From contig MIBH01000009.1 in the NCBI GenBank assembly GCA_001829455.1, forward strand, positions 2,263 through 63,158: a DNA stretch of 60,896 nt, in the 5' to 3' direction. The stretch's first letter is position 1; every line of letters starts with the position of its first letter. The position numbers were made by a program, and so were the translations under genes. A model generated the notes under the pieces. That model was not told where the DNA came from. It did not search any database and saw only the letters and a program-made list of their open reading frames with translations. This DNA is from Spirochaetes bacterium RBG_13_51_14 (lineage in GTDB: Bacteria; Spirochaetota; UBA4802; UBA5550). Positions 1 through 60,896 of the stretch are shown here, piece by piece.

Positions 1-774
1 ACTATTATAATCTGGTTCATTTAACGCTTCAACTGGCTTCATAGTAGGAAGGTATTTTAAAAAGTTATTTGAATAACAACTACCTATACCCGCTACTCCA
101 GCGTGTGGAACCGTTGGATATGCCTTAATACCATGTCCTCTGCATTCTTGGGCAATCGTAGGTCTTGAATAATTCATATCACCGGCATTCTCAAATTCTA
201 TGGTTCCATCGCTTGCCCACCAAAATCTATCAGGTGACCTAAAGTTAAAAAATTTACCATGCGCTTCTGTTGCCATAACCTCTAGATGTCCAAATTCATC
301 TTCTGTGCTGCATTCAGAGCAAGTAGGTTTGCGAACAACCAATAGTAAAATCTCGAAATCATTTTCATGTTGCTCAGCATTATCCCAATCTCTGGGTAAG
401 TAATAACCATAAACAATAAACCAATGCGTATAAGAGGAGACAACCGAGTAATAGGCTGCTCCTATTATCGGATAATTATTGGATGAAAAAAGATTGTCCC
501 AGTTATTTCGGAGGTTGAGATCACTGTCGTAATCATAGGTAGTAATTAAATCAGCTTTCCCCTTGCTTGACTGATACAGTACCGGCGCCCATCTATAGGC
601 GAGACGCTGCTCAAATTCAGTTGTAGAACTGATATACTCTTTATTGGTTTCATTTTGGATCGATGCGTTATAATCTTGGATTAAAGTAGTAAAATCACAA
701 GATATAGCAAAAGCAAAAATCCAGAAAACACTAAAACCTGTTAGCCAAATGAATAACAGTTTTTTTATCTTCAT
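1..774 (-). CDS. putative lipoprotein; the 3' end runs off the window, so 258 N-terminal codons are present
   Basis: Absent from the ORF track because no stop lies in the window. Reverse-strand ATG at 774-772 is preceded by AAGGAGGG. I checked every in-frame triplet to position 1 and found no stop. N-terminus MKIKKLLFIWLTGFSVFWIFAFAISC carries a lipobox. Confidence 0.6.
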   Translation of the reverse strand, partial: MKIKKLLFIWLTGFSVFWIFAFAISCDFTTLIQDYNASIQNETNKEYISSTTEFEQRLAYRWAPVLYQSSKGKADLITTYDYDSDLNLRNNWDNLFSSNNYPIIGAAYYSVVSSYTHWFIVYGYYLPRDWDNAEQHENDFEILLLVVRKPTCSECSTEDEFGHLEVMATEAHGKFFNFRSPDRFWWASDGTIEFENAGDMNYSRPTIAQECRGHGIKAYPTVPHAGVAGIGSCYSNNFLKYLPTMKPVEALNEPDYNS

Positions 775-917
775 ACACCCTCCTTGTAAAGCCCTCTTCA
801 GTATTGGCCCATGGGACAAAATAGGCATTATAATATCAAAGAAATTGCGCCTTATTCAGTACCGGCTCAAGAGACCGAATGGGCCGTATCGGTACTGGTT
901 AAAGCCCCCCATAGGCA

Positions 918-1000
918 TAAAGCCCCAAGAACAGGGACTTAAGATTTCGCGCGCCGGCCCGAAATTGATAAAGATTATATTTGAAGTGTATACATTTCCC
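918..1000. repeat. copy 1 of an ~85-bp repeat with a 22-nt identical hairpin core (ATTTCGCGCGCCGGCCCGAAAT, 944-965)
   Basis: The core is identical to 3060-3081. The flanks align at roughly 70 percent by eye. Confidence 0.6.
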
Positions 1001-1079
1001 GCCCGCTTAAAAATAAAACAACGGTTTGCTTAAATATCAAGAAATAAAGGTATTTTTTAGAAAAATTTAAACAAACCGT

Positions 1080-1334
1080 GAGGACATCCCGGAGGAAAAG
1101 CTGAAAAGCCGCTTCATCGAGGAGGCGAAAACCAAATCAGCCCGAGATATTCAGGAAGAGGCCAAAAAGCTGAAAATCAAGGATGGTCTTGCGAAGGAGC
1201 CCGAAGATATTGACAGGCTAGATAAGGCCTTTAATGGCCTCATGTGCGCGATCCCCGATAAGCTCACCGCCCCGGATAAAAAGAGAATCAAGTCGTATAT
1301 CAATAAATTAAGTTCCCTGTTGAGGAAGAAATAA
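1080..1334 (+). pseudogene. 3' fragment of an unknown gene (84 sense codons, no usable start)
   Basis: The frame opens just after a TAA and reads EDIPEEKLKSRFIEEAKTKSARDIQEEAKKLKIKDGLAKEPEDIDRLDKAFNGLMCAIPDKLTAPDKKRIKSYINKLSSLLRKK*. The composition looks coding, but the first in-frame ATG is about 55 codons in. Confidence 0.3.
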
Positions 1335-1851
1335 TTATAAATCGTATTATAATGAAAACAACAGATGCTCACGGTGCTCAATTACTGAAAGGGGATAATA
1401 TCCTAAAAAGGGGTATAAAGAAAGGGTAATGTAAAAAGTCGGTCGGACTGTCTTTTTTGAGGGAGAAGTCACTGACTATAGCATGTTAATTGTATTTAAG
1501 AAGAGAAATTCTGATGCAATGATTAAATTACATGGAACTTTTAGTAACCGGAATCGAAGCCCTCGGGCCAGTCCATAGATGATATATTCGCGCGCGCTCA
1601 AGCACATGGGGAGGGCTGAGTATTTCCCTCCCCATACTTAACCGCTCCTCATCCACACAAGAATACTCCCTACTTGGCAAGAAATAACCGGATTCTTATT
1701 TTTCAGTTTTAATTGCTTTTACCTGGGTAAAGTCGTTGAAATATAACGCTGGTATTGTTACATTGTACAACAGTGATTGATGCACACACTATTATTGCAA
1801 GAGAAGCTATAATTATGATTAGTTTATACTGTAATATTTAGGAATGAAAAA

Positions 1852-2073
1852 ATGAAAACGTTGACTATCAGATCCAATAAAATAAACCTTCCCTCCGAGA
1901 TAGCCAGGAAACTCGGCGGTAAAGAAGTCGAAATCCTTGAAACGCAGGAAGGCGTATTGTTACGGCCGATTGGAAGCGCCATCAAAATGACGCGCGGATT
2001 TTTAAAAGGCAAAGGCTCGTTCTCTTCAAAAAAATTTATGTCTAAAAAGAGCAAAGAGAAGGAACTTGAGTAG
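1852..2073 (+). CDS. vapB: AbrB/SpoVT-fold antitoxin (VapB-like)
   Basis: 73 aa. MKTLTIRSNKINLPSEIARKLGGKEVEILETQEGVLLRP is a swapped-hairpin (AbrB-type) motif. It ends 3 nt before the PIN gene. Confidence 0.85.
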   Translation: MKTLTIRSNKINLPSEIARKLGGKEVEILETQEGVLLRPIGSAIKMTRGFLKGKGSFSSKKFMSKKSKEKELE

Positions 2074-2076
2074 AAT

Positions 2077-2490
2077 ATGAAAAGCTATGTTCTCGATGCT
2101 TGCGCCGTAATTGCGTTCATCCTTGACGAAGAAGGTGCCGGTAAGGTTGAAAAATTGCTCTCCCTATCCTCGGAAAAGAAATGCTCTTTATTCATAAATA
2201 AAATAAATCTCCTCGAAATATACTATAACTTCCGTAAAGAATACGATGCGGGGACCCTTGAAGAGGCCTATTCCAGGATCCTCGGGCTGCCTGTCACGAT
2301 CATCGATTTCATCAGCGATGATGTTTTTTTCGAAGCTGGCCGATTGAAATCACAATACAGAATATCTCTTGCGGACGCTATTGCGCTCGCTGAAACGAAA
2401 ATACGGGGAGCCATGCTCGTTACTGCGGATCATCATGAGTTTGATGTTATTGATAAAAAAGAAAGCATAAAATTTCATTGGATTCGATGA
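2077..2490 (+). CDS. vapC: PIN-domain toxin (VapC-like ribonuclease)
   Basis: 137 aa. Acidic PIN residues sit in YVLDACAV, DEEG, LADAIALAE and TADHHEFD. Tightly coupled to the upstream antitoxin gene. Confidence 0.9.
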   Translation: MKSYVLDACAVIAFILDEEGAGKVEKLLSLSSEKKCSLFINKINLLEIYYNFRKEYDAGTLEEAYSRILGLPVTIIDFISDDVFFEAGRLKSQYRISLADAIALAETKIRGAMLVTADHHEFDVIDKKESIKFHWIR

Positions 2491-2505
2491 CAATACAAGT
2501 TTTCC

Positions 2506-2886
2506 TCACCTCTCCACATCCACACAAGCATACTCAATCTCCGCATACGCCTTCTCAATATTAATCTCAATCTCCTGAATTTTGACCTTCAATTCGTCGA
2601 TTTTCTCGTCCATGGTGGCGATATCCATGGGATTATCCATAGACTTCCGAATCTGTGAAAATTTCCAGAGCCGGTCTTTTAACAGGTACTTCCGGTCAAT
2701 GAACTTCCTGATAATAAACCCGTTCGTCTCAATTTGCCTCAGGGCTTTAATTTTTAGCGCGTCACGTTTATTATAGGAATCATTTATATCCCACACCTGG
2801 TTAATATTAAATGAAATCCCGATATGCGTTTCCTTTGTCTGCAGCTCTTCATTGGTACCGCGGCGCCCGAAGGTAACGGTAGGCAT
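2506..2886 (-). CDS. hypothetical protein with a coiled-coil C-terminus
   Basis: 126-aa ORF in the AT-rich segment. I recognise no motif. A fragment resembling its 3' end recurs near 1645-1675. Confidence 0.5.
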   Translation of the reverse strand: MPTVTFGRRGTNEELQTKETHIGISFNINQVWDINDSYNKRDALKIKALRQIETNGFIIRKFIDRKYLLKDRLWKFSQIRKSMDNPMDIATMDEKIDELKVKIQEIEINIEKAYAEIEYACVDVER

Positions 2887-3035
2887 GAGCTTAAGCAGGT
2901 CTCCTACCCGGAGTCTCTATGCCTTTAGAACCCTTGTATATCAAGGAATTTGTGACCTCAACAGATCCGGCTTACGAGACTGAATGAGCTTTATCTGCAC
3001 CTGCTCCTGTTCAGATAAAGCGACCTTCAACACAA

Positions 3036-3115
3036 AAAGCTCCGGACAGAGGCCTTGAAATTTCGCGCGCCGGCCCGAAATCGGGAAAATTAACGGTTGA
3101 ATTGTACTGGACCCT
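3036..3115. repeat. copy 2 of the ~85-bp repeat (identical 22-nt core at 3060-3081)
   Basis: Direct repeat of 944-965 with alignable flanks. Confidence 0.6.
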
Positions 3116-3163
3116 GGTCCTCCATGTTATGTGCTATAGCTTCTAACCTTCATCGACGAGGTG

Positions 3164-3207
3164 AAGCTGCAGTAGGTGCGGTCACGTGACCGCACCTACT
3201 GCAGCTT
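3164..3207. repeat. 44-bp perfect palindrome centred on CACGTG; possible terminator or protein-binding site
   Basis: AAGCTGCAGTAGGTGCGGTCAC / GTGACCGCACCTACTGCAGCTT. The right arm contains the last three codons and the TAG stop of the OmpA-like gene. No T-tract follows on either strand. Confidence 0.7.
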
Positions 3208-4383
3208 GATGATGATCTCAACCCTTCTGTTCTTTTGCCTTCCCTCTTTCGTGGCATTATCCGCGATCGGCTTGTCAGCGCCGAAACCGCGGTATGAGAG
3301 CTTATCCATGCCGGTCCGGGGCTTCAGGTACTTCGCAACAGATTTGGCCCGATCCCTTGAAAGGCCCTGGTTGTAATCCGCCCCGCCGATATTGTCCGTG
3401 TGGCCTTCCACGATGATCTCGCGGTCAGGATACTTCTTATTGAGGATATGACAAATCGCGTCGAGCTTGTCCCTGCTGTCGTTCCGGAGTTTTGCTGAAT
3501 CGAAATCAAAAAGCACATCGCCCAGCCGGAGGACCAGGCCCCGCTTGTCAGAGTCCACGTCCACTCCGTCCGGAATTTCCTGTTTGAGAGCGCGCTTCTC
3601 CTCCTCCTTCTGTTCCCGCGTCACCGGCTTATACATCTTCATGTTCGTATCGATGAGCATCTGGAACTCGTTGGTGCCGATCTTTTTCGTTTCCGTCGGG
3701 AAGAAGAAGACGATTCGATACTTCTCCTTCATGCGTACCGGCCGGTTTTGCGTGATATCCCACCAGACCGTCCCCTCGTTGTTGCCCATGATCTTGAGGG
3801 GAAAGTCGGGAGGATATTTTCCGCCCGACAGGTTCATGTCGATGAGAAACGCATAATTTATGACTGCGATCTCGCTGCCTTTCTTTTTCTCTATTCCCGT
3901 CAGTTGATATTCTGTCGGGAAGGTCAGCTTGAACGGCAGGGAAAAGTTGTTGAGGATAAGTTCCGCGTCCGCCGACCACTTGTCGCCTCTGCCGACATCC
4001 TTCCCCGGCAGCGTGGGAACGTTTCTCAAATTAGGCATATAATACTGTTTCGGGACCGTGAATCGCCCCAGCCGGTCAATGGCGAATTCAGACTGATACT
4101 GTTCGCGCTGATGGAACACCTCCTCGCCATTGTCGCGGTGATATACGGTAAAGCGCCCCTTCACGCTGCTGGATTCCGACGTGCTGTCGTAACAGGTGAG
4201 GTCTATGATATTCCGCTCCTCATAGACATTCTGCGCCCGGTCATTGACAAGGAATTTGACCTGGGCGGTGCGCGTTATTTCCAGGCGCTCGTTATTCGGG
4301 AAGTCCCACTTCAGAGTCACGGCAAAGGCCTGAAGAGAATAGCAGAGAACGAGCAGGACAAGGGTGGCAAGGGATGTTTTCAT
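3196..4383 (-). CDS. OmpA-family (peptidoglycan-binding C-terminal domain) exported protein
   Basis: Signal peptide MKTSLATLVLLVLCYSLQAFA. C-terminal OmpA_C signature FDFDSAKL..VEGHTDNIGGADYNQGLSRDRAKSV..GFGADKP..NRRVEI. Confidence 0.9.
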   Translation of the reverse strand: MKTSLATLVLLVLCYSLQAFAVTLKWDFPNNERLEITRTAQVKFLVNDRAQNVYEERNIIDLTCYDSTSESSSVKGRFTVYHRDNGEEVFHQREQYQSEFAIDRLGRFTVPKQYYMPNLRNVPTLPGKDVGRGDKWSADAELILNNFSLPFKLTFPTEYQLTGIEKKKGSEIAVINYAFLIDMNLSGGKYPPDFPLKIMGNNEGTVWWDITQNRPVRMKEKYRIVFFFPTETKKIGTNEFQMLIDTNMKMYKPVTREQKEEEKRALKQEIPDGVDVDSDKRGLVLRLGDVLFDFDSAKLRNDSRDKLDAICHILNKKYPDREIIVEGHTDNIGGADYNQGLSRDRAKSVAKYLKPRTGMDKLSYRGFGADKPIADNATKEGRQKNRRVEIIIKLQ

Positions 4384-4523
4384 GATTTCACCAGGTTGAT
4401 TGATGTGCGGGGTTCACCCCTTCATTTTCTATCGGCAGGAGGGTTATTTTAGTTGAGGATAATTCTTATGCCGATGGGATTCGGTGCTCGCGGCACCCCG
4501 AAACCTATCGCGGGAATAATCAC

Positions 4524-5264
4524 TTACCTCTTTTGCTGGTAATAGTTATAGTCGGACAGTACTTTCTCCAAGAATTCCTTCGGGTCCATCCCGGATGTAA
4601 CACCCATCAGTTCTTCCAGCCTGGCTTTGGTTTTCTTCATTATCTCTTTCGCTGATTTCGCCTTTCTGTTTTTATCCTCAAAGTCCAATACTTCTTTAAC
4701 GATCGTGACGGTTCTTTCATCCAGTTTGCCGGCTTCCTCAAAGACCGGCGTGTAGCTCTCGTCCAGCCGCACCAGAATCGTATCGCTCATCTTTACCCGC
4801 TGTCCGAGACGTATCACCGTGGTGCCGGCTGCGATGTCACCCAGCCGCTGTCCCTTTCCATTGATTAAAATCGTGATAACGGCCACGGCGCCTGAGAAAA
4901 ATCCTATATCGACGAGCCGCAGAACCCACCGTAGCAGGTAGCTTCCCACCGAGGGCTGGGTACCGTCGAGCTTCACCACCTTAATGCCGACAAGCTTCTT
5001 TGCGAAACTCTGGCCGTCCATGGTCGTCTCGCAGATCAGGTCGTAGAAGGGAAGCGGAAGCATCAGGAGTGCGAAATACAATACGGCCCATTCTTTGAGA
5101 AGTGCGACATACTTTTGAGCGGCGAAATAGCCGATCACAACCGCGATGGCATAGGCGATTATTATGATGGCGTCGATGAAGTACGCCAGGATCCGCTCGC
5201 CGACCCCGGCGATCTCATAGTCGATGGTCACGTTCTGCGCCGTTTCTATCGGTACCGTCTGCAC
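4524..5264 (-). CDS. RDD-family membrane protein
   Basis: GERILAYFIDAIIIIAYAIAVV plus further TM segments and the R..D..D pattern. GTG start lies 1 nt after the DUF58 stop. Confidence 0.75.
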   Translation of the reverse strand: MQTVPIETAQNVTIDYEIAGVGERILAYFIDAIIIIAYAIAVVIGYFAAQKYVALLKEWAVLYFALLMLPLPFYDLICETTMDGQSFAKKLVGIKVVKLDGTQPSVGSYLLRWVLRLVDIGFFSGAVAVITILINGKGQRLGDIAAGTTVIRLGQRVKMSDTILVRLDESYTPVFEEAGKLDERTVTIVKEVLDFEDKNRKAKSAKEIMKKTKARLEELMGVTSGMDPKEFLEKVLSDYNYYQQKR

Positions 5265-5265
5265 G

Positions 5266-6594
5266 CTAAATCAACCCCCTTGACTTGAGCTCGAGATACG
5301 TATTAATCGTATTCACCGTAAGGAGCTCCGGTGAGGTCAATATCGAATGTATGCCGTGCCTGTCAAGTTCCTTTACGATCTGCTTTTTCTCAAAGGCAAA
5401 TTTTTCCGCTATGGTTTTGATGTACATTTCTTCAATCGATTCCGCCGGCGTTTCGATGAACCAGTCCAGCTCCGTGTTGAGAAAAAATATCACCACCAGA
5501 ACATGACGTTTCGCCGTCATCGCAAGGAGCGGAAGATGCCTCCGCAGAGAGGACAGTGTCTCGAAATTGGTGTACAGAAGGAGGAGACACCGACGGTTCA
5601 ATTTACGTGATATCTCGGCGTAGAGCTGTTCGTAATTCGATTCCAGGAAACCGGTTCGGCATTTATACAGAAGCTCCAGTATCCTGAACATCTGCGCATA
5701 CTCGCGGCTGGCCGGCAGGATCGCCTCTATCTTGTCCGAAAAGGTGATGATGCCGGCGCGGTCCTCCCGCCGTATGGCCACGTTTGATATCACCAGGCTT
5801 GCGTTGATCGCGTAGTCGAGAAGCGTCATGGCGTTGAAGGGCATTTTCATGGCGCGGCCCATGTCAATGACAGAATACACATGCTGAGAGCGCTCGTCCC
5901 GGAACTGGTTCACCATGAGCTCGCTTTTCCGCGCCGTGGCCTTCCAGTTGATCTTCCGGTAATCGTCGCCCGTGATGTAGCGCCGTATCTGGTCGAATTC
6001 CATGGATGCCCCGATGCGCCGGATCTTCTTTATGCCCGCTTCCACCAGCCGGTTGGATACCGCAAAGAGATCGTATTTTCTCATCTGTATGATTGAGGGG
6101 TATACCGGGACCATGATTTCGCCCGAGAACCGGAAACGACGGACGGCGAGCCGGAGCGGCGACGACGCGAAAACATTGAGGGCTCCGAAAAAGTATTCGC
6201 CCCGCTCCACCGGCCTTACCGTGTAAGAATGCTCCTGCGTTCCGCCGGAGGGAATCGAGCCGGGTATTGTAAAATCGCGCTTCTGGAACTGGAAAGGGAG
6301 CTCGTCGATGATTTCAACCGATACCGGGAATGCGTACCAGTTCTCGACGCGGATGTCGATCCTGTTCTCATCGCCGTTCGAGAGCTTTTCCGGCGCAACA
6401 CGCCGGGCCTCGATGCCGGATACCAGGAAGAGCATCGCCATGTCCGCGACCGTGGCGATCACCAGCGAAACAAACACCATCTTTGCCGGGAAAAGCAGGG
6501 CCGGATAAAAGAACGCCGCCACGAATGAAAGAACGACAAGGGCGAGAATCATGAAAAAGCGCCGGCCGAAATAATGCGCCCTGATCCACTTCAC
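5266..6594 (-). CDS. DUF58-family protein (vWA-like, MoxR partner)
   Basis: IRRYITGDDYRKINWKATARKSELMVNQF is the DUF58 hallmark. Two N-terminal TM helices. The GTG start overlaps the MoxR stop (GTGA). Confidence 0.85.
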   Translation of the reverse strand: MKWIRAHYFGRRFFMILALVVLSFVAAFFYPALLFPAKMVFVSLVIATVADMAMLFLVSGIEARRVAPEKLSNGDENRIDIRVENWYAFPVSVEIIDELPFQFQKRDFTIPGSIPSGGTQEHSYTVRPVERGEYFFGALNVFASSPLRLAVRRFRFSGEIMVPVYPSIIQMRKYDLFAVSNRLVEAGIKKIRRIGASMEFDQIRRYITGDDYRKINWKATARKSELMVNQFRDERSQHVYSVIDMGRAMKMPFNAMTLLDYAINASLVISNVAIRREDRAGIITFSDKIEAILPASREYAQMFRILELLYKCRTGFLESNYEQLYAEISRKLNRRCLLLLYTNFETLSSLRRHLPLLAMTAKRHVLVVIFFLNTELDWFIETPAESIEEMYIKTIAEKFAFEKKQIVKELDRHGIHSILTSPELLTVNTINTYLELKSRGLI

Positions 6595-7580
6595 CGGGGC
6601 ACCTCGATTCCCTGCAGTATTTCCTCAATGATGTCCTCCGGCGTCCTTCCTTCCATCTCCTTCTCCGGAGTGAGAAGGAGGCGGTGCCGGAGGGCCGGGA
6701 ACGCCGCGGTCTGAATGTCCTCGGGCTTCACAAAGTCCCGCTGGCGCAGAACCGCGAGCGCCTTGGCGCCGTCCATGACGGCAAGTGACGCGCGCGGCGA
6801 TCCGCCCAGGTACAGGGCGGCGTGATTGCGCGTGCGGTGGATGATCTCGGCGATATATTTCATCACATTATCATCAATGTGAACGTTCTTGACCTTCTTC
6901 TGGCCGGCGATGATCTGCTTGCCGGTTACGACCCGCTTCACATCGGCAAGCTTGTCCCGCTCGCGCCTGGCGTGCGCTTCGGAGAGAATCCGGAACTCCT
7001 CCTCAAGCGAGGGGTATCCGATCTTGATTTTAAACAGAAAACGGTCGAGCTGGGCCTCGGGCAGGCGGTAGGTGCCTTCGTACTCGATGGGGTTCTGGGT
7101 CGCGAAGACGAGAAATGGCTCCTCGAGGAAATAGGTCTTCCCGTCCACCGTGACCTGCCGCTCCTCCATCACTTCGAAGAGCGCCGACTGGGTCTTGGCC
7201 GGCGCGCGGTTGATCTCGTCGATGAGCACCAGGTTTGAGAACACCGGGCCTTTCTTGAACTCGAAGTCGCCCCGTTTCACGTTGAAGACCGTGGTGCCGA
7301 TGATATCGGACGGCATCAGGTCCGGCGTGAACTGTATTCTCGAGAAGTCAATGGACATGGTCATGGACAGGAGCTTCGCCGTAAGCGTCTTGGCGATGCC
7401 CGGCACTCCTTCCAGGAGCACATGGCCGTTGGCCAGAACCGCGGCCAGGAGCAGTTCAATCATCTGGTCCTGCCCCACGATGACCTTCTTCAACTCGCCG
7501 GTGATTTTCGCGTTTGTCTGGTTCAGCTCGGTAAGTTTGATTCTCTCGTTAAAGCGCACATCTCCGCTCATAGTAAACAC
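6591..7580 (-). CDS. MoxR-family AAA+ ATPase
   Basis: Walker A GVPGIAKT, Walker B LVLIDEINRA, and typical MoxR length and C-terminus. Confidence 0.92.
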   Translation of the reverse strand: MFTMSGDVRFNERIKLTELNQTNAKITGELKKVIVGQDQMIELLLAAVLANGHVLLEGVPGIAKTLTAKLLSMTMSIDFSRIQFTPDLMPSDIIGTTVFNVKRGDFEFKKGPVFSNLVLIDEINRAPAKTQSALFEVMEERQVTVDGKTYFLEEPFLVFATQNPIEYEGTYRLPEAQLDRFLFKIKIGYPSLEEEFRILSEAHARRERDKLADVKRVVTGKQIIAGQKKVKNVHIDDNVMKYIAEIIHRTRNHAALYLGGSPRASLAVMDGAKALAVLRQRDFVKPEDIQTAAFPALRHRLLLTPEKEMEGRTPEDIIEEILQGIEVPR

Positions 7581-7652
7581 CCTCTTTTGTTATATTGTCA
7601 ATCCGGAAGTCCTGGCGCCCGCGGCCGCCCTTTCCGCCGGTCCGCACCGCCG

Positions 7653-8876
7653 TCAGGAGCCGCTGTTCCCCCGCGTGCCGTACACCGGCCGGGTCGCGAC
7701 CGCCGCACCGGCGGCATGCTTGAACTCTTCAATGAGACCGTTGAGCCGCATCAGCTCTCCATCGGTCACGGCACTCCTCGTCCGGACCACGTCGATAAGG
7801 TCAAAGAGCCGCCGCGCCATATACCGGGGCGCGCCCGTCCCGCTCGAAACGCGCTCGTAAAAACTCTCGTCGCGATGGAGCGCGTCAATCTGGAACCGCG
7901 AGCTGATGAAATCATAGAAATAGAGTATCTTTTTTTCAGCAATATTTTTATGATCCCCACGCTGGTAATAGAGCCTGCCCACGGTCTTGATAAAATCAAG
8001 CGTGGCGTTGCCCAAGGGAAGAATTACCGGGATTGCCCGCTGCTTTCGGCGCGCCCTGAAGGCGATGAACAGCGCCAGACCCGCCAGGCCCGTATAGTAC
8101 GCCCAGGCCAGGGGTTCGCGGGAAAGCACATAGCGCAGCGGCGTTCCCGGCGCCGCGCGTGACGATTTATAGTACTCGTCCCAGAAGGTCCGCCGCACCG
8201 GCAGGTACGACAGTGACCTGAACACGTATTCTGCGTTGTTATTCAAGAGAATGTTATGGTTGGTGTAGACAAAGGGGAGCGAGCTCAGAAAGAAGGCGCC
8301 TCTGCCGTGACGGATTTGTATGTAGTTCACTCCTCGCCGCTCGTTCATCCCGAGCACCGCAGCGCCCGTTCTCCGGAATGAGAGGAACCGGATGTTGGCC
8401 GCGCCGCGGGTGCAGATATAATTCCTCCGTGCAGCGAGGCCCCGGTTTGCAAGATTGATTCCCATCCGGTCCGCAAGGACGTCCTCCGGCGCCGTCCCGA
8501 GAGAGAGACGGCTCGCGAATTCTCCCTGATAATAGCCGGCGGCGATGAACACGCTGTTCCCCTCGGAAACGAAGCGCATCAGCTCATCCGTATCGGGCTT
8601 GTCCAGATCGACGGTATTATCAATGATGACGTAATTTGCGCCCCGGTACGACTTGCCTTTCAGGGTGTCATAGATCGAGTCGTGAACGGTTAATACCGGC
8701 GCTCCCGGAAAAAGGTCGGGAAGGAGCTCATACAGTATATACGCGCCGTAGGGGATTTTATCGGCCCGGGAAAAACTCATGGACCAGTCGACCGGTTGTG
8801 GCACAATCAGCTGAACCGCGACAAAGATCGCAACGCAGACTGTCAACGCCAAAATGTAAATAATTGTTTTCTTCAC
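7653..8876 (-). CDS. DUF4350-like membrane-anchored protein
   Basis: N-terminal TM, a second TM near residue 250, position in the MoxR cluster. GTG start. Family assigned from memory of this cluster type. Confidence 0.65.
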   Translation of the reverse strand: MKKTIIYILALTVCVAIFVAVQLIVPQPVDWSMSFSRADKIPYGAYILYELLPDLFPGAPVLTVHDSIYDTLKGKSYRGANYVIIDNTVDLDKPDTDELMRFVSEGNSVFIAAGYYQGEFASRLSLGTAPEDVLADRMGINLANRGLAARRNYICTRGAANIRFLSFRRTGAAVLGMNERRGVNYIQIRHGRGAFFLSSLPFVYTNHNILLNNNAEYVFRSLSYLPVRRTFWDEYYKSSRAAPGTPLRYVLSREPLAWAYYTGLAGLALFIAFRARRKQRAIPVILPLGNATLDFIKTVGRLYYQRGDHKNIAEKKILYFYDFISSRFQIDALHRDESFYERVSSGTGAPRYMARRLFDLIDVVRTRSAVTDGELMRLNGLIEEFKHAAGAAVATRPVYGTRGNSGS

Positions 8877-8927
8877 TTCACCACTTTACCATGGTTTACT
8901 TGTATACGATCAAGCCTTCAGGCGGAA

Positions 8928-9683
8928 TCAGCTCTTGTCATCAGCCACCAACGCATAAAATCCATAGAATGAATCCCGCACCGCAGCATAGGAGTCCTCA
9001 GCGAGGTCAAAATTGCCGTACCATATGTGCTCGAAGATTCTGGTCAGTTCCGCGAAATTCCCCCGCAGGGTCGAACCGGCCAGTTCGGAAAGGTAGTCGG
9101 TATTGGTCTTGTCGATTTTCCACTTGATAAGGCTGCGGGCCGACAATTCCTGCAAGGCTTTATGGTACATGAGGCGCACCGCGATGCGGTACTCGCGCAG
9201 TTTCAGATGACCCGCTATGAGCTCATCAAAATCAACGCCGGAAATGTCCCCGATCGTGTCAGCTATCGCGCGCGGACGTTTTTTCGACGAGAAAAATATT
9301 CCCCTGAAGTCCGCGCCGAATAGTTTGACAACGACAAGCAAGAGCGCGGCCATAATGACACCGTAGACCACGTATTTCAGCGCCTTCCATACCACTGCAT
9401 CATCGACGCCCTTGAACAATACCCGTAATTTTTCCAGCAGCCATGCTTTGATCCAGTCCCAGAAGGACAGGTACGGAGCGTTTTGACGATCGTATGAAAA
9501 GTCACTGTTGCGTCGGAACTCATCAAGCTTCTTCACCGGAACCGGGCGCGCCCTCACCGCGGAACCATCGGCCGGGACCCTTCCGACGTTCCGCACGGCT
9601 ATGATGCGTTCAGCCGGAGCCGCCGGGACGGTCAGGAATAAGCTCAGACACAGCACACTCAGGCAGCGGCCTGCCATCTTCAT
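8928..9683 (-). CDS. DUF4129-like protein
   Basis: Signal or anchor MKMAGRCLSVLCLSLFLTVPAAPA, a central TM, and C-terminal ..FEHIWYGNF..SF motif. I prefer the ATG at 9683 (GAGGGG 5 nt upstream). The ORF track starts at 9695. Confidence 0.65.
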   Translation of the reverse strand: MKMAGRCLSVLCLSLFLTVPAAPAERIIAVRNVGRVPADGSAVRARPVPVKKLDEFRRNSDFSYDRQNAPYLSFWDWIKAWLLEKLRVLFKGVDDAVVWKALKYVVYGVIMAALLLVVVKLFGADFRGIFFSSKKRPRAIADTIGDISGVDFDELIAGHLKLREYRIAVRLMYHKALQELSARSLIKWKIDKTNTDYLSELAGSTLRGNFAELTRIFEHIWYGNFDLAEDSYAAVRDSFYGFYALVADDKS

Positions 9684-9684
9684 C

Positions 9685-10542
9685 CTACCCCTCATTCTTC
9701 CTGCCGATATCCTCGATTTTCCTCAACAGACCAGCCCCCTCCTTCTTCTCCACAAGGCTGTAATACTGAAGGGCAATGCCGACGAGTATGATGACGCTCA
9801 GGAAAGAACTGAACTGGTATATTACCCCCGCGATGATGAATAGCACCCGGTAGAATGAACCGGTCATATCGGCCTTATGAAACACGGCTGTAAAGGTCAG
9901 TATAAAATTGGGAAGACCGAAGATCCATCCCGCGGCACCCATGATAATTGAAAGAAGAAAAACCAGTCCGAAGGTGAACCACCAGTTTCCCTTCATAAGC
10001 CTCATGCTTCTCCTCAGGGCCTCAAAAAAACTATTTCGTTCCTGTATGCGGATAATGGGAACCATCGTTACCACAACGGCGAAATAAATCCCGGGTATTA
10101 TCAGCAGAATAATAGAAAAAAACAGGACAAAAAAACTTCCGACACTGGTGAAAACAATCATCCAGAAATCCCTTCTGATTGCTTTCCAGAGATCGTCGAA
10201 CGTTATCGCGCCCACGTTTTTTTCAGGGTACAGCACCACAAGCTCGTATGCAATGAGCGTGATGAAGGTATAGCTCAGAATACCGAACATGATAATGAGC
10301 AGGTACCGGAGGGTGAAGATACCGGCGAAGGCGCCCCCCATCTCGCTGTTCAGATTCATTGAAACGGTATCAGCACTATGGAGTCCCAGAAGGATTCCCT
10401 GTATCGGTATGATCGGCCCCGTGATGATGAGTATCGCCTTGAACAGGAGTGCCACATTCTGGCGCAGGAATGCAAAGGTGTCATTGATGATTGCGCCGAA
10501 ATCGCGGGCCTTTTTCAGTTCAATTTTTTCTGTCTGGTTCAT
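9685..10542 (-). CDS. polytopic membrane protein, family unassigned
   Basis: About six hydrophobic segments. The ATG at 10542 is preceded by AAGGAG. Overlaps the 3' end of the upstream gene by 23 nt. Confidence 0.7.
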   Translation of the reverse strand: MNQTEKIELKKARDFGAIINDTFAFLRQNVALLFKAILIITGPIIPIQGILLGLHSADTVSMNLNSEMGGAFAGIFTLRYLLIIMFGILSYTFITLIAYELVVLYPEKNVGAITFDDLWKAIRRDFWMIVFTSVGSFFVLFFSIILLIIPGIYFAVVVTMVPIIRIQERNSFFEALRRSMRLMKGNWWFTFGLVFLLSIIMGAAGWIFGLPNFILTFTAVFHKADMTGSFYRVLFIIAGVIYQFSSFLSVIILVGIALQYYSLVEKKEGAGLLRKIEDIGRKNEG

Positions 10543-11500
10543 GTGCAAGCTCCTTTATATTTAGAGTGAGTGGGTATACGATGTAATAAAAAATCACAAA
10601 TATCAGCGAGGCTCCGATGATACCGAGCGACAGGGGCCGCGGCATGCTCGTGTACCGGGTCACGAATCCTTCGAGGAGGGCCGCCACGACGAACACGGGA
10701 ATGACGCCAATGAGTATCTTGAGGCCGTCCCGGGCTCCCCGCTGGAATGACGCGAGGCGCGAATAGGTGCCGGGGAAAAGGATGCCGTTGCCGATCACGA
10801 TGCCCGCGCCGCCGGCGACTATCACCGCCGTTATCTCCAGGGTTCCGTGGATCCATATGCTCAGCAGGGATGTCGCGAGGAGGCCCTTCTGGTAGAAGAA
10901 ATAATGAAACGCGCCGAGCATCACGCCGTTGCTGAAAATGACATAGCCCGCGCCGAAAGAAAAGAGCACCCCGCAGGCGAATGCCGTCAGCGCCACCATG
11001 ATGTTGTTCGCCGTGACCCCCAGAAACATGTTCATATTGTTCATGGATTTGTAGACCGCCATTGGGTCGCCCTTCTCGATGTTCTCCATGGTCATCTTGA
11101 CGTAGGTGTCGCCCAGGATGAGGCGCACGAAGCCATCGTCGTTGGCGGACGACACAACGCCGACGAGGACAGAAACCGCGAACACGCACATAGAAACGAG
11201 CAACTCTTTCCGGTGAGCCCTGAAAAGCCGCGGCTGTTCCTGGCTCCAGAACGTCCTGAGCCGCTTCCGCTCTTCTTTCCTGCTCCTGAAAATGGCCTGG
11301 TGGAATTTCGCTGTCAGGCCGTTCAGGTATGTGGTGATCGTGCTCCCGGGGTAAAATGTCTTCGCGTAGGAGAGGTCGTCGGTAAGCTCTATATAGAGCT
11401 CGGCAATCTGGTCGGGGCTTGACTTTTTCCGCGCCTTTATCAAAGACTCGAACCGGCCCCATTTATCCGCGTTCTGCTGTAAAAATTGTATCTCTTTCAT
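10520..11500 (-). CDS. SpoIIM-like (DUF95) membrane protein
   Basis: N-terminal soluble segment, then NNIMVALTAFACGVLFSFGAGYVIFSNGVMLGAF and more TM helices typical of the stage II sporulation protein M family. Confidence 0.75.
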   Translation of the reverse strand: MKEIQFLQQNADKWGRFESLIKARKKSSPDQIAELYIELTDDLSYAKTFYPGSTITTYLNGLTAKFHQAIFRSRKEERKRLRTFWSQEQPRLFRAHRKELLVSMCVFAVSVLVGVVSSANDDGFVRLILGDTYVKMTMENIEKGDPMAVYKSMNNMNMFLGVTANNIMVALTAFACGVLFSFGAGYVIFSNGVMLGAFHYFFYQKGLLATSLLSIWIHGTLEITAVIVAGGAGIVIGNGILFPGTYSRLASFQRGARDGLKILIGVIPVFVVAALLEGFVTRYTSMPRPLSLGIIGASLIFVIFYYIVYPLTLNIKELAHEPDRKN

Positions 11501-11697
11501 TCACCCGTTCATCCGTAATCTGCTGTTACCTCGCCCTCTCCCCCATCGCTGCGCGAAACGTGGAATACAATCTCTTCACTAAAATTAAGACGCCTAATAA
11601 ATACCACCGCGTATCTGCACGCACCAGCGCGGCACGCGGCTGTCCCATAAGCCCCCTATATCCCCCAGAGGGGGACATTTTCGCCCAATTTGGCCTG

Positions 11698-11740
11698 GAA
11701 AGCCCCCCTTTGGGGGGGTTGGGGGGAACTTTTTAGAAAA
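11698..11740 (-). terminator. C6/G7 hairpin element directly 3' of the lipid-kinase gene; member of the C/G-tract repeat family
   Basis: Minus strand reads ..GTTCCCCCCAACCCCCCCAAAGGGGGGCTTTCC. About 37/40 nt identical to 28257-28294. The T-run is short. Confidence 0.4.
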
Positions 11741-11743
11741 CCG

Positions 11744-12673
11744 CTATACGTATACCAACCGCACCTGCGGGCCGACTTCCGCGACCAGGGTGCCTTTCGC
11801 TTCATACAGATCGCCGTCCATGGTATAGAGCATCTTCTTATCGCTCGTGATGCTTACTTTTTTTCCGATGGTGTCAAAGACATACGGATGCTTGACCGGC
11901 GTTCCTGTTCTAATGTTCCAGAGGTTTTTAACGATATCAGACGGCTCGCACCCCACGGAAAGGACATGGAAGGTCCCCTCCTCTTCATAGGCGCGGTGGA
12001 GCGGCTTGAACCCGATGCCGATGTCGTCGACCGTTGCCGCGATGACGGCGATAAAGTCATGATGCGGCACCACGTTCCCGTCGATGACGACCTTGCAGTT
12101 CAGCCTGTCAAACAGGGTTCCCACGTCGGCGCCGAAAGCGGCGCCCCGCACCGCCAGCCAGATGGTCTTCAATGCTTTCGTCGGACCGGTCCCCTCGCCG
12201 CGGTAATACTCTGACAGAAAATTCGCGGTCATGCCTGTCCCGAAGATAAAGCAGTATTTGTCATCGACCCGTATGGTGTCGCGGACGAAGATCTTCGGAT
12301 TGCCGTTCTGCTTTAATATCGCAATGAGCCTTTTCAGCAGCTGTCCCGGTTTTCCTTTGAGATTGATGGTCCGGGACTGGGTATTCATGGTGCCGGCCCG
12401 GAGATGCAGGATGGGCGGTATCGGATCCTTTTTGTATATGTTGATAAACCGCGACAGCACGTGGTGGTTGGTGCCGTCGCCGCCGCAGACCGCGGCATAG
12501 GGCAATCCCAGCTTCTTGAACTCTTTAATGACGGGATCGATTTCAGCAATGCTGTTGGTGACCCGTACGTCCGCGAATCCCTCCGCAATATCCGAAAAGT
12601 ATTCAAGCGGGTTAATATTCATTTTTTTGACGCCGTGTGCGTGCGGGTTGATAATGACACCGACCTTTTTCAT
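11744..12673 (-). CDS. diacylglycerol/lipid kinase family protein (YegS/BmrU-like)
   Basis: DAGK catalytic-domain pattern VIINPHAHG ... AAVCGGDGTNHHV. Confidence 0.85.
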   Translation of the reverse strand: MKKVGVIINPHAHGVKKMNINPLEYFSDIAEGFADVRVTNSIAEIDPVIKEFKKLGLPYAAVCGGDGTNHHVLSRFINIYKKDPIPPILHLRAGTMNTQSRTINLKGKPGQLLKRLIAILKQNGNPKIFVRDTIRVDDKYCFIFGTGMTANFLSEYYRGEGTGPTKALKTIWLAVRGAAFGADVGTLFDRLNCKVVIDGNVVPHHDFIAVIAATVDDIGIGFKPLHRAYEEEGTFHVLSVGCEPSDIVKNLWNIRTGTPVKHPYVFDTIGKKVSITSDKKMLYTMDGDLYEAKGTLVAEVGPQVRLVYV

Positions 12674-12702
12674 AGGTGACGCCTCCTTATGATGAATTTC
12701 AT

Positions 12703-13737
12703 TTAGTCTACGCCATCCTCATCCTTCGACTCCGCCTTTTTCAGGATGAGGTAATTTATAAATCCTATTACTACCATCAGGATCAGGAAGAGTGGGTAGG
12801 CTATCTTCCAGTTCCGGGGTCCGGTCATCATGCTCCATTCCGACATTCCGCCGATCCCGGTGAGAAGGGTCAGCGGCATGAAGATTGTCGTGATCAGGGT
12901 CAGGCGCCGCACAACCCGGTTTGTCCTGTTCGCCAGCATGGTCATCCGGTTGTTCATCATGGAAAGGTATATTTCCATGAAGTTGGATATCATCTCTCGG
13001 TATATCTCGGCCTCTTCATAAAATTTCGCCAGGTGATCGTAAATATCGCGAAAATGATATATCGACTTCTCGGTGACGAAGCGAGAATCCCCTCGGCAGA
13101 TCTTCATCAGAATTTCACGCTCGTGGGTGATGCTCTTGCGCAGCGAGAGCACGCTCCGCCGCAGGCGCATCAGCTCCTGGGGCCTGAAGGTTTCAATGGA
13201 GTTTATAATATTTTCTTCAATTCCGTCAAGCTCATCCTTGAGCGCCTCGATGGTGTGAAATTTCTGATCCACAAGGTAATCGAGTATCACCTGAAGGAGG
13301 TAATCCGGCCCCTGAAGCACATTCCCCCGGTCGAGTGCCGCCATCTGCTCGAGGCGGTCGAGAAAACTGCCGTTACCGTGAAGATTGTGGCTGACAAGGA
13401 TTATAAAATTCCTCCCCAGGAACAGGTCCACCTCGTCAATAAAGAGCTCTCCCGTGTCGTAAAAAAACTTGTTAAAAAGAATAAACGTATTGGTTTGATA
13501 ATCCTCAATCTTTGGTATCTGGTTGTCATCCAGGCAGTCCTCAACGGAAAGGGGGTGGATCCCCAGAGGCTCGATGAGCGCCTCCAGCTCTTCCCGGGCC
13601 GGATCCAGATAATTGAGCCAGATGTATCCCCCGCCCTTGAGAGCGGACAGGGCGGTATTCAGGTCCTCTGCCACGACGGGATCTCCATCAGCCATAATAT
13701 GGAAAAAACGGCGCATGGATGTGTTTGATGGGCTCAT
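12703..13737 (-). CDS. corA: CorA-family divalent cation channel with a variant GMS signature
   Basis: C-terminal TIFMPLTLLTGIGGMSEW followed by a second TM. The canonical family sequence is YGMNF. Confidence 0.85.
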   Translation of the reverse strand: MSPSNTSMRRFFHIMADGDPVVAEDLNTALSALKGGGYIWLNYLDPAREELEALIEPLGIHPLSVEDCLDDNQIPKIEDYQTNTFILFNKFFYDTGELFIDEVDLFLGRNFIILVSHNLHGNGSFLDRLEQMAALDRGNVLQGPDYLLQVILDYLVDQKFHTIEALKDELDGIEENIINSIETFRPQELMRLRRSVLSLRKSITHEREILMKICRGDSRFVTEKSIYHFRDIYDHLAKFYEEAEIYREMISNFMEIYLSMMNNRMTMLANRTNRVVRRLTLITTIFMPLTLLTGIGGMSEWSMMTGPRNWKIAYPLFLILMVVIGFINYLILKKAESKDEDGVD

Positions 13738-14021
13738 GGCACTATGTGAAGGGATTCCTGAAATAAATCAAGAAAAAATATTAATATGACCGGCCCCATG
13801 CTTTTTATGAGCTGGAACGCCGCAGCCATTTCCGCGTAAAAACCGGCACGCACCGTGATTCCTCCGGGCGCCGAAGATAAAATTTTTTTGACATGCGGGC
13901 TCTGGAAAAAAGCCGTGCGGGGGAGGACCGGGGCCTGCTCGACTTTCTCGCAGGCGGGTCATTTCGCATCTGTGGCGACTGATGGGAAACGCTCCACCGC
14001 GCAGGGCGGAGTTCGCACGGA

Positions 14022-15320
14022 TCACCGGTTGTCAATAACCGGCTTTACCCTGCCCCCGGTCGTCGTGCCGAGCGTCTCCTGCTCCACCAGGGTTATTTTC
14101 GCCGTCGCCCCCACCTCCCGTTCGATACTCGCGGCGATGCCGTTTTTCAGCGCCATGATCTTCTTTATTTCATCGTTGAACATGCTCTCAACGACTTCCA
14201 CTTTGACCTCCATCACGTCGTCGCCCGCGACGTTGTCGATGGAAACCTGGAACCGGGGATCGATACCCGTTGCCCGCTTGAGTATCTCCCCGATCTGCGC
14301 CGGGAATATATTGATGCCGTTGAACACGAACAGGTCATCGGTCCGCGCCGCGACCCGCTCCATGCGCAGGGTCGTGCGGCCGCACGGACATGCTCCCTCC
14401 AGGATCGATGAGATGTCTCCGGTGCGATACCGGATCAGGGGAAATCCCTCCCGCGTAATTGTGGTGATGACGAGCTCGCCCTCGGTCCCGTGCTGAACCG
14501 GTTCGCCGGTCCGGGGGTCCACGATCTCCACGATGTAGTGATCTTCGTTGACGTGGAGACCGCTCTTCTCCCCGCACTCGCCCGATACGCCGGGGCCCAT
14601 CATCTCATTGACGCCGTATATATTGTAGGCGGACAGGTGAAGCGCGTCTTCGATCCTGCCGCGCGTGGCCTCTCCCCAGGGTTCGGCGCCGAAAAGGCCG
14701 ATCTTCAAATTCAGCTCATCGGGATGAATGCCCATCTCCCTCAGGTGGCCGGCGATGCGGTGGGCGTAGCTCGGCGTGGACAGGAGCACCGTGGTCTTGT
14801 AGTCTTTCATGATATGTATCTGCCGCTCTACGTTGCCCGACTGCGACGATGGGATGACCGACGCTCCCATCTTCTCAGCGCCGTAATGCAGCCCGAACCC
14901 GCCGGTGAACATGTTGTAGTCGAAGGCGATCTGCACGAAATCGTTTTCCGTAACGCCGGCCGCCGCAAGCACCCGGGCCACCTGATCGGACCAGTTCAGG
15001 ATATCGTTCCGGGTGTATCCGATCGCGATTGGTTTCCCGGTCCTTCCCGCCGTTGAGTGGATCCGGACGATGTCCCGCAGTGGAACGGCGAACATGTTGT
15101 AGGGGTAGCTCTTCCTGAGATCGTCCTTTGTCGTAACGGGAAGCTGCCTGATGTCGTCAATTCTTTTTATCTTCTCGATATCGATCTTATTCTCATCGAA
15201 TATGTTCTTATAGAATCCAACATTGCGGTACACCCGGTTCAGGGTGCTCTGAAGTCGCTCGATCTGAAGCTGGATCAATTCGTCGCGCGGCATTGTTTCG
15301 AATTTGGCGTTGTATATCAT
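14022..15320 (-). CDS. paaK: phenylacetate-CoA ligase family (PaaK-like) adenylating enzyme
   Basis: MIYNAKFETMPRDELIQLQIERLQ.. N-terminus, STAGRTGKP and YRTGD motifs. I start at the ATG ending at 15320, where a G10 run gives an SD-like element 6 nt upstream. The ORF track extends to 15359. Confidence 0.88.
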   Translation of the reverse strand: MIYNAKFETMPRDELIQLQIERLQSTLNRVYRNVGFYKNIFDENKIDIEKIKRIDDIRQLPVTTKDDLRKSYPYNMFAVPLRDIVRIHSTAGRTGKPIAIGYTRNDILNWSDQVARVLAAAGVTENDFVQIAFDYNMFTGGFGLHYGAEKMGASVIPSSQSGNVERQIHIMKDYKTTVLLSTPSYAHRIAGHLREMGIHPDELNLKIGLFGAEPWGEATRGRIEDALHLSAYNIYGVNEMMGPGVSGECGEKSGLHVNEDHYIVEIVDPRTGEPVQHGTEGELVITTITREGFPLIRYRTGDISSILEGACPCGRTTLRMERVAARTDDLFVFNGINIFPAQIGEILKRATGIDPRFQVSIDNVAGDDVMEVKVEVVESMFNDEIKKIMALKNGIAASIEREVGATAKITLVEQETLGTTTGGRVKPVIDNR

Positions 15321-15326
15321 GTGCAT

Positions 15327-15336
15327 CCCCCCCCCC
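15327..15336. repeat. C10 homopolymer (G10 on the coding strand) just upstream of the paaK start
   Basis: Counted directly: ..catCCCCCCCCCCgtg.. Confidence 0.95.
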
Positions 15337-15393
15337 GTGCCCCATCCATCAAGAGGCACGACATAAATATCGTACGTCGATTCAACCGTAATG

Positions 15394-16128
15394 TTACTCG
15401 CCTATGCTTCGGTACTCCTTCCCCAGATAGGCGCGCTGCACGTCATTGTTGTTCAGTAGCTCCTCCGACGTGCCCTCGAGGACCATCTGGCCCGTCTCTA
15501 TCACGTAGCCGCGGTCGGCGATGCGGAGCGCCGCCCGTGCGTTCTGCTCCACCAGGAGTATGGTATTCCCCGCGCCGCGCAGTTTTCGTATCTCCTCAAA
15601 AATATTCTTCACAATGATGGGCGCCAGTCCCATGGACGGCTCGTCCAGCATGATGAGCCGCGGCCGCGCCATGAGAGCCCTGCCGATTGCCAGCATCTGC
15701 TGTTCGCCGCCGGACAGCGTGCCGCCCAGCTGATACTCCCGCTCACGGAGGCGCGGAAACATGGCGAAGATGACCTCGAGCTCTGCCTGGAGATCGGTTT
15801 TACGGTCGCCCCGGAGGCGCGGGTACGCGCCCAGCGAGAGATTTTCCCGCACGGTCATGGTGTTGAAGATCAGCCTTCCCTCGGGAACGAGCGAACAGCC
15901 GGCGGAGACGATTGTTTCCGGCTCGTCCGCGCTGATATCCCTGCCGCCGAGCATGATCTCGCCCTCCTGGGCCCTCACGATGCCCGCAACGGTCCGCAGC
16001 AGCGTGCTCTTGCCCGATCCATTCCCGCCGATAATAGTCACGATTTCACCCGGCGCCACGTGAAGGGACACGCCCTTCAGAACCCGGAGCTTGCCGTATC
16101 CCGCGTTCAGGTTCCGAATCTTAAGCAT
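15394..16128 (-). CDS. livF: branched-chain amino acid ABC transporter ATP-binding protein LivF
   Basis: Walker A GGNGSGKST, signature LSGGEQQML, Walker B LIMLDEPS. Confidence 0.92.
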   Translation of the reverse strand: MLKIRNLNAGYGKLRVLKGVSLHVAPGEIVTIIGGNGSGKSTLLRTVAGIVRAQEGEIMLGGRDISADEPETIVSAGCSLVPEGRLIFNTMTVRENLSLGAYPRLRGDRKTDLQAELEVIFAMFPRLREREYQLGGTLSGGEQQMLAIGRALMARPRLIMLDEPSMGLAPIIVKNIFEEIRKLRGAGNTILLVEQNARAALRIADRGYVIETGQMVLEGTSEELLNNNDVQRAYLGKEYRSIGE

Positions 16129-16885
16129 CCCCTTCCCCCAGGTATACCCGTATCACCTCGCCGTTCTTCTGTATCGCGGCGGGAGCGCCTTCGGCGATTT
16201 TTTTTCCGGAGGAAAGTACCACGATCTCGTCGGATATGTTCATCACGAGGGACATGTCGTGCTCGATAACCAGCACGGTGATCCCCCGCCGCCGTATTTT
16301 CATAATCATCTCCGATATGTGCGCCGTCTCGTGGATGTTAAGGCCGGCCGCCGGCTCGTCCAGGAGTATCAGGTCCGGCTCGGTGGCGAGCGCACGCGCG
16401 AATTCCACCACGCGCTGCTTGCCGAAGGGCAGGCTCGTTGCTTCCTGGTCTGCCAGATCGCCGATGCCCAGCAGGCTCAAAATATCCATGGATGTTTCGC
16501 GTATCTCCCGCTCCTCCGCCTTTGTCCGGGGCAGGCGCAGCATGGCCGCGAGAAAACCTGCCCGGCTCCGGATGTGCCGTCCGATCATGACATTTTCGAG
16601 CACGCTCATCCGCGAGAACAGCTTTATGTTCTGGAAGGTGCGCGATATTCCCCGGCGCGCGATCCGGTGTGGCGGCAGGCCGTGGATCGGCGATCCGCTT
16701 ATGAACACCTGGCCGGAAGCGGGGGGCAGCGCGCCCGAAATGAGGTTGAACAGCGTTGTTTTGCCGGCGCCATTGGGCCCGATGATGGCCTTGATCGCGT
16801 TCTTCTCGACGGAGAAGGAGACCTCCTGCACAGCGCGGAGCCCTCCAAAAGAGCGGCTCAGGCCTTTTACTTCGAGGAAATTCAT
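16121..16885 (-). CDS. livG: branched-chain amino acid ABC transporter ATP-binding protein LivG
   Basis: Walker A GPNGAGKTT and Walker B LILLDEPAAG. 8-nt overlap with livF. Confidence 0.92.
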   Translation of the reverse strand: MNFLEVKGLSRSFGGLRAVQEVSFSVEKNAIKAIIGPNGAGKTTLFNLISGALPPASGQVFISGSPIHGLPPHRIARRGISRTFQNIKLFSRMSVLENVMIGRHIRSRAGFLAAMLRLPRTKAEEREIRETSMDILSLLGIGDLADQEATSLPFGKQRVVEFARALATEPDLILLDEPAAGLNIHETAHISEMIMKIRRRGITVLVIEHDMSLVMNISDEIVVLSSGKKIAEGAPAAIQKNGEVIRVYLGEGDA

Positions 16886-17970
16886 TCCTGTTTACCCGCG
16901 CGGCATTTATTAACGATGCGGACGGCCGTATCGGCCAGAATCCGAAAATTTTCCTTTATTAAAAGCCCTTCCGGCATGAACAGCATGATGACGATGAGGA
17001 TACAGCCGAAAACGAATTCGTCGTAGCTCCCGAAATATCCACGCAGGGAAAGGTAATTGAGCACGACGCCCATCACCAGGGCGCCCCACAGATTCGCCAT
17101 GCCGCCCACGGCCACAATGGCGACGTAGCTCACCGACTTCATCACCTCCGCTTCCGACGGTCCGATGCCGCCGTTAAAGTGGGTGAGAAAAACGCCGGCA
17201 ATGCACGCGAACACCGCGCTCAGGACAAAGACGGAGAGCTTATACCGCGCCGTGTTCACTCCCATTGCGTTGGCCGCCTCTTCGCTCCCGTGTATTGATC
17301 TGAGCGCGCGTCCCGGCCTCGAATCTATGAGGTTCGTCAGGAGGATGACGCCGGCAACAAGCAGAAACGCGGCGATGTAGTAGTTTTGCACCCGGAGGCC
17401 GGGATCGCCGCCCACGGCAAGCCCCCCGGCGAGACGGAAGGCCGGCAGATCGGATATACCGTCGGCCTCGCCGAACATCCTCGTGCCCAGCACGATGCGG
17501 TACACTATGATGCCGAATCCCAGGGTGGCCATTGCCAGGTAGTGCCCCTTCAGCTTGAGGATCGGGATACCGATGAGAAAGGCCACGGCGGCGGTGAGGC
17601 AAACGGCGACGACCAGAGACACCCACGGCGAGAGGTGCTGGGTCTGAGCGCCGTAGGCGTTCGTCGACACGGTATCAAGGCCCAAGCCGACGACGAGCTT
17701 CACGAGAGGATTACCCGCTGCGCCCGCCAGGTTATACGTTGTCAGCACTGCGGTGGTGTACCCCCCCATGGCGAAAAAGGCGGCATGGCCCAGGGAAATC
17801 TGGCCGGCATACCCCATGAGCACGGTGAGGCCGAGGATGACCAGGGAGTAATAGGCGGACATTGTCAGCTGGGTCAGGTAAAACTCGCGGTTCAACGCCG
17901 AGACGATGATCTGGAACGCAATAATGCAGGCAGTCAGCACGGCGACCGGAATGTATACGCTCGGTCTCAT
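16882..17970 (-). CDS. livM: branched-chain amino acid ABC transporter permease LivM
   Basis: Polytopic. GQISLGHAAFFAMGGY motif. 4-nt overlap with livG. Confidence 0.9.
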   Translation of the reverse strand: MRPSVYIPVAVLTACIIAFQIIVSALNREFYLTQLTMSAYYSLVILGLTVLMGYAGQISLGHAAFFAMGGYTTAVLTTYNLAGAAGNPLVKLVVGLGLDTVSTNAYGAQTQHLSPWVSLVVAVCLTAAVAFLIGIPILKLKGHYLAMATLGFGIIVYRIVLGTRMFGEADGISDLPAFRLAGGLAVGGDPGLRVQNYYIAAFLLVAGVILLTNLIDSRPGRALRSIHGSEEAANAMGVNTARYKLSVFVLSAVFACIAGVFLTHFNGGIGPSEAEVMKSVSYVAIVAVGGMANLWGALVMGVVLNYLSLRGYFGSYDEFVFGCILIVIMLFMPEGLLIKENFRILADTAVRIVNKCRAGKQE

Positions 17971-18860
17971 TAGAATTCCTTTAATCCAGCCGCTTCTCTT
18001 TTTCCCAGAAGACCACTGGGCCGCGCAAACAGGATGATAAGGAGTATGGCGATGGATATGGCGTCCTTATAAGCGAGCGGCATGATGCTGATGCTCATGG
18101 CCTCCAGCAGGCCGATGATTATCCCGCCGATGACGGCTCCGGTGCTGTTGCCCAGGCCGCCGAGAATGGCCACCGTGAACCCCTTGATCGCCAGTGACGT
18201 GCCGCAGTCGTACTGCGTCTGGGTTATCGGCGAGATGACGCATCCCGCCAGGGCGCCGATTGCCGCGGAAAGCATGAAGGATATGGTCACCATGTTTTTC
18301 GTGTTGATGCCGCAGAGGCGCGCCGCGGTGATGTTGGATGCACAGGCCCGCATGGAGCGGCCCGTGAGTGTGAACCTGAAAAACACGCCCAGAAACGCGA
18401 CGATGACGCCGCTGACGCCGAGAACCCACAACACTTGGGGAGAGATGTAGGCTCCCATGATATTGATCGACGTGACCTCGCTCCCGGTGAAATACGGCAG
18501 GGAGCGGACCTTCTCGTCCCAGACATGCAGGGCTATTTCCCGGATCATGATAGAGAGCCCGATGGTGACGATGACCATGTTCAGCACCGAGGGGCTCTTC
18601 AGCCGCCTGATGAAAATGAAGTCTATCAGCGCTCCCACCGCAGAGGTGATAATGACCGCCGCGAGAATCGCCAGGGGTAGCGGCATGAAGGAATGAAGCG
18701 ATATGGCGGTCATTCCCCCCAGCATGAGGAACTCGCCCTGGGCGAAGTTGATGATGCCGGTGGTGTTGTAGATGATATTAAAACCGATGGCGACAATGGC
18801 GTATATGCTCCCGCTGGTGATCCCGGAAAAAATGTATTGCAGCAATTGTTCGAACGGCAT
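17970..18860 (-). CDS. livH: branched-chain amino acid ABC transporter permease LivH
   Basis: GSIYAIVAIGFNIIYNTTGIINFAQGEF is typical of LivH. 1-nt overlap with livM. Confidence 0.9.
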   Translation of the reverse strand: MPFEQLLQYIFSGITSGSIYAIVAIGFNIIYNTTGIINFAQGEFLMLGGMTAISLHSFMPLPLAILAAVIITSAVGALIDFIFIRRLKSPSVLNMVIVTIGLSIMIREIALHVWDEKVRSLPYFTGSEVTSINIMGAYISPQVLWVLGVSGVIVAFLGVFFRFTLTGRSMRACASNITAARLCGINTKNMVTISFMLSAAIGALAGCVISPITQTQYDCGTSLAIKGFTVAILGGLGNSTGAVIGGIIIGLLEAMSISIMPLAYKDAISIAILLIILFARPSGLLGKREAAGLKEF

Positions 18861-18921
18861 GACGGGTCAATGAAGGCGCGGGGGCGGCGTCATGCGACGC
18901 CGCCCCCGCGCTGATATCTTT

Positions 18922-20076
18922 TTATTTATCTTCGTATTTGACGAACTTGCCGCCCTTTACGGTCAGCATATCAAAGGAATCTATTGCAAGCCCGTTGTGG
19001 TCCTGAACTGAAAAGTTGAAGATGCCGCCGGTTCCGGCAAAGCCTTTCAGGCTTTCTATGGCATCGCGGACTTTCTCTTTATCCGCGCCGGCCTTTTTAA
19101 TGGCCTCCACGAGGATCATCACGGCATCGTACGCATGCCCCCCGAAGGTGCTCACATCCTCGCCGTACTTGCCCTCATAATTCTTTTTGTACTTGGCAAG
19201 AACCGCCTTTTGAGGATGATTGTCGGGAAGGGTATCCACGATAAGCAGACGCCCGCAGGGGAATATGATTCCCTCTCCCGCCGCACCGGCTTCCCTGGCG
19301 TACTTGATGTTGCCGAATCCGTGGCTCTGGAAGAGCGGCACGTTCATGTTGAGCTGCTTCATGTTCTTCGGAACGATAGACTGTGCGGGCACGATGGACC
19401 AGTTCACCACAGCCTGCACATTATTCGCCTTGAGCTTGGTGAGCACGCCGGTAAGGTCGGTGGCCTTTTTGTCGTAGACCTCGCCGATCAGAATGGTGAT
19501 GCCGAACTTCGGCGCAATGGTCTCCAGCTGTTTCTTGCCGGCAAGGCCGAAGCCGTCGTTGCTGGCAACGACGCCGATTGTGGTGATCCCTTTCTTCTTC
19601 ATCACCTCGAAAATTTTCTCGGCAGCGTAGCTGTCCTTCTGCGGCGTCTTGAACACGTACTTCGCCACCGGGTTCACGATATCCTCCGCAGCGGCGCAGG
19701 AAAGCAGGATTGTCTTCCCGTCTTCACAGATGGCCTTGATCTTCATTGTTTCCCCGCTGGTCGAGGGGCCGATAATGGCGAAGACCTTGTTTTCCTCGAT
19801 AAGCTGCTTCGCGAATGAGATGGCCTTCTCCGGACTTCCGGTGGAATCCTTGATAATGAGCTCGAGGCTCTTGCCGTCCACGCCGCCGCTGGAATTGATT
19901 TCATCGATGATCATCTGGGCCGTCTTGGCTTCGGGGGCTCCCAGGAACGACGCCGGACCGGTTACTGCAAAAATGGCGCCGATCTTGATGGTTTCCCCGC
20001 TCTTCTTTTTACAGGAGACGGCAACGGCGAGAAAAGCCAAACATACAAAAACAACAAGAATCTTTTTAAATGACAT
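18922..20076 (-). CDS. livK: branched-chain amino acid ABC transporter substrate-binding lipoprotein
   Basis: Lipobox AVSC, then IKIGAIFAVTGPASFLGAPE.., a type I periplasmic-binding fold pattern. Confidence 0.9.
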   Translation of the reverse strand: MSFKKILVVFVCLAFLAVAVSCKKKSGETIKIGAIFAVTGPASFLGAPEAKTAQMIIDEINSSGGVDGKSLELIIKDSTGSPEKAISFAKQLIEENKVFAIIGPSTSGETMKIKAICEDGKTILLSCAAAEDIVNPVAKYVFKTPQKDSYAAEKIFEVMKKKGITTIGVVASNDGFGLAGKKQLETIAPKFGITILIGEVYDKKATDLTGVLTKLKANNVQAVVNWSIVPAQSIVPKNMKQLNMNVPLFQSHGFGNIKYAREAGAAGEGIIFPCGRLLIVDTLPDNHPQKAVLAKYKKNYEGKYGEDVSTFGGHAYDAVMILVEAIKKAGADKEKVRDAIESLKGFAGTGGIFNFSVQDHNGLAIDSFDMLTVKGGKFVKYEDK

Positions 20077-20159
20077 AATGCCTCCACAAAAAATAAGTGT
20101 AATTGATACAGTTCACGCGGGCATAAAGCGCACGTATTATTCAGCGTCTTACTTACCGG

Positions 20160-20960
20160 CTACTTCAGAAAAACAATCATGTCAAATGCTTCCTCTTTCT
20201 CGCCGTAGAGAGCGAAGAGGGGTAGGTCGATGATGGTGAGTTCTCCGATCCTCAGCATGTCCACCTTCTTCTCCTCTTTGTTTTTCTTGATGACGACCTT
20301 GTCCGGGTTGAATTTCTTACCAAGGAAAATCTGATAACGAACCGACGAGAGAAAGAGCTGGGTTATCTGTTTCCCCATCTGTTCCATTGACTGGTCGCCG
20401 GCGGTCGAGCCGTCAGCGGGTGTTTCGGCTTTCACGCCTTCCTTGCCTTTTTCATCTTTCTTCTGTTCACCCGGCTTCTTGACCGGTTCAAAATGAAACA
20501 CGACCTGCTTTTTCTCCGGCTGATACTGCGGGATCAGGGGAAAGTCCTCTTTTTTAATTTTATCAAAAGGAAACTTAGCGTAATCGGGCACCAAAAACGA
20601 AATCTCTATGCCGGAATCGAAATCATTCTCAATATTTTTAAAATTCAGGTTTTTCACCAGGCCTTTGAGAGTGTCGGGCAGCTCCTTTTTTTCTTTCTCC
20701 ATCAATTCTCCAAGGCTCTTGCTCTTTTTTTCATCTCCCTTCTGTCCCTGCTGGGCCTGATCCAGGGCCTTGGAGAAGCGGAACATCCAGCGCACGTTCA
20801 TCGTACCGTCATCCTTCCAGTCCAGTATATGGCTGATCTGAAAGCATTGCGTAAGAAGGAATAACGGCATAAAGATTACTGCCATCCGGGCCATGAGAGC
20901 CGCCCGCAACGGGCGACGCCGTACAGTATTGTTTTCATGCGATACAACAGATGATTTCAT
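20160..20960 (-). CDS. hypothetical Lys/Glu-rich exported protein, possibly a lipoprotein
   Basis: 266 aa. Hydrophobic segment MAVIFMPLFLLTQC. No motif recognised. Confidence 0.6.
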   Translation of the reverse strand: MKSSVVSHENNTVRRRPLRAALMARMAVIFMPLFLLTQCFQISHILDWKDDGTMNVRWMFRFSKALDQAQQGQKGDEKKSKSLGELMEKEKKELPDTLKGLVKNLNFKNIENDFDSGIEISFLVPDYAKFPFDKIKKEDFPLIPQYQPEKKQVVFHFEPVKKPGEQKKDEKGKEGVKAETPADGSTAGDQSMEQMGKQITQLFLSSVRYQIFLGKKFNPDKVVIKKNKEEKKVDMLRIGELTIIDLPLFALYGEKEEAFDMIVFLK

Positions 20961-21269
20961 ATTATTTCAGACTCCTGAGATAGTTTGATGTTAACGCCCG
21001 TCGAACCGGAAACGATTAACGTGCTGCGGCATCGTTGAACGCACCCGCCAGCCGCCGCTGACAGCTCGATCACATCCGTATTTTCCATGCCGAACGGAGC
21101 CGGATGCCTCTTTCTCCCCGATCTTGATTGAGAATAGTTATCAGGCAAAAGTCAAGCAAATAAAACAAAATCCACCGGCCGATGGACTGTTCCCGGCACT
21201 TAACGCCTTTTGATAAAAAAAGGTTTGCAATTTAAACGCATTATGATAAAAATTATGAGGGAAATAGTG

Positions 21270-22397
21270 ATGCACGGCACCGTGGATCGGACAGCACGAG
21301 AAAAACATATGGTCATAAAACATCGAAAACCGGCAAATGCCGGAGAAAAGCAAAAAAAGTCGGAAGACCGATCTCGGCCGGCCGAGCCGCTCATCACAGC
21401 AATTGACGCGCACCGCCCCCTCCTTGAATCCCTGCCGGATTCGCTGATAATCAACGATCTTAACTGCACGATAGTACTGGCGAGCAAAGAGGCCGCCCTG
21501 ATGCACGGATTTGACAGCTCGGAAGATTTGATCGGGATGAACGCATTTGACCTCATCGCGCCGGAAGACCATAGCAACGCGATGGCGGGCCTGGACCGGC
21601 TGCTGGAAAAGGGCAACCTACTCATAGAGCACATCCTTATAAAAAAGGACGGGACTCGATTCCCGGCCGAGATGCGCTTCACGCTCCTTCGGGACATCGA
21701 CGGCAGGCCCATCGGAATCATCTCATCGGCCCGCGATATCAGCGAGCGAAAGCATGCTGAAGTGAAGCTCATAGCGTCCCTCAGGGAAAAGGAGACCCTC
21801 TTAAAAGAGATACACCACCGGGTCAAGAACAACCTGCAGATCATCACCAGCCTTCTGAGCCTTCAGTCACGGAACATCTCCGACGCCGATCTGCTCAGGA
21901 ATTTTACGGATGCGCAGAACCGTATCAGATCCATGGCGCTGGTCCATGAGCGGCTGTACCAGTCCGAGGATTTCGGCAGGATCAATTTCCGGCTCTATGC
22001 GACAGAGCTCGCCGACGATGTCATGGGCAGCTATGCGGCCGTTGCGCAGAACATCAGACTCAGTATTGACGTCGAAAGCCTGCATCTCCCCATTGATTGT
22101 GCGATTCCATCCGGGCTGATTATTACCGAACTGCTGACGAATGCCATAAAGCACGCGTTCCCCGGCTCATGGAACGGAAATCCGGAAATAAAAATCGTGT
22201 TTCACCGGAAGGAGGGCGATCTGGTTGAACTGAAAGTGGTCGATAACGGCGTCGGCATCCCTGACGGCGTCGAAACCGGCGCAACGGGAACCCTCGGCCT
22301 GTCTCTGGTGCCGATGCTCGCCAAGCAGCTGAGCGGTAAAACCACCCTGGATCGATCCGGCGGGACTACATGGAGCATCAGGTTCCGCATGGCGTAG
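21270..22397 (+). CDS. PAS-domain sensor histidine kinase (HisKA_2 / HWE-like type)
   Basis: PAS segment, H-box EIHHRVKNNLQIITSLLSLQ, and an ATPase domain with ELLTNAIKHAF and G-box. The ATG at 21270 has GAGGGA 7 nt upstream. The ORF track starts at a TTG at 21210. Confidence 0.88.
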   Translation: MHGTVDRTAREKHMVIKHRKPANAGEKQKKSEDRSRPAEPLITAIDAHRPLLESLPDSLIINDLNCTIVLASKEAALMHGFDSSEDLIGMNAFDLIAPEDHSNAMAGLDRLLEKGNLLIEHILIKKDGTRFPAEMRFTLLRDIDGRPIGIISSARDISERKHAEVKLIASLREKETLLKEIHHRVKNNLQIITSLLSLQSRNISDADLLRNFTDAQNRIRSMALVHERLYQSEDFGRINFRLYATELADDVMGSYAAVAQNIRLSIDVESLHLPIDCAIPSGLIITELLTNAIKHAFPGSWNGNPEIKIVFHRKEGDLVELKVVDNGVGIPDGVETGATGTLGLSLVPMLAKQLSGKTTLDRSGGTTWSIRFRMA

Positions 22398-22444
22398 TAG
22401 CGGATGTTCGGGCGAATGCGCCGCCCGACAGGCTTGAAACGGAT

Positions 22445-24613
22445 CTATTCTATATTTTTAACGATTCCATCAAGCTGTTTTACTTTTTCGTTGATTGACC
22501 TCGACACGTCGCTTATGGTGACGGTGGATTGCGACACTTCCTGCGCGATATCGGAGAGGCGCGAAATCGTATTCAAGGTCTCTTCCATGGCTGAGTTCTG
22601 CTCCCTGGTCGATATGGTGATCTCTTCGGACAGGTTGTCCATGAGCTCCGCCTGCTTGGTGACGTCCTGAATCGACACCGCCTGGCTGGTCATCAGCTTC
22701 GCGACCGCGTCAATGCGGCTGTTTACGGCCTCCACCGTCTTGAAGATCACCTGGATGGAATTATTGGTGTTGTTCACCATGCCCAGCCCTTCCTGGATAT
22801 CCTGGGATATCTGTCTGATCTTGGTCGAGATTTCCTTTGAATTGTCGGAGGTCGCCTGAGCGAGCTTGCCGATCTCGTCCGCGACCACCGCGAAGCCCCT
22901 GCCGTGCTCGCCGGCGCGGGCCGCCTCGATCGCCGCGTTCAGGCTGAGGAGGTTTATCCGGGCTGTGATGTCGTCGATCATGACAACGAATTGATCGATC
23001 GACGTGCCCCCCTTCATGATGACGTCCATTTTGCTGATCAGGTTCCTCATAGTGAACTCGGTTATGTTGGTCGCGTCGGATATGACCTGCATGCTGTCCA
23101 CGACCGCCTGGCTCGATTCATTGATTGTATGCTGCGTTTCAACCGCCAGTCCGGAAAGCTCGCGCGTTTTCTTTCCTTCTTCCTTCTGGCTGACGGTCCG
23201 CTTGTAGATCCGGTCATTGGCCACGACCAGCTCCTCAAAGGTCGCCGACATCTCCTCGCTCGTCGACGCCTGCTCGGTGGACAGCTCGTTGAACCTGGCG
23301 CCGATGGCCGAAAGCTCATATCCGATCACCAGGAGGTCCTGGGACATCGATTTGACCGTATTGACGATCTCCTCGAGATACCGGGCGCGATCCCGTGCCT
23401 CCCTTTCGCTTTTTTCGAAGTTTTCGTTCAGCTTCTTTAGATCCCTCCCCATTATGTTTATCTTATCCGCCAGCCCCAGTGAAAGGAGCACGACCATGAG
23501 CGACGATCCGATCTGAATGCTCCACTGTGTGAATAGATTAACGGGGAGAATGCCGAAGGTCTTAAGGGCGAACGCGGCAACACCCAGGAGAATGCCGGTG
23601 AAAGCTACGAGAAAAAACCGTGCCTGCCTTGATCCGCGAATGGTTAAGATGACGGCGATTATAACCATGGCAAATGCGTAGAAGCCGGAGTTGGCCGTGT
23701 TCAGTTTAATGCTCATCTTGTAGTTGCCCAGGAGGGACACGAGACCGAATATCAAACCTGGTATGACCAATGCGAAGATGACAACTTTATCCATTTTACG
23801 GTAATGAATGAACGTCTGCATATATTCACGACAGAAGAGCGCCCCGGCACACGTCGCGAGTCCCATGAACAGAGGAAGGCAATTGTTCGCCCACCATATC
23901 GAATTCGGCCACAGATACTGGAAGGAAAATCCGTTCAGTGTCATCTGGAAAAGTATCCATAATGATATAAACCCGGAAAACAGAATATAGTTTCGTTCGC
24001 GTATCGCAATAAAAAGGAGCAGGTTATAGATGACCATTACCATCATGAGCCCGTAATATATCCAGAACAGGGGCTGCTCGGTAAAGACGTTGTTGAAATA
24101 GGCATTCGGCGACCACGCCAATACCTTGAAATTCATCGAGCTGGTCGTCTTGATGCGCAGGTAATGCGCGGCAGTACCAGGCAGTGCGTCAAGCGAGAAG
24201 ATAAAGGTCTTGTCCTTTATGTCACGCTCGCTGAACGGGTGATGGTCCCCGGTTTCTTTAGGGATAAAATTGCCCTTCCCTGCCGGCACAAAGAGGGTGA
24301 TGAAATCGAGCATCGGATAATCGATTTCAAGGAACCATGGCATATCCTTTTTCCCTTCATTGGCGACCGCAAGCCTGAACCAGTACACCGAGCCGGTGAA
24401 CCCGAAATTGAAGGCATTTTTTTTCGTCCGGGACCACGGTATCGCCGGAGCGGCTATATCCCGTATGGTCATCGTCCCCGGTGAGTCTTCGTAGTATTCC
24501 AAATCGCCGGTGATATTCTTTGTTGTGAGCTCTTTATCGATGACAACCGTATTCGCGTGGGAGATGTCGTACAGAATAAAAATGAATATGAAAGTATAAA
24601 AATATTTTTTCAT
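22445..24613 (-). CDS. 7TMR-DISM-type sensor fused to a methyl-accepting chemotaxis signalling domain
   Basis: Signal peptide, a periplasmic domain of about 170 aa, seven hydrophobic helices, then the MCP core [31 protein letters not shown]. Confidence 0.85.
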
Positions 24614-24865
24614 ATCGACGGATCCTTAATTGATATTCACGGTGCATCCCTTATCAGCACCATACGCCATTATTGATTAGAATCATAGGGTGATTAACAG
24701 CGCTGCCGGCCATGAGATTCATTCATGCTGAGAACAGCTTCAGAACATGATTTATACAGGGGCATTTTCTGTCCAGCTTTATCTTCCGCATGTTATCTTA
24801 CAATGACATATTTCAAGAAGTATACAGTAACCGGTGCGGGTATCCGGTCCAACATCGCTATATTG

Positions 24866-27115
24866 CTACCGGACCTCGATTCCGATGAGAACGATATCGT
24901 CCTCCAGGGGAAAGCCGTCGCGGAAAGAATTGACCGCATCCATGATCGCATCCATCGACAGCGAAAGATCGCGCTGGCGGGCCGTGCGCATGATATTCGC
25001 AAGCTCGTCAAAGCCGAATATTTGCCCGGATTCGTTTCTGGATTCGGGCAGGCCGTCGGTATAGAGGTATATCCGGTCCCCCGGTTTGCAATCGACCGAT
25101 TTTTCTTTATAGACGGCATTTTCAAACTGGCCGATGATGGTGCCTCTGCTGCTCAATACCTCGGCCCGTCCGTCGGCCCGGAGCAGCACGGGAGGCATAT
25201 GGCCCCCTTTCGCGAACGTGAAACGGACTGAATCGTGGGCGGCGCTTAAATCAAAATAGCCGTAGAGAGCGGTGAGAAAGTAGGCCGGCATGCCCTCCAT
25301 CAGCTCGCTGTTAAGGCTTTTGATGAACTCCTCCGGGCTCTGCCCGTAACTCCTGCGGACACGGTCAGCGGTAGCCTTGAGCAGTGAAATGAACAGCGCA
25401 GACGATACGCCGTGGCCGGCCACATCGCCGATAAAAACGCCGAAGCCGCCCTCCTTCAGGGCCGTAAATGAAAAATAATCTCCGCCCACCGCCTCCAGAG
25501 GAAAATAGCGGAACTGGATCCACAGACGGTCGCATTCCGGCGGGCTCGAGGGAAGAAGTGCCGCGTGGATGAATTTGGCGTGTGTCAGTTCTTTCTCAAA
25601 GAGCATGTTCCGCTCGCGGAGCTGTTCCTCGCTCGCTTTCAGTTCGATCTGCATGTTTTTCCGCTCATCAATGTCCCGGGAAGAGAGTATGATGGTACTG
25701 ATCTTTCCGCCCGGTCCATATACCGCACTTCGGACGCACTCAATCCAGTGGTACGTACCGTCGGCGAGCCGCACCCGTAATTCGGCGAAATCGGCGACGT
25801 CGCTGTTCAGAAATCCCCGCTCGATCATGGCATTGAGTGACGCTTTGTCATCGGGATGTATGATTTGATCCGCTCTGATTCCAAGGAGTTCCTCATGGCG
25901 GTACCCCAGCCTGGCATGGGACGGGCTCACGTACCGGAATATGCCGTTTGCGTCAATCATGGCCACGTAATCGAGCATATTCTCGGTGATGAGCCGGAAC
26001 CGCTCCCGGCTCTCCTGAAGGGCGGCATCGCTTTTAAAACGGAGCTCCCGTTCCCGCTCAAGCTGTTTGGCCTCGGTTAGGTCGTATCCCGTTACCACAA
26101 GCCCGATGAAATCACCGTTCTCATCACGCATGAGCGACGCCGATATCATAGCGGGCACTATCGCGCCCATGCGCGTTTTGAAATTTCCCTCAAAACTGAA
26201 GCCGGGTATTCCGTTCTCACGCACCCGCGTGAATTCCTCTTTGAAAATATACTGCTCAAGGATAACCGTTTCAACAGGCGATCCCCTGAGCTCATGCTCA
26301 TGGTAGCCGGTCATAGCGCAGAGCGCCGGATTGACCCGTATGATCCTTCCCCGCGCATCGAGAAGCATCAGCATGTCCATCATCTTTGATATTATCTCAT
26401 CGGCGGCGACGGCGGCCGTCAGCGTCAGGAAGCGGTGCCGCACGATGGTGAGCCACGTGCCCACCGCCCACACGAGGATAATGACGGGCGATACGGACGG
26501 CAGCGCGATTGCGTTCAGCGATGGAAAGATAACGTCGGTAACGACGCTCAGGAACAGCGTTATGGAACCGCTGACAACGATCGTGAGCGCCTGCTTCTTC
26601 TCGCGCTTAACCGCCGTCCTGCGGCCCCACCAGAGCGTGAGCGCAAGGCCGAACAGAATATACGACAGCTGTATGACGAGAAAGGCATAGTACCACCATA
26701 AATCGGTCGGCTTCACCTCTTTCCATCCCAGGGGCACCCTGATGAAATCGCTGACCGTGAGCACCCCGGTGAGTTCCTTCGCCATGAACGCGATCCCGGG
26801 TGCATACAGCAGCGCGTATATCCATCTCCTTGAGAGGAGTCGCTTTCGACGAGTCAGGATGAGGATAAAGTGCAGGAATATTCCCGCAAAGGGACTCCAG
26901 CCGATGGTCCCGACTTTAACCCATGCCCACAGCTCATTTTTGTCCGTTATCGAATACACGGCCATGTACGAGAGCGACCAGAATATGAAACAGAGGCAGA
27001 GGACGCTGAACACCCGGTTCAGCGCCGAACGGGGGTCCTTTCTGATGGCATATATGCCGAGATTGATAAACAGGAGTATTGAAAGGAATGAAAATACCGA
27101 TAGTATGTTAACCAT
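24866..27115 (-). CDS. membrane sensor with PAS domains and a PP2C/SpoIIE-type phosphatase (RsbU-like)
   Basis: About seven N-terminal TM helices, two PAS-like segments, and C-terminal GDVAGHGVSSALF .. LYTDGLPE phosphatase motifs. Confidence 0.88.
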   Translation of the reverse strand: MVNILSVFSFLSILLFINLGIYAIRKDPRSALNRVFSVLCLCFIFWSLSYMAVYSITDKNELWAWVKVGTIGWSPFAGIFLHFILILTRRKRLLSRRWIYALLYAPGIAFMAKELTGVLTVSDFIRVPLGWKEVKPTDLWWYYAFLVIQLSYILFGLALTLWWGRRTAVKREKKQALTIVVSGSITLFLSVVTDVIFPSLNAIALPSVSPVIILVWAVGTWLTIVRHRFLTLTAAVAADEIISKMMDMLMLLDARGRIIRVNPALCAMTGYHEHELRGSPVETVILEQYIFKEEFTRVRENGIPGFSFEGNFKTRMGAIVPAMISASLMRDENGDFIGLVVTGYDLTEAKQLERERELRFKSDAALQESRERFRLITENMLDYVAMIDANGIFRYVSPSHARLGYRHEELLGIRADQIIHPDDKASLNAMIERGFLNSDVADFAELRVRLADGTYHWIECVRSAVYGPGGKISTIILSSRDIDERKNMQIELKASEEQLRERNMLFEKELTHAKFIHAALLPSSPPECDRLWIQFRYFPLEAVGGDYFSFTALKEGGFGVFIGDVAGHGVSSALFISLLKATADRVRRSYGQSPEEFIKSLNSELMEGMPAYFLTALYGYFDLSAAHDSVRFTFAKGGHMPPVLLRADGRAEVLSSRGTIIGQFENAVYKEKSVDCKPGDRIYLYTDGLPESRNESGQIFGFDELANIMRTARQRDLSLSMDAIMDAVNSFRDGFPLEDDIVLIGIEVR

Positions 27116-27582
27116 AACGCTGTTTTTTCATTTGCCTCAGTTTAGGTGACCTTTTACTCCGGCTTAATATGAATTTAATAGCCGGGGCGCGCTCAAGACT
27201 TTATTCATCATTTATATGAGTGGATTTAAGTATATCCGTCCTTCATCTGATGGATTCTGGAGCTTTATAAAACAGCCCCGGGAATAAATAATTAATGGAA
27301 ATTTCGCATTGCATTAATTACTTCAATAATAATCCTCCATTAAGAATTTAAGTCAAATTATTTTTATTGTCCAATAATCTGGTTTATAATAAAAGATGTA
27401 ACATGGATAGTATTAAAAATAATACATACAAATATATGTTCAAATTTTAATATGGTATGACCGGTTAATCATATCTCTGCTATCATATACGAAAGCGAAC
27501 AAAGCTGTCTATCATTTGATAAAATTATTTACAAAAAATAGTATCTGCCAATAATAAAAAAATAAAGACCCGGGATACGATT

Positions 27583-28173
27583 ATGACAAAACTCCGGTGG
27601 AAGCCTTCGACGATTCTCAACCCTGTGCCGGTGGTAATGGTAACCTGCGCGGACAGTCACGGTACGCCCAACATCATCACCATCGCCTGGACCGGCACCG
27701 TCAATTCCGAACCGCCCATGGTCTCTCTTTCCGTGCGGCCGGAGCGATATTCCCACGGCCTGATAAAAAAGGAGCGCCAGTTTGTCATCAATCTGGTGAC
27801 CAGACGCCTCATCCGCGCCGCTGATTTCTGCGGCGTGAACTCAGGCCGCGACATCGACAAATTCCGTGCAGCGGGCCTCACGCCCGTACCGGCGTCAGTC
27901 GTCAGAGCTCCCCTCATCGCAGAAAGTCCGGTGAACATCGAATGCCTCGTTAAAAAGATCATTCCCCTGGGATCCCATGACCTCTTTTTGGCCGAAATTA
28001 CCGCGGTAAACGTGGACGAGGGTCTGCTGGACGGCCGAGGCCGGCTCCGCCTTGACCGTGCGGGGTTGGTGTGCTACAACCACGGTGAGTACTTCAGCCT
28101 CCTCGGCAAGGCGTTGGGATACTTCGGCTATTCAGTGCGTCGAAGAAAAAAGCTCAAGCGGAACAGGAAATAG
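27583..28173 (+). CDS. flavin reductase-like (FMN-binding split-barrel) protein
   Basis: PVPVVMVTCADSHGTPNIITIAWTGTVNSEPPMVSLSVRP pattern. Confidence 0.85.
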   Translation: MTKLRWKPSTILNPVPVVMVTCADSHGTPNIITIAWTGTVNSEPPMVSLSVRPERYSHGLIKKERQFVINLVTRRLIRAADFCGVNSGRDIDKFRAAGLTPVPASVVRAPLIAESPVNIECLVKKIIPLGSHDLFLAEITAVNVDEGLLDGRGRLRLDRAGLVCYNHGEYFSLLGKALGYFGYSVRRRKKLKRNRK

Positions 28174-28256
28174 CGGCGTCCGCCATCCCGAATATCAATT
28201 CAATCAGTTTCTTGAAAAACGCCGATACTTCCATGTCATGTTGAAGGGCTGTCCTA

Positions 28257-28294
28257 AAAGCCCCCCTCTGGGGGGTTGGGGGGAACTTTTGGAA
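28257..28294 (-). terminator. C6/G6 hairpin element directly 3' of the permease gene; near-identical to 11698-11740
   Basis: Minus strand reads AAAAGTTCCCCCCAACCCCCCAGAGGGGGGCTTTTAGG, a hairpin followed by a T4 run. Confidence 0.45.
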
Positions 28295-28314
28295 CAGCCC
28301 CTTCCTGCAAACTG

Positions 28315-29673
28315 CTAATACGGGTAAAATATGAAAAACGCAAGGGAAAAGACGAACAGCACCCACATCCCGGCGCTCACCTCCTTCACCTTGCCCGCGA
28401 AGATCTTGATGAGCGGATACGACACGAAGCCGGCGGTCATTCCGATCCCCAGGTTGTAGGTGAAGCACATGAGCGTGATGGTGATGAATGACGGTATGAG
28501 ATCCGACATGTCGTCGAAGTTGATGTTCGTGACCGGCGATATCATCATCATCCCCACGATGATGAGCGCCGGCCCGTAGGCGAAGGGCGGTATCACGGAA
28601 AAAAGCGGCGCGAAGAAGAGCGCCGAAAGCATCATGACGGCCGTGACCACCGATGCGAAGCCGGACTTGGCCCCCTCCTCGATGCCCGCGGCGGACTCGA
28701 TGTAGGCGCCGGTGGTGGTGGTGCCCAGGAGCGCCGCGGCGGTCATCGCCAGGGCGTCGCAGAGCATCGGCTTCTCGATCTCCGGCAGCTCTCCCTTTTC
28801 GTCCAGCAGTTTTGCGCGGTAGGACAGGCCGATCAGCGTTCCCATGGTATCGACGAAATCCATGACGAAGACCGTGAGCACCACCGAGAAGAACCCCCAG
28901 CTCAGGGCGCCGAGGATGTCGAGCTTGAGGAATATGGGCCCGAGGCTCGGCGGCAGGCTCACCACCGCATCGGGGATCCGCACCAGGGGATGGCCGCCGC
29001 TCTGCAGGTCGGGCCAGACGGCCTGCAGGGCGATGGCGATGGCGGTCATGCCGACGATCCCGATGAGCATCGACCCCTTGACGCGGCGTATCATGAGGAA
29101 GGCGATCGCCAGCACCGTGATAATGGCGCATAACGGCCCGGGGTGGCTGAGCGAGCCGATGTTCACCGGCGCGCCCGGCACGCCGATGGTCACGATCCCC
29201 GACTCGTTGAGTCCGATGAAGGTGAGGAACAGACCGATACCAACGGCGAATGATATCTTCAGGTTCATGGGGATAAGGTTCGCCAGCCACGAGCGGATCT
29301 TAAAGAGGGTCAGTGCCGTGAACAACACGCCGCCGATGAAGATGGCCCCCAGGGCGGTCTGCCAGGAGAAGCCCATCACCTTCACCACGGTGAAGGCGAC
29401 AAACGCGTTCTGTCCCATGTAGGGGGCCACCGCGAAGGGCCGCCGGGCATACAGCGCCATGAGCATGGTGCCGAAGAACGCCGAGACAATGGTGGCCACC
29501 ATGCTGGGACCGAATGGAATCCCGGCCGCTTCCAGTATTTTGGGGTTCACGATAATTATATAGGCCATGGTTATAAACGTCGTGAGACCGCCGGTTATTT
29601 CATGCCGAAAATCGGTTTGTAGTTCGTCAAACCTGAAATAACGTTTAATCATAGAAATAATCGCTTTTTTCAT
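28315..29673 (-). CDS. NCS2/AzgA-family purine (adenine/guanine/hypoxanthine) permease
   Basis: MKKAIISMIKRYFRFDELQTDFRHEITGGLTTFITMAYIIIVNP is a typical N-terminus. The ATG at 29673 is preceded by GAGGAGGA. The ORF track's 59-codon N-terminal extension is unlikely to be real. Confidence 0.88.
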   Translation of the reverse strand: MKKAIISMIKRYFRFDELQTDFRHEITGGLTTFITMAYIIIVNPKILEAAGIPFGPSMVATIVSAFFGTMLMALYARRPFAVAPYMGQNAFVAFTVVKVMGFSWQTALGAIFIGGVLFTALTLFKIRSWLANLIPMNLKISFAVGIGLFLTFIGLNESGIVTIGVPGAPVNIGSLSHPGPLCAIITVLAIAFLMIRRVKGSMLIGIVGMTAIAIALQAVWPDLQSGGHPLVRIPDAVVSLPPSLGPIFLKLDILGALSWGFFSVVLTVFVMDFVDTMGTLIGLSYRAKLLDEKGELPEIEKPMLCDALAMTAAALLGTTTTGAYIESAAGIEEGAKSGFASVVTAVMMLSALFFAPLFSVIPPFAYGPALIIVGMMMISPVTNINFDDMSDLIPSFITITLMCFTYNLGIGMTAGFVSYPLIKIFAGKVKEVSAGMWVLFVFSLAFFIFYPY

Positions 29674-29923
29674 GATATAATTCTCCTCCTCATGAGGGGC
29701 ATACACAAAACGGCCGAGTTTCAGCAAACGCAGCAGGGCTTTTCCATTCGATGAATATAGTCCCGGCATCATGCTGTCAATTCCAAAATACGTGCCCCCG
29801 ACTCTGCGGAGCCGGTTTCTCAAGCGCGGTAACCGTGCGATGCGGGTCATGTGAAAAAAAGTAATTGCCGATACGCTTCGCGCTGAGTATCATTAAAGCA
29901 TTGCTTCATGAGAGGAATAACGG

Positions 29924-31186
29924 ATGAGCGGGAAGGCCATAAAAATCGACGACATCATCCATCTCAGCACCGAACTCAACACCGTTCAGGACCTGGACAT
30001 CCTTCTCGATAAAATCCTCACCGAGGCGCGGCGGATACTTAACGCAGACGCGGGCTCAATCCAGATCAGGGAAGGCGATGAGCTGGTATTCGGCAGCCAC
30101 GTGCAGACGGAATCGCTTCAGCGGAAGCTCAAACCGGGTGAAAAGCTCCCCTACACCACGTACCGGATACCGATAAATACCGACTCCATTTCCGGCTACG
30201 CTGCGGTAACCGGCGAAATACTGAACACACCCGACGCCTATAATATTCCGCCAGACGCGCCGTATAAATTCAATCCCGCCTATGACAAGGATTCAGGATA
30301 CCGCACCAAATCAATGCTGACCATCCCCCTGAAGAACAACCGGAATGAAATCCTTGGGGTGATGCAGATTGTCAACTCATGCAACCCCGATCCCGCTGCC
30401 AAGCGGGGGGACTTCGAATCGCCCTTCAGCGGCCGATTCGATTCATCGGATGAAATGATCGCCCTTCATTTCGCCAACATCGCCAGCATGATAGTTCAGC
30501 GGGCGCAGATGACCCGCGCCCTCATACTCCGGATGATCAGCATGGCGGAACTCCGCGATCCGAAAGAAACCGGCCCTCACGTAAACCGGGTCGCCTCCTG
30601 CGCCGTGGAGATATATGTGCGGTGGGCGGTTCGGAGGAACATTCCGAAAGATGAGATAGACCGGAAAAAGGACATGCTGCGCATGGCCGCCATGCTCCAC
30701 GACGTCGGCAAGGTCGCCGTGTCGGATCTCATATTGAAAAAGCCGGGTCGCTTCACGTCCGAAGAATTCGAAATCATGAAGACCCATTCTTTCCAGGGCG
30801 CGCGTCTTTTTAAATACCGGCAGTCGGAATTCGACGAGATGTCCGCGGAGGTCGCGCTCACGCATCATGAGAACTGGGACGGCACCGGCTACCCCGGCCG
30901 CATTGACATTGATACCGGCGAACCGATTGAAAAAGATTCAAGCGGCAGGGCCCTGCCGCTCAGGGGCGAGGAGATACCCATTTTCGGCAGGGTCGTCGCC
31001 CTGGCGGACGTGTTCGACGCGCTGTCGTCGAAGCGCGTGTACAAGGACGCCTGGGATCATGAATCGGTTATCAAAGAAATTAGGAGCATGTCCGGAAAGA
31101 AATTCGATCCCGAGCTGGTGAACATCTTCTTCGACAGCCTGGACGTCATCCGTCGCATCACCGGCCGGTACCCCGACCGGGATTAA
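29924..31186 (+). CDS. GAF-domain HD-GYP phosphodiesterase (c-di-GMP turnover)
   Basis: N-terminal GAF-like segment. HD motif MLHDVGK and HHENWDGTGYP (HD-GYP). Confidence 0.88.
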   Translation: MSGKAIKIDDIIHLSTELNTVQDLDILLDKILTEARRILNADAGSIQIREGDELVFGSHVQTESLQRKLKPGEKLPYTTYRIPINTDSISGYAAVTGEILNTPDAYNIPPDAPYKFNPAYDKDSGYRTKSMLTIPLKNNRNEILGVMQIVNSCNPDPAAKRGDFESPFSGRFDSSDEMIALHFANIASMIVQRAQMTRALILRMISMAELRDPKETGPHVNRVASCAVEIYVRWAVRRNIPKDEIDRKKDMLRMAAMLHDVGKVAVSDLILKKPGRFTSEEFEIMKTHSFQGARLFKYRQSEFDEMSAEVALTHHENWDGTGYPGRIDIDTGEPIEKDSSGRALPLRGEEIPIFGRVVALADVFDALSSKRVYKDAWDHESVIKEIRSMSGKKFDPELVNIFFDSLDVIRRITGRYPDRD

Positions 31187-31820
31187 TATCCTGCCGCAAG
31201 AAATCGTTCTGATCCGTCGGGTAAGCGATCCACTCCGTCCCGCTCCGGTCTTTCATGACCTTCACCCGGTCCATGGCAAGAAGTTCGGCGATAACCGACA
31301 GGACGTTTTCCCGTTTCCAGAGCAGGCGCTCCTCCGCCTCAGATATGAAAGAATCCTTGTTCAGGAGGCGCCACCTGCCGGAGCTGTCCCGCTTTCCGTT
31401 CGCGAGAATCTCCGCCAGTATCTCGGCGTAAAGGCGGTGGATCCGGTCCTGCCTGGCGTATATCATGAGGAGCTCGTCGGTTTCCCTGAGGCGCTCGGAG
31501 AGAAGCTGGATAACGCTCACCGAAAACTCATGGTTTTTTTTGACCGTTTCGTTGAAGGATTCGCGATCCATCTTGATCAGGGTGCAATTTTCCAGCGCGA
31601 TGGCACTGGCCGAGCGGGGCATTTCGTTGATGACCGCCATCTCGCCGATGAATTCACCCTCGCCGAGGATCCGTATCTTCTCATCGAATGATCCCGTCCC
31701 CTTGCTGATCTGTACTTTGCCCTTGTGTATCATGTACATGACATCGGCATTCTCCCCTTCACGGAAGATATAGTCGCCTTTCTTGAACTTGACCCCGTAA
31801 TACTTGACCAGTTTGCTCAT
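31158..31820 (-). CDS. cyclic-nucleotide-binding domain protein
   Basis: FREGENADVMYMIHKGKVQI..GEGEFIGEMAV..PRSASAIA cNMP-binding signature. The ATG at 31820 is preceded by GAGGAGG. The 3' end overlaps the HD-GYP gene by 29 nt, and the two genes converge. Confidence 0.85.
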   Translation of the reverse strand: MSKLVKYYGVKFKKGDYIFREGENADVMYMIHKGKVQISKGTGSFDEKIRILGEGEFIGEMAVINEMPRSASAIALENCTLIKMDRESFNETVKKNHEFSVSVIQLLSERLRETDELLMIYARQDRIHRLYAEILAEILANGKRDSSGRWRLLNKDSFISEAEERLLWKRENVLSVIAELLAMDRVKVMKDRSGTEWIAYPTDQNDFLRQDINPGRGTGR

Positions 31821-32603
31821 AGACGCCTCCTCTGATGATACGGGACCGTGCAGGACGCCGCGGAGCGGGTCACCGCCGGCCGATCCATTACCCGGCGGAA
31901 TGAAATTCAATGCGCATTGACTTGTACCTTATTTTTATTGCTGAAAAAAATCAAGACAAATTCACTCTTTGCCGATGTCATCCTTGCCGAACGCGCACAG
32001 GGGCCGGCTGTTATATTCCGCATCCACGCATCGGTCGTCGCTGACATTTCTGCAACACCGCATTCTCATGCGCAGTTGTCTTCCTCACGGGAAACCGGAA
32101 CCGCACATTAGCGGTCGTGCCGTCCCAATGGACTGCATGTTCATCACCGACACCGTGATTGAAAAGATTTAATCAACCGGCAGAACCGGTATGAATGCTC
32201 CGATCCTGCCGCGATCGATTCTCACCACGACGGCTCGTGATGAATCACGCTTTCACTTTTTATCAGTCACCAGGCAATTGACAGTGGGAACAATCTCATG
32301 ATGAATATGGACCTTCAGCGATACCACAGGTACAGAATATTTCAATTTTCAAGGCGCCGTATACAGGATTACGTCGTATCAATAATTTTTTTATAAATGA
32401 ATGGATGAATTATATTAAAAAAAAACAAAAATAATATTAAATCAATGAAAAAGAATGATTAATTATCTTAATTTATTATAATCGCCTGTGATTGGCTATA
32501 AATGGATTTAGCAAAGATTTTAAAAGTGACGAATATCAGAATGAAAATAAAGAAATATATATGCTATCAAGGATGATGGCGGCTATTTTCAAGGAGGAAA
32601 AAT

Positions 32604-33452
32604 ATGATTATAAACCACAACATTGCAGCAATTTTTGCCCACCGGACTCTTAAATTTCACGACTGGAACATCACCAAGGACATCGAAAAGCTCTCATCGG
32701 GCATGAGGATCAACAAGGCGGGAGACGACGCATCCGGTCTGGCCGTATCGGAAAAGATGCGCTCGCAGATCCAGGGTCTCCGGCGGGCCGAGCTGAACAC
32801 CGAGGACGGCATGTCCATGATTCAGACCGCTGAGGGGTACATCCAGGAAGTGCACGACATTCTCCAGCGGATACGGGTGCTGGCCGTTCAGGCCGCAAAC
32901 GGCGTCTATACCAACGAGGACCGGCAGCTCATCCAGGTCGAGGTCTCGGAGCTGGTTGACGAGATCGACCGGATTTCGTCCCAGGCCGAATTCAACAAGA
33001 TGAAGCTGTTGACCGGCTCATTCGCGCGGCTTCACCCGACCGCATCAATGTGGTTCCACATGGGACCCAATATGCACCAGCGGGAGCGGGTCTTCATCGA
33101 GACGATGACCACGGCGGCCCTGGGCCTCCGGAACCCGACGGTGCTCACCTTCATATCCATCTCGACGCCGGGCAAGTCCAATTCGGTCATCGGGCTGTGC
33201 GATGAAGCGCTCAGGATCATATCCAAACAGCGCGCCGACCTCGGCGCCTACTACAACCGGCTCGAGCATGCGGCGAAAGGACTGATGAACGCCTATGAGA
33301 ACGTGCAGGCGTCGGAATCGAGGATACGCGATACCGACATGGCCGAGCAGATGTCCTCGTACGTGCGCTACCAGATCCTGACCCAGGCGGCCACGTCGAT
33401 GCTCGCGCAGGCGAACGCCAAGTCACAGACGGTATTGGAACTGTTGCGATAA
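32604..33452 (+). CDS. flaB: flagellar filament core protein (spirochaete FlaB-type flagellin)
   Basis: [16 protein letters not shown].., [24 protein letters not shown], and C-terminal conserved ..[21 protein letters not shown] lies upstream. Confidence 0.95.
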
Positions 33453-33520
33453 GAAAACCCCCCGACGCGTCTTTCATGACGCGGCGGAACAATCTGAGCC
33501 ACTATTGCAGTATCATCCGG

Positions 33521-33547
33521 AGCCGGGCTATATGTCCGGCTTTTTTT
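33521..33547 (+). terminator. rho-independent terminator of flaB
   Basis: AGCCGG-gctatatgt-CCGGCT followed by a T7 run. Confidence 0.75.
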
Positions 33548-33677
33548 ATCAGACGAACAACAATGCAGCCTCCGGACAAGCCGCATATAATATTGCCGCG
33601 CTCGTTAAAATATTTAATACTACTTCGGTTCTTGTAATTGATGAATGACTATTAAAAAAGCGGGTCATAGGCTTCGG

Positions 33678-35045
33678 TCATTTCATTCCCAATAAATCAT
33701 GCTTGATCATCCTGAACAGGCCATCAAGGAAAAGCGACTTCGTCTGCATCATGAAAATTTCACGGGAGATGAAAAAAGTCGCAATATAACCAGCGGCGAT
33801 CCGCGCTATCATGGTGGCGGCCGCAGCGCCGATTCCCCCGTACATCCTGATTAATGGTATATTTAAGGCGACATTAAGGACGGCGCCCGTCAGAGTCGCA
33901 TAAAACGTTCCCCTGGTATAATTTTCGATGTTGCACCAGGAGCTCCGCGCCGTCCCCATGGCGACAAACAGCCCGGCCCAAATATGAATGCTGAGGATGA
34001 TTCCCGCGTTGACATACTGGGGACCGAATATGATTTTTATTATTATGCGGTTTAAAAAGAACGTAGGAATGATCGCCGCGTATGAAATCAAAACCATTAT
34101 GGTGAAAAATTCCTGGAGCCTGCCGTAATATACTTCTTTGCTGATTTTCCTAAATTGGATGAGCTTTGGATAGATCGTGGTCGAAACGACAAACGGAACA
34201 AAGTACCACACTTCGGAAATCTTTACCGCAGCCGAATAATCCCCGAGCTCGGTATAGCTGGCCATGGTGCCGAGCATGACCTGCCCGATGCGCAGATACA
34301 AGAGCATCGACACCGTTGACAGCATCAGGGGCCAGCTGTCTCGCATGATCTCGCGCGCTATGGCGAAATTCCACTTCCATTTAAAAATCGAATGACCCGT
34401 ATGTCGGTACATGATCGCAAGACCGATCTGCGCGACAGCCACCTCGACGGTCGCCGCTATCGCAAAAGCGACCAGCGGCGCTTTCATGAAGATCAGGAGA
34501 ATCCGGACCGCGCTGAGCATCAGGAACACGGCGTTGTTTGCGATAACCGCGTATTTGGATTTGATTTGAGACTGGAAATAGAGATCTATCACGTCAAATG
34601 AGGCGAAAAGGTACGTCACGGCCGATATCATAACCAGAAGCTGAGTGAGCGAATCGTCGCTGTTGATGATTTTCACGGCGATGAAGCTGATCAGTACGAC
34701 CAGAAATCCGCCGAATTGCCGTATGAAAAACGATGAACCGAGAATTTCATTTTTCTTTTCAGGATGATTGACAATTTCCCTGATGATTATATTGTTCGTT
34801 CCGAAACTCGCCAGCGCGCCGATCAGCACCGTCAGGCTCATGGCATAGTTTAACAGTCCATACTGGGTCCGTCCCAGATAGCGGGCGATCCATCCGACGA
34901 TAAAAAGATTGATCCCCAGGCGAACCACTCTGTCGAAACCGAGCCAGGTAACGTTCTCAACAAGTGGCCTTATCTCGCCATGTTGTGATATCCTGTTATA
35001 GATGGTTTTAATTATATGAATCAATGCATAAACCCCGCGATTCAT
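33678..35045 (-). CDS. polysaccharide flippase (Wzx / MOP superfamily)
   Basis: 455 aa with about 12-14 TM segments and the layout typical of oligosaccharide flippases. Confidence 0.75.
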   Translation of the reverse strand: MNRGVYALIHIIKTIYNRISQHGEIRPLVENVTWLGFDRVVRLGINLFIVGWIARYLGRTQYGLLNYAMSLTVLIGALASFGTNNIIIREIVNHPEKKNEILGSSFFIRQFGGFLVVLISFIAVKIINSDDSLTQLLVMISAVTYLFASFDVIDLYFQSQIKSKYAVIANNAVFLMLSAVRILLIFMKAPLVAFAIAATVEVAVAQIGLAIMYRHTGHSIFKWKWNFAIAREIMRDSWPLMLSTVSMLLYLRIGQVMLGTMASYTELGDYSAAVKISEVWYFVPFVVSTTIYPKLIQFRKISKEVYYGRLQEFFTIMVLISYAAIIPTFFLNRIIIKIIFGPQYVNAGIILSIHIWAGLFVAMGTARSSWCNIENYTRGTFYATLTGAVLNVALNIPLIRMYGGIGAAAATMIARIAAGYIATFFISREIFMMQTKSLFLDGLFRMIKHDLLGMK

Positions 35046-35324
35046 AATACCACTGTGCTCTTTTCGGCATATGACCGGCGCGAGAACTTCTTGAATATGC
35101 AGAATTGTGCATGCACCATATTATGATTAACGGTGCAGCGCCCAGAGCACAAATTCACGGTGACGAACTTATACTTCATTTGCACTCCAATTGTAAACTA
35201 GATAAAAATCAACTGTTTAATCAAGCCTTGGTCCTCTTCGGCGGATATGCCGTCGGCCGTTATTAATCGATTCATATATATGAAACCGAGCTGCACGCGC
35301 CTCGAGGTCTTTCGGCGTACTGAG

Positions 35325-36404
35325 CTAATTCCTCACCGGCAGCGCCAGCATGCTCAGAGGATCGACGTACACCTCCTGTATCATGAGAGAGACATGCAGA
35401 TGGGCGGCAGTTGAAAGCCCGGTCGAGCCCACCCGGCCGATGAGATCTCCGGCGCGGACCCGATCTCCCTCACTGACATTTAATGAGTCAAGGTGCATGT
35501 AATAGGAAAAAATTCTATTGCCGTGGTCGATGACGATGAACATCCCTTCATAATACATCGGTTCTGCTATGGCTATTTTCCCGTCGGCCATGGAGTAGAC
35601 CGGTTCGCCAGTTTTGCCTCTCAGGTCAATGCCCCGGTGGATATTCAGTTGATCCTTGAATCGGATCTTCTTCCCATTCCGGTTTCTGTACCGCATGACG
35701 AGACGCTTGGCCCAGAAAGGCGACGTGACGTAATGATTGTTCCGAGGATGCGACAGGGCATTGCTCAACAGGTCAGGACCGATTTCGCTGAAAACCCTGC
35801 TTTTTTTCGCCGTGCACCGGTTGATGAATTTCATCTCCTCTTCCGTCGGCCGGTAATCAACATCGGAATACGTGCCCAGGTCAAGTGCGCCCGGATAAAA
35901 CTGGTATTCGGTCTCCGCTATCGCTACGGTGAAATGTTCGGCACGGGCCACGCCGCCGACGGAATAGACGGCCGTCATCTGTCTCATGCCGGCGCCCGTT
36001 TCCGGGTTGAGGCCGATCAAGGCCCGGTATCCCCACGGTCTTTTTGAGAGAAGAACATCTCTTTTATCAAATACGAGGCACCGCACCGTAAGGTCCTTGT
36101 CTTGATCCGGTCTATTTTTGTATATCTCGGCATATACCGCCATGCCCTGCGCAAACACCGCGGCGAACAGATCAATGGTTATATCCCGCCCCGTGAACCG
36201 CCGGTTGTGCACCGGAGGGACCCGATAACCGCGCGGCACTTTTACGTCCGCGAAATGTTGAGACGGCGGAACTGATTCGTCCGGAATTTTTGTCCGTGAC
36301 AGGAGCATCAGGGGATGCGTGGTGAAACCAGCTATGACGATCAGCGCGCTCGTCAGGAAGGCGTAACGGGTGCTGTTTTTTCCGGCCACGAAAAACCTCT
36401 TCAA
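35325..36404 (-). CDS. M23-family metallopeptidase
   Basis: HRGIDLRG ... IDHGNRIFSYYMHL ... GSTGLSTAAHLH motifs. TTG start as in the ORF track, so the start is uncertain. Confidence 0.88.
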   Translation of the reverse strand: MKRFFVAGKNSTRYAFLTSALIVIAGFTTHPLMLLSRTKIPDESVPPSQHFADVKVPRGYRVPPVHNRRFTGRDITIDLFAAVFAQGMAVYAEIYKNRPDQDKDLTVRCLVFDKRDVLLSKRPWGYRALIGLNPETGAGMRQMTAVYSVGGVARAEHFTVAIAETEYQFYPGALDLGTYSDVDYRPTEEEMKFINRCTAKKSRVFSEIGPDLLSNALSHPRNNHYVTSPFWAKRLVMRYRNRNGKKIRFKDQLNIHRGIDLRGKTGEPVYSMADGKIAIAEPMYYEGMFIVIDHGNRIFSYYMHLDSLNVSEGDRVRAGDLIGRVGSTGLSTAAHLHVSLMIQEVYVDPLSMLALPVRN

Positions 36405-36647
36405 GATTACAGATCGGCACGGTGAATATAAAGTATTACCAACAAACTGGCAGATTGAAAAGATTTCAGCATTCGGCCCCGTGCGCGGCGGAGTAGATCC
36501 GGCGGTGCTGTATCCATAGATGTTTATTAAAAATCCGTCGCCGTACTGCGGGCGTTATGAAAAATAGCCCGCATCGAATAATAAGTTGACATCTATAATG
36601 GGATAAATAAAGTTTCCATCCACATGTAAAAATCAAGGAGGCAGTGT

Positions 36648-36818
36648 ATGGCTTATGTTATCAGCGATGAATGCACCAACTGCGGCGCCTGCGAACCGGA
36701 ATGCCCCGTGGAAGCGATAAGCGAAAAAGGAGACAAGAGGGTAATAGACGCCGACGCGTGCACTGACTGTGGCGCCTGTGCGGCCGTATGCCCGGTTGAC
36801 GCGATATCCCCGGCGTAA
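36648..36818 (+). CDS. fdx: 2x[4Fe-4S] ferredoxin (56 aa)
   Basis: Below the ORF-track length cutoff. AAGGAGG lies 7 nt upstream. [56 protein letters not shown] has two CxxCxxCxxxCP motifs. Confidence 0.9.
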
Positions 36819-36843
36819 GCCGGTACCACTATAAGAAATCAAG

Positions 36844-36876
36844 GCCCGCCTCTGCAATCGCTCAGGCGGGCTTTTT
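36844..36876 (+). terminator. hairpin terminator between the convergent ferredoxin and clpX-like genes
   Basis: GCCCGCCT-12 nt-AGGCGGGC followed by TTTTT. Confidence 0.75.
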
Positions 36877-36905
36877 AATATCCGGCGCCGTATCGGCGGA
36901 GGAAA

Positions 36906-38387
36906 CTATTTATTATAGTTCTCCTTGATGAAATTATTCAGGTATTCATCAGGATTGTCAACAGCCTGCCGCGGTATGGTGAACTGCTCCAGCTTCATGA
37001 GCCGGAGGCCGTGGAAATAATCATGAAACAGTTCGTTGCAGAGCTGTTTGATGCTCCTGAGCTTTTCACCGGCCATTTCCTTAATCTTTTCAACAGCCTC
37101 CTTGTCAAATTCAAGGTAAATCCCGTGCTGCATGAGAAAATCCTTCTGGAAGCTGTGTATGCCGTCCTCGATGAGCATGTGCTTCAGCACCTCGCCCGGT
37201 TTCTCCATCACCTGCTTGTCCAACAGCAGCTTATTGATGTTGGTTGAGGGCAGGCTCTTCTCAAACTTGATCAGAACCTTCTCAAACACGCTCAGGAGGC
37301 CGCGCGCACCGGTCTTTTCGCTGTTTGCTTTTTTCGCCAAAAGCCGGAGCGCCTCGTCCGTGAAGCCGAGCTCGATACCGTAGGCCTTGAAATCCATCTT
37401 CTTTCCCAGAACCACGGTGCTGTGCTTATTCTTTAAAATCTTGTACAGCCCCTCCTCGTCAAGGTCGTTCAGGACGACGTATACGGGCAGCCGGCCCACA
37501 AACTCCGACTCGAAGCCGAATTCGATCAGATCCTCGGTCTTGACCTTCTTCAAGACGTCCTGCCGGTCCTCGCCGGTGATCTTCGTCTTGTCGAAACCGA
37601 TGGACTGCTTGTTGAGACGCTTGTTGATGATATTATCAAGCCCGCTGAAGGCCCCGGAAACAATGAAGAGAATGTTTCTCGTATTGATTTTCTGGCGGGT
37701 GACTTTGCCGGTCCGCTGCGCTTCCATGGCCGCCTCCACCTGTGAGGCAAGATCGTGCGGGGTCTTAAGGTCAACCTCCCCCTCTTCCATGAGCTTCAAT
37801 AAATTCCGCTGCACGCCGGTGCGGGAAACGTCAGGCCCGTACATATGGCCTGACGAGGCTATTTTATCGATCTCATCAAGGTATACGATGCCGAACTCGG
37901 CCTTCTTGATGTCGCCCTCCGCCTCGTGCACCAGCTCCCGCACCAGGTCTTCAACGTCGCCGCCGACATACCCCGTCTCGCTGAATTTGGTCGCGTCCGC
38001 CTTGATGAAAGGAACCCCTATTTTCTTCGCGATGAGTTTCACGATGTAGGTTTTGCCCACGCCCGTCGGCCCGATGAGGAGCATATTGCTCTTAATGGTG
38101 CCCACCGGGCGATCCTTCTGCGGTATCTTTTTCTCGAGATTCATCCGGTTAAAGTGCGTGCACACCTTGGTGGCGATGACCTCGATAGTCTCTTCCTGCC
38201 CCACCACGTACTGATTGAGAAAGCTCTCAAGCTCTTCGGGCTTTATATCAAAATTAAACTCGGTTGACTTCTTTCCTGAAACCCCCGACGTTTCACCGAT
38301 CGTTTCAGCATTGGGCTGTCCCTCCTCGGGTTCAAGGTTCAGGATTTCCTCAATGCTCTTTTCAGGATCAAATGCTGGTTTTGTCAT
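36906..38387 (-). CDS. ClpX-family AAA+ unfoldase paralog lacking the N-terminal zinc-binding domain
   Basis: GPTGVGKTY, pore loop TGYVGGDVE, Walker B IVYLDEIDKIA, IGF-like loop KQSIGFD. No Cys cluster at the N-terminus. I prefer the ATG at 38387 (AGGA 5 nt upstream). The ORF track starts at 38399. Confidence 0.85.
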   Translation of the reverse strand: MTKPAFDPEKSIEEILNLEPEEGQPNAETIGETSGVSGKKSTEFNFDIKPEELESFLNQYVVGQEETIEVIATKVCTHFNRMNLEKKIPQKDRPVGTIKSNMLLIGPTGVGKTYIVKLIAKKIGVPFIKADATKFSETGYVGGDVEDLVRELVHEAEGDIKKAEFGIVYLDEIDKIASSGHMYGPDVSRTGVQRNLLKLMEEGEVDLKTPHDLASQVEAAMEAQRTGKVTRQKINTRNILFIVSGAFSGLDNIINKRLNKQSIGFDKTKITGEDRQDVLKKVKTEDLIEFGFESEFVGRLPVYVVLNDLDEEGLYKILKNKHSTVVLGKKMDFKAYGIELGFTDEALRLLAKKANSEKTGARGLLSVFEKVLIKFEKSLPSTNINKLLLDKQVMEKPGEVLKHMLIEDGIHSFQKDFLMQHGIYLEFDKEAVEKIKEMAGEKLRSIKQLCNELFHDYFHGLRLMKLEQFTIPRQAVDNPDEYLNNFIKENYNK

Positions 38388-38859
38388 CTCTATCCTCATT
38401 AAAACGATATTGATTCAATTGTAACTATTCGCGTTTCCTTGTATAAATATACTATCATCATATTCAATATTCAATCTAAGATACAAATTTATTCAATATG
38501 TTACACCCTGCACCGAATAGAGCACATCTCATGTTTTATGATGCGAACTTATAAGAAACGAATGTATGTTAAAATAACCATCCGTGTCTGAGGATAAATT
38601 TCCGCAATGCGTAAACTTAATGCCATCCCTGCGCATCCCCTTTGAAATCATAAGAATTTTATGAGCTTTCATATCGCATTCAAAATGCTGATTAACTGTT
38701 ATAACACATGATGCGAAACTGACTGATGAAATTAACACATTATATTATATCGAGCAGATGTCTATTGCCATGTGCGAGAATAATATTTCCAAGACTAATG
38801 CTAACGATCGACATGAAAATTCAAGGGTAAAAAAATTTAAAAAAGCAAAAAAAAAATGC

Positions 38860-38888
38860 TTGCAATATACTACACATTTTTATACTAT
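38860..38888 (+). promoter_or_regulatory. sigma70-like promoter candidate (TTGCAA-17 nt-TACTAT)
   Basis: Hexamers at 38860-38865 and 38883-38888, about 30 nt upstream of the small Cys-rich ORF. Confidence 0.4.
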
Positions 38889-38920
38889 ACATATGTGGAT
38901 ATAAATGGGGCTTAAACAAA

Positions 38921-39034
38921 ATGGTGAAACTCAATATCGCTAAGAAAATATGCCCTGAGTGCGGACATTATTTAATTCCGGATTCAGGATGCTTTTTTTG
39001 TCAGTATTGCGGGTTTTCCCACTGCTATATATAG
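38921..39034 (+). CDS. 37-aa Cys-rich (zinc-ribbon-like) micro-protein
   Basis: MVKLNIAKKICPECGHYLIPDSGCFFCQYCGFSHCYI has CxxC, C..C, CxxC and a final Cys. The SD is weak. Below the ORF-track cutoff. Confidence 0.4.
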   Translation: MVKLNIAKKICPECGHYLIPDSGCFFCQYCGFSHCYI

Positions 39035-39059
39035 TATTTCAATTGTTTAAAGGAGTATT

Positions 39060-39320
39060 ATGAATATCTATGCATCCAAAACAGGCCATACTTTTTATAC
39101 GCTTGCCGATTCTGAAAAAAGAAATCCTTATCAGATTGCACCAAAAAGGATTTATAAGAATTTTGAGAAAAACCGGCGCTCAACCGCCGCAGCCTCAGGC
39201 CGGGATCGAAACAGAACCGGCATTGATGCCATTATTACATTCTTCAGGGGCACCGTCGTAACCGGCTGCGACGGAACAATTGAATGGAATACCAGAAAAC
39301 TGTTTTCCGTCCCGGAGTAA
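39060..39320 (+). CDS. hypothetical 86-aa protein
   Basis: AGGAG lies 5 nt upstream of the ATG, 25 nt after the micro-ORF. No motif recognised. Confidence 0.5.
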   Translation: MNIYASKTGHTFYTLADSEKRNPYQIAPKRIYKNFEKNRRSTAAASGRDRNRTGIDAIITFFRGTVVTGCDGTIEWNTRKLFSVPE

Positions 39321-39395
39321 CGAAAAACGCAGATATTCCCCGCCAGATCGTGAACAGAACCGGGCTCATCTGTCAACATTAAACGAGACAAAAAG

Positions 39396-39476
39396 GAACA
39401 GAGCTGCCGCACACAACACGCACCACGAACCACAAAAAGCTCTCCCCACACCAGACATGGCTCTGTTCTTTTTTTT
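39396..39476 (+). terminator. long-loop hairpin plus T8 run; terminator or 3' end of a small RNA
   Basis: GAACAGAGC (39396-39404) pairs with GCTCTGTTC (39460-39468) and is followed by TTTTTTTT. The loop is CA-rich and holds an alternative AGAGCT/AGCTCT pairing. Confidence 0.4.
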
Positions 39477-39549
39477 ATCCGCGCAATAAGCCGCACAGGG
39501 AAAACCCCTGTAAAAATAACAAACCCCTCATCAAGGGGCTCTCTCGTTT

Positions 39550-39633
39550 TGCCGAAGGAGGGACTTGAACCCTCATGGTGTTGCCACCGGCGGATTTTGA
39601 GTCCGCTGCGTCTACCAATTCCACCACTTCGGC
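39550..39633 (-). tRNA. trnL: tRNA-Leu (anticodon CAA), class II with a long variable arm, no encoded CCA
   Basis: GCCGAAGTGGTGGAATTGGTAGACGCAGCGGACTCAAAATCCGCCGGTGGCAACACCATGAGGGTTCAAGTCCCTCCTTCGGCA. Acceptor GCCGAAG/CTTCGGC, anticodon stem GCGGA/TCCGC, T-arm GAGGG-TTCAAGT-CCCTC. Confidence 0.95.
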
Positions 39634-39648
39634 GCATGTATCAGCACA

Positions 39649-40065
39649 TCAATCGGGCTGGGGAATCTCATCATATTCCATGTACTTTCCCTTGGCCCGG
39701 GCTACGATCTTCCCCATTTCGTTCTCGATCTCTGCTCTATTCTCAATAACGCGCTTGCTCTTTTTTACGTACCAGCCGCGTATGTAGAGGTTCTCGCCCA
39801 CGTACGCCGGCTGCAGGTATCGAATCGTCAATTCGCTGGTGAGGGCGATTGTTTCCAGATACTTATTGACCGTAATCATCGTTTCGTCAAGAATAGCCGC
39901 GATGATACCGGCATGTATTATGTTAGGCGGGCCCTCGAGAAGTTCATGAGCGGTGTACTGGCCAAATGCTGTTTTTGTATCGTCATCAAATTCCAACTGC
40001 AGCCTGAGACCCTTTTCGTTATCCGGGCCGCAGCCGAAACATATTTTATCTTCGAATTCAAGCAT
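39649..40065 (-). CDS. PaaI-type hotdog-fold thioesterase
   Basis: CFGCGPDNEKGLRL .. HAGIIAAILDE pattern. I use the ATG at 40065. The ORF track uses an upstream TTG at 40104. Confidence 0.8.
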   Translation of the reverse strand: MLEFEDKICFGCGPDNEKGLRLQLEFDDDTKTAFGQYTAHELLEGPPNIIHAGIIAAILDETMITVNKYLETIALTSELTIRYLQPAYVGENLYIRGWYVKKSKRVIENRAEIENEMGKIVARAKGKYMEYDEIPQPD

Positions 40066-40123
40066 GCAGGCATTTCTGAAATAATATGATTCTTTTGTCA
40101 ACAATTTTATTATTCTGGATAGG

Positions 40124-40411
40124 CTACTTCCCCTTCATTCGTTCAATGATCATATCCACTTCATCCTGATCGAGCCATTCATCCACATGAGAGGGATTCT
40201 CATCAGTCTCCATGAGGTACATCTCCAGGGCCATGACCAGCTCTTCTTTTGTCAGAGCCCCCAGTGTTACCAAAATTTCACCGATAAGCCGCCCCTTATT
40301 ATATTTTTGCATGTCCAGGGCGTCGTCGAGCTGCGTCTTGGTGATTATGCTATTGTCCACCAGGAATTCTCCGACTCTTTTAATCCGCTTATCCGGCTCT
40401 TTTGATGTCAC
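40124..40411 (-). CDS. standalone MshEN / GspE-N-terminal-like domain protein (95 aa)
   Basis: RVGEFLVDNSIITKTQLDDALDMQ and LIGEILVTLGALTKEELVMALEMY follow the tandem RLGxxLLxxGLLxxxxLxxxLxxQ pattern. Confidence 0.7.
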   Translation of the reverse strand: MTSKEPDKRIKRVGEFLVDNSIITKTQLDDALDMQKYNKGRLIGEILVTLGALTKEELVMALEMYLMETDENPSHVDEWLDQDEVDMIIERMKGK

Positions 40412-40575
40412 AATTATCCTCCGCTATTAATTAATAGCAATTGCACGCATAATGTCAATAATATTTTCTTGCCGTGAATGATTGGCGTCGCTCCCCTGGC
40501 CGTAATTACACCCGCACATTGTGTGTGGGATGCTCCTGAACAAAGCTTCCATGATATGTATAACTGATTTCTTTA

Positions 40576-40680
40576 TTCCCCTCCCTTGATGGGAGGGGTC
40601 AGGGGAGGGTGATTGCAACGCCTGATACATCCAGCAGTTATTCACCCCCACCTAACCTCCCCCATCGAGGGGGAGGGAGG
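40576..40680. repeat. pair of C-tract/G-tract hairpin repeat units (inverted, CACCC ends inward)
   Basis: CCCCTCCC-ttgat-GGGAGGGG then tcAGGGGAGGGTGAT. Second unit is TCACCCCCACCTAACCTCCCCC-atcga-GGGGGAGGGAGG. GGGAGGGGTCAGGGGAGGG (40591-40609) is a four-tract G-run. Confidence 0.8.
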
Positions 40681-40752
40681 TCTTATTCCAACATTCGCCT
40701 AACTCAAGTTAATTATATTTCTTGACGGGGAAGACTCAATATTCCATATTTT

Positions 40753-41415
40753 ATGAATACTTGCATTCGCTGCATGATTATGAACAAAAACCTCAACATA
40801 CACGGTTCTTTTGTTCTGGCGTTTTTCCTGTCCGTCCTGTTTTCAGTCTCCCTTTTTTCGGATGATGTAAAACAGGCTTATGTCGGGAGCGCCGTATGCG
40901 GCGAATGTCACCGGTCAGAGGCGATCGGCAGTCAATACGACAAGTGGCTGCGGACGCCCCATGCGAAAGCGGTGCTGATCTTAAAAACCGAATCAGCGCT
41001 CTCTATCGCGAAAAAGTTATCCATCACCACCCCGTCTGAAGACCGGCAGTGCCTGCGCTGCCATACCACGGGAGGCGGACGGCACCAGAAAACAATAACT
41101 GAAGGGATTGGATGCGAGGCATGCCACGGCCCCGGGGGCGTCTACTACGAGTTCAGCAAACATGTTGATACGGTCAACCGGCAGGGAGCGTACGAAACCG
41201 CGCTGAAAAACGGTATGTACCCCGTGCTGGGGATCAGAAGCATAAAAAAGAGGGAGAAGCTGTGCCGGCATTGCCACGACAGCCGGCGTCCCTGTTACCC
41301 GACGTCTCCGGAGGAGATATACCGCCAGACGATTTCACTGCAAGTGATTTCTGATCTGAAAAAGGGCGACCTGTCCCTGAAGCATCAGCTCATCCCTCCC
41401 TTCCCGCAGTACTGA
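40753..41415 (+). CDS. tetrahaem c-type cytochrome (cytochrome c554-like family)
   Basis: Four CxxCH motifs (CGECH, CLRCH, CEACH, CRHCH) after a signal-like segment. The start among three nearby ATGs is uncertain. Confidence 0.88.
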   Translation: MNTCIRCMIMNKNLNIHGSFVLAFFLSVLFSVSLFSDDVKQAYVGSAVCGECHRSEAIGSQYDKWLRTPHAKAVLILKTESALSIAKKLSITTPSEDRQCLRCHTTGGGRHQKTITEGIGCEACHGPGGVYYEFSKHVDTVNRQGAYETALKNGMYPVLGIRSIKKREKLCRHCHDSRRPCYPTSPEEIYRQTISLQVISDLKKGDLSLKHQLIPPFPQY

Positions 41416-42394
41416 TGTCCCTCCGGTCCATTGCTATTCTCAGCCACGTGAAGCTTTCGGCTTTCAGGAGAGTCCTGTTCATGTCCCGCACCGTTCGGCT
41501 CATGGAGGAAAAAGTATCATCACCGAATATATCCGCCCCGCTGAATATATTCTTTTCACTGGAAAAGAACGCTTTGCCCAGGGTCTCCTCTGCATAGCAG
41601 GCATTGATGTCAAAGCTCGACAGCCGCTTCAGCGACGCCACCATCGGCATTATCTCTTTCCTGAACAGGATATCCACCAGCAGGCTGTACAGCTCCTCCA
41701 GGCTCAGGATATATCTGGTGAGCCTGTTGAGTCCGCCCACCAGTTCGTGGACGAACAGGCCCTCCCGCATGTCCTTGTACGCCAGGACCGGGATAGCGCG
41801 CGCCACCTGGCTCGAATAATATTTTCTCACCAGGCCGTTCAGGTCAAGGGCGGTTGTGCCCAGGTTCACCAGCATGAAGCGCACGCCGGGTTTCAGAGCC
41901 AGGCCGAACAGACCGTCAACTGTATCCACGAACTCGGTCCGGTAATTAAACCGTGTTATGACGGTCCCGACGACGTCCATGACGGCGGCGTCATCATCGA
42001 GAACCACGAACGAACCGGCGTCTGTGTCCTGCTCTTCGCTAATCATGCCCATAAACCGACAGAGGTGATCCGCGTCGTAGTTTCGCATCAGGTCGGCGAT
42101 ACCGCAATCAAGAATGAAACGCCGCATCTCTTCAGTCATGGTGTCCGCATAGCAGATGACGGGTCCCTTATCCCTGAGCGCCCGGTACAGCGCGGCATTA
42201 TTTTCAATGCTCCCGGCTGTAACCTCGGCAACGGACGCGCAGCATGAAGGAATCCGCTCTATTTCCCGGAGCGTGTCAGGGGACGGGGAGAGGCTGTATT
42301 CAGTTACGGCATACCCTCCCTCAATCAGCGCCTGGCGGTACATGAAGTTCTTTGTTGTGGCAAGGAGCACCCGTTTCATGATGTTATGTCGCAT
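41390..42394 (-). CDS. hypothetical protein with receiver-like (pseudo-REC) segments
   Basis: FVVLDDDAAVMDVV ... FMLVNLG ... has the REC layout, but Asn replaces the phospho-acceptor Asp. Converges on the cytochrome gene and overlaps it by 26 nt. Confidence 0.55.
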   Translation of the reverse strand: MRHNIMKRVLLATTKNFMYRQALIEGGYAVTEYSLSPSPDTLREIERIPSCCASVAEVTAGSIENNAALYRALRDKGPVICYADTMTEEMRRFILDCGIADLMRNYDADHLCRFMGMISEEQDTDAGSFVVLDDDAAVMDVVGTVITRFNYRTEFVDTVDGLFGLALKPGVRFMLVNLGTTALDLNGLVRKYYSSQVARAIPVLAYKDMREGLFVHELVGGLNRLTRYILSLEELYSLLVDILFRKEIMPMVASLKRLSSFDINACYAEETLGKAFFSSEKNIFSGADIFGDDTFSSMSRTVRDMNRTLLKAESFTWLRIAMDRRDISTAGREG

Positions 42395-42447
42395 ATTGCA
42401 ATGCCGATACAGGTGCTGTCAATTCATTTACATTAATACCCTACAGA

Positions 42448-42864
42448 TCAACCGAGCGATTCAGAATACTTACTCACCTCTTCATTGGTCATGATCAGCG
42501 CAATGGTCGCGGCGCCTATCACCAGCTCGGAAACAACACTCAGCCAGCTCACCTTGCCGCCGGCCGCCACGGTGTAAACCACCCAGAGTACGTTGTATCC
42601 GATCAATCCGATGGCGTACATTTTTATAATGGCGATGCCGCCCGCCCGATCCCAGAGCACCTTGATGCCGCTGATAAAGGCGATCACGCCCACGCCCAGA
42701 CTCGCGACGCCGATGATGATCTCAAAAACGCCGCCGACATCCCCGATAATCTGGGAAATGCCGCCGAATATCATCAATCCCCCGCGGATGCTGGAAAAAA
42801 CGCCGGTGATGAGGGCGAGCACTGCCAGGAGATTGAGCACCGTCGGCTTCTGTATGTCTGACAT
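42448..42864 (-). CDS. small four-TM membrane protein
   Basis: 138 aa with four Gly/Ile-rich hydrophobic helices. Confidence 0.6.
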   Translation of the reverse strand: MSDIQKPTVLNLLAVLALITGVFSSIRGGLMIFGGISQIIGDVGGVFEIIIGVASLGVGVIAFISGIKVLWDRAGGIAIIKMYAIGLIGYNVLWVVYTVAAGGKVSWLSVVSELVIGAATIALIMTNEEVSKYSESLG

Positions 42865-42974
42865 GACATTCCTCCAACTTCACGGAATACGATTAGAAAT
42901 GTGCGACCAGAATAATACAACAACAAGTCTAAAATACTTGTATGAAAATTTTTACAATTATAACATGTTAAAAC

Positions 42975-43002
42975 AGCATGTGCTACTGAGGTAGCACATG
43001 CT
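42975..43002 (-). terminator. 12-bp perfect hairpin 3' of the DUF5684-like gene
   Basis: AGCATGTGCTAC-tgag-GTAGCACATGCT, followed on the minus strand by GTTTTAA. Confidence 0.6.
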
Positions 43003-43017
43003 AAAGGATTCAACTTG

Positions 43018-43377
43018 TTAAGCGGACTTAGCTGGCGCGGTGTATTTATCTTGGCCGAAACCCAGCATCGGGTAACCGACGAAGGGAAGAATGACAAGGA
43101 GGCCGAAACCCCATCCTTTGCTCTTCCCGAAACAGACAGCCACTTCCATTGAAACTAATATTATTGCGACGATGTTGACAAAAGGAATCAGAAACAGTAC
43201 AATCCACCATAGAGGCTTTCCAACAATTTCAAGGAGAATGATGAGGTTATAAATCGGGATAATAGCGGCCCATCCCGGTTTCCCAGCTTTTTCAAACACT
43301 TTCCACATGCCGGCAATAATCAGAACAATTATCGCCAGATATATAATCCAGCCTATAACGCTTCCCCCTTGGTTCAT
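43018..43377 (-). CDS. DUF5684-like small membrane protein
   Basis: MWKVFEKAGKPGWAAIIPIYNLIILLEIVGKPLWW motif. The ATG at 43377 is preceded by GGAGG. The ORF-track extension to 43707 overlaps tadA and is rejected. Confidence 0.75.
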   Translation of the reverse strand: MNQGGSVIGWIIYLAIIVLIIAGMWKVFEKAGKPGWAAIIPIYNLIILLEIVGKPLWWIVLFLIPFVNIVAIILVSMEVAVCFGKSKGWGFGLLVILPFVGYPMLGFGQDKYTAPAKSA

Positions 43378-43499
43378 AAAACAACCTCCGATTAAATTTT
43401 TTTTAATGCTTGGTTCTATAGTGCGATTATACTGAAAATCTGTATAAAAATCAATAATTTTATTTTTATTGGTTAATTTAAAGTAATGGAGATGTTTCC

Positions 43500-43950
<451 letters not shown>

Positions 43951-43976
<26 letters not shown>

Positions 43977-44724
43977 CCCGCTTCTTCAATTTTTCGTAAT
44001 GGCTCCCCTTCCAGTAAATCCTCCCGCACTCCCCGCACCGGTAGAACTCGCGGCACCACGCGTATACTCCCGTCGGAATGCGTTCCGCTATCTCCGGCGA
44101 ATCCTGGCCCGCGAGGTCAAGGGGCGCGATTTTCCCGCTGCACTCGATGCACCGGGTAAAGGGACGGCACAGGCTCCAGAGGTCGAGCCGTTCCAGCACC
44201 TCGGCGACCTGCCGTTCCGGGTCGGTGTTGCGCACGTACAGGCCGCGGGACACCTTTTTCCTCATCATGAGCTGGCGGTCCCGGGAGAGGAGGATCCGGT
44301 TCTCCCGCTCGGCGACGTCCGCCAGCGCATTGTCGTCCCGCGCCGGCGCATAATCCACGTCAAATCCCAGGAGCCGCAGACGCCGCGCCAGCTTGTTGAG
44401 ATGAACGTCCAGCACGAAGCGCGGCTCCCTCAGGGGCCGCGGCCGGAGCCGCGTCACCGTTCCAATCGCGAGTGTCTCGAACACGGGATAGACGCTGATC
44501 CGGTCGCCGTCCTCTATTATATACGAAAAATCGACCGACGCGCCGTTGACCAGGATGAGGTCCACTTCCACGTGCGGGACGCCGAAGGATTCGATCAGGT
44601 CCTTGACCGAGCGCCGTCCCGGAAACGCGGATTCGATGTCTCTCTTCTTACGGGAATGTTCCAGGAAATCATTGAGCTCTTCGTAAAATCTGATGGTGAC
44701 ATGGTACATGGAAGATCCATCCAT
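43951..44724 (-). CDS. Mut7-C family protein (ubiquitin-like N-domain, PIN-like Mut7-C RNase domain, C-terminal zinc ribbon)
   Basis: YHVTIRFYEELNDFL..GDRISVYP (beta-grasp), FVLDVHLNKLARRLRLLGFDV, CIECSG..CGECGRIYWKGSHY. Confidence 0.8.
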
Positions 44725-44731
44725 GGACGGT

Positions 44732-45307
44732 TCAGAGGTCCAGGATCAGGCTGTCCAGCGGGCGTTTGGGCACATGGTGCCTGTTTTTCTCGTCCCTCCA
44801 GTACCGTATGTCGCCCGAGGCGTCGAGGTCCTCTATCACAACGGTCTCCTTCGGCTTTCCCAGTGCGACGGCCATGTGTATCTCGTACTGCGCCGGTATG
44901 CTCAGGGCGGTTCTCAGCCCCTCTTTTTTGATCGCTGCCAGCATGCACCCGCCCAGGCCCATGGCTGCGGCTCCCAGCAGTATGGTCTGGGCAGCGATGC
45001 CGTGATCGCAGTCCACTGTTTTGCTTATGTTCATGTCGTTCAGTATGATTATATACGCGGCCGGCCGCTCCCCTTCTGCCGGGCCGTCCCAGTCCGCGAG
45101 GTATGCCGCCCAGGCAAGGTGCTGGAAGATGATCGCGTTCTTCTCCGGATGGTGGGAAAGAACATAGCGCAGCGGCTGACGGTTCGCCGCAGACGGCGTG
45201 AGGCGCGCCAGGTCCACAAGATCGCGCAGCGTACCATGGCTTATATCATGCTGCTGATAAAAGCGCCGGTAGCTGCGGTTTTTTATGACCAGTTCTTTAA
45301 AGTCCAT
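44732..45307 (-). CDS. nitroreductase-family flavoprotein
   Basis: IKNRSYRRF..L..ARLTPSAANRQP signature. 191 aa. Confidence 0.88.
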   Translation of the reverse strand: MDFKELVIKNRSYRRFYQQHDISHGTLRDLVDLARLTPSAANRQPLRYVLSHHPEKNAIIFQHLAWAAYLADWDGPAEGERPAAYIIILNDMNISKTVDCDHGIAAQTILLGAAAMGLGGCMLAAIKKEGLRTALSIPAQYEIHMAVALGKPKETVVIEDLDASGDIRYWRDEKNRHHVPKRPLDSLILDL

Positions 45308-45325
45308 CGAGAGCCTCCTGTCTAC

Positions 45326-45448
45326 TTGACCTCACCCCTCCTCCGGCGCGCCCTCTCCCACAGGGCGAGGGCTCTGTGACAAAATAAATTTTTCTATGTT
45401 CCCCCCGTCTCCCCGCGGGAGAAGGGGGGCCAGGGGGGATGAGGTCAA
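45326..45448. repeat. 123-bp unit made of two inverted C/G-tract repeat copies with TTGACCTCA / TGAGGTCAA termini
   Basis: Left arm TTGACCTCACCCCTCCTCCGGCGCGCCCTCTCCCACAGGGCGAGGGC. The reverse complement of the right arm is TTGACCTCATCCCCCCTGGCCCCCCTTCTCCCGCGGGGAGACGGGGGG. An AT-rich spacer of about 26 nt separates them. Confidence 0.75.
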
Positions 45449-45519
45449 CTTGCAAGAATAAGTCAATCCGGCTCAGATGCGGACAGGGTGTCATCGCCTG
45501 GTTGGCGTGACCGCGCCTC

Positions 45520-47007
45520 CTATATATACTTCGGCTCCTTATACGAGTACATGTCGTGAACGCCGCCTTCGAGCTGGGCCGACGGCGACCGCAGCTCGAA
45601 CCGAAGCTTGCCGGCAACGAGGTTCTCATGCAGGGTCTTCACGTCCCGCGTGCCCATGTCCTGAAAAGAATGCTTGAGCCCCTGAATCAGGTACGGCACG
45701 AATTCAAACAGCGATCCCTTGTCCAGCACCGCGCCGGACACCCCCTGAACCACTTTGATCTTGGTGTCCTCGGCGAAGTACCGTTTGGAGCCGCCGGCCT
45801 CCAGCGCCTCCTGCGACGCCATGCCGCGGTACTTTTTGAGGCGCACGCCGTTCTCGTAAAAGTATTCGCCCGGCGCCTCGTTCGTGCCGGCGAACATGGA
45901 GCCCATCATGACCGATGACGCGCCTAGGGCAAGCGCCTTTGCAATATGGCCGATGGTGGATATTCCGCCGTCCGCGATGACGGGGATTGAATGTTTACGG
46001 GCGTGGCGCGCGGTGCGGTACACGGCGGTGGCCTGCGCGCGCCCCACTGCCATGGTCATCTGCGTGGTGCAGATAGAGCCCGGACCCATGCCGATCCGCA
46101 GGCCGTCCGCTCCGGCCTTGATCAGGTTCTCACACTGCTCGCCGGCAACCACGTTCCCGCCGATGACATCGATCTTTGGGTATTTCTTTTTGATGTATCG
46201 TATCATGTCGGTCTCGTAGATCGAATTGCCCTGCGCCGCGTCAACGACGACGACGTCAACGCCGGCTTCCACCAGAGCGTCGAGCCGGTCCCACGATTCT
46301 TCTCGCGTCGCCAGGGCGGCGCCCACCATGAGCTGTTTCTGCGGATCCTTCGATGCGAGGGGATACTCGCGGTTTTTTAGTAAATCTTTGCGGGACATGA
46401 GGGCCACGAGCCTTCCCTTGTCGTCCACGATGGGAAGCTTTCCCTTCTTCGAGTTTTTCAAAATCTGGTTCGCCTGGCTCAGTGAAATCCCCTTCTTCGC
46501 CGTTACCAGATCGGTGGTCATAACATCGGACAGCTTCTTGGTCCGGTCTGTTTCGAAATCAATGTCGCGGTTGGTGACGATTCCCAGGAGGAGGGAATTG
46601 AGCCTGCCGTCCTCTGTGATCGGGATGCCGGAAAAGCCGTATTTTTCCTTTATCCGGTCAATATCGGCCAGAGTGTTGCCCGGTGAAAGCACGATGGGAT
46701 CCATGATGAAGCCGTTCTCGAAGCGCTTGACCTTCCGGACCTCCGCAGCCTGCTCCTCAATGGTGTTATTGTAGTGGATGATCCCGATGCCTCCGAGGAG
46801 GGCGAGGCCGATGGCCATCTTCGATTCCGTCACCGTGTCCATGGGACTGGACACCAGCGGATTCTTGATTTTTATATTCCTGGTCAAATTCGATTCAAGG
46901 ATGACATCCTCGGGCGAAAAATCGATAAAGCCGGGGAGAATGATAAAATCATTGTAAGCCCAACCGTTTTCTTTGGTAAATAATTCTTCAGCGGAAAAGC
47001 CGTCCAT
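45520..47007 (-). CDS. guaB: IMP dehydrogenase
   Basis: Full-length match to the family pattern, including tandem CBS domains and the active-site loop [10 protein letters not shown] (here [10 protein letters not shown]). Confidence 0.96.
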
Positions 47008-47328
47008 ATAGAGTATCGCTCCCTTTAAAAATTCAATGCGTGGCGCCCAATATTACACTTATTTGAATTATTTTATTGCATATTTTGTCAAGCATTAACA
47101 CACTTGCATTGTGATTAAAGAGATCGTGCGGCAGGATTGCAATGGGCTTCAAACGGGTTATGCAGTGAACCGGAGCGGCCCGTGTGATTTGTGGGATACC
47201 CATAAAAAATCCACACCTGAAAATTCGGATTTTACCAGCCGCACCGGAAGATTGCCGTATCAAAGGGTTTGACGCGCAAACGTCACGGGTTGTCATGACT
47301 GATAAGCCCGTTGCATTAGATATCAGAA

Positions 47329-47709
47329 ATGGATGGGACGCCATTAATGGGCCACTGTAAAAGAAGAGGGTACTGCTGTCAGGACGTACGCCTGGCGGAA
47401 TCGCCCGATCTGTTGCGAGCGGCGTATGAATTCTGGAGGCGATCGTCAAAAATCGACCCTCGATTTTCTGAAATCTACATTATATTTCCCATGCTTGTTT
47501 TCAAGCACGAAAGTCCGGATGAGAACCTTCCCTATCATTACCGGTGCAAACACTTCACCACCGATGAACAAGGCCTTCCGTCCTGCTCCATTTATCCCTA
47601 TCGTCCGCGCATGTGCCGGGATTTTCCCTGTTACGAGGACGTGATGCACCTGGTCCGTGACGAGCCGCTGTCGCCCTATGATGGATGCGGGTACAATGAT
47701 CCGGATTGA
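47329..47709 (+). CDS. YkgJ-family Cys-cluster (zinc/iron-chelating) protein
   Basis: CKRRGYCC ... CSIYPYRPRMCRDFPC pattern. Confidence 0.75.
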   Translation: MDGTPLMGHCKRRGYCCQDVRLAESPDLLRAAYEFWRRSSKIDPRFSEIYIIFPMLVFKHESPDENLPYHYRCKHFTTDEQGLPSCSIYPYRPRMCRDFPCYEDVMHLVRDEPLSPYDGCGYNDPD

Positions 47710-47856
47710 ACCCGGATGAAACGGCAATAAAACATTTGACAGAGCGCCGCGGTATGGGATTAATAAATTTTATTTCTTGAAGTTCCCTCAAGCGCCCTCC
47801 GGGGAATTGACGGGCTATCATAGTCACATTTTACAAACCATCTACCGGGTACCACC

Positions 47857-50800
47857 ATGGAATATATCAACATCAGCCACAAACGGGATTATGAATTCAA
47901 GATACACACGGTATCGAGCGAGCATCATGAGTCCTATACCGTGTTCAACATTATGCGCGACAAGGGCTACTGGTGCAGCAGAAAGAGCGACGAGAATATG
48001 ACTGAATACATAATCATCGACCTCCAGAGCGCCGTCACCATCGATTACATTGAGATGGCCGCGTCTCCCAACGGACCGAAAACCTTTCCCCGCGATTTCC
48101 GCTTCGAGGGAAGCCTTGACGGCGATTGCTGGATGGTGATGCATGCGGAAAATAAACTGGAGCTGGAATCTGACCGATACCGTCTTGACATCCCCCTCGC
48201 AATCGTCCGCTACCTGAAGATCCTTATCACCGCACATCAGCAGAGCGATGAAGGGTTTTATTCCGAAATCGGCCGTGTCCGGACTGGTATCGCCGGCGTT
48301 AGCACTATCAGGTCGAGCGGCGCCTCGTCTGCCGACCGAGGCCCGGACGCCGTATTAAAGGACGATCCGGAAACCTACTGGGAATCAGAACCCAAATCAC
48401 ACGCCGCCAAGGAATCGCTCCTTATCGACATGGGCAAGCTCTTCCACATCAACCGGATCATACTCGGCTCGGCCTCGAAAGGATTCCCCGAGAGTTTTTA
48501 TATTGAGGCAAGCGCGGACAACAACGTGTGGATGCCGCTCCTTGAGGAAAAAAACTTCAAGGCCCAGGCGAACAAAAAATACTACTGGAAGACCGATATC
48601 ACGCCGGCCCAGTATGTCCGCATTGAGGCTAAGGGGGTAAAATATCCAGAAGGGAAGTACGGCGTCCAGATTTCTCACGTGGAGATTTCCGCAGCGCCTT
48701 TTAATCCATTCCATACCCATAACATCGGCGACCTGACGCCGTACGCTTCAATATTCCAGGCCGGCATCGTGCGACTTTCCAAGGACGGTGACGATAGCCC
48801 GGGTACCGCCATCCAGGGAAACGACCGGCGACTGCGTGATGCTTCCGCCATATTCAAGGGCATTGTCCAGATGGCGGATGACGGCGACGCCACAAAAGGC
48901 CTGGCTATCCAGGCATCGGACTCGCGCCTGAAGCAGGCAACCGACCTGAAGCCGGGCATTGTCCGTCTCGCTCATGACCGGGAAACAAAGGCCGGGTCTG
49001 CGGTGCAGGGCAGCGATTCGCGCCTCAGGGACGCAACCACCGAAAATTTTGGAATTGTCAAATTGTGCCCCGACGGCATGTACAAGGAAAACGCGGCGGT
49101 AACGGGAAACGATTCAAGGCTGCATAAGGCCGCGGTTGAATCATACGGCATCTGCAGGCTCGCGCCCGAAGGCGGCACTGCGTCCGGTACCGCGGTACAG
49201 GCGAATGACAAGCGTTTACGCGAAGCCACAACCACTTTCAAGGGGATCGTCGAGCTGGCGGAAGACGGCGAGGACGTCGCCGGCGTGGCAGTACAAGGAA
49301 ACGACCGGCGCCTCAGGGACGCAACCACCACTGCAAAAGGGATCGTCGAGCTGGCCGAGGATGGCGAGGACGCTGCCGGCGTGGCGGTCCAGGGTAACGA
49401 CCGGCGCCTCAAAATCGCAACGGAACATTCAAAAGGAATTGTCGAGCTGGCAGAAAATGGCGAAGCGAATCCCGGGGTTGTCGTCCAAGGCAGCGACCGG
49501 CGCCTCAGGGACGCAACCACCACTGCAAAAGGGATCGTCGGGCTGGCCGAGGACGGCGAGAACAAGGCGGGCGTCGCCGTCCAGGGCAGCGACAAACGGC
49601 TCAAGGACGCAACCACCACTGCAAAAGGGATCGTCGAGCTGGCCGAGGACGGCGAGAACAAGGCGGGCGTCGCCGTCCAGGGCAGCGACAAACGGCTCAG
49701 GGACGCAACCACCACCACAAAAGGGATCGTCGAGCTGGCCGAGGACGGCAAGAACAAGGCGGGCGTCGCCGTCCAGGGCAGCGACAAACGGCTCAGGGAC
49801 GCAACCACCGCCGCCAAAGGCATCGTGAAGCTAGCTAAGGACGGCGAAGACAAACCGGGTGTTGCCGTTCAGGGCAGCGACAAACGGCTTAAAAACGCAA
49901 CTGCATCCTCCAAGGGTATCGTGAGGCTGGCTGAAGACGGAGAAACAAATTCCGGCGTGGCAGTCCAGGGCAGCGACAAACGGCTCAGGGACGCAACCAC
50001 CATATCGAAAGGCATTGTTGAACTGGCTGAAGACGGAGAGGACGCCCCCGGGGCGGCCGTGCAGGGAAACGACAAGCGACTCAAACCGGCCACCGAATCC
50101 GCCCCGGGCATTGTTGAACTTGTTAAAAATAATGAATCAAAGCCAGGCCGGGTGGTGCAGTCAACGGACGAGCGCCTCTCCAATGCCCGGCCTCCCCTGC
50201 CCCACACCCATGAGTACGCCCCCATCAGCCATGAATTCAGCTCCCATACCGGAACCATATCGGTCCGGAACACCAAGCACGAAGTCTTTCCCGAAATAAC
50301 TCCTCCGTCAGATGGCTCTGCGATCATATACGCGAAAAACGAGTCCGTGGAATCCGGTTCGATCGGGATTTCGGGCATCGCCGGAATATCTGCGGAGAAA
50401 AATATTCATTCCTATGGCATGGTGGGGCACGGCGGCCATGTCGGCGTGCGGGGGCAGTCATCCGGAGATCCGGACGGGGAGAACAGGGGATGCGGCGTCA
50501 TGGGACTTTCACGGTTCGGAGCCGGCGGAGTCTTCTCCAGCGAGCATAACTTTTCCCTGGTGGCCGACGGCTTTGGAACCATCGGGCAGTATGACGACTC
50601 CGTACACCTGGCCGGCAGCGGCGACGCGCTGTTCGTGAACGGCGCTTCCGTTTTCCAGGGTACAATGCACATTCACAACACGGGAACCGGCGAGACCGAG
50701 AACTTCCCCGCCAACATGGTGGAGCTCTTCGAGGTGGATGATGCCGAGTATATCGCGCCGGGCGACCTACTCGTGGCGAGCGACACGGGCAAATCGATAC

Positions 50801-51114
50801 TGTCGCGCTCCCGGAACGAATACAGTCGCGCCGTGATCGGCATTGTCTCGGGCAATCCAACCATTATCATCAACAACAGCGGGAAGGAAAAAAAGGTCTA
50901 TCCCGTGGCCCTGGCCGGCACGGCGCTCTGCAAAATTGATGCGCGGAAAAATCCGGTTCGTCCCGGGGATCCGGTGGTCACTTCCGATACCCCCGGGTGC
51001 GGGATGGCAGGCGCAGTAGATTCTTTCGATAAAATCGGAACGGTTATCGGGAAGGCCCTTGATGCTCTTGAGGATGGGATTGGCTTCATCCCGGTTTTTA
51101 TAACACACCAGTAA
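47857..51114 (+). CDS. 1085-aa repeat protein: two discoidin (F5/8 type C)-like modules, 15 x 32-aa tail-fibre-like repeats, Gly-rich C-terminal domain
   Basis: Long uninterrupted ORF. YWCS../YWESEP.. modules with the IDLxxxxxI..I pattern. Repeat consensus GIVELAEDGExxAGVAVQGSDKRLRDATTTAK. No signal peptide and no clear SD. Confidence 0.9.
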   Translation: MEYINISHKRDYEFKIHTVSSEHHESYTVFNIMRDKGYWCSRKSDENMTEYIIIDLQSAVTIDYIEMAASPNGPKTFPRDFRFEGSLDGDCWMVMHAENKLELESDRYRLDIPLAIVRYLKILITAHQQSDEGFYSEIGRVRTGIAGVSTIRSSGASSADRGPDAVLKDDPETYWESEPKSHAAKESLLIDMGKLFHINRIILGSASKGFPESFYIEASADNNVWMPLLEEKNFKAQANKKYYWKTDITPAQYVRIEAKGVKYPEGKYGVQISHVEISAAPFNPFHTHNIGDLTPYASIFQAGIVRLSKDGDDSPGTAIQGNDRRLRDASAIFKGIVQMADDGDATKGLAIQASDSRLKQATDLKPGIVRLAHDRETKAGSAVQGSDSRLRDATTENFGIVKLCPDGMYKENAAVTGNDSRLHKAAVESYGICRLAPEGGTASGTAVQANDKRLREATTTFKGIVELAEDGEDVAGVAVQGNDRRLRDATTTAKGIVELAEDGEDAAGVAVQGNDRRLKIATEHSKGIVELAENGEANPGVVVQGSDRRLRDATTTAKGIVGLAEDGENKAGVAVQGSDKRLKDATTTAKGIVELAEDGENKAGVAVQGSDKRLRDATTTTKGIVELAEDGKNKAGVAVQGSDKRLRDATTAAKGIVKLAKDGEDKPGVAVQGSDKRLKNATASSKGIVRLAEDGETNSGVAVQGSDKRLRDATTISKGIVELAEDGEDAPGAAVQGNDKRLKPATESAPGIVELVKNNESKPGRVVQSTDERLSNARPPLPHTHEYAPISHEFSSHTGTISVRNTKHEVFPEITPPSDGSAIIYAKNESVESGSIGISGIAGISAEKNIHSYGMVGHGGHVGVRGQSSGDPDGENRGCGVMGLSRFGAGGVFSSEHNFSLVADGFGTIGQYDDSVHLAGSGDALFVNGASVFQGTMHIHNTGTGETENFPANMVELFEVDDAEYIAPGDLLVASDTGKSILSRSRNEYSRAVIGIVSGNPTIIINNSGKEKKVYPVALAGTALCKIDARKNPVRPGDPVVTSDTPGCGMAGAVDSFDKIGTVIGKALDALEDGIGFIPVFITHQ
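48763..50202 (+). repeat. 15 tandem 96-bp coding repeats inside the large ORF
   Basis: Period measured from GGGATCGTCG recurring at 49531, 49627 and 49723. Units 6-11 are almost identical at the nucleotide level. Confidence 0.95.
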
Positions 51115-51151
51115 ATGGATCTCAAACTGTAAAAATACCTACCGGGCCTGG

Positions 51152-51775
51152 CTATATGCCCATCTGCCTGAGTATGGCGAGCTCCACTCTATTGAATACC
51201 CGGAACTGGTAATCGCTCAATTCCTTGGTTATCTTTTTATCGACATAGGTTATCCTGCGGCAGTAGGGTTTGTCCTCATACCGGTCAACCCACATGACTA
51301 TGATGGTCTGGTTCCCGTTCCACGCCAGTGCCCCCTGGTTTTTATGCAAGTTTTCATTCGTGCAGGGGCCGTATTTATCTTCTATTCGTTTTTTCACTTC
51401 CGCCATCGTGAGATACGGGAATTTCAGCGCAACGTAAAACAGCGTGCCTTCATCGGCCTTTTCCTGCTCCCCGGGTTTCTTTTCTTCCTCCTTCTTGCCG
51501 GAATCCTTGACAGCATCGGCGCTTTCGAGGGTCGGATCAACGTAGAAGAACCCGTAATGGTATTCCAGCTCCCCTTCCTTTGAGAGTATTATGCTTTTTT
51601 CATCGGTAAAGACAATCTTCCCCTTTATTTTATCAATCGCGTTAGAGAGCTTTGTGCCCCACGTCATATTTTCATATCCGCCGGGAATGGCGCTGATGGT
51701 TTTTGTGTCGATCTTTTCCTGGCCGTTCGCAGCTGCGAAAAGGAGAAGAATCGTCATGAGAAAAAAACGTTTCAT
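51152..51775 (-). CDS. hypothetical secreted protein
   Basis: Signal peptide MKRFFLMTILLLFAAANG. 207 aa with an acidic/Lys-rich linker. No motif recognised. Confidence 0.65.
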   Translation of the reverse strand: MKRFFLMTILLLFAAANGQEKIDTKTISAIPGGYENMTWGTKLSNAIDKIKGKIVFTDEKSIILSKEGELEYHYGFFYVDPTLESADAVKDSGKKEEEKKPGEQEKADEGTLFYVALKFPYLTMAEVKKRIEDKYGPCTNENLHKNQGALAWNGNQTIIVMWVDRYEDKPYCRRITYVDKKITKELSDYQFRVFNRVELAILRQMGI

Positions 51776-52005
51776 AGAGGCACCTCAGAAAAATATTTTC
51801 ATCGTTTCTTTGTTAATGCAATACATCATTTTCGTTTTGAACACCATTCAGCGGGAAAACCGCCGCTCCTTCACCGGAAATGTCATTTGATTTCATATCA
51901 TATATCGGCAATTTTACTATGCAAAAGTTAAAAAAATAGTGGACTCGGCTGATATATTCTTGGTCTAATGATGACAGTTTACATATCATCCACCGGGAGG
52001 AACAT

Positions 52006-52329
52006 ATGGCAAAGCTTATTGAGGTAAACAGCTCCAATTTCGACAAGGAAGTTATGAAATCAGACGTTCCGGTGCTGATAGATTTCTGGGCCCCCTGGTG
52101 CGGCCCCTGCAAGATGCAGGTGCCCATCCTTGAGAAACTCGCTCAGTCCGCTGAAATCAACGCAACAATCGCTAAAATAAACACGGATGAGAATCCGGAT
52201 ATCGCCCAAAAATTCGGGATAACATCCATCCCCACCCTCATAATCATGCAAGGGGGCGCAGAGGTTGAACGGTTTGTGGGGGTTCAGCCTGAAACAGTGC
52301 TGAAACAGAAGCTGAAACAGCAGGGATGA
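52006..52329 (+). CDS. trxA: thioredoxin
   Basis: WAPWCGPCK active site. 107 aa. Confidence 0.96.
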   Translation: MAKLIEVNSSNFDKEVMKSDVPVLIDFWAPWCGPCKMQVPILEKLAQSAEINATIAKINTDENPDIAQKFGITSIPTLIIMQGGAEVERFVGVQPETVLKQKLKQQG

Positions 52330-52332
52330 TGT

Positions 52333-52782
52333 ATGCGCGCCGTCATCCAGCGGGTGTTGCAGGCCTCCGTGCAGGTTGACGAAAACCCAGTGGCCTCCAT
52401 CGGCAGGGGCCTTTTGATACTCGCCGGATTTCATGAATCCGATACCGGAAACGATATGGAATACGTGGCCGGAAAAATTCTGGGAGTGCGCATATTTGAT
52501 GATGCCGACGGCGTCATGAACCTGTCCGTCGCCGATACCGGCGACGAAATCCTCCTGGTGCCTCAGTTCACCCTCTACGGCGATGCGCGGAAGGGCAAGC
52601 GGCCCTCCTACTCAAGCGCCATGGAATCGGATGCTGCCCGCGCGGCCTTTGCCGCCTTTTTCGATCTGTGTCGGTCCATGCATGAAAAAACGAAAGCGGG
52701 CGTCTTTGGAGCGGACATGAAGGTTTCCCTGATCAACGACGGGCCGGTTACGATCCTCATCGACAGCAGCAGGCTTTTTTAA
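52333..52782 (+). CDS. dtd: D-aminoacyl-tRNA deacylase
   Basis: MRAVIQRV..A.V.V......IG.GLLIL.G N-terminus and C-terminal NDGPVT motif. Confidence 0.93.
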   Translation: MRAVIQRVLQASVQVDENPVASIGRGLLILAGFHESDTGNDMEYVAGKILGVRIFDDADGVMNLSVADTGDEILLVPQFTLYGDARKGKRPSYSSAMESDAARAAFAAFFDLCRSMHEKTKAGVFGADMKVSLINDGPVTILIDSSRLF

Positions 52783-52806
52783 CCGGCGTGGCGCGCCCGG
52801 TTACTC

Positions 52807-53907
52807 TCACAGACTGCTTCCCGTTTTCCACAGGATGTAGCTGATGATATTGGAATCGTTTTCGTTCAGTTTGATTTTTTTCGCGGCCAGCAAGCCATTG
52901 ACGCGCTGAACAAAAATATCTCCGATAAGCGTCAACCGGTGGCTGATCCGGTCAAAATATTCGCATGGAAGGAAATCGAGAACCATAATCAAGGCGCACG
53001 CCTGTTCTTCATCGTCAACCAGCTGCTTCATGCTGTCAAGTCCGGCATATAAGAGGATATTGCAGACGGAATTATACACGTCCGGGAGGTATGAATTATA
53101 ATAATCGGCGGCGGGCACGGCCTGGAGCATGCGCAAGATCCATGTGAGCGCCCGGGATTTTTTAAGAGGATCGGCGCTCGATTCGATAAACTGCAGGGCG
53201 AACAGGAGTGAATAGAGATCGCCGTGAATTTCATTGTTCTCAATGAAGGCGCCGTCGAAGGATGTCGCGTATGCAATGAGCCTGTTGTATTCTTCGTTAT
53301 CCGTCATCAGCAGGTCCCAGTACCTGAAAGCGGCGCCAAAATTTTTCAATCCGGCCAGTGCCAGAATTTTCACCTCGATGCCGCCCCGTTCCTTGGCGAT
53401 GTTATAGTAAAAATTGAGAAGATCTTCGCGGTCGAACGACAGGAGCGCGTGAAGTATCGACCGCTGCAACACCGGCTGTTCGTAGTATTCGACCATCAGC
53501 AGGGGGATATACTCATTGAAACCGCACTGCCGAATGATGATGGTGTCTTCATGCGTGAGCAGTCTCTTGTTGAGATTGCTTGAATAGGTCTCCTTTCCGC
53601 AGAAAATATCAAGGTATATGGCCAGACGGGAAATCAGGTCTTCGGTTATGTATCCTCGCACCGTGCTGTCCGGCGGCATGTTTTCCGTGAGCTCGAATGC
53701 GATCTGGTCGAGAAGCTCAATAAAATTTATTGATATTTCGTCGGGGTTTTCCTGTACCGGGCGGCGGCATTCTTCCAGGTGCGATGAAGTAAAGGATGCT
53801 ATCAGTTGCAGAGCCTCGATTTTTGAAGAGGCTGATCTTATTTTTTCATGACAAGCATGGGCAAACTCGTTGATTCCCTCTCCCCGTAGTTGCAGAACGC
53901 TATCCAT
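52807..53907 (-). CDS. hypothetical all-helical (HEAT/ARM-like?) protein
   Basis: 366-aa ORF, no signal peptide, no motif recognised. Confidence 0.6.
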   Translation of the reverse strand: MDSVLQLRGEGINEFAHACHEKIRSASSKIEALQLIASFTSSHLEECRRPVQENPDEISINFIELLDQIAFELTENMPPDSTVRGYITEDLISRLAIYLDIFCGKETYSSNLNKRLLTHEDTIIIRQCGFNEYIPLLMVEYYEQPVLQRSILHALLSFDREDLLNFYYNIAKERGGIEVKILALAGLKNFGAAFRYWDLLMTDNEEYNRLIAYATSFDGAFIENNEIHGDLYSLLFALQFIESSADPLKKSRALTWILRMLQAVPAADYYNSYLPDVYNSVCNILLYAGLDSMKQLVDDEEQACALIMVLDFLPCEYFDRISHRLTLIGDIFVQRVNGLLAAKKIKLNENDSNIISYILWKTGSSL

Positions 53908-54059
53908 ATGACTCCCACGGTCGAAACAGTAATTACGCCTCAGTTACCAGAAGGTACGCTCGCCTCTATATGTCGAGAATTTTTTTTTATTCCGTCAAAA
54001 AAACCGATGTGCGCGGTGGTGGGCCGGGAGGAGACTGGCGCTTCCTCCCGATCGTCCGA

Positions 54060-54993
54060 TCAGTCATTCATCAAGGAGCCCTTTATCGTTCCTGTAAGCC
54101 CGGTAGGTTTATCGATATAGCTTAGAGAACCCCACGCGTTGACCGCCCTGCCGCTCGCGGTCATGCCCAGAAGAGAAGGAACGGGTTCGCCTCCCTCTTT
54201 TATCGAGTTGACGACATCCTGGCTGGTGTAGTCCGGATTATTGGCTTTAATCATTGCGGCCAGCCCGGTAACATACGGCGTCGCCATCGACGTGCCCCGG
54301 GCGATTCTGTATGCGTCGTTTCTTTTCCATACCGCTCTCAGATAAAAATCTTTGATTTCGATTCCGGCATAAGCACTATTGGTGCCCGACGTGTTTGTAG
54401 TTGACGCCCGTATCCAGAACCGCGACCACAACCGAGCTGCAATCCGTTGCATGGTCCCACGCACGTTCGGCGTCCATATCATAGCCGGCCGTTCCGGGAT
54501 TGTTGGCCGTGATTGCGCCATCGCCGGAGATGGTCTGGCCGGTGTTCTTCAGTCCCCACAGCTGTTCGTACAGGGGATCGTTCGGTACCGTGTTTAAAAT
54601 CCGATAAATGTAATTTGGCTGGATGAACCCCGCGCATGCATAGATTGTCTTTGAAGTCGGGGATTTGGCGCCGCGTATATACGGCGCATAAACGGCGACC
54701 GCGGATCCGGAATTCGGTGTAACGGTCAGTGTATACCCGCCGCCGTCACTGTTGACCGCCCGTTCCCTGTTCGCTTCCCAGGAAAACGCAACGCGTCTCA
54801 TATTCCCGGGGCAGGATACGCCGAAAATATCGATGTCCGGTTCAGCCAATCCGAGCAGAAGCATGTTGTTCTCTGAATTGTCATTGCCGCCGTCCGTTCC
54901 GCATCCGGTTTGGCCCGCTACCATCAAAACGATAGTAAGGAAAAATATAAAAATAACATATAATTTTGTTGAGATACATTCCGATCTTTTCAT
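54060..54993 (-). pseudogene. decayed S8 (subtilisin-like) serine protease lipoprotein gene: frameshift plus loss of the His/Asn core
   Basis: ORF 54376-54993 has lipobox AGQTGC and the Asp motif [10 protein letters not shown], then stops. The overlapping ORF 54060-54521 in another frame carries GTSMATPYVTGLAAMI. The Asp and Ser motifs lie only about 125 nt apart, and no HGTH motif appears in any frame. Confidence 0.7.
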
Positions 54994-55330
54994 CCCGGTC
55001 CTCCGAATATAGCATAAGATGAACTGTAAAATTACACACTCATTTCAGAATAACGGCCTTTAACACATCCTTGAGATATGGATATGATGATATGAAAAAC
55101 AAATGTCATAGCCACTCACTTATTCTGATGTTACTATATAGTCATAAAAGCGTCTAAAATTAACGGAAAAAAATGTATTAATATACATTCTGCTTAAAAA
55201 TTATTCACGCACATCCAGTTACGTATGAGCGCATCCAAAAACATGGTACGCCCTCTATGCGGTAAAGAATTCACGGCCATTTATATAGCAGTTTGCTTAA
55301 AAAACGGGGGTGTCCCAAAAGTCGGAATTT

Positions 55331-55490
55331 CCTTCCCCCTTGATGGCCGCTCTCGGCCATCCGTGGCCTCCGCGGCATTGGTACATCCTGTACGGCAGGT
55401 GAGGATAGGGGGGGGGGATTTAACTTCTGATGTTTTCAGGACTGATACATCACCCTCCCCTATCCCCTCCCATCGAGGGAGGGGGAAAGG
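55331..55490. repeat. C-tract/G-tract hairpin repeat pair; the first copy is interrupted and includes a G10 run at 55408-55417
   Basis: The second unit ATCACCCTCCCCTATCCCCTCCC-atcga-GGGAGGGGGAA closely matches the reverse complement of 40576-40613. Both loci share the spacer motif CTGATACATC. Confidence 0.75.
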
Positions 55491-55720
55491 CGCTTATTAG
55501 ACAGCCACGATTCGATACACGTATGTATCACCGCTTTTCGAGGCGTATGCAGAGAATAACGTGATAGAATAATAAAATCCACATGAACGGCTTTCCCACC
55601 GCTCCATCCTCCTGACACACCCCGACTTTAATGAATGAGTGTTAGTAGTTTTAACTCCTGGCATGAGAAAAATTTTTCTGATTTTAACCTCCGGTTCGTA
55701 TACAGAACAAAGGAGGCTCC

Positions 55721-56743
55721 ATGCCGCGGATACGGAAATATCTCCTCATCATAATACTCATCCTGAAAACTCAGCTCTCCGCGCAACTGCTGATCAATGA
55801 GCTGGTTACCGAAACCACCAGCGACTGGGTTGAATTAACGCTGGCGAGTCCGACGCAGCAGTCGATGGATATCTCCGGTTTATACGTCACCATGTATTAT
55901 GGAACCAACGAGCCCCTGGCGGCCGAGCCAGTCACCATATACAGTTATGATCGCGCGGAAACGCCCTATGACGACCGCTATGTTGTGGTTCATCTCACCA
56001 AACCGGACATCCCTGACGAGACCGACCGTACCGGCGATACCAACGGCAACGGATATATCGATATATACTGCAATAATTATTTCGGCAGCCTCTGGAACAC
56101 AGACGGCGTTGTAGCTATTGACAGTGACGACGATCCGGCGAACGGGGGGATTATTGATTTCGTGTTTTACTCCAACCGAGACGGGAGTCCCAGCGAAGCG
56201 ATACTGGCGTATGTGACCGGCGCGCAGTCATATGGTCAGTGGCGGGGGTTTTCCGGCGAGAGCCCTCAGGAATGCGCCGCATTCATCGGAAAAAAAGGGC
56301 TCCCCTCGTACATGAGCCTGTCACGGAAGAATCGGGCTGACACCAATTCCGCCGACGATGTTGCCGTGACCAACATCCAGACGCCCGGCGCGCCGAACAT
56401 CACCGCGCCATTGTTCATGGGAAACCGCCTCTTCAAGCCCCTGCGAAAAAAAATCACCATCATACCCGGTCACTGCCTGTTCGGCAGCGGCTGCATACCG
56501 GTTTTCGTGTTTGCGCCCTGCGTCATAAAATTGCGCATCTTCACGGTTACCGGCATCGCTATCCACGAGTCTCCCCTGTTCCCGTCGGTGAATCCGGGAC
56601 TGTGTACACTCTTCTGGAACCCCCTTCTGCAGCACAGGCGCCCGCCCACGGGATTGTATCTGTGTAAAATCGAGGCGGTTAATCCTTCCCTTCGCCTCGC
56701 CGAGGAAGAGATAATCTACATCCTGCTGAGCCATTACCGATGA
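55721..56743 (+). CDS. secreted lamin-tail-domain (LTD) protein with a C-terminal beta-sandwich (FlgD-Ig / sorting-domain-like) segment
   Basis: Signal peptide ..ILKTQLSA. LLINELVTETTSDWVELT..DISGLYV is the LTD N-terminal pattern. The C-terminus IKLRIFTVTGIAIHE..LFWNP..PTGLYLCKIEA resembles Ig-like sorting domains. AAGGAGG lies upstream. Confidence 0.7.
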   Translation: MPRIRKYLLIIILILKTQLSAQLLINELVTETTSDWVELTLASPTQQSMDISGLYVTMYYGTNEPLAAEPVTIYSYDRAETPYDDRYVVVHLTKPDIPDETDRTGDTNGNGYIDIYCNNYFGSLWNTDGVVAIDSDDDPANGGIIDFVFYSNRDGSPSEAILAYVTGAQSYGQWRGFSGESPQECAAFIGKKGLPSYMSLSRKNRADTNSADDVAVTNIQTPGAPNITAPLFMGNRLFKPLRKKITIIPGHCLFGSGCIPVFVFAPCVIKLRIFTVTGIAIHESPLFPSVNPGLCTLFWNPLLQHRRPPTGLYLCKIEAVNPSLRLAEEEIIYILLSHYR

Positions 56744-58035
56744 TACCGATAAGCATCCTCCTCTGCCTTGCCACCGCGGCCGTATCCGCATTCGATTACC
56801 GGGAAACGCCGCCGGCTGCGCTTTTCCCGTTCTGCCAGGCAGCCGCGGACGCGTCCCTCCCCGACGCGATTTCCAACCCCGCGTACCTGCCGTCGATCCG
56901 GTATCCGTACCTCCACTGTTCCGGGGGTATGCCCTATACCCTCGATGAACTCTATTCCAGCACCATCCGGATCGGATACGGCACGCACGGCGTCGGAATT
57001 CAGGCGGTCTGGAACCGGTTCGGATTCGCGCAGTACCTGGAGCACATTGTCGAGGGCAATATCGGATACATGCCGGTCAAGTACGTCTCAATCGGCGCCG
57101 GCGTATATTACTACAATCTGACCATGGATACGGTGGAAATCTCCCTGTCGAGCCATCTGGTGGACGGTCGCGCTTCGATCCTCGTGTCCCCGTGCAGATG
57201 GATCGATCTTTCTTTTTTACAGGAAAATATCGGTTCGCTCCTATGCCCGAATAGGAGGGACCTGCTCTTCCCCGAATGGAGCGCCGGAGCCGCGCTCAGG
57301 CCGGTGCAGGGCTTCACGCTCCTGTATAACATGAACCGCACGGCCGTCGGATACGTGAACTCCATTTCAGCATCGGCAAACGTCCTGAAATATTTTTCCG
57401 TTAAGGTCGGATACGCACGTGAAGCAAACACCTATTCGGCATCCCTGTGCGTTCTATACCGGTACGTCGCTGCATCATACGGATTGAAATATCACCCGCA
57501 TCTCGGCTTCACCCATTCAGTGGGTATCACGCTGTCGACGCAAGACATAAACATTGAGTCGCTCGGTTACGGCCCCCTTATGTCGAAAATCCGGAAACTT
57601 CACGACGGGAGAAAAATCGACATCAACACCTGCTCCTATGACGATCTCCTGGGCGTGCGCGGTTGCGACCGGCACTATACCGAACGAATCATGAAATACC
57701 GGAAAACAATCGGGCCCCTGACTCGAACGGGCCTTCTGCAGATCGGCATGTCGGAAAAAGAAGTGAACCATATGCTCGAGTATATCACGGGCCTCGCACC
57801 TGAGGATCCCGATTCGGGCATCGGACGCCGCGGCGGATCTGACCTGGAATGCAAACAGAAACGGCTGTTTAGAGATCTTATCGAGCTCGGTCTCCCCGCT
57901 GCTACGGCGCTGGAGATCGCCGAACTGGCCGTAACGGGGGATTATCGAACAATCCAGAACCGAATCAATTCACTGCCAGCGCTGGACGCGCGAAAAAAGA
58001 AAAGGGCACAGGAGCTATGCACCGGAGCACGCTAA
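56740..58035 (+). CDS. beta-barrel-like envelope protein fused to a C-terminal ComEA-type helix-hairpin-helix region
   Basis: ATGA start/stop overlap with the LTD gene. Signal peptide, SNPAYLP motif, and alternating hydrophobic strands for about 270 aa. Then IDINTCSYDDLLGVRGCDRHYTERIMKYRKTIGPL (HhH). Confidence 0.65.
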   Translation: MIPISILLCLATAAVSAFDYRETPPAALFPFCQAAADASLPDAISNPAYLPSIRYPYLHCSGGMPYTLDELYSSTIRIGYGTHGVGIQAVWNRFGFAQYLEHIVEGNIGYMPVKYVSIGAGVYYYNLTMDTVEISLSSHLVDGRASILVSPCRWIDLSFLQENIGSLLCPNRRDLLFPEWSAGAALRPVQGFTLLYNMNRTAVGYVNSISASANVLKYFSVKVGYAREANTYSASLCVLYRYVAASYGLKYHPHLGFTHSVGITLSTQDINIESLGYGPLMSKIRKLHDGRKIDINTCSYDDLLGVRGCDRHYTERIMKYRKTIGPLTRTGLLQIGMSEKEVNHMLEYITGLAPEDPDSGIGRRGGSDLECKQKRLFRDLIELGLPAATALEIAELAVTGDYRTIQNRINSLPALDARKKKRAQELCTGAR

Positions 58036-59621
58036 TCGGCGCCGCACTGCTCTGCTGCAGCCCGGCGTATGCCGCTGAACCGATATGGTCCGATCCCGAG
58101 CTATCGATTCAGGCGGAATACCGGCAGGACACGCTGGATTACGACGACGTTGAAAAAAAGTTCTGCAGCGAAAAAGCCCGCCTATCCTTTGGCAAAAGCT
58201 CCGCGAGTTTCACCCATGTCTACATCAATGCGACCGGGGAACACCGCTTCACCTGGAACCTGACGATCAGCGGCATTCCACCCTATTTCGACTGCATTCT
58301 GGGCCATTACTACGCAAACTTCGGGGCCGGACTGCTGGTAGGCAGGAAAAGAGCCCTGTCGTCGGACCAGTTTTCCCGGCGCCTGATTGTCTCAAGAGGA
58401 AGTCCCTTCCTGCCGTGCAGCAGCGGTAATCCTCTCTACAGCTTCCATGGCGCCGCGGCAGGTTTTACCGTTCCGGTCGGCGGCATCTCCCTTTCAGTCC
58501 GGGGATTTGTTTCCTTCCGGAACCGATTCGCCAGAAATGATGCGTATGCTCCCGATTCCACCGGCAATTCGTTCAATTCCATCCTCGGAAGATTACAAAA
58601 GGATTTTCGCTACTCGGAACCGGTGGAAATCAATGATTATGGATCCGTCGTCGACCTTCGCATTTCAGAGCATTTTTTTTTGCAGTCGTACTTTCTGTAT
58701 GCCGGGATCCGTCGCGCCGTCAACCGCTCGTTCCTCTGGAACTACGGCGATGGGGGCCTGCCGCTGGGCGAGAAGGCATTCTATTGTTTCGGATTTTTCT
58801 TCCAGTACCGGGACGACTATATCACTCTCTTCATCGAGCTTGGTTTCCCGAACAAGGTCCTCTCCACTCCCGCCGGCATGACCAGAAGCGTGCGCGACTT
58901 CGGCATCCTGTACGGCCTGACCTTCCGGCATCGAGCCTGTGAACTCTCCTTTGCGGGGAAGAACACGGGCAACAATTTTTATTCTCCCTACAGCTCCGGC
59001 GTCAGTCACGCGGAAACAGCGTGTGCGATCGGCATAAGGATCCGGCCGCTGCCGGAGCTGTGCCTGGGATGTGGTTTTTTCGGGGAGAAAAAAATATCAT
59101 CCGCCGCCAACCAGTCGTATCTCCCCTCCATCATAAGGGAACAGGTGTTCTTTAAATACGGCGCTGCCCGCAAAGGATCCGTTTCCGCGCGGCTCTCATT
59201 CGTTGAACAGGAGAAAAAGACCGGCATTGACCGCTATATTCAGATCAAATCATCGGCAAAAATATATGCGAAGAAATCCGTGCTCTTTTCCTTTTCAGGC
59301 ACCGCGCAGCGCAAAGGGGACGGCCGCTATTCGGGATCAATAAACGCCGGGACATCGCTGTGCATGCTGAGATATCTCACCGTTACGCTTTTCTATTCCC
59401 GGTTTTTTATCGGACGGGACAACCCGCTTTACACATCGATATCCCCGCGCCCCAATTCCATCACGCCCGGAATGCTCGTGAAGGCCACGTCTCACATGGC
59501 GACCTGCCGCCTGACGGCGCGGTATCACGACGTGCGGATTTCGGCGCGCTACCAGCATCAATTCACCGGAACAGGCTCCCGGCAGTACCGGATCGAGGTT
59601 TCTGCGGGATGCATCCTGTAG
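58017..59621 (+). CDS. large beta-barrel-like exported protein, family unassigned
   Basis: AGGAG lies 3 nt upstream. Signal peptide ..CCSPAYAA. Aromatic-rich alternating pattern throughout. 19-nt overlap with the upstream gene. Confidence 0.6.
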   Translation: MHRSTLIGAALLCCSPAYAAEPIWSDPELSIQAEYRQDTLDYDDVEKKFCSEKARLSFGKSSASFTHVYINATGEHRFTWNLTISGIPPYFDCILGHYYANFGAGLLVGRKRALSSDQFSRRLIVSRGSPFLPCSSGNPLYSFHGAAAGFTVPVGGISLSVRGFVSFRNRFARNDAYAPDSTGNSFNSILGRLQKDFRYSEPVEINDYGSVVDLRISEHFFLQSYFLYAGIRRAVNRSFLWNYGDGGLPLGEKAFYCFGFFFQYRDDYITLFIELGFPNKVLSTPAGMTRSVRDFGILYGLTFRHRACELSFAGKNTGNNFYSPYSSGVSHAETACAIGIRIRPLPELCLGCGFFGEKKISSAANQSYLPSIIREQVFFKYGAARKGSVSARLSFVEQEKKTGIDRYIQIKSSAKIYAKKSVLFSFSGTAQRKGDGRYSGSINAGTSLCMLRYLTVTLFYSRFFIGRDNPLYTSISPRPNSITPGMLVKATSHMATCRLTARYHDVRISARYQHQFTGTGSRQYRIEVSAGCIL

Positions 59622-59631
59622 GTAAAATGAC

Positions 59632-59676
59632 TTGACACGTCAGGGCGTAATTTTATTAAATTAAAGTTGACTTTAA
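59632..59676 (+). promoter_or_regulatory. candidate promoter (TTGACA-18 nt-TTAAAT) with an adjoining 7-2-7 inverted repeat TTAAAGT-TG-ACTTTAA
   Basis: Hexamers at 59632-59637 and 59656-59661. Inverted repeat at 59661-59676, 16 nt upstream of the MerR-family ATG. Confidence 0.4.
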
Positions 59677-59691
59677 GTTTAATTATACACC

Positions 59692-60090
59692 ATGAGCACG
59701 AGCGAACCTACCTACACCATATCCGAACTGGCGTCGGAGCTGAATATCAAGCCGTCAGCCATCCGCTATTACGAAAAGAAGCGCCTCATCAACCCGGACC
59801 GGACGCCGGGGAACCACCGGCTCTACACGAAGCGCGATCGAGCCCGGCTTAAGCTCGTTCTGCGGGGAAAGCGGTTCGGAGCCACCCTGGATCAGATCGG
59901 CGAAATGATCGGCATGGCCGACAGCGATATGAATGAGAAAAGCCAGATAGAGACGAGCCTCCGGTTTATCGACCTCAAGATTGAGGACATCGTTATTCAG
60001 AAAAATGAGCTCAAGCTCTTTCTAGCGGATCTGCTCTCGCTGAAAAGAAAACTCCTTCGGCTACGGCGGGTGCTTGCAATAAAATTGTAA
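59692..60090 (+). CDS. MerR-family transcriptional regulator
   Basis: YTISELASELNIKPSAIRYYEKKRLI..R..GNHRLYT..D is the MerR HTH signature. Confidence 0.88.
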   Translation: MSTSEPTYTISELASELNIKPSAIRYYEKKRLINPDRTPGNHRLYTKRDRARLKLVLRGKRFGATLDQIGEMIGMADSDMNEKSQIETSLRFIDLKIEDIVIQKNELKLFLADLLSLKRKLLRLRRVLAIKL

Positions 60091-60117
60091 TCAATCTTAA
60101 TACTGGGGAGGTTTAGC

Positions 60118-60896
60118 ATGTTTGATTTTATCATGACCGAAAAACAGAAACAGCTGCGGGACGAAGCCCGCGATTTTACCAGGTGGGTACCGCGGGAGAT
60201 GATCCTGGCCATGGACGCGGAAACCATTCAATTCCCCCACGAATATCTGCAAGAGGCCGGAAGGCGCCATCTCCTGGGAATTCGGATCCCCACGGAGTAC
60301 GGCGGCCGGGGGCTCGGATGGGTGGAAGACGGCATCGTTGCAGAAGAAGTAGGCGTCGCCAGCTATTCCCTGGCCTGTCTGTGGGGCGTCGGCGCCGACA
60401 TCGTGTGCGAGGCCGTCACCCTTTTCGGATCGGAAGAGTTGCGGCGTGAGATTGTGGTGCCGCTCCTGAAGGGCGAACTCTTCGCGGCGGAGGGACTCAC
60501 GGAACCCCGCGGCGGATCAGATTTTTTCGGCGCAGCCACCGTCGCTCGGAAGGACGGTGGCGATTGGATCATCAACGGCCAGAAGCGCTTCATCGTTGGC
60601 GCCGAGGGCGCGGACTGGTTCCTTGTTTACGCCGTCACCGATCCCTCAGCACCGCCGCACCGGCGGATAACCGCATTCATGGTGCCTCGCTCCGCCGGCG
60701 TTGAATCCAGATATATTTACGGGCTCATGGGCGTCCGGGGCGGCGGCGCCGGACGGGTCATTTTCAACGACGTGCGCGTGCCCGAGCGGTTCGCGCTCAA
60801 GGGCATTAACAGCGGTTTCGAAGTGTTCATCAGAATGATGATCCCGGAACGGCTCGGGACAGCCGCCATGACCATCGGTTCGGTTCGGGCCGCCCT
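60118..60896 (+). CDS. acyl-CoA dehydrogenase, 3' end beyond the window
   Basis: Absent from the ORF track (no stop in the window). GGGGAGG SD. MFDFIMTEKQKQLRDEARDF.., GLTEPRGGSDF.., INGQKRFI.. are ACAD motifs. Confidence 0.88.
   Translation, partial: MFDFIMTEKQKQLRDEARDFTRWVPREMILAMDAETIQFPHEYLQEAGRRHLLGIRIPTEYGGRGLGWVEDGIVAEEVGVASYSLACLWGVGADIVCEAVTLFGSEELRREIVVPLLKGELFAAEGLTEPRGGSDFFGAATVARKDGGDWIINGQKRFIVGAEGADWFLVYAVTDPSAPPHRRITAFMVPRSAGVESRYIYGLMGVRGGGAGRVIFNDVRVPERFALKGINSGFEVFIRMMIPERLGTAAMTIGSVRAA

Follow-up and report, generated by a model that had tools for sequence, protein, structure and literature searches.

The window, a stretch of 60,896 nucleotides from Spirochaetes bacterium RBG_13_51_14 that was analysed as a whole, contains on its forward strand a complete CDS that forms a single ORF, starts at the first start codon past the upstream stop and encodes a protein of 1085 aa (115.7 kDa). 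The uninterrupted reading frame at these positions and the C-terminal sequence quoted in a first-pass annotation were both recovered unchanged. The ATG is not preceded by a GGAGG-like Shine-Dalgarno sequence, and the N-terminus (MEYINISHKRDYEF...) lacks a hydrophobic segment and leads directly into the first discoidin domain, in agreement with the annotation, which had found neither a clear Shine-Dalgarno sequence nor a signal peptide. From the N- to the C-terminus, the modules are two discoidin domains, an HxH motif, 15 fibre repeats, a second HxH motif, a Gly-rich stem and a tandem beta-tulip module, and this order indicates a phage-tail-fibre-like architecture with putative sugar-binding heads. 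The features are as follows.

45520-47007, IMPDH (guaB), 85% identical to the Pfam IMPDH/CBS gene at relative locus L001
47329-47709, CxxCxxCC protein (ykgJ-like)
47857..51114, + strand, complete CDS of the 1085-aa protein, single ORF
47896..48267, + strand, discoidin / F5-8 type C (CBM32-like) domain 1, residues ~14-137 (Pfam PF00754; PDB profile match at residues 9-137)
48289..48711, + strand, discoidin / F5-8 type C (CBM32-like) domain 2, residues ~145-285 (best Pfam stretch 153-260; PDB CBM32 match 142-289)
48709..48723, + strand, first HxH motif, FHTHN, residues 285-289, directly before the repeat array
48763..50202, + strand, fifteen in-register 32-aa fibre repeats, residues 303-782, apparently of the T4 gp34/gp12 mixed alpha-beta fibre type
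49243..50083, + strand, most homogeneous DNA stretch of the array (TRF: 96-nt period, 8.8 copies, 80% matches, score 766)
50200..50217, + strand, second HxH motif, PHTHEY, residues 782-787
50203..50712, + strand, stem and Gly-rich region, residues 783-952 (pLDDT below 50 in the monomer model)
50710..50733, + strand, ANMVELFE, residues 952-959, aligned with the phi29 gp12 self-cleavage site S691/D692-FAE695-YFE (weak alignment, hhalign probability 6%)
50713..51111, + strand, predicted tandem beta-tulip module, residues 953-1085 (AF2 model; phi29 gp12 D4-like, related to Peptidase_G2)
51152..51775, - strand, convergent gene for a secreted 207-aa protein with a signal peptide, fold without significant match

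Pfam and profile searches, together with Foldseek, recovered a discoidin family, a fibre repeat and a phi29 gp12-like C-terminal fold in the three parts of the protein. Pfam F5_F8_type_C (PF00754) matched in two stretches (E 1.3e-25, 90.4 bits against a cut-off of 28.2), and a profile search against the PDB aligned residues ~10-290 with CBM32, neuropilin b1/b2 and sialidase lectin domains; two discoidin-like modules, as first noticed from the sequence, are thus present. The first of them also gave a weak match to NCBIfam NADase_discoid. The full-length homologues have their N-terminal start position in common, and in all homologues the discoidin domain starts within about 10-15 residues of Met1, so that a lectin domain opens the protein and none has a virion- or baseplate-docking N-terminal domain. 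Discoidin / F5-8 type C / CBM32 lectin domains are likewise carried by Clostridium perfringens glycosidases and by the Micromonospora sialidase 1eut, which is also the published fold-recognition template for the Leptospira orthologue LB001, and neuropilin b1b2 likewise contains a tandem discoidin pair. The CBM32 domains of the glycosidases and the sialidase are joined to an enzyme, whereas here they are joined to a phage fibre. By analogy with these proteins, the discoidin pair is predicted to bind carbohydrate, or another ligand, with the loop end of its beta-sandwich.

The repeat array consists of exactly 15 units of 32 aa with zero indels (consensus GIVELAEDGExxxGVAVQGxDKRLRDATTTxK), the same number of back-to-back units as counted before, and the homogeneity of the DNA at 49243-50083 points to recent duplication or conversion of units. 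The repeat matched phrog_910 (E 5.6e-20), gp34 of RB16-like (T4-like) phages (tblastn E 9e-8, 28.9% identity over 280 aa) and a T4-type gp12 (5lye, E 0.03); these matches substantiate the resemblance to phage tail-fibre repeats that had been pointed out before, and they indicate that the units belong to the T4 gp34/gp12 fibre-repeat type. [quoted passage not shown] By the same analogy, each unit is predicted to form a trimeric mixed alpha-beta fibrous domain. The T4 gp34/gp12 units likewise span ~32-33 residues, start with a conserved Gly and a beta-strand (GIVxLA) and end with a short helix. However, T4 fibres have few and irregular repeats, whereas the 15 copies here are near-identical and perfectly in register; T4 depends on separate chaperones of the gp57/gp38 type, whereas none is encoded nearby here; and gp34 and gp12 are parts of the virion or baseplate, whereas the 1085-aa protein is part of neither. 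Across the homologues, the repeat copy number ranged from 8 to 16, and the protein lengths fell into classes separated by steps of 32 aa.

Both HxH motifs lie at the borders of this array. The first, FHTHN, is near-invariant in the clade of the window and is missing in the L. interrogans orthologue. The second lies within PPLPHTHEY (residues 779-787), and both its His residues and its Tyr, together with H792 and H797, were invariant in 57 homologues; the Leptospira counterpart is PHTHDY. The HxH motif that had been pointed out after the repeats is therefore real and conserved, and its position is like that of the HxH metal sites in T4 gp12 and gp37.

The motif is followed, as described earlier, by a Gly-rich C-terminal region, which measures ~300 aa rather than ~290 aa. 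Its first part, the stem of residues 783-952, presumably folds only within a trimer, judging by the low confidence of the monomer model, and a stem or Gly-rich region of this kind is common to many members of the phage C-terminal family. The last ~135 aa (residues ~953-1085) were modelled by AF2 as a monomer with a pLDDT of 80-96 and contain an internal duplication (PGDLLVASDT / PGDPVVTSDT). In a Foldseek search against the PDB, this module matched phi29 gp12 (3suc, E 7e-4; 3gqh, E 8e-4; probability 1.0), and further matches were the gpD, SHP, Pam3 and BB1 decoration proteins and MoeA. Together with phi29 gp12, these proteins are the set published as the beta-tulip fold. Against BFVD, Foldseek returned a "preneck appendage protein barrel" (E 6.5e-11, TM 0.67). 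At the sequence level, Pfam Peptidase_G2 (PF11962) remained below threshold (17.1 bits against a gathering cut-off of 25, E 0.0037), but it was the sole recurrent Pfam family in 107 diverse relatives, with 21 sub-threshold matches, the best at 1.8e-5. The C-terminal region gave no match to the PDB in single-sequence or profile searches and none to GenBank phages in tblastn, and no Peptidase_S74 (endosialidase-type) chaperone was found in the 1085-aa protein with Pfam or NCBIfam. The domain family comprises 18,971 representative clusters at 50% identity, always at the extreme C-terminus, and in IMG/VR at least 371 loci carry the domain when the broad-family alignment is used, in the sampled loci as part of tail-fibre modules. 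The model therefore allows the C-terminal domain, listed before as unassigned, to be placed: the last ~135 aa form, as predicted, a tandem beta-tulip module resembling the phi29 gp12 autochaperone and belonging to a family of phage tail-fibre C-termini. With its ~19,000 clusters at 50% identity, this very large family sits below the thresholds of Pfam and NCBIfam.

In the phi29 gp12 pre-neck appendage (tail spike), the tandem beta-tulip D4 likewise forms the C-terminal tip of a trimeric spike or fibre. In contrast to the present protein, phi29 gp12 has a beta-helix enzyme domain, its N-terminus is a collar-binding coiled coil in the place of a lectin, and its gene is viral rather than cellular. 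The lambda gpD, P21 SHP, P74-26 gp87, Pam3 and BB1 cement proteins, which were the best Foldseek matches in the PDB, are trimeric beta-tulip proteins as well, but they are small stand-alone capsid binders, whereas the module here ends a fibre and belongs to a fibre C-terminus family, and no capsid genes accompany it.

Asp692 and Glu695 reportedly have roles in the self-cleavage of phi29 gp12, and we take them to be its catalytic residues, in part from the MEROPS class name. The mature protein, gp12*, is documented to end at residue 691. The hhalign comparison with the single phi29 sequence, at 6% probability, was used for the position of the motif only. At the aligned site, the phi29 sequence is SDFAEYFE; the window protein retains the Glu that corresponds to Glu695, but the Asp beside the scissile bond is replaced by Asn. 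The phage family had Asp in 104/107 and Glu in 107/107 members. In the clade of the window, the Asp position was occupied by Asn in 37, Gly in 14, Ser in 4 and Asp in 2 of 57 proteins, with the Glu kept in 56/57, whereas in the Leptospira clade it is the Glu that was changed, to Arg or Lys in 75/78. Self-cleavage at ANMVELFE is thus doubtful. Since the Asp/Glu pair is broken in both cellular clades while the module itself is the best-conserved part, we infer that the chaperone module is probably left uncut and stays on the mature fibre as a functional end.

The protein had been called an orphan, which proved to be wrong. More than 120 homologues match over the full length; they come from at least 104 species-level genomes, each of which belongs to the Spirochaetota, and the wider family numbers several hundred proteins over Leptospirales, including every subclade of Leptospira, so that all cultured Leptospira subclades are reached. 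The L. interrogans orthologue LIC20001/LB001 (AAS72032.1; 838 aa, 8 repeats, 91.0 kDa) is co-linear with the 1085-aa protein end to end, with 39-43% identity and an E-value of 1e-128, and has the same module order. It differs in having 8 rather than 15 repeats, in lacking the first HxH motif and in having lost the Glu rather than the Asp, and its gene lies on chromosome II beside parAB and metF, upstream of metF (LB002), without the 207-aa neighbour. It is uncharacterised and annotated as [quoted passage not shown]; even so, two proteomic (MS) studies found it, and a ClpB trap captured it from soluble lysate. By region, the identity was 42-44% in the discoidin domains, 61-68% in the repeats and 68% in the C-terminal module, making the discoidin domains the least conserved part and the C-terminal module the best conserved. 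Pairwise identity correlated with that of Dtd (r 0.84), with equal mean identities, and a scan of IMG/VR with spirochaete-specific patterns gave zero confirmed matches. By these sequence comparisons, the gene appears to be inherited vertically in Leptospirales and is conserved about like dtd.

The neighbouring genes are housekeeping genes, as stated in the first-pass annotation: guaB and the ykgJ-like gene lie upstream, trxA and dtd lie downstream, and, the fibre gene aside, the window's ten largest ORFs are without exception ordinary cellular genes. Across 80 related loci, the only recurrent neighbours were trxA, dtd and the 207-aa gene. Phage structural, tail, baseplate or capsid genes were absent within +-10 kb at eight annotated loci, including Mb-scale contigs, and no phage structural gene was present among the recurrent neighbour families of the 80 loci or the large ORFs of the window. 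The earlier statement that there is no phage context can accordingly be widened: a phage, tailocin or secretion context is absent from the window and, on Mb-scale contigs of relatives, from the +-10 kb around the gene. A search for an adjacent prophage or tailocin cluster found none, and the protein did not fall into any characterised adhesin or S-layer family. The 207-aa gene was found at 71/80 related loci, directly downstream of the fibre gene in 58, and occurs solely in the clade of uncultured Spirochaetota to which the window belongs. The protein had no match in Pfam, NCBIfam or PADLOC, and its best fold match had an E-value of 0.019; from the association, it is a possible functional partner of the fibre protein. 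A neighbouring trio of genes for 340-, 431- and 534-aa proteins and a 366-aa gene had HHH_3 as their sole match, and they were not counted as part of the feature, as they accompany the fibre gene in just 17-18/80 loci.

The reading that best explains these results, to which we assign a probability of about 0.6, is that the gene encodes a domesticated, self-assembling homotrimeric fibre lectin that is inherited vertically in Leptospirales. The C-terminal module would trimerise first and then, in analogy with phi29 gp12, nucleate the folding of the stem and next of the repeat shaft in the C- to N-terminal direction. The HxH motifs would coordinate metal ions at the threefold axis in the manner of T4 gp12 and gp37. 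The trimer's six N-terminal discoidin domains would bind a carbohydrate ligand multivalently, and species would adjust the length of the shaft by gain or loss of whole repeats, from 8 to 16. Because there is no virion-docking N-terminal domain and there are no linked particle genes, the fibre would act alone as a glycan-binding adhesin or cross-linker. Counting against this reading, the sequence link to phi29 gp12 is sub-threshold in Pfam and hhalign alike, and the reliable part of the model spans about half of the C-terminal region. A lectin with neither a signal peptide nor a visible export system is also hard to place outside the cell, and the ClpB-trap capture of LIC20001 would be explained equally well by a cytoplasmic pool. 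The earlier judgement that the protein fits no described system still holds for its biology, as no export route, partner particle or published function was found.

It is unlikely that the protein is instead the tail or head fibre of a particle domesticated from a phage (for instance a GTA, a tailocin or an extracellular contractile injection system) with its remaining genes at other places in the genome. All modules are phage-derived, release by lysis would explain the absent signal peptide, and the C-terminal fold also matches trimeric decoration proteins that bind threefold sites on capsids. In the Rhodobacter GTA, moreover, the genes for accessory fibres and spikes are not linked to the main gene cluster. 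However, such a fibre would be expected neither to open with a lectin domain in the place of a docking domain nor to lie at loci so devoid of phage structural genes, and the gene is core to all Leptospira, for which we know of no described core tail-like or GTA cluster, although this is an argument from absence.

An intracellular fibre or scaffold that binds an internal glycan or polymer, or hinders the assembly of an infecting phage, is quite unlikely. The export signal is absent in every homologue and ClpB is a cytoplasmic chaperone, but its capture of LIC20001 may equally reflect a folding intermediate, and discoidin/CBM32 domains are typically found in extracellular lectins. A defence system was rejected since PADLOC found no match for the fibre protein or six neighbours, and the fibre gene, which evolves slowly in a stable housekeeping context, does not behave like a defence gene.

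A conventional adhesin or S-layer-type protein secreted by a known pathway (Sec, T1SS, T5SS or T9SS) is very unlikely. Bioinformatic screens list LB001/LIC20001 as outer-membrane or surface-exposed, and the conserved 207-aa neighbour bears a signal peptide; the published localisations are, however, predictions, and the TX-114 data set includes many cytoplasmic proteins. The fibre protein has no signal peptide, lipobox, RTX repeats or T1SS signal, Pfam and NCBIfam found no autotransporter domain, and no T1SS, T5SS or T9SS genes or domains were found in the protein or its conserved neighbours. In the model, the C-terminus is a folded beta domain and not a secretion tag. A type I system was rejected for lack of RTX repeats and transporter genes, and the ABC/CbiQ genes beside the L003 copy are of the ECF type. 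Finally, an ordinary prophage or tailocin tail fibre with its cluster just outside the window, as the tail-fibre repeat and tail-fibre C-terminal module might suggest, is effectively refuted by the same housekeeping flanks in many species, Mb-scale contigs that are phage-free within +-10 kb, conservation that tracks dtd, and the lack of IMG/VR confirmation for the spirochaete-specific patterns and of GenBank phage matches for the C-terminal region.

Viruses, tailocins and injection systems are familiar carriers of phage fibre modules. It is unusual for a single fibre gene to be kept as a slow-evolving chromosomal gene across a whole bacterial order, the more so with a decayed self-cleavage site and with the lectin heads at the N-terminus, the "wrong" end of the fibre. 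Tentatively, and with the odds against it, the Leptospirales, pathogenic Leptospira among them, may have retained a phage fibre gene throughout their history as a stand-alone trimeric lectin with an uncleaved anchoring or interaction end, exported to the cell surface or the environment without a signal peptide and used for adhesion to glycans. Or else a phage-derived particle, so far unrecognised and core to the order, may have in this protein its first component to come to light. If adhesion is its role, the targets would be biofilm matrix, particles or host glycans. LIC20001/LB001 is expressed, and all Leptospira subclades, those of the pathogens too, have conserved it; for this protein the domain assignment leads to hypotheses testable in genetically tractable strains, namely that it is a trimeric fibre, that it binds glycans, that it retains its chaperone module and that the number of repeats sets its length.

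The protein encoded by the fibre gene is best read as a phage fibre that has been domesticated and carries lectin heads; it is conserved across the Leptospirales and is not categorically new.

Features of the fibre gene and its protein
47857..51114, forward strand: coding sequence of 1085 aa; its start is the first start codon past the upstream stop
Residues 285-289, forward strand: second HxH motif, FHTHN, ahead of the repeat array
Residues 303-782, forward strand: repeat array of exactly 15 units, each 32 aa long and all perfectly in register
Residues 779-787, forward strand: PPLPHTHEY (HxH motif), directly at the end of the array

The first-pass annotation had read this stretch as a single ORF with no signal peptide and no clear SD, and the analysis agreed: the ORF call was the same, the N-terminus lacked a hydrophobic segment, and a GGAGG-like SD was not found before the start. 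It had also proposed two discoidin modules, 15 back-to-back 32-aa units, the PPLPHTHEY motif and a phage tail-fibre likeness of the repeat, all of which held. The Pfam family F5_F8_type_C matched two stretches of the protein (E 1.3e-25), and with a family profile the solved lectin domains of CBM32, neuropilin b1b2 and sialidase matched residues ~10-290. At the DNA level, TRF picked out 8.8 copies of a 96-nt unit at 49243-50083, with 80% matches. The repeat array matched PHROG 910, 'tail collar fiber protein' (E 5.6e-20), and the gp34 proximal long tail fibre of RB16-like T4-type phages (28.9% identity over 280 aa, E 9e-8), with a weak match to a T4-type gp12 structure (5lye, E 0.03). In the account of Granell et al., each gp34 or gp12 repeat forms a fibrous domain of ~33 residues with mixed alpha-beta structure, in which a conserved Gly opens a beta-strand and a helix on the threefold axis closes the unit, and the unit in the window (G-IVELA ... 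SDKRL) agreed with this description (PMC5537660). The homologues fell into length classes 32 aa apart (861, 893, 925, ~985, ~1017, ~1050, 1085 and ~1113-1120 aa), equivalent to 8-16 repeat units, with 16 the commonest, and units 6-14 of the window array were near-identical at the DNA level. These length steps, together with the near-identity, show that the shaft changes in length by gain or loss of whole units. The stretch at 48001-50000, over the repeat array, had a strong positive AT skew (0.254) and a GC content of 0.589, explained by the repeated Asp/Gly/Ala/Lys-rich codons and not by foreign origin; elsewhere within the window GC ranged from 0.40 to 0.60.

The C-terminal domain, previously left unassigned, could be placed by its fold and its relatives. 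In an AF2 model built from a 57-sequence alignment, residues ~953-1085 were modelled confidently (pLDDT 80-96) and the Gly-rich 150 residues before them had a pLDDT below 50, a pattern expected where folding requires the trimer. Within the module, one half was detectably a duplicate of the other (PGDLLVASDT.. and PGDPVVTSDT..). Foldseek searches against the PDB returned decoration proteins of phage capsids (those of Pam3, BB1 and Sf11, lambda gpD and SHP), MoeA, and two phi29 gp12 entries, the C-terminal fragment and the premature protein (3gqh, 3suc; E 7-8e-4, probability 1.0). These are the proteins that Stone et al. gathered under the beta-tulip fold; in their description, domain D4 of gp12 consists of two head-to-tail beta-tulips with an autochaperone role. 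Against BFVD, matches were numerous at the C-termini of long proteins encoded by uncultured Caudovirales (E 1e-12 to 1e-10), and a 'preneck appendage protein barrel' was matched as well (E 6.5e-11, TM 0.67).

A profile of the last 307 residues retrieved 18,971 cluster representatives (50% identity) at E<=1e-3 and 10,581 at E<=1e-10. In nearly all of them the similarity was confined to the last ~150 residues, which invariably formed the extreme C-terminus of proteins of 180-3300 aa. Peptidase_G2 was the only recurrent Pfam family in 107 C-terminal relatives (21 sub-threshold matches, best 1.8e-5), and the window protein itself scored 17.1 bits, below the Pfam cut-off of 25. At least 371 confirmed IMG/VR loci carried the family, and in those sampled the domain lay in tail-fibre modules (phrog_19602, 4492, 9729 and baseplate-wedge connector neighbours). 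From these profile matches, the recurrence of Peptidase_G2 and the tail-fibre context in IMG/VR, the window module (50713-51111) is a divergent member of a very large Peptidase_G2-related phage tail-fibre C-terminal family. This ~150-aa family is frequent both in the tail-fibre modules of phages and in CPR bacteria and stays under the Pfam and NCBIfam thresholds; in our alignment (loci L090-L169) its motif A-D-C-A-E-x-F-D was near-invariant and one Cys (..CKVDA..) was invariant.

MEROPS classes such peptidases as 'glutamic peptidase G2', and the Asp and Glu of the phi29 gp12 site are reported by Xiang et al. 2009 to drive autoproteolysis. With hhalign, ANMVELFE (residues 952-959) of the window protein aligned to phi29 S691-D692-F-A-E695-Y-F-E, and mature phi29 gp12* ends at residue 691. 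In the phage family motif, A-D-C-A-E-x-F-D/E, the Asp was present in 104/107 sequences and the Glu in all 107. Across the clade of uncultured Spirochaetota to which the window belongs (n=57), the Asp position held Asn in 37, Gly in 14, Ser in 4 and Asp in 2, and the Glu position held Glu in 56/57. In the Leptospira clade, the Glu position was Arg or Lys in 75/78, or Ala if the alignment was shifted by one residue. Judged from these alignments, the Asp/Glu pair is incomplete in both cellular clades and is broken differently in each. Given the reported role of both residues, the decayed motif suggests that the C-terminal module is no longer removed from the cellular fibre. By region, conservation was 68% in this module versus 42-44% in the discoidin domains, which fits a role in the mature protein.

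The protein had been called an orphan, but this did not stand. There were 348 protein-search matches, and the best 120 of the 348 were nearly all full-length, with 47-73% identity, from Spirochaetota MAGs, the record identical to the window protein being that of Spirochaetes bacterium RBG_13_51_14; a scan of one genome per species gave 104 relatives, each of them assigned to Spirochaetota or Leptospirales. With a shorter relative (839 aa) as query, the search extended to every subclade of cultured Leptospira (interrogans, kirschneri, noguchii, santarosai, borgpetersenii, weilii, fletcheri, wolffii, broomii, ryugenii, ilyithenensis, bouyouniensis and others), where the homologues bear the annotations 'discoidin domain-containing', 'carbohydrate-binding' or 'F5/8 type C domain protein'. 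AAS72032.1 of L. interrogans (838 aa) was co-linear with the whole window protein (39-43% identity, E 1e-128) and like it has two discoidin domains, a Gly-rich stem and an equivalent C-terminal module; it differs in carrying eight 32-aa repeats instead of fifteen, and PHTHDY instead of PHTHEY. Its gene lies on the 355-kb replicon (chromosome II). We equate it with LIC20001 because its calculated mass (91.0 kDa) and annotation agree with the ClpB-trap entry. The Leptospira orthologue is expressed. LIC20001 was captured from soluble lysate in the ClpB-trap pull-down, and a TX-114 proteome included LB001, the entry that directly precedes LB002 (metF). Two bioinformatic lists of predicted surface proteins include LB001/LIC20001, one using sialidase 1eut as the fold template; no experimental function was found for it in the literature. 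On chromosome II (L170, 10001-12517; also in locus L088), the gene directly follows parA, parB and an HTH_36 (replication-initiator-like) gene and precedes metF and the hem cluster, so that a phage-derived gene adjoins plasmid-like maintenance genes.

In the window, the housekeeping neighbours noticed earlier (IMPDH, a CxxCxxCC protein, trxA and dtd) were confirmed, as was the lack of a phage context: the ten largest other ORFs were ordinary cellular genes, the large ORFs including MCP, SpoIIE/PAS phosphatase, permease, AAA ATPase, polysaccharide flippase and OmpA, and in Mb-scale contigs no phage structural gene lay within +-10 kb of the fibre gene, whose neighbours there were also housekeeping genes. 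When all ORFs of 80 loci were clustered, the recurrent neighbours were a ~210-aa gene (70 loci), trxA (41) and dtd (37), with every other family in <=26/80. Pairwise identity of the fibre C-terminus tracked that of Dtd (r 0.84; means 0.58 vs 0.59). The housekeeping context, recurrent neighbours and this tracking indicate that the fibre gene is vertically inherited under purifying selection and is not a mobile tail-fibre gene.

Other features of the window
51152-51775, reverse strand: 207-aa gene, convergent with the fibre gene, with a type-I signal peptide
39550-39633, reverse strand: tRNA-Leu (CAA), the sole tRNA in the window

The association of the 207-aa gene with the fibre gene is notable. 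It was directly downstream in 58/80 loci, with 13 further loci having it within 10 kb (71/80); it occurred only in the window's clade and was absent near the fibre gene in the Leptospira loci examined; its protein had no match in Pfam, NCBIfam or PADLOC, and its AF2 model (pLDDT 78) gave no significant PDB fold match. Three overlapping, operon-like ORFs (55721-59621, forward strand; 340, 431 and 534 aa) and a divergent 366-aa gene (52807-53907, reverse strand) had no family assignment apart from an HHH_3 motif in the 431-aa protein. This set was near the fibre gene in 17-18/80 loci, on either side, and diverged faster (26-41% identity where the fibre had 56%). In a more distant subclade (L002, L003, L005), four conserved unannotated genes (~235, 266, 213 and 180 aa) lay upstream of the fibre gene, e.g. 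at L005 6324-9961, with no homologue in the window. Two short ORFs at 54060-54993 (reverse strand; 153 and 205 aa) overlap in different frames, and the first matches just a fragment, from the C-terminal end, of a Peptidase_S8 (subtilase) domain. They may represent a subtilase gene that has been frameshifted or has decayed; the 80 related loci yielded no homologue. The listed ORF 39152-39637, overlapping the tRNA, is probably spurious.

Taken as a domesticated fibre, the protein would be a homotrimer nucleated by the C-terminal beta-tulip module, with the HxH motifs acting as metal clamps. Six lectin domains would be displayed at its N-terminal end, the chaperone module would stay on, and the fibre would work on its own, binding glycans as an adhesin or cross-linker. 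The main rival explanation makes it the fibre of a phage-derived particle whose genes are unlinked and which lysis would release. An ordinary prophage fibre is contradicted by the structural-gene search and the tracking of Dtd, a classical secreted adhesin by the N-terminus, and a defence protein by PADLOC, which gave zero matches for the protein and six neighbours. With the protein read as a domesticated phage fibre, the conserved hypothetical LIC20001/LB001 of Leptospira now yields directly testable hypotheses.

Follow-up and report, generated by a model that had tools for sequence, protein, structure and literature searches.

Three translationally coupled genes, lying on the plus strand of the 60,896-nt window (the whole stretch of DNA analysed here), are inherited as one unit across an order of uncultured Spirochaetota. 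Their products are a secreted protein that carries a divergent lamin-tail domain (LTD), a predicted outer-membrane barrel of the FadL/PorV/PorQ type with a periplasmic helix-hairpin-helix (HhH) tail, and a second, predicted 24-strand barrel; together they may serve the display of a surface protein, the pilus-free handling of extracellular DNA, or both. A literature search turned up no paper describing such a three-gene module. The features are as follows:

55721..56743, plus strand: gene 1 (ORF), a 340-aa secreted LTD protein with a C-terminal Ig-like domain
55721..55783, plus strand: signal peptide of gene 1, residues 1-21, ending in LSA before QLLINE (sequence reading)
55784..56404, plus strand: divergent lamin-tail domain of gene 1, residues ~22-228 (boundary motifs and remote profile links)
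56438..56740, plus strand: C-terminal Ig-like domain of gene 1, residues ~240-340, FlgD-Ig / T9SS-CTD-like (sub-cut-off profiles and hhalign)
56740..58035, plus strand: gene 2 (ORF), a 431-aa outer-membrane barrel with a periplasmic HhH tail
56791..57564, plus strand: N-terminal hatch with NPAY motif and 14-strand FadL/PorV/PorQ-like barrel of gene 2, residues 18-275 (AF2 and Foldseek)
57592..58032, plus strand: periplasmic tail of gene 2, residues 285-431, one HHH_3 module followed by a helical second module (HHH_3 profile)
58017..59621, plus strand: gene 3 (ORF), a 534-aa, 24-strand outer-membrane barrel with no plug domain
58302..58445, plus strand: most conserved segment of gene 3, residues ~96-143, GxYYANFGAGLLVG...SRGxPFxPCxSGNPLFSF (conservation)

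A coupled unit and its inheritance

The three ORFs, the ATGA at 56740-56743 in which the start of gene 2 overlaps the stop of gene 1, and the 19 nt shared by genes 2 and 3 (58017-58035) can be read directly in the sequence and are as the first-pass annotation described them. The signal peptides that it assigned to all three proteins likewise agree with the hydrophobic signal-like N-terminus present on each, this region being modelled by AF2 as a helix in gene 2 (residues 2-17) and gene 3 (residues 2-14). By sequence reading, a Shine-Dalgarno AAAGGAGG lies 6 nt 5' of gene 1 and another, GGAG, 5' of gene 3. Each gene is single-copy in the genome, full-length relatives are found for all three proteins with E values down to 1e-160 to 1e-190, and the signal of the trio is far beyond chance.

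Order and overlaps are kept in 16/16 reference loci and in 8/8 further loci of the order, and 43 of the 45 genomes sampled contain all three genes; in these 43, gene 1 abuts gene 2 wherever both coordinates are listed and gene 3 adjoins gene 2 where the contig allows. Conservation as a unit, which had been proposed as a check on the original idea, is therefore what the 24 fetched loci and the order's genomes display. A search of 256 other Spirochaetota genomes did not find the trio, nor was the module found in the phylum's three best-sampled families. Genes for a MerR regulator and an acyl-CoA dehydrogenase (ACAD) follow on the 3' side of the trio in most loci of the family; these flanks are lost in L016, where the trio is still there, and the trio is retained in both L016 and L017 despite different flanks. 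A promoter-like region of MerR's own is located 3' of gene 3.

Architecture of the three proteins

The signal of gene 1 appears to be of type I, since a lipobox cysteine is absent. The lamin-tail domain proposed for this protein stands in part: the start motif LLINE..DWVEL that had suggested it is conserved among gene 1 relatives, as is the end motif SLSR..TPGxPN, but the window protein fails the Pfam LTD cut-off (PF00932, gathering score 34.3 bits), giving no match at all. Since that model is silent, the assignment draws on the motifs and on remote profile links and has to be read as tentative. The model matches one of 69 gene 1 relatives (E 0.018), and the hhalign alignment with true LTD proteins is end-to-end collinear but weak (E 9e-4, probability 23%). 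Inside the domain there is a Ca-loop-like insert, DETDxTGDTNxNGxID. The Ig-like ending, also suggested earlier, was borne out as one of the FlgD-Ig / T9SS-CTD type: residues 193-326 align by hhalign with the FlgD_ig-bearing tail of distant LTD proteins (E 4.5e-5, probability 69%), while CHU_C (PF13585) matches 15 of the 69 relatives (best E 2e-4, under its 27-bit cut-off) and FlgD_ig (PF13860) two. The window protein itself lies under the cut-off of the C-terminal sorting-domain models (PF18962/TIGR04183 for type A, CHU_C for type B, and FlgD_ig). All 297 gene 1 relatives come from uncultured Spirochaetota.

In gene 2, AF2 places 14 strands at residues 57-266 (pLDDT 82 overall, ~90 in the barrel), and we are confident that this predicted barrel is of the 14-strand FadL/PorV/PorQ type. 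Its top Foldseek matches are FadL homologues (FadL, TbuX and TodX), OmpG and chain 8gl6_F of a T9SS substrate complex, with a chain of the extended Flavobacterium johnsoniae BAM complex ranking low in the list. The first reading had given this protein a barrel-like body with an NPA-containing N-terminus, and both features hold: N46 of the NPAY motif is invariant and P47, A48 and Y49 are at least 90% conserved. Relatives number 52 by word search and 96 representative clusters (E <= 1e-30) by exhaustive search. With the PorV/PorQ/PorP carrier models used (NF033709, NF033710, NF033711, TIGR03519 and PF11751), PorV_fam matches one of 49 gene 2 relatives (E 0.031) and PF11751 has zero matches in the genome; Pfam Toluene_X does not match the window protein.

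The ComEA-type HhH region noticed on gene 2 passes the HHH_3 (PF12836) cut-off of 27 bits at residues 291-329, with 28.4 bits (31.8 in the genome scan), and HHH_3 is present in all 49 relatives. A profile of the tail matches the solved ComEA structures 8dss (E 6.5e-6) and 8dfk, and the comE model matches 42/49 relatives, weakly; TIGR00426, the ComEA repeat region (cut-off 53.1 bits), is not found in window gene 2 and weakly matches 30/49 relatives (best E 3.6e-6). Weak HhH matches are given by the PsbU and GspK models too. The second tail module is probably a degenerate HhH module. In HhH domains of the ComEA type the G-h-G hairpins contact the DNA backbone, and not every extracytoplasmic HhH_3-like domain binds DNA. 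Among the 49 gene 2 tails, G-h-G is kept at hairpin 1 in four and at hairpin 2 in none, the window protein reading VRGCD and IGMSE at these places. The tails are basic (median pI 9.3), and Cys298 and Cys427 are invariant. The tail is predicted to lie on the periplasmic side of the barrel and not to be exposed at the surface.

Gene 3, described at first as barrel-like, is confidently predicted by AF2 as a barrel of 24 long strands (pLDDT 85, pTM 0.80); since these strands fill the 534 aa, a plug domain is absent. No Pfam family matches it at E <= 1, nor does any Plug or TonB-dependent-receptor model. Foldseek returns usher and TonB-dependent-transporter barrels (TM ~0.45), matches that are generic and cover the barrel part only. 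We rejected both identities, TonB-dependent transporter and chaperone-usher, because plug and usher domains are absent and only the barrel aligns. By hhalign, gene 3 aligns over 402 columns (probability 95%, E 2.9e-8) with the barrel part of distant ORFs that have N-terminal HhH modules. Its most conserved segment forms a long loop between strands 5 and 6; G96, G103, G105, D117, G137, P139 and G145 are invariant in the protein, and an alignment of the G.Y..FG.GL core extends to the distant HhH-barrels. This loop may be an in-barrel constriction or gate, as the analogy of loop L3 in porins suggests.

Distant relatives and candidate functions

In eight distant genomes, LTD or other Ig-tailed proteins go together with a PorV-like barrel whose ComEA repeats are canonical and with a gene 3-like barrel bearing N-terminal HhH modules, an arrangement that is an older version of the trio. 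Same-position proteins in three distant loci (L038, L039 and L044) score 37-75 bits with Pfam LTD, above its cut-off, their tails pass that of FlgD_ig (39 bits), and these proteins lie directly upstream of a PorV_fam-like barrel. Distant full-length relatives of gene 2 score 34-85 bits with NCBIfam PorV_fam, under its cut-off of 90, and also match the PorQ and PorV2 models; PorV_fam and TIGR00426 occur together in 10/10 sampled relatives, TIGR00426 being above its cut-off in nine (60-103 bits). HHH_3 reaches 110 bits on the distant barrels, both types of which bear canonical ComEA repeats; in L039, the ORF scanned, the gene 3-type barrel carries two HhH modules, N-terminal and periplasmic. CTD-bearing surface proteins (LTD; fn3 with Por_Secre_tail) abound in the distant clusters, as do NHL propellers and additional barrels of the PorV/FadL kind; a neighbouring barrel there gives a weak BamG-family match (41.7 bits, cut-off 250). 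Nuclease, nucleotidase and ComEC genes are found neither in the window operon nor, in the eight distant loci that were inspected, within ~6 kb.

In the window's own genome, which is 90% complete, GldM and GldN were not found, GldL matches only at E 0.02, and PorU matches are restricted to CTD-like tails, so that the canonical T9SS motor and sortase appear to be missing. A SprA-like ORF reaches 76 bits, where the cut-off is 200; ORFs for SprA-like translocons are present in 40/45 genomes of the order and in 8/8 distant genomes having a gene 2-like barrel. ComEC is present, a free-standing ComEA was not found, and gene 2 alone passes the HHH_3 cut-off; the genome's one secretin is encoded within a gsp-type T2SS operon.

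The first-pass annotation had suggested a module that either anchors the LTD protein or captures extracellular DNA. Anchoring fits best, because the PorV/PorQ/FadL-type gene 2 and the FlgD-Ig / T9SS-CTD-like end of gene 1 make up the arrangement of a type-B cargo and its carrier. DNA capture or uptake is plausible: a role in DNA is favoured by the canonical ComEA repeats that distant relatives bear on both barrels and by the presence of ComEC without a free-standing ComEA, while the predicted periplasmic place of the tail, the loss of most of its G-h-G hairpins and the failure to find a nuclease nearby call for caution. We tentatively propose, at somewhat less than even confidence, that the trio combines surface display of gene 1 on gene 2 with a pilus-independent station that captures and imports extracellular DNA. 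Gene 1 would be exported by Sec and would then cross the outer membrane through a SprA-like translocon or through gene 3; its C-terminal domain would dock on gene 2, holding gene 1 at the cell surface as type-B cargo is held on PorP/SprF, with gene 3 acting as partner channel. Below the membrane, the basic HhH tail could retain an ancestral ComEA role, holding nucleic acid that enters the periplasm, and the imported DNA would go towards ComEC or serve as food. Against such a station, window gene 1 falls under the Pfam LTD and CTD cut-offs and, as judged from the genome sequence, the T9SS motor and sortase are missing. A bolder extension, which we consider unlikely, is that the trio and its older relatives form a third, pilus-independent DNA route over the diderm outer membrane, in which the surface LTD protein, held on a PorV-like carrier, would catch DNA, the 24-strand barrel conduct it and the ComEA-type domains at the periplasmic ends of the barrels ratchet it inward to ComEC or to degradation.

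Much of this evidence would also suit a module that displays a surface protein and takes no part in DNA handling, a possibility to which we give only slightly less weight. Here gene 2 would be a dedicated carrier or anchor for an LTD adhesin or matrix binder, gene 3 would be an export or partner barrel, and the HhH tail would be a protein-protein tether to a periplasmic structure, possibly acting through Cys298/Cys427 as the C-tail cysteines of SprF do towards GldK, a precedent already described (PMC12635249). The loss of the G-h-G hairpins from a tail that keeps its fold and its invariant cysteine pair points this way, as do the surface proteins, propellers and PorV/FadL-like barrels of the nuclease-free distant clusters and the spread of SprA-like ORFs over the order and the distant genomes. 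However, display alone leaves unexplained the high-scoring canonical ComEA repeats on both older barrels and the basic character that the gene 2 tail has kept, and partners of the GldL/M/N type are missing.

The combined display and DNA reading has also to be weighed against two more general roles for the barrels. The trio could serve outer-membrane biogenesis or form a set of general porins, for instance as BamG-like accessory barrels with no specific cargo, as hinted by the sub-threshold BamG likeness of the distant neighbour barrel and the low-ranked F. johnsoniae BAM chain in the gene 2 fold list; we regard this as improbable, given that BAM accessories have neither a strict one-to-one LTD-CTD coupling nor HhH fusions. 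Nor would the function be a core one, because the modules are not found in the phylum's three best-sampled families. About equally improbable, in our view, is FadL-type uptake of a hydrophobic substrate, functionally tied to the downstream MerR and ACAD genes. FadL, TbuX and TodX are indeed the top structural matches of gene 2, the hatch carries the NPA motif and the two genes follow the trio in most family loci; but the PorV family is FadL-like too, the flanks are simply shared by synteny in close kin and L016 has the trio without them, a promoter-like region of its own precedes MerR, and LTD, Ig-like CTD and HhH domains would be out of place in fatty-acid uptake.

Comparison with known systems

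With the FadL/TodX channels gene 2 shares the 14-strand barrel, the N-terminal NPA hatch and its best structural matches, whereas FadL systems have no counterpart of the HhH tail or of the operon partners, and Pfam Toluene_X gives no match. A pilus-free passage of DNA across the outer membrane has been proposed for DdbC/DdbD, from a DNA-utilisation locus of Bacteroidales, and for related transformation genes of Riemerella anatipestifer (PMC12478041). As in the trio, a large outer-membrane barrel is there paired with a surface partner, DdbD being a putative DNA-binding protein. In contrast, DdbC, a TonB-dependent transporter, contains a plug, while gene 3 has no Plug match; DdbD is a DUF5689 lipoprotein, while gene 1 is an LTD protein; and ddb loci encode nucleases, which the trio operon does not.

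In natural transformation ComEA acts as the DNA receptor in the periplasm (for V. cholerae, PMC3879209; for structures 8dss and 8dfk, PMC9747964). The gene 2 tail is homologous to its DNA-binding domain and is predicted to be periplasmic, where the ComEA of diderms acts. However, and in spite of this likeness, ComEA is soluble or anchored in the inner membrane, whereas the HhH of gene 2 is fused to an outer-membrane barrel; the window's clade mostly lacks the G-h-G hairpins and stays under the TIGR00426 cut-off; and, unlike ComEA systems, the trio is not connected with a type IV pilus or with PilQ.

The closest known logic is that of T9SS type-B cargo, which is held on a dedicated PorP/SprF carrier, as SprB is on SprF in Flavobacterium johnsoniae (PMC9143113, PMC12618676, PMC12635249); the PorV/PorQ shuttles are grouped with it here. 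The two arrangements differ in several respects: (i) the GldL/M/N motor and PorU were not found in the genome, and the SprA-like ORF is sub-threshold only. (ii) Compared with T9SS carriers, the PorV_fam and CTD scores are all under cut-offs and almost undetectable in the window's clade. (iii) The C-tail of gene 2 is a ComEA-type HhH domain, that of SprF a short Cys-X-Cys. (iv) The trio has an obligatory third gene, the 24-strand barrel, in addition to the cargo and carrier pair. What they share is a Sec-exported protein with an Ig-like C-terminus encoded immediately 5' of a FadL-like 14-strand barrel. The distant gene 2 relatives, moreover, match PorV_fam, PorQ and PorV2, and gene 2 resembles SprF in having a periplasmic C-tail with conserved cysteines, which in SprF is functional and bonds through them to GldK (PMC12635249).

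Anatomy and conservation of the three-gene unit

The trio encodes a lamin-tail domain (LTD) protein, a barrel with a ComEA-type helix-hairpin-helix (HhH) tail and a second, 24-strand barrel:

55721-56743, + strand: gene 1 ORF, 340 aa
56740-58035, + strand: gene 2 ORF, 431 aa
58017-59621, + strand: gene 3 ORF, 534 aa

The layout described in the first-pass annotation was borne out on the sequence: the ATGA at 56740-56743 holds both the gene 1 stop and the gene 2 start, the gene 2 and gene 3 ORFs share 19 nt, and all three N-termini are hydrophobic and signal-peptide-like. Gene 1 (AAAGGAGG) and gene 3 (GGAG) each have a good Shine-Dalgarno sequence upstream, and consensus scans for promoters and terminators gave nothing above shuffled sequence. 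The 700-nt untranslated stretch 5' of gene 1 (window 55013-55720) contains a G10 run at about 55407-55416 and C-tract/G-tract inverted repeats at about 55440-55490, a region that could be a regulatory or mobile element. A decayed protease gene closely precedes the operon (54060-54993, - strand): its S8 subtilase Asp and Ser boxes lie in different frames, in two ORFs that overlap.

The co-occurrence of the trio as a unit, proposed earlier as a check, was confirmed. Order and overlaps are intact in 16/16 reference loci, including L016 and L017, whose proteins are 28-55% identical to those of the window. In our sample of 301 Spirochaetota genomes, which are mutually related so that counts are not independent events, 45 belong to the window's order. 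Each of the three genes is present in the same 43 of these, side by side in every case with both coordinates listed and a contig that permits it, and one further order genome has a gene 3 fragment at a contig end. In the other 256 sampled genomes the trio genes were not found, except that distant gene 2-like genes turned up in eight genomes and gene 1-type LTD modules, within giant ORFs, in one. Relatives of all trio genes come from uncultured Spirochaetota only (some records are labelled Leptospirales), and no trio paralogs were found in the window's genome. We are highly confident that the anatomy of the trio and its conservation as a unit are solid. Two other accounts of the locus were rejected: that the ORFs are due to chance, and that the trio is part of an operon of six genes with the downstream MerR and acyl-CoA dehydrogenase genes (most flanking genes of L016 are different and the trio is still there).

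Searches of the three proteins against Pfam and NCBIfam gave a single match, HHH_3 at gene 2 residues 291-329 (28.4 bits vs cut-off 27), common to 49/49 aligned gene 2 relatives; the tail profile also hits ComEA DNA-binding domains of known structure (8dss, E 6.5e-6), so that both the ComEA-type HhH and, by the AF2 model, the barrel first suspected in gene 2 are upheld. This model (pLDDT 82) predicts 14 strands within residues 57-266 followed by a helical tail (278-429), and its Foldseek matches are headed by FadL homologues and include OmpG and chain F of the T9SS substrate complex 8gl6. N46 is invariant within an NPAY motif in the N-terminal segment, as the hatches of FadL and PorV likewise have N in an NPA-type motif. 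The even strand number would place the C-terminus in the periplasm, with which the C-tail of SprF is consistent (PMC12635249). Cys298 and Cys427 are both invariant and may form a disulfide, which would fit an extracytoplasmic location.

Gene 3 matches no family model. Its AF2 model (pLDDT 85, pTM 0.80) predicts 24 long strands, in agreement with its earlier reading as a second barrel, and the Foldseek likeness to usher and TonB-dependent-transporter barrels is generic (TM about 0.45). No plug or TonB-box domain was detected in gene 3, which is too short for a plug, and its most conserved stretch is a long loop (residues 96-143). As for the LTD pattern claimed for gene 1, the boundary motifs LLINE..DWVEL and SLSR..TPGxPN are kept across the family, together with an inserted DxNxNGxID-type loop, but the window protein itself is above cut-off with no family model. 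By hhalign, the whole of gene 1 is weakly collinear with an LTD protein (E 9e-4) and its residues 193-326 align (E 4.5e-5) with the tail that bears FlgD_ig in distant LTD proteins. Weak matches to CHU_C, the type-B T9SS signal, occur in 15/69 gene 1 relatives, and a PDB profile search with the family gave no usable match. In G034, another Spirochaetota genome, gene 1-type LTD modules (residues 19-228, including the Ca-loop insert) lie within two giant ORFs, 6105 and 4398 aa long (G034:C17:24649-25212 and G034:C33:680-1252), so very large surface proteins use the module as well.

An older version of the module in distant genomes

Eight distant genomes (loci L037-L044) carry an older version of the module, with a gene 2-like protein of 443-454 aa followed, in 7/8 loci, by an ORF of 657-865 aa that opens with HhH modules. 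The gene 2-like protein passes the cut-off of TIGR00426, the ComEA repeat (84 bits), and reaches 52 bits with PorV_fam, below its cut-off of 90; the large ORFs match HHH_3 over two stretches in L039 (70 bits) and over one in L043 (37 bits). Gene 3 is homologous to the barrel of these large ORFs (hhalign probability 95%, E 2.9e-8, 402 columns). Directly 5' of the gene 2-like gene lie one or two LTD-type proteins in L037-L039, L043 and L044 (those of L038, L039 and L044 pass the cut-offs for LTD, at 37-75 bits, and FlgD_ig, at 39 bits), and smaller proteins in L040 and L041, one with a weak FlgD_ig-like tail. The distant clusters also contain extra PorV/FadL-like barrels, an fn3 protein with a Por_Secre_tail-like end and NHL-propeller lipoproteins; two of the latter (L037:1045-2142 and L038:1436-2407; NHL 99-103 bits) lie 3' of the module.

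An exhaustive profile search for gene 2 recovered 96 representative clusters at E <= 1e-30; relaxing the threshold to E <= 1e-10 raised the number to 571. PorV_fam and ComEA repeats occur together in 10/10 sampled distant members, and one distant gene 2-type member is from Elusimicrobia. Apart from one true fusion, which nearly duplicates the L041 cluster, a metagenome scan for the distant barrel-ComEA fusions yielded 79 loci of the plain HhH/ComEA type; its pattern lay inside the HhH.

Export and DNA-uptake genes of the window's genome

A canonical T9SS was considered but lacks support: in the window's genome, which is 90% complete, GldM, GldN and PorP_SprF were not found, GldL and PorU gave noise-level matches, and the PorV and SprA matches fell below their cut-offs. 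The SprA-like ORF (1867 aa; G000:C43:36962-42565, L001/L002, outside the window) matches TIGR04189 over part of its length at 76 bits (E 1e-21, cut-off 200). Such ORFs occur in 40/45 order genomes and in 8/8 distant genomes with the gene 2-like barrel, and none was found in the three largest families without the module; those of about 1,900 aa are found in 83/301 sampled Spirochaetota genomes. The ORF of the window's genome could represent a T9SS-like translocon without the known motor, outside Bacteroidota.

CTD-like or FlgD-Ig-like ends appear on further proteins of the genome (G000:C73:29286-29498, C38:6801-7016, C35:55734-55979 and C24:11035-11292) from sub-threshold CHU_C and PorU-tail matches, a sign that exported proteins with a C-terminal tag may form a larger family. 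The sole secretin lies within a gsp-type T2SS operon outside the window (G000:C54:1-13000); this operon looks complete, with secretin, ATPase, platform protein, four pseudopilin-like genes bearing the GFTLIE motif and a GspK-like gene that weakly matches HhH.

Readings of the trio and its relation to known systems

The closest known logic for genes 1 and 2 is that of the type-B T9SS substrate, which remains bound to its own PorP/SprF carrier, a protein with functional cysteines in its periplasmic C-tail (PMC9143113, PMC12618676, PMC12635249). By this likeness, gene 2 would keep gene 1 on the cell surface and gene 3 would be the partner channel. Whether such display is combined with DNA handling is where the evidence divides. 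That both types of barrel ancestrally bear ComEA repeats argues for the combination, as do the presence of ComEC and the lack of a free-standing ComEA in the window's genome, where gene 2 alone passes the HHH_3 cut-off, and pilus-free DNA transport of the DdbC/DdbD type provides a precedent (PMC12478041). Against it, the G-h-G hairpins, which contact the DNA backbone, are degenerate in the window's clade (kept in 4/49 and 0/49 relatives), although the tail is still basic (median pI 9.3), and no linked nuclease was found among the neighbours in the eight distant Spirochaetota loci. We tentatively favour display together with DNA handling, and consider surface display only a real possibility, if a somewhat doubtful one. 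It is very unlikely that the trio serves outer-membrane biogenesis or as a porin, and less likely still that it performs FadL-type uptake.

In most diderms DNA is thought to pass the outer membrane via the type IV pilus and the PilQ secretin, and in Helicobacter a T4SS takes their place. TonB-dependent DdbC-type barrels joined this picture only in 2025. Under the favoured reading, a ComEA module at the periplasmic end of a barrel, invariably accompanied by a surface protein and a large plug-less barrel, would be a directly testable candidate for another DNA route. Should the DNA part fail, the trio would represent T9SS-style cargo-and-carrier anchoring outside Bacteroidota, in genomes without the T9SS motor, and would bear on T9SS evolution. 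Either way, the three families belong to the core gene set of a whole order, while their present annotation is no more than hypothetical or 'HhH domain-containing'. The first reading knew of no characterised system with this gene trio, and our literature search likewise found no description of it or of a PorV-like barrel fused to ComEA. Because defining features of ComEA, of the T9SS and of the DNA transporters were looked for and not found, we assign it to none of these kinds: it is a variant on ComEA, on T9SS-type carrier and cargo, and on outer-membrane DNA transporters.
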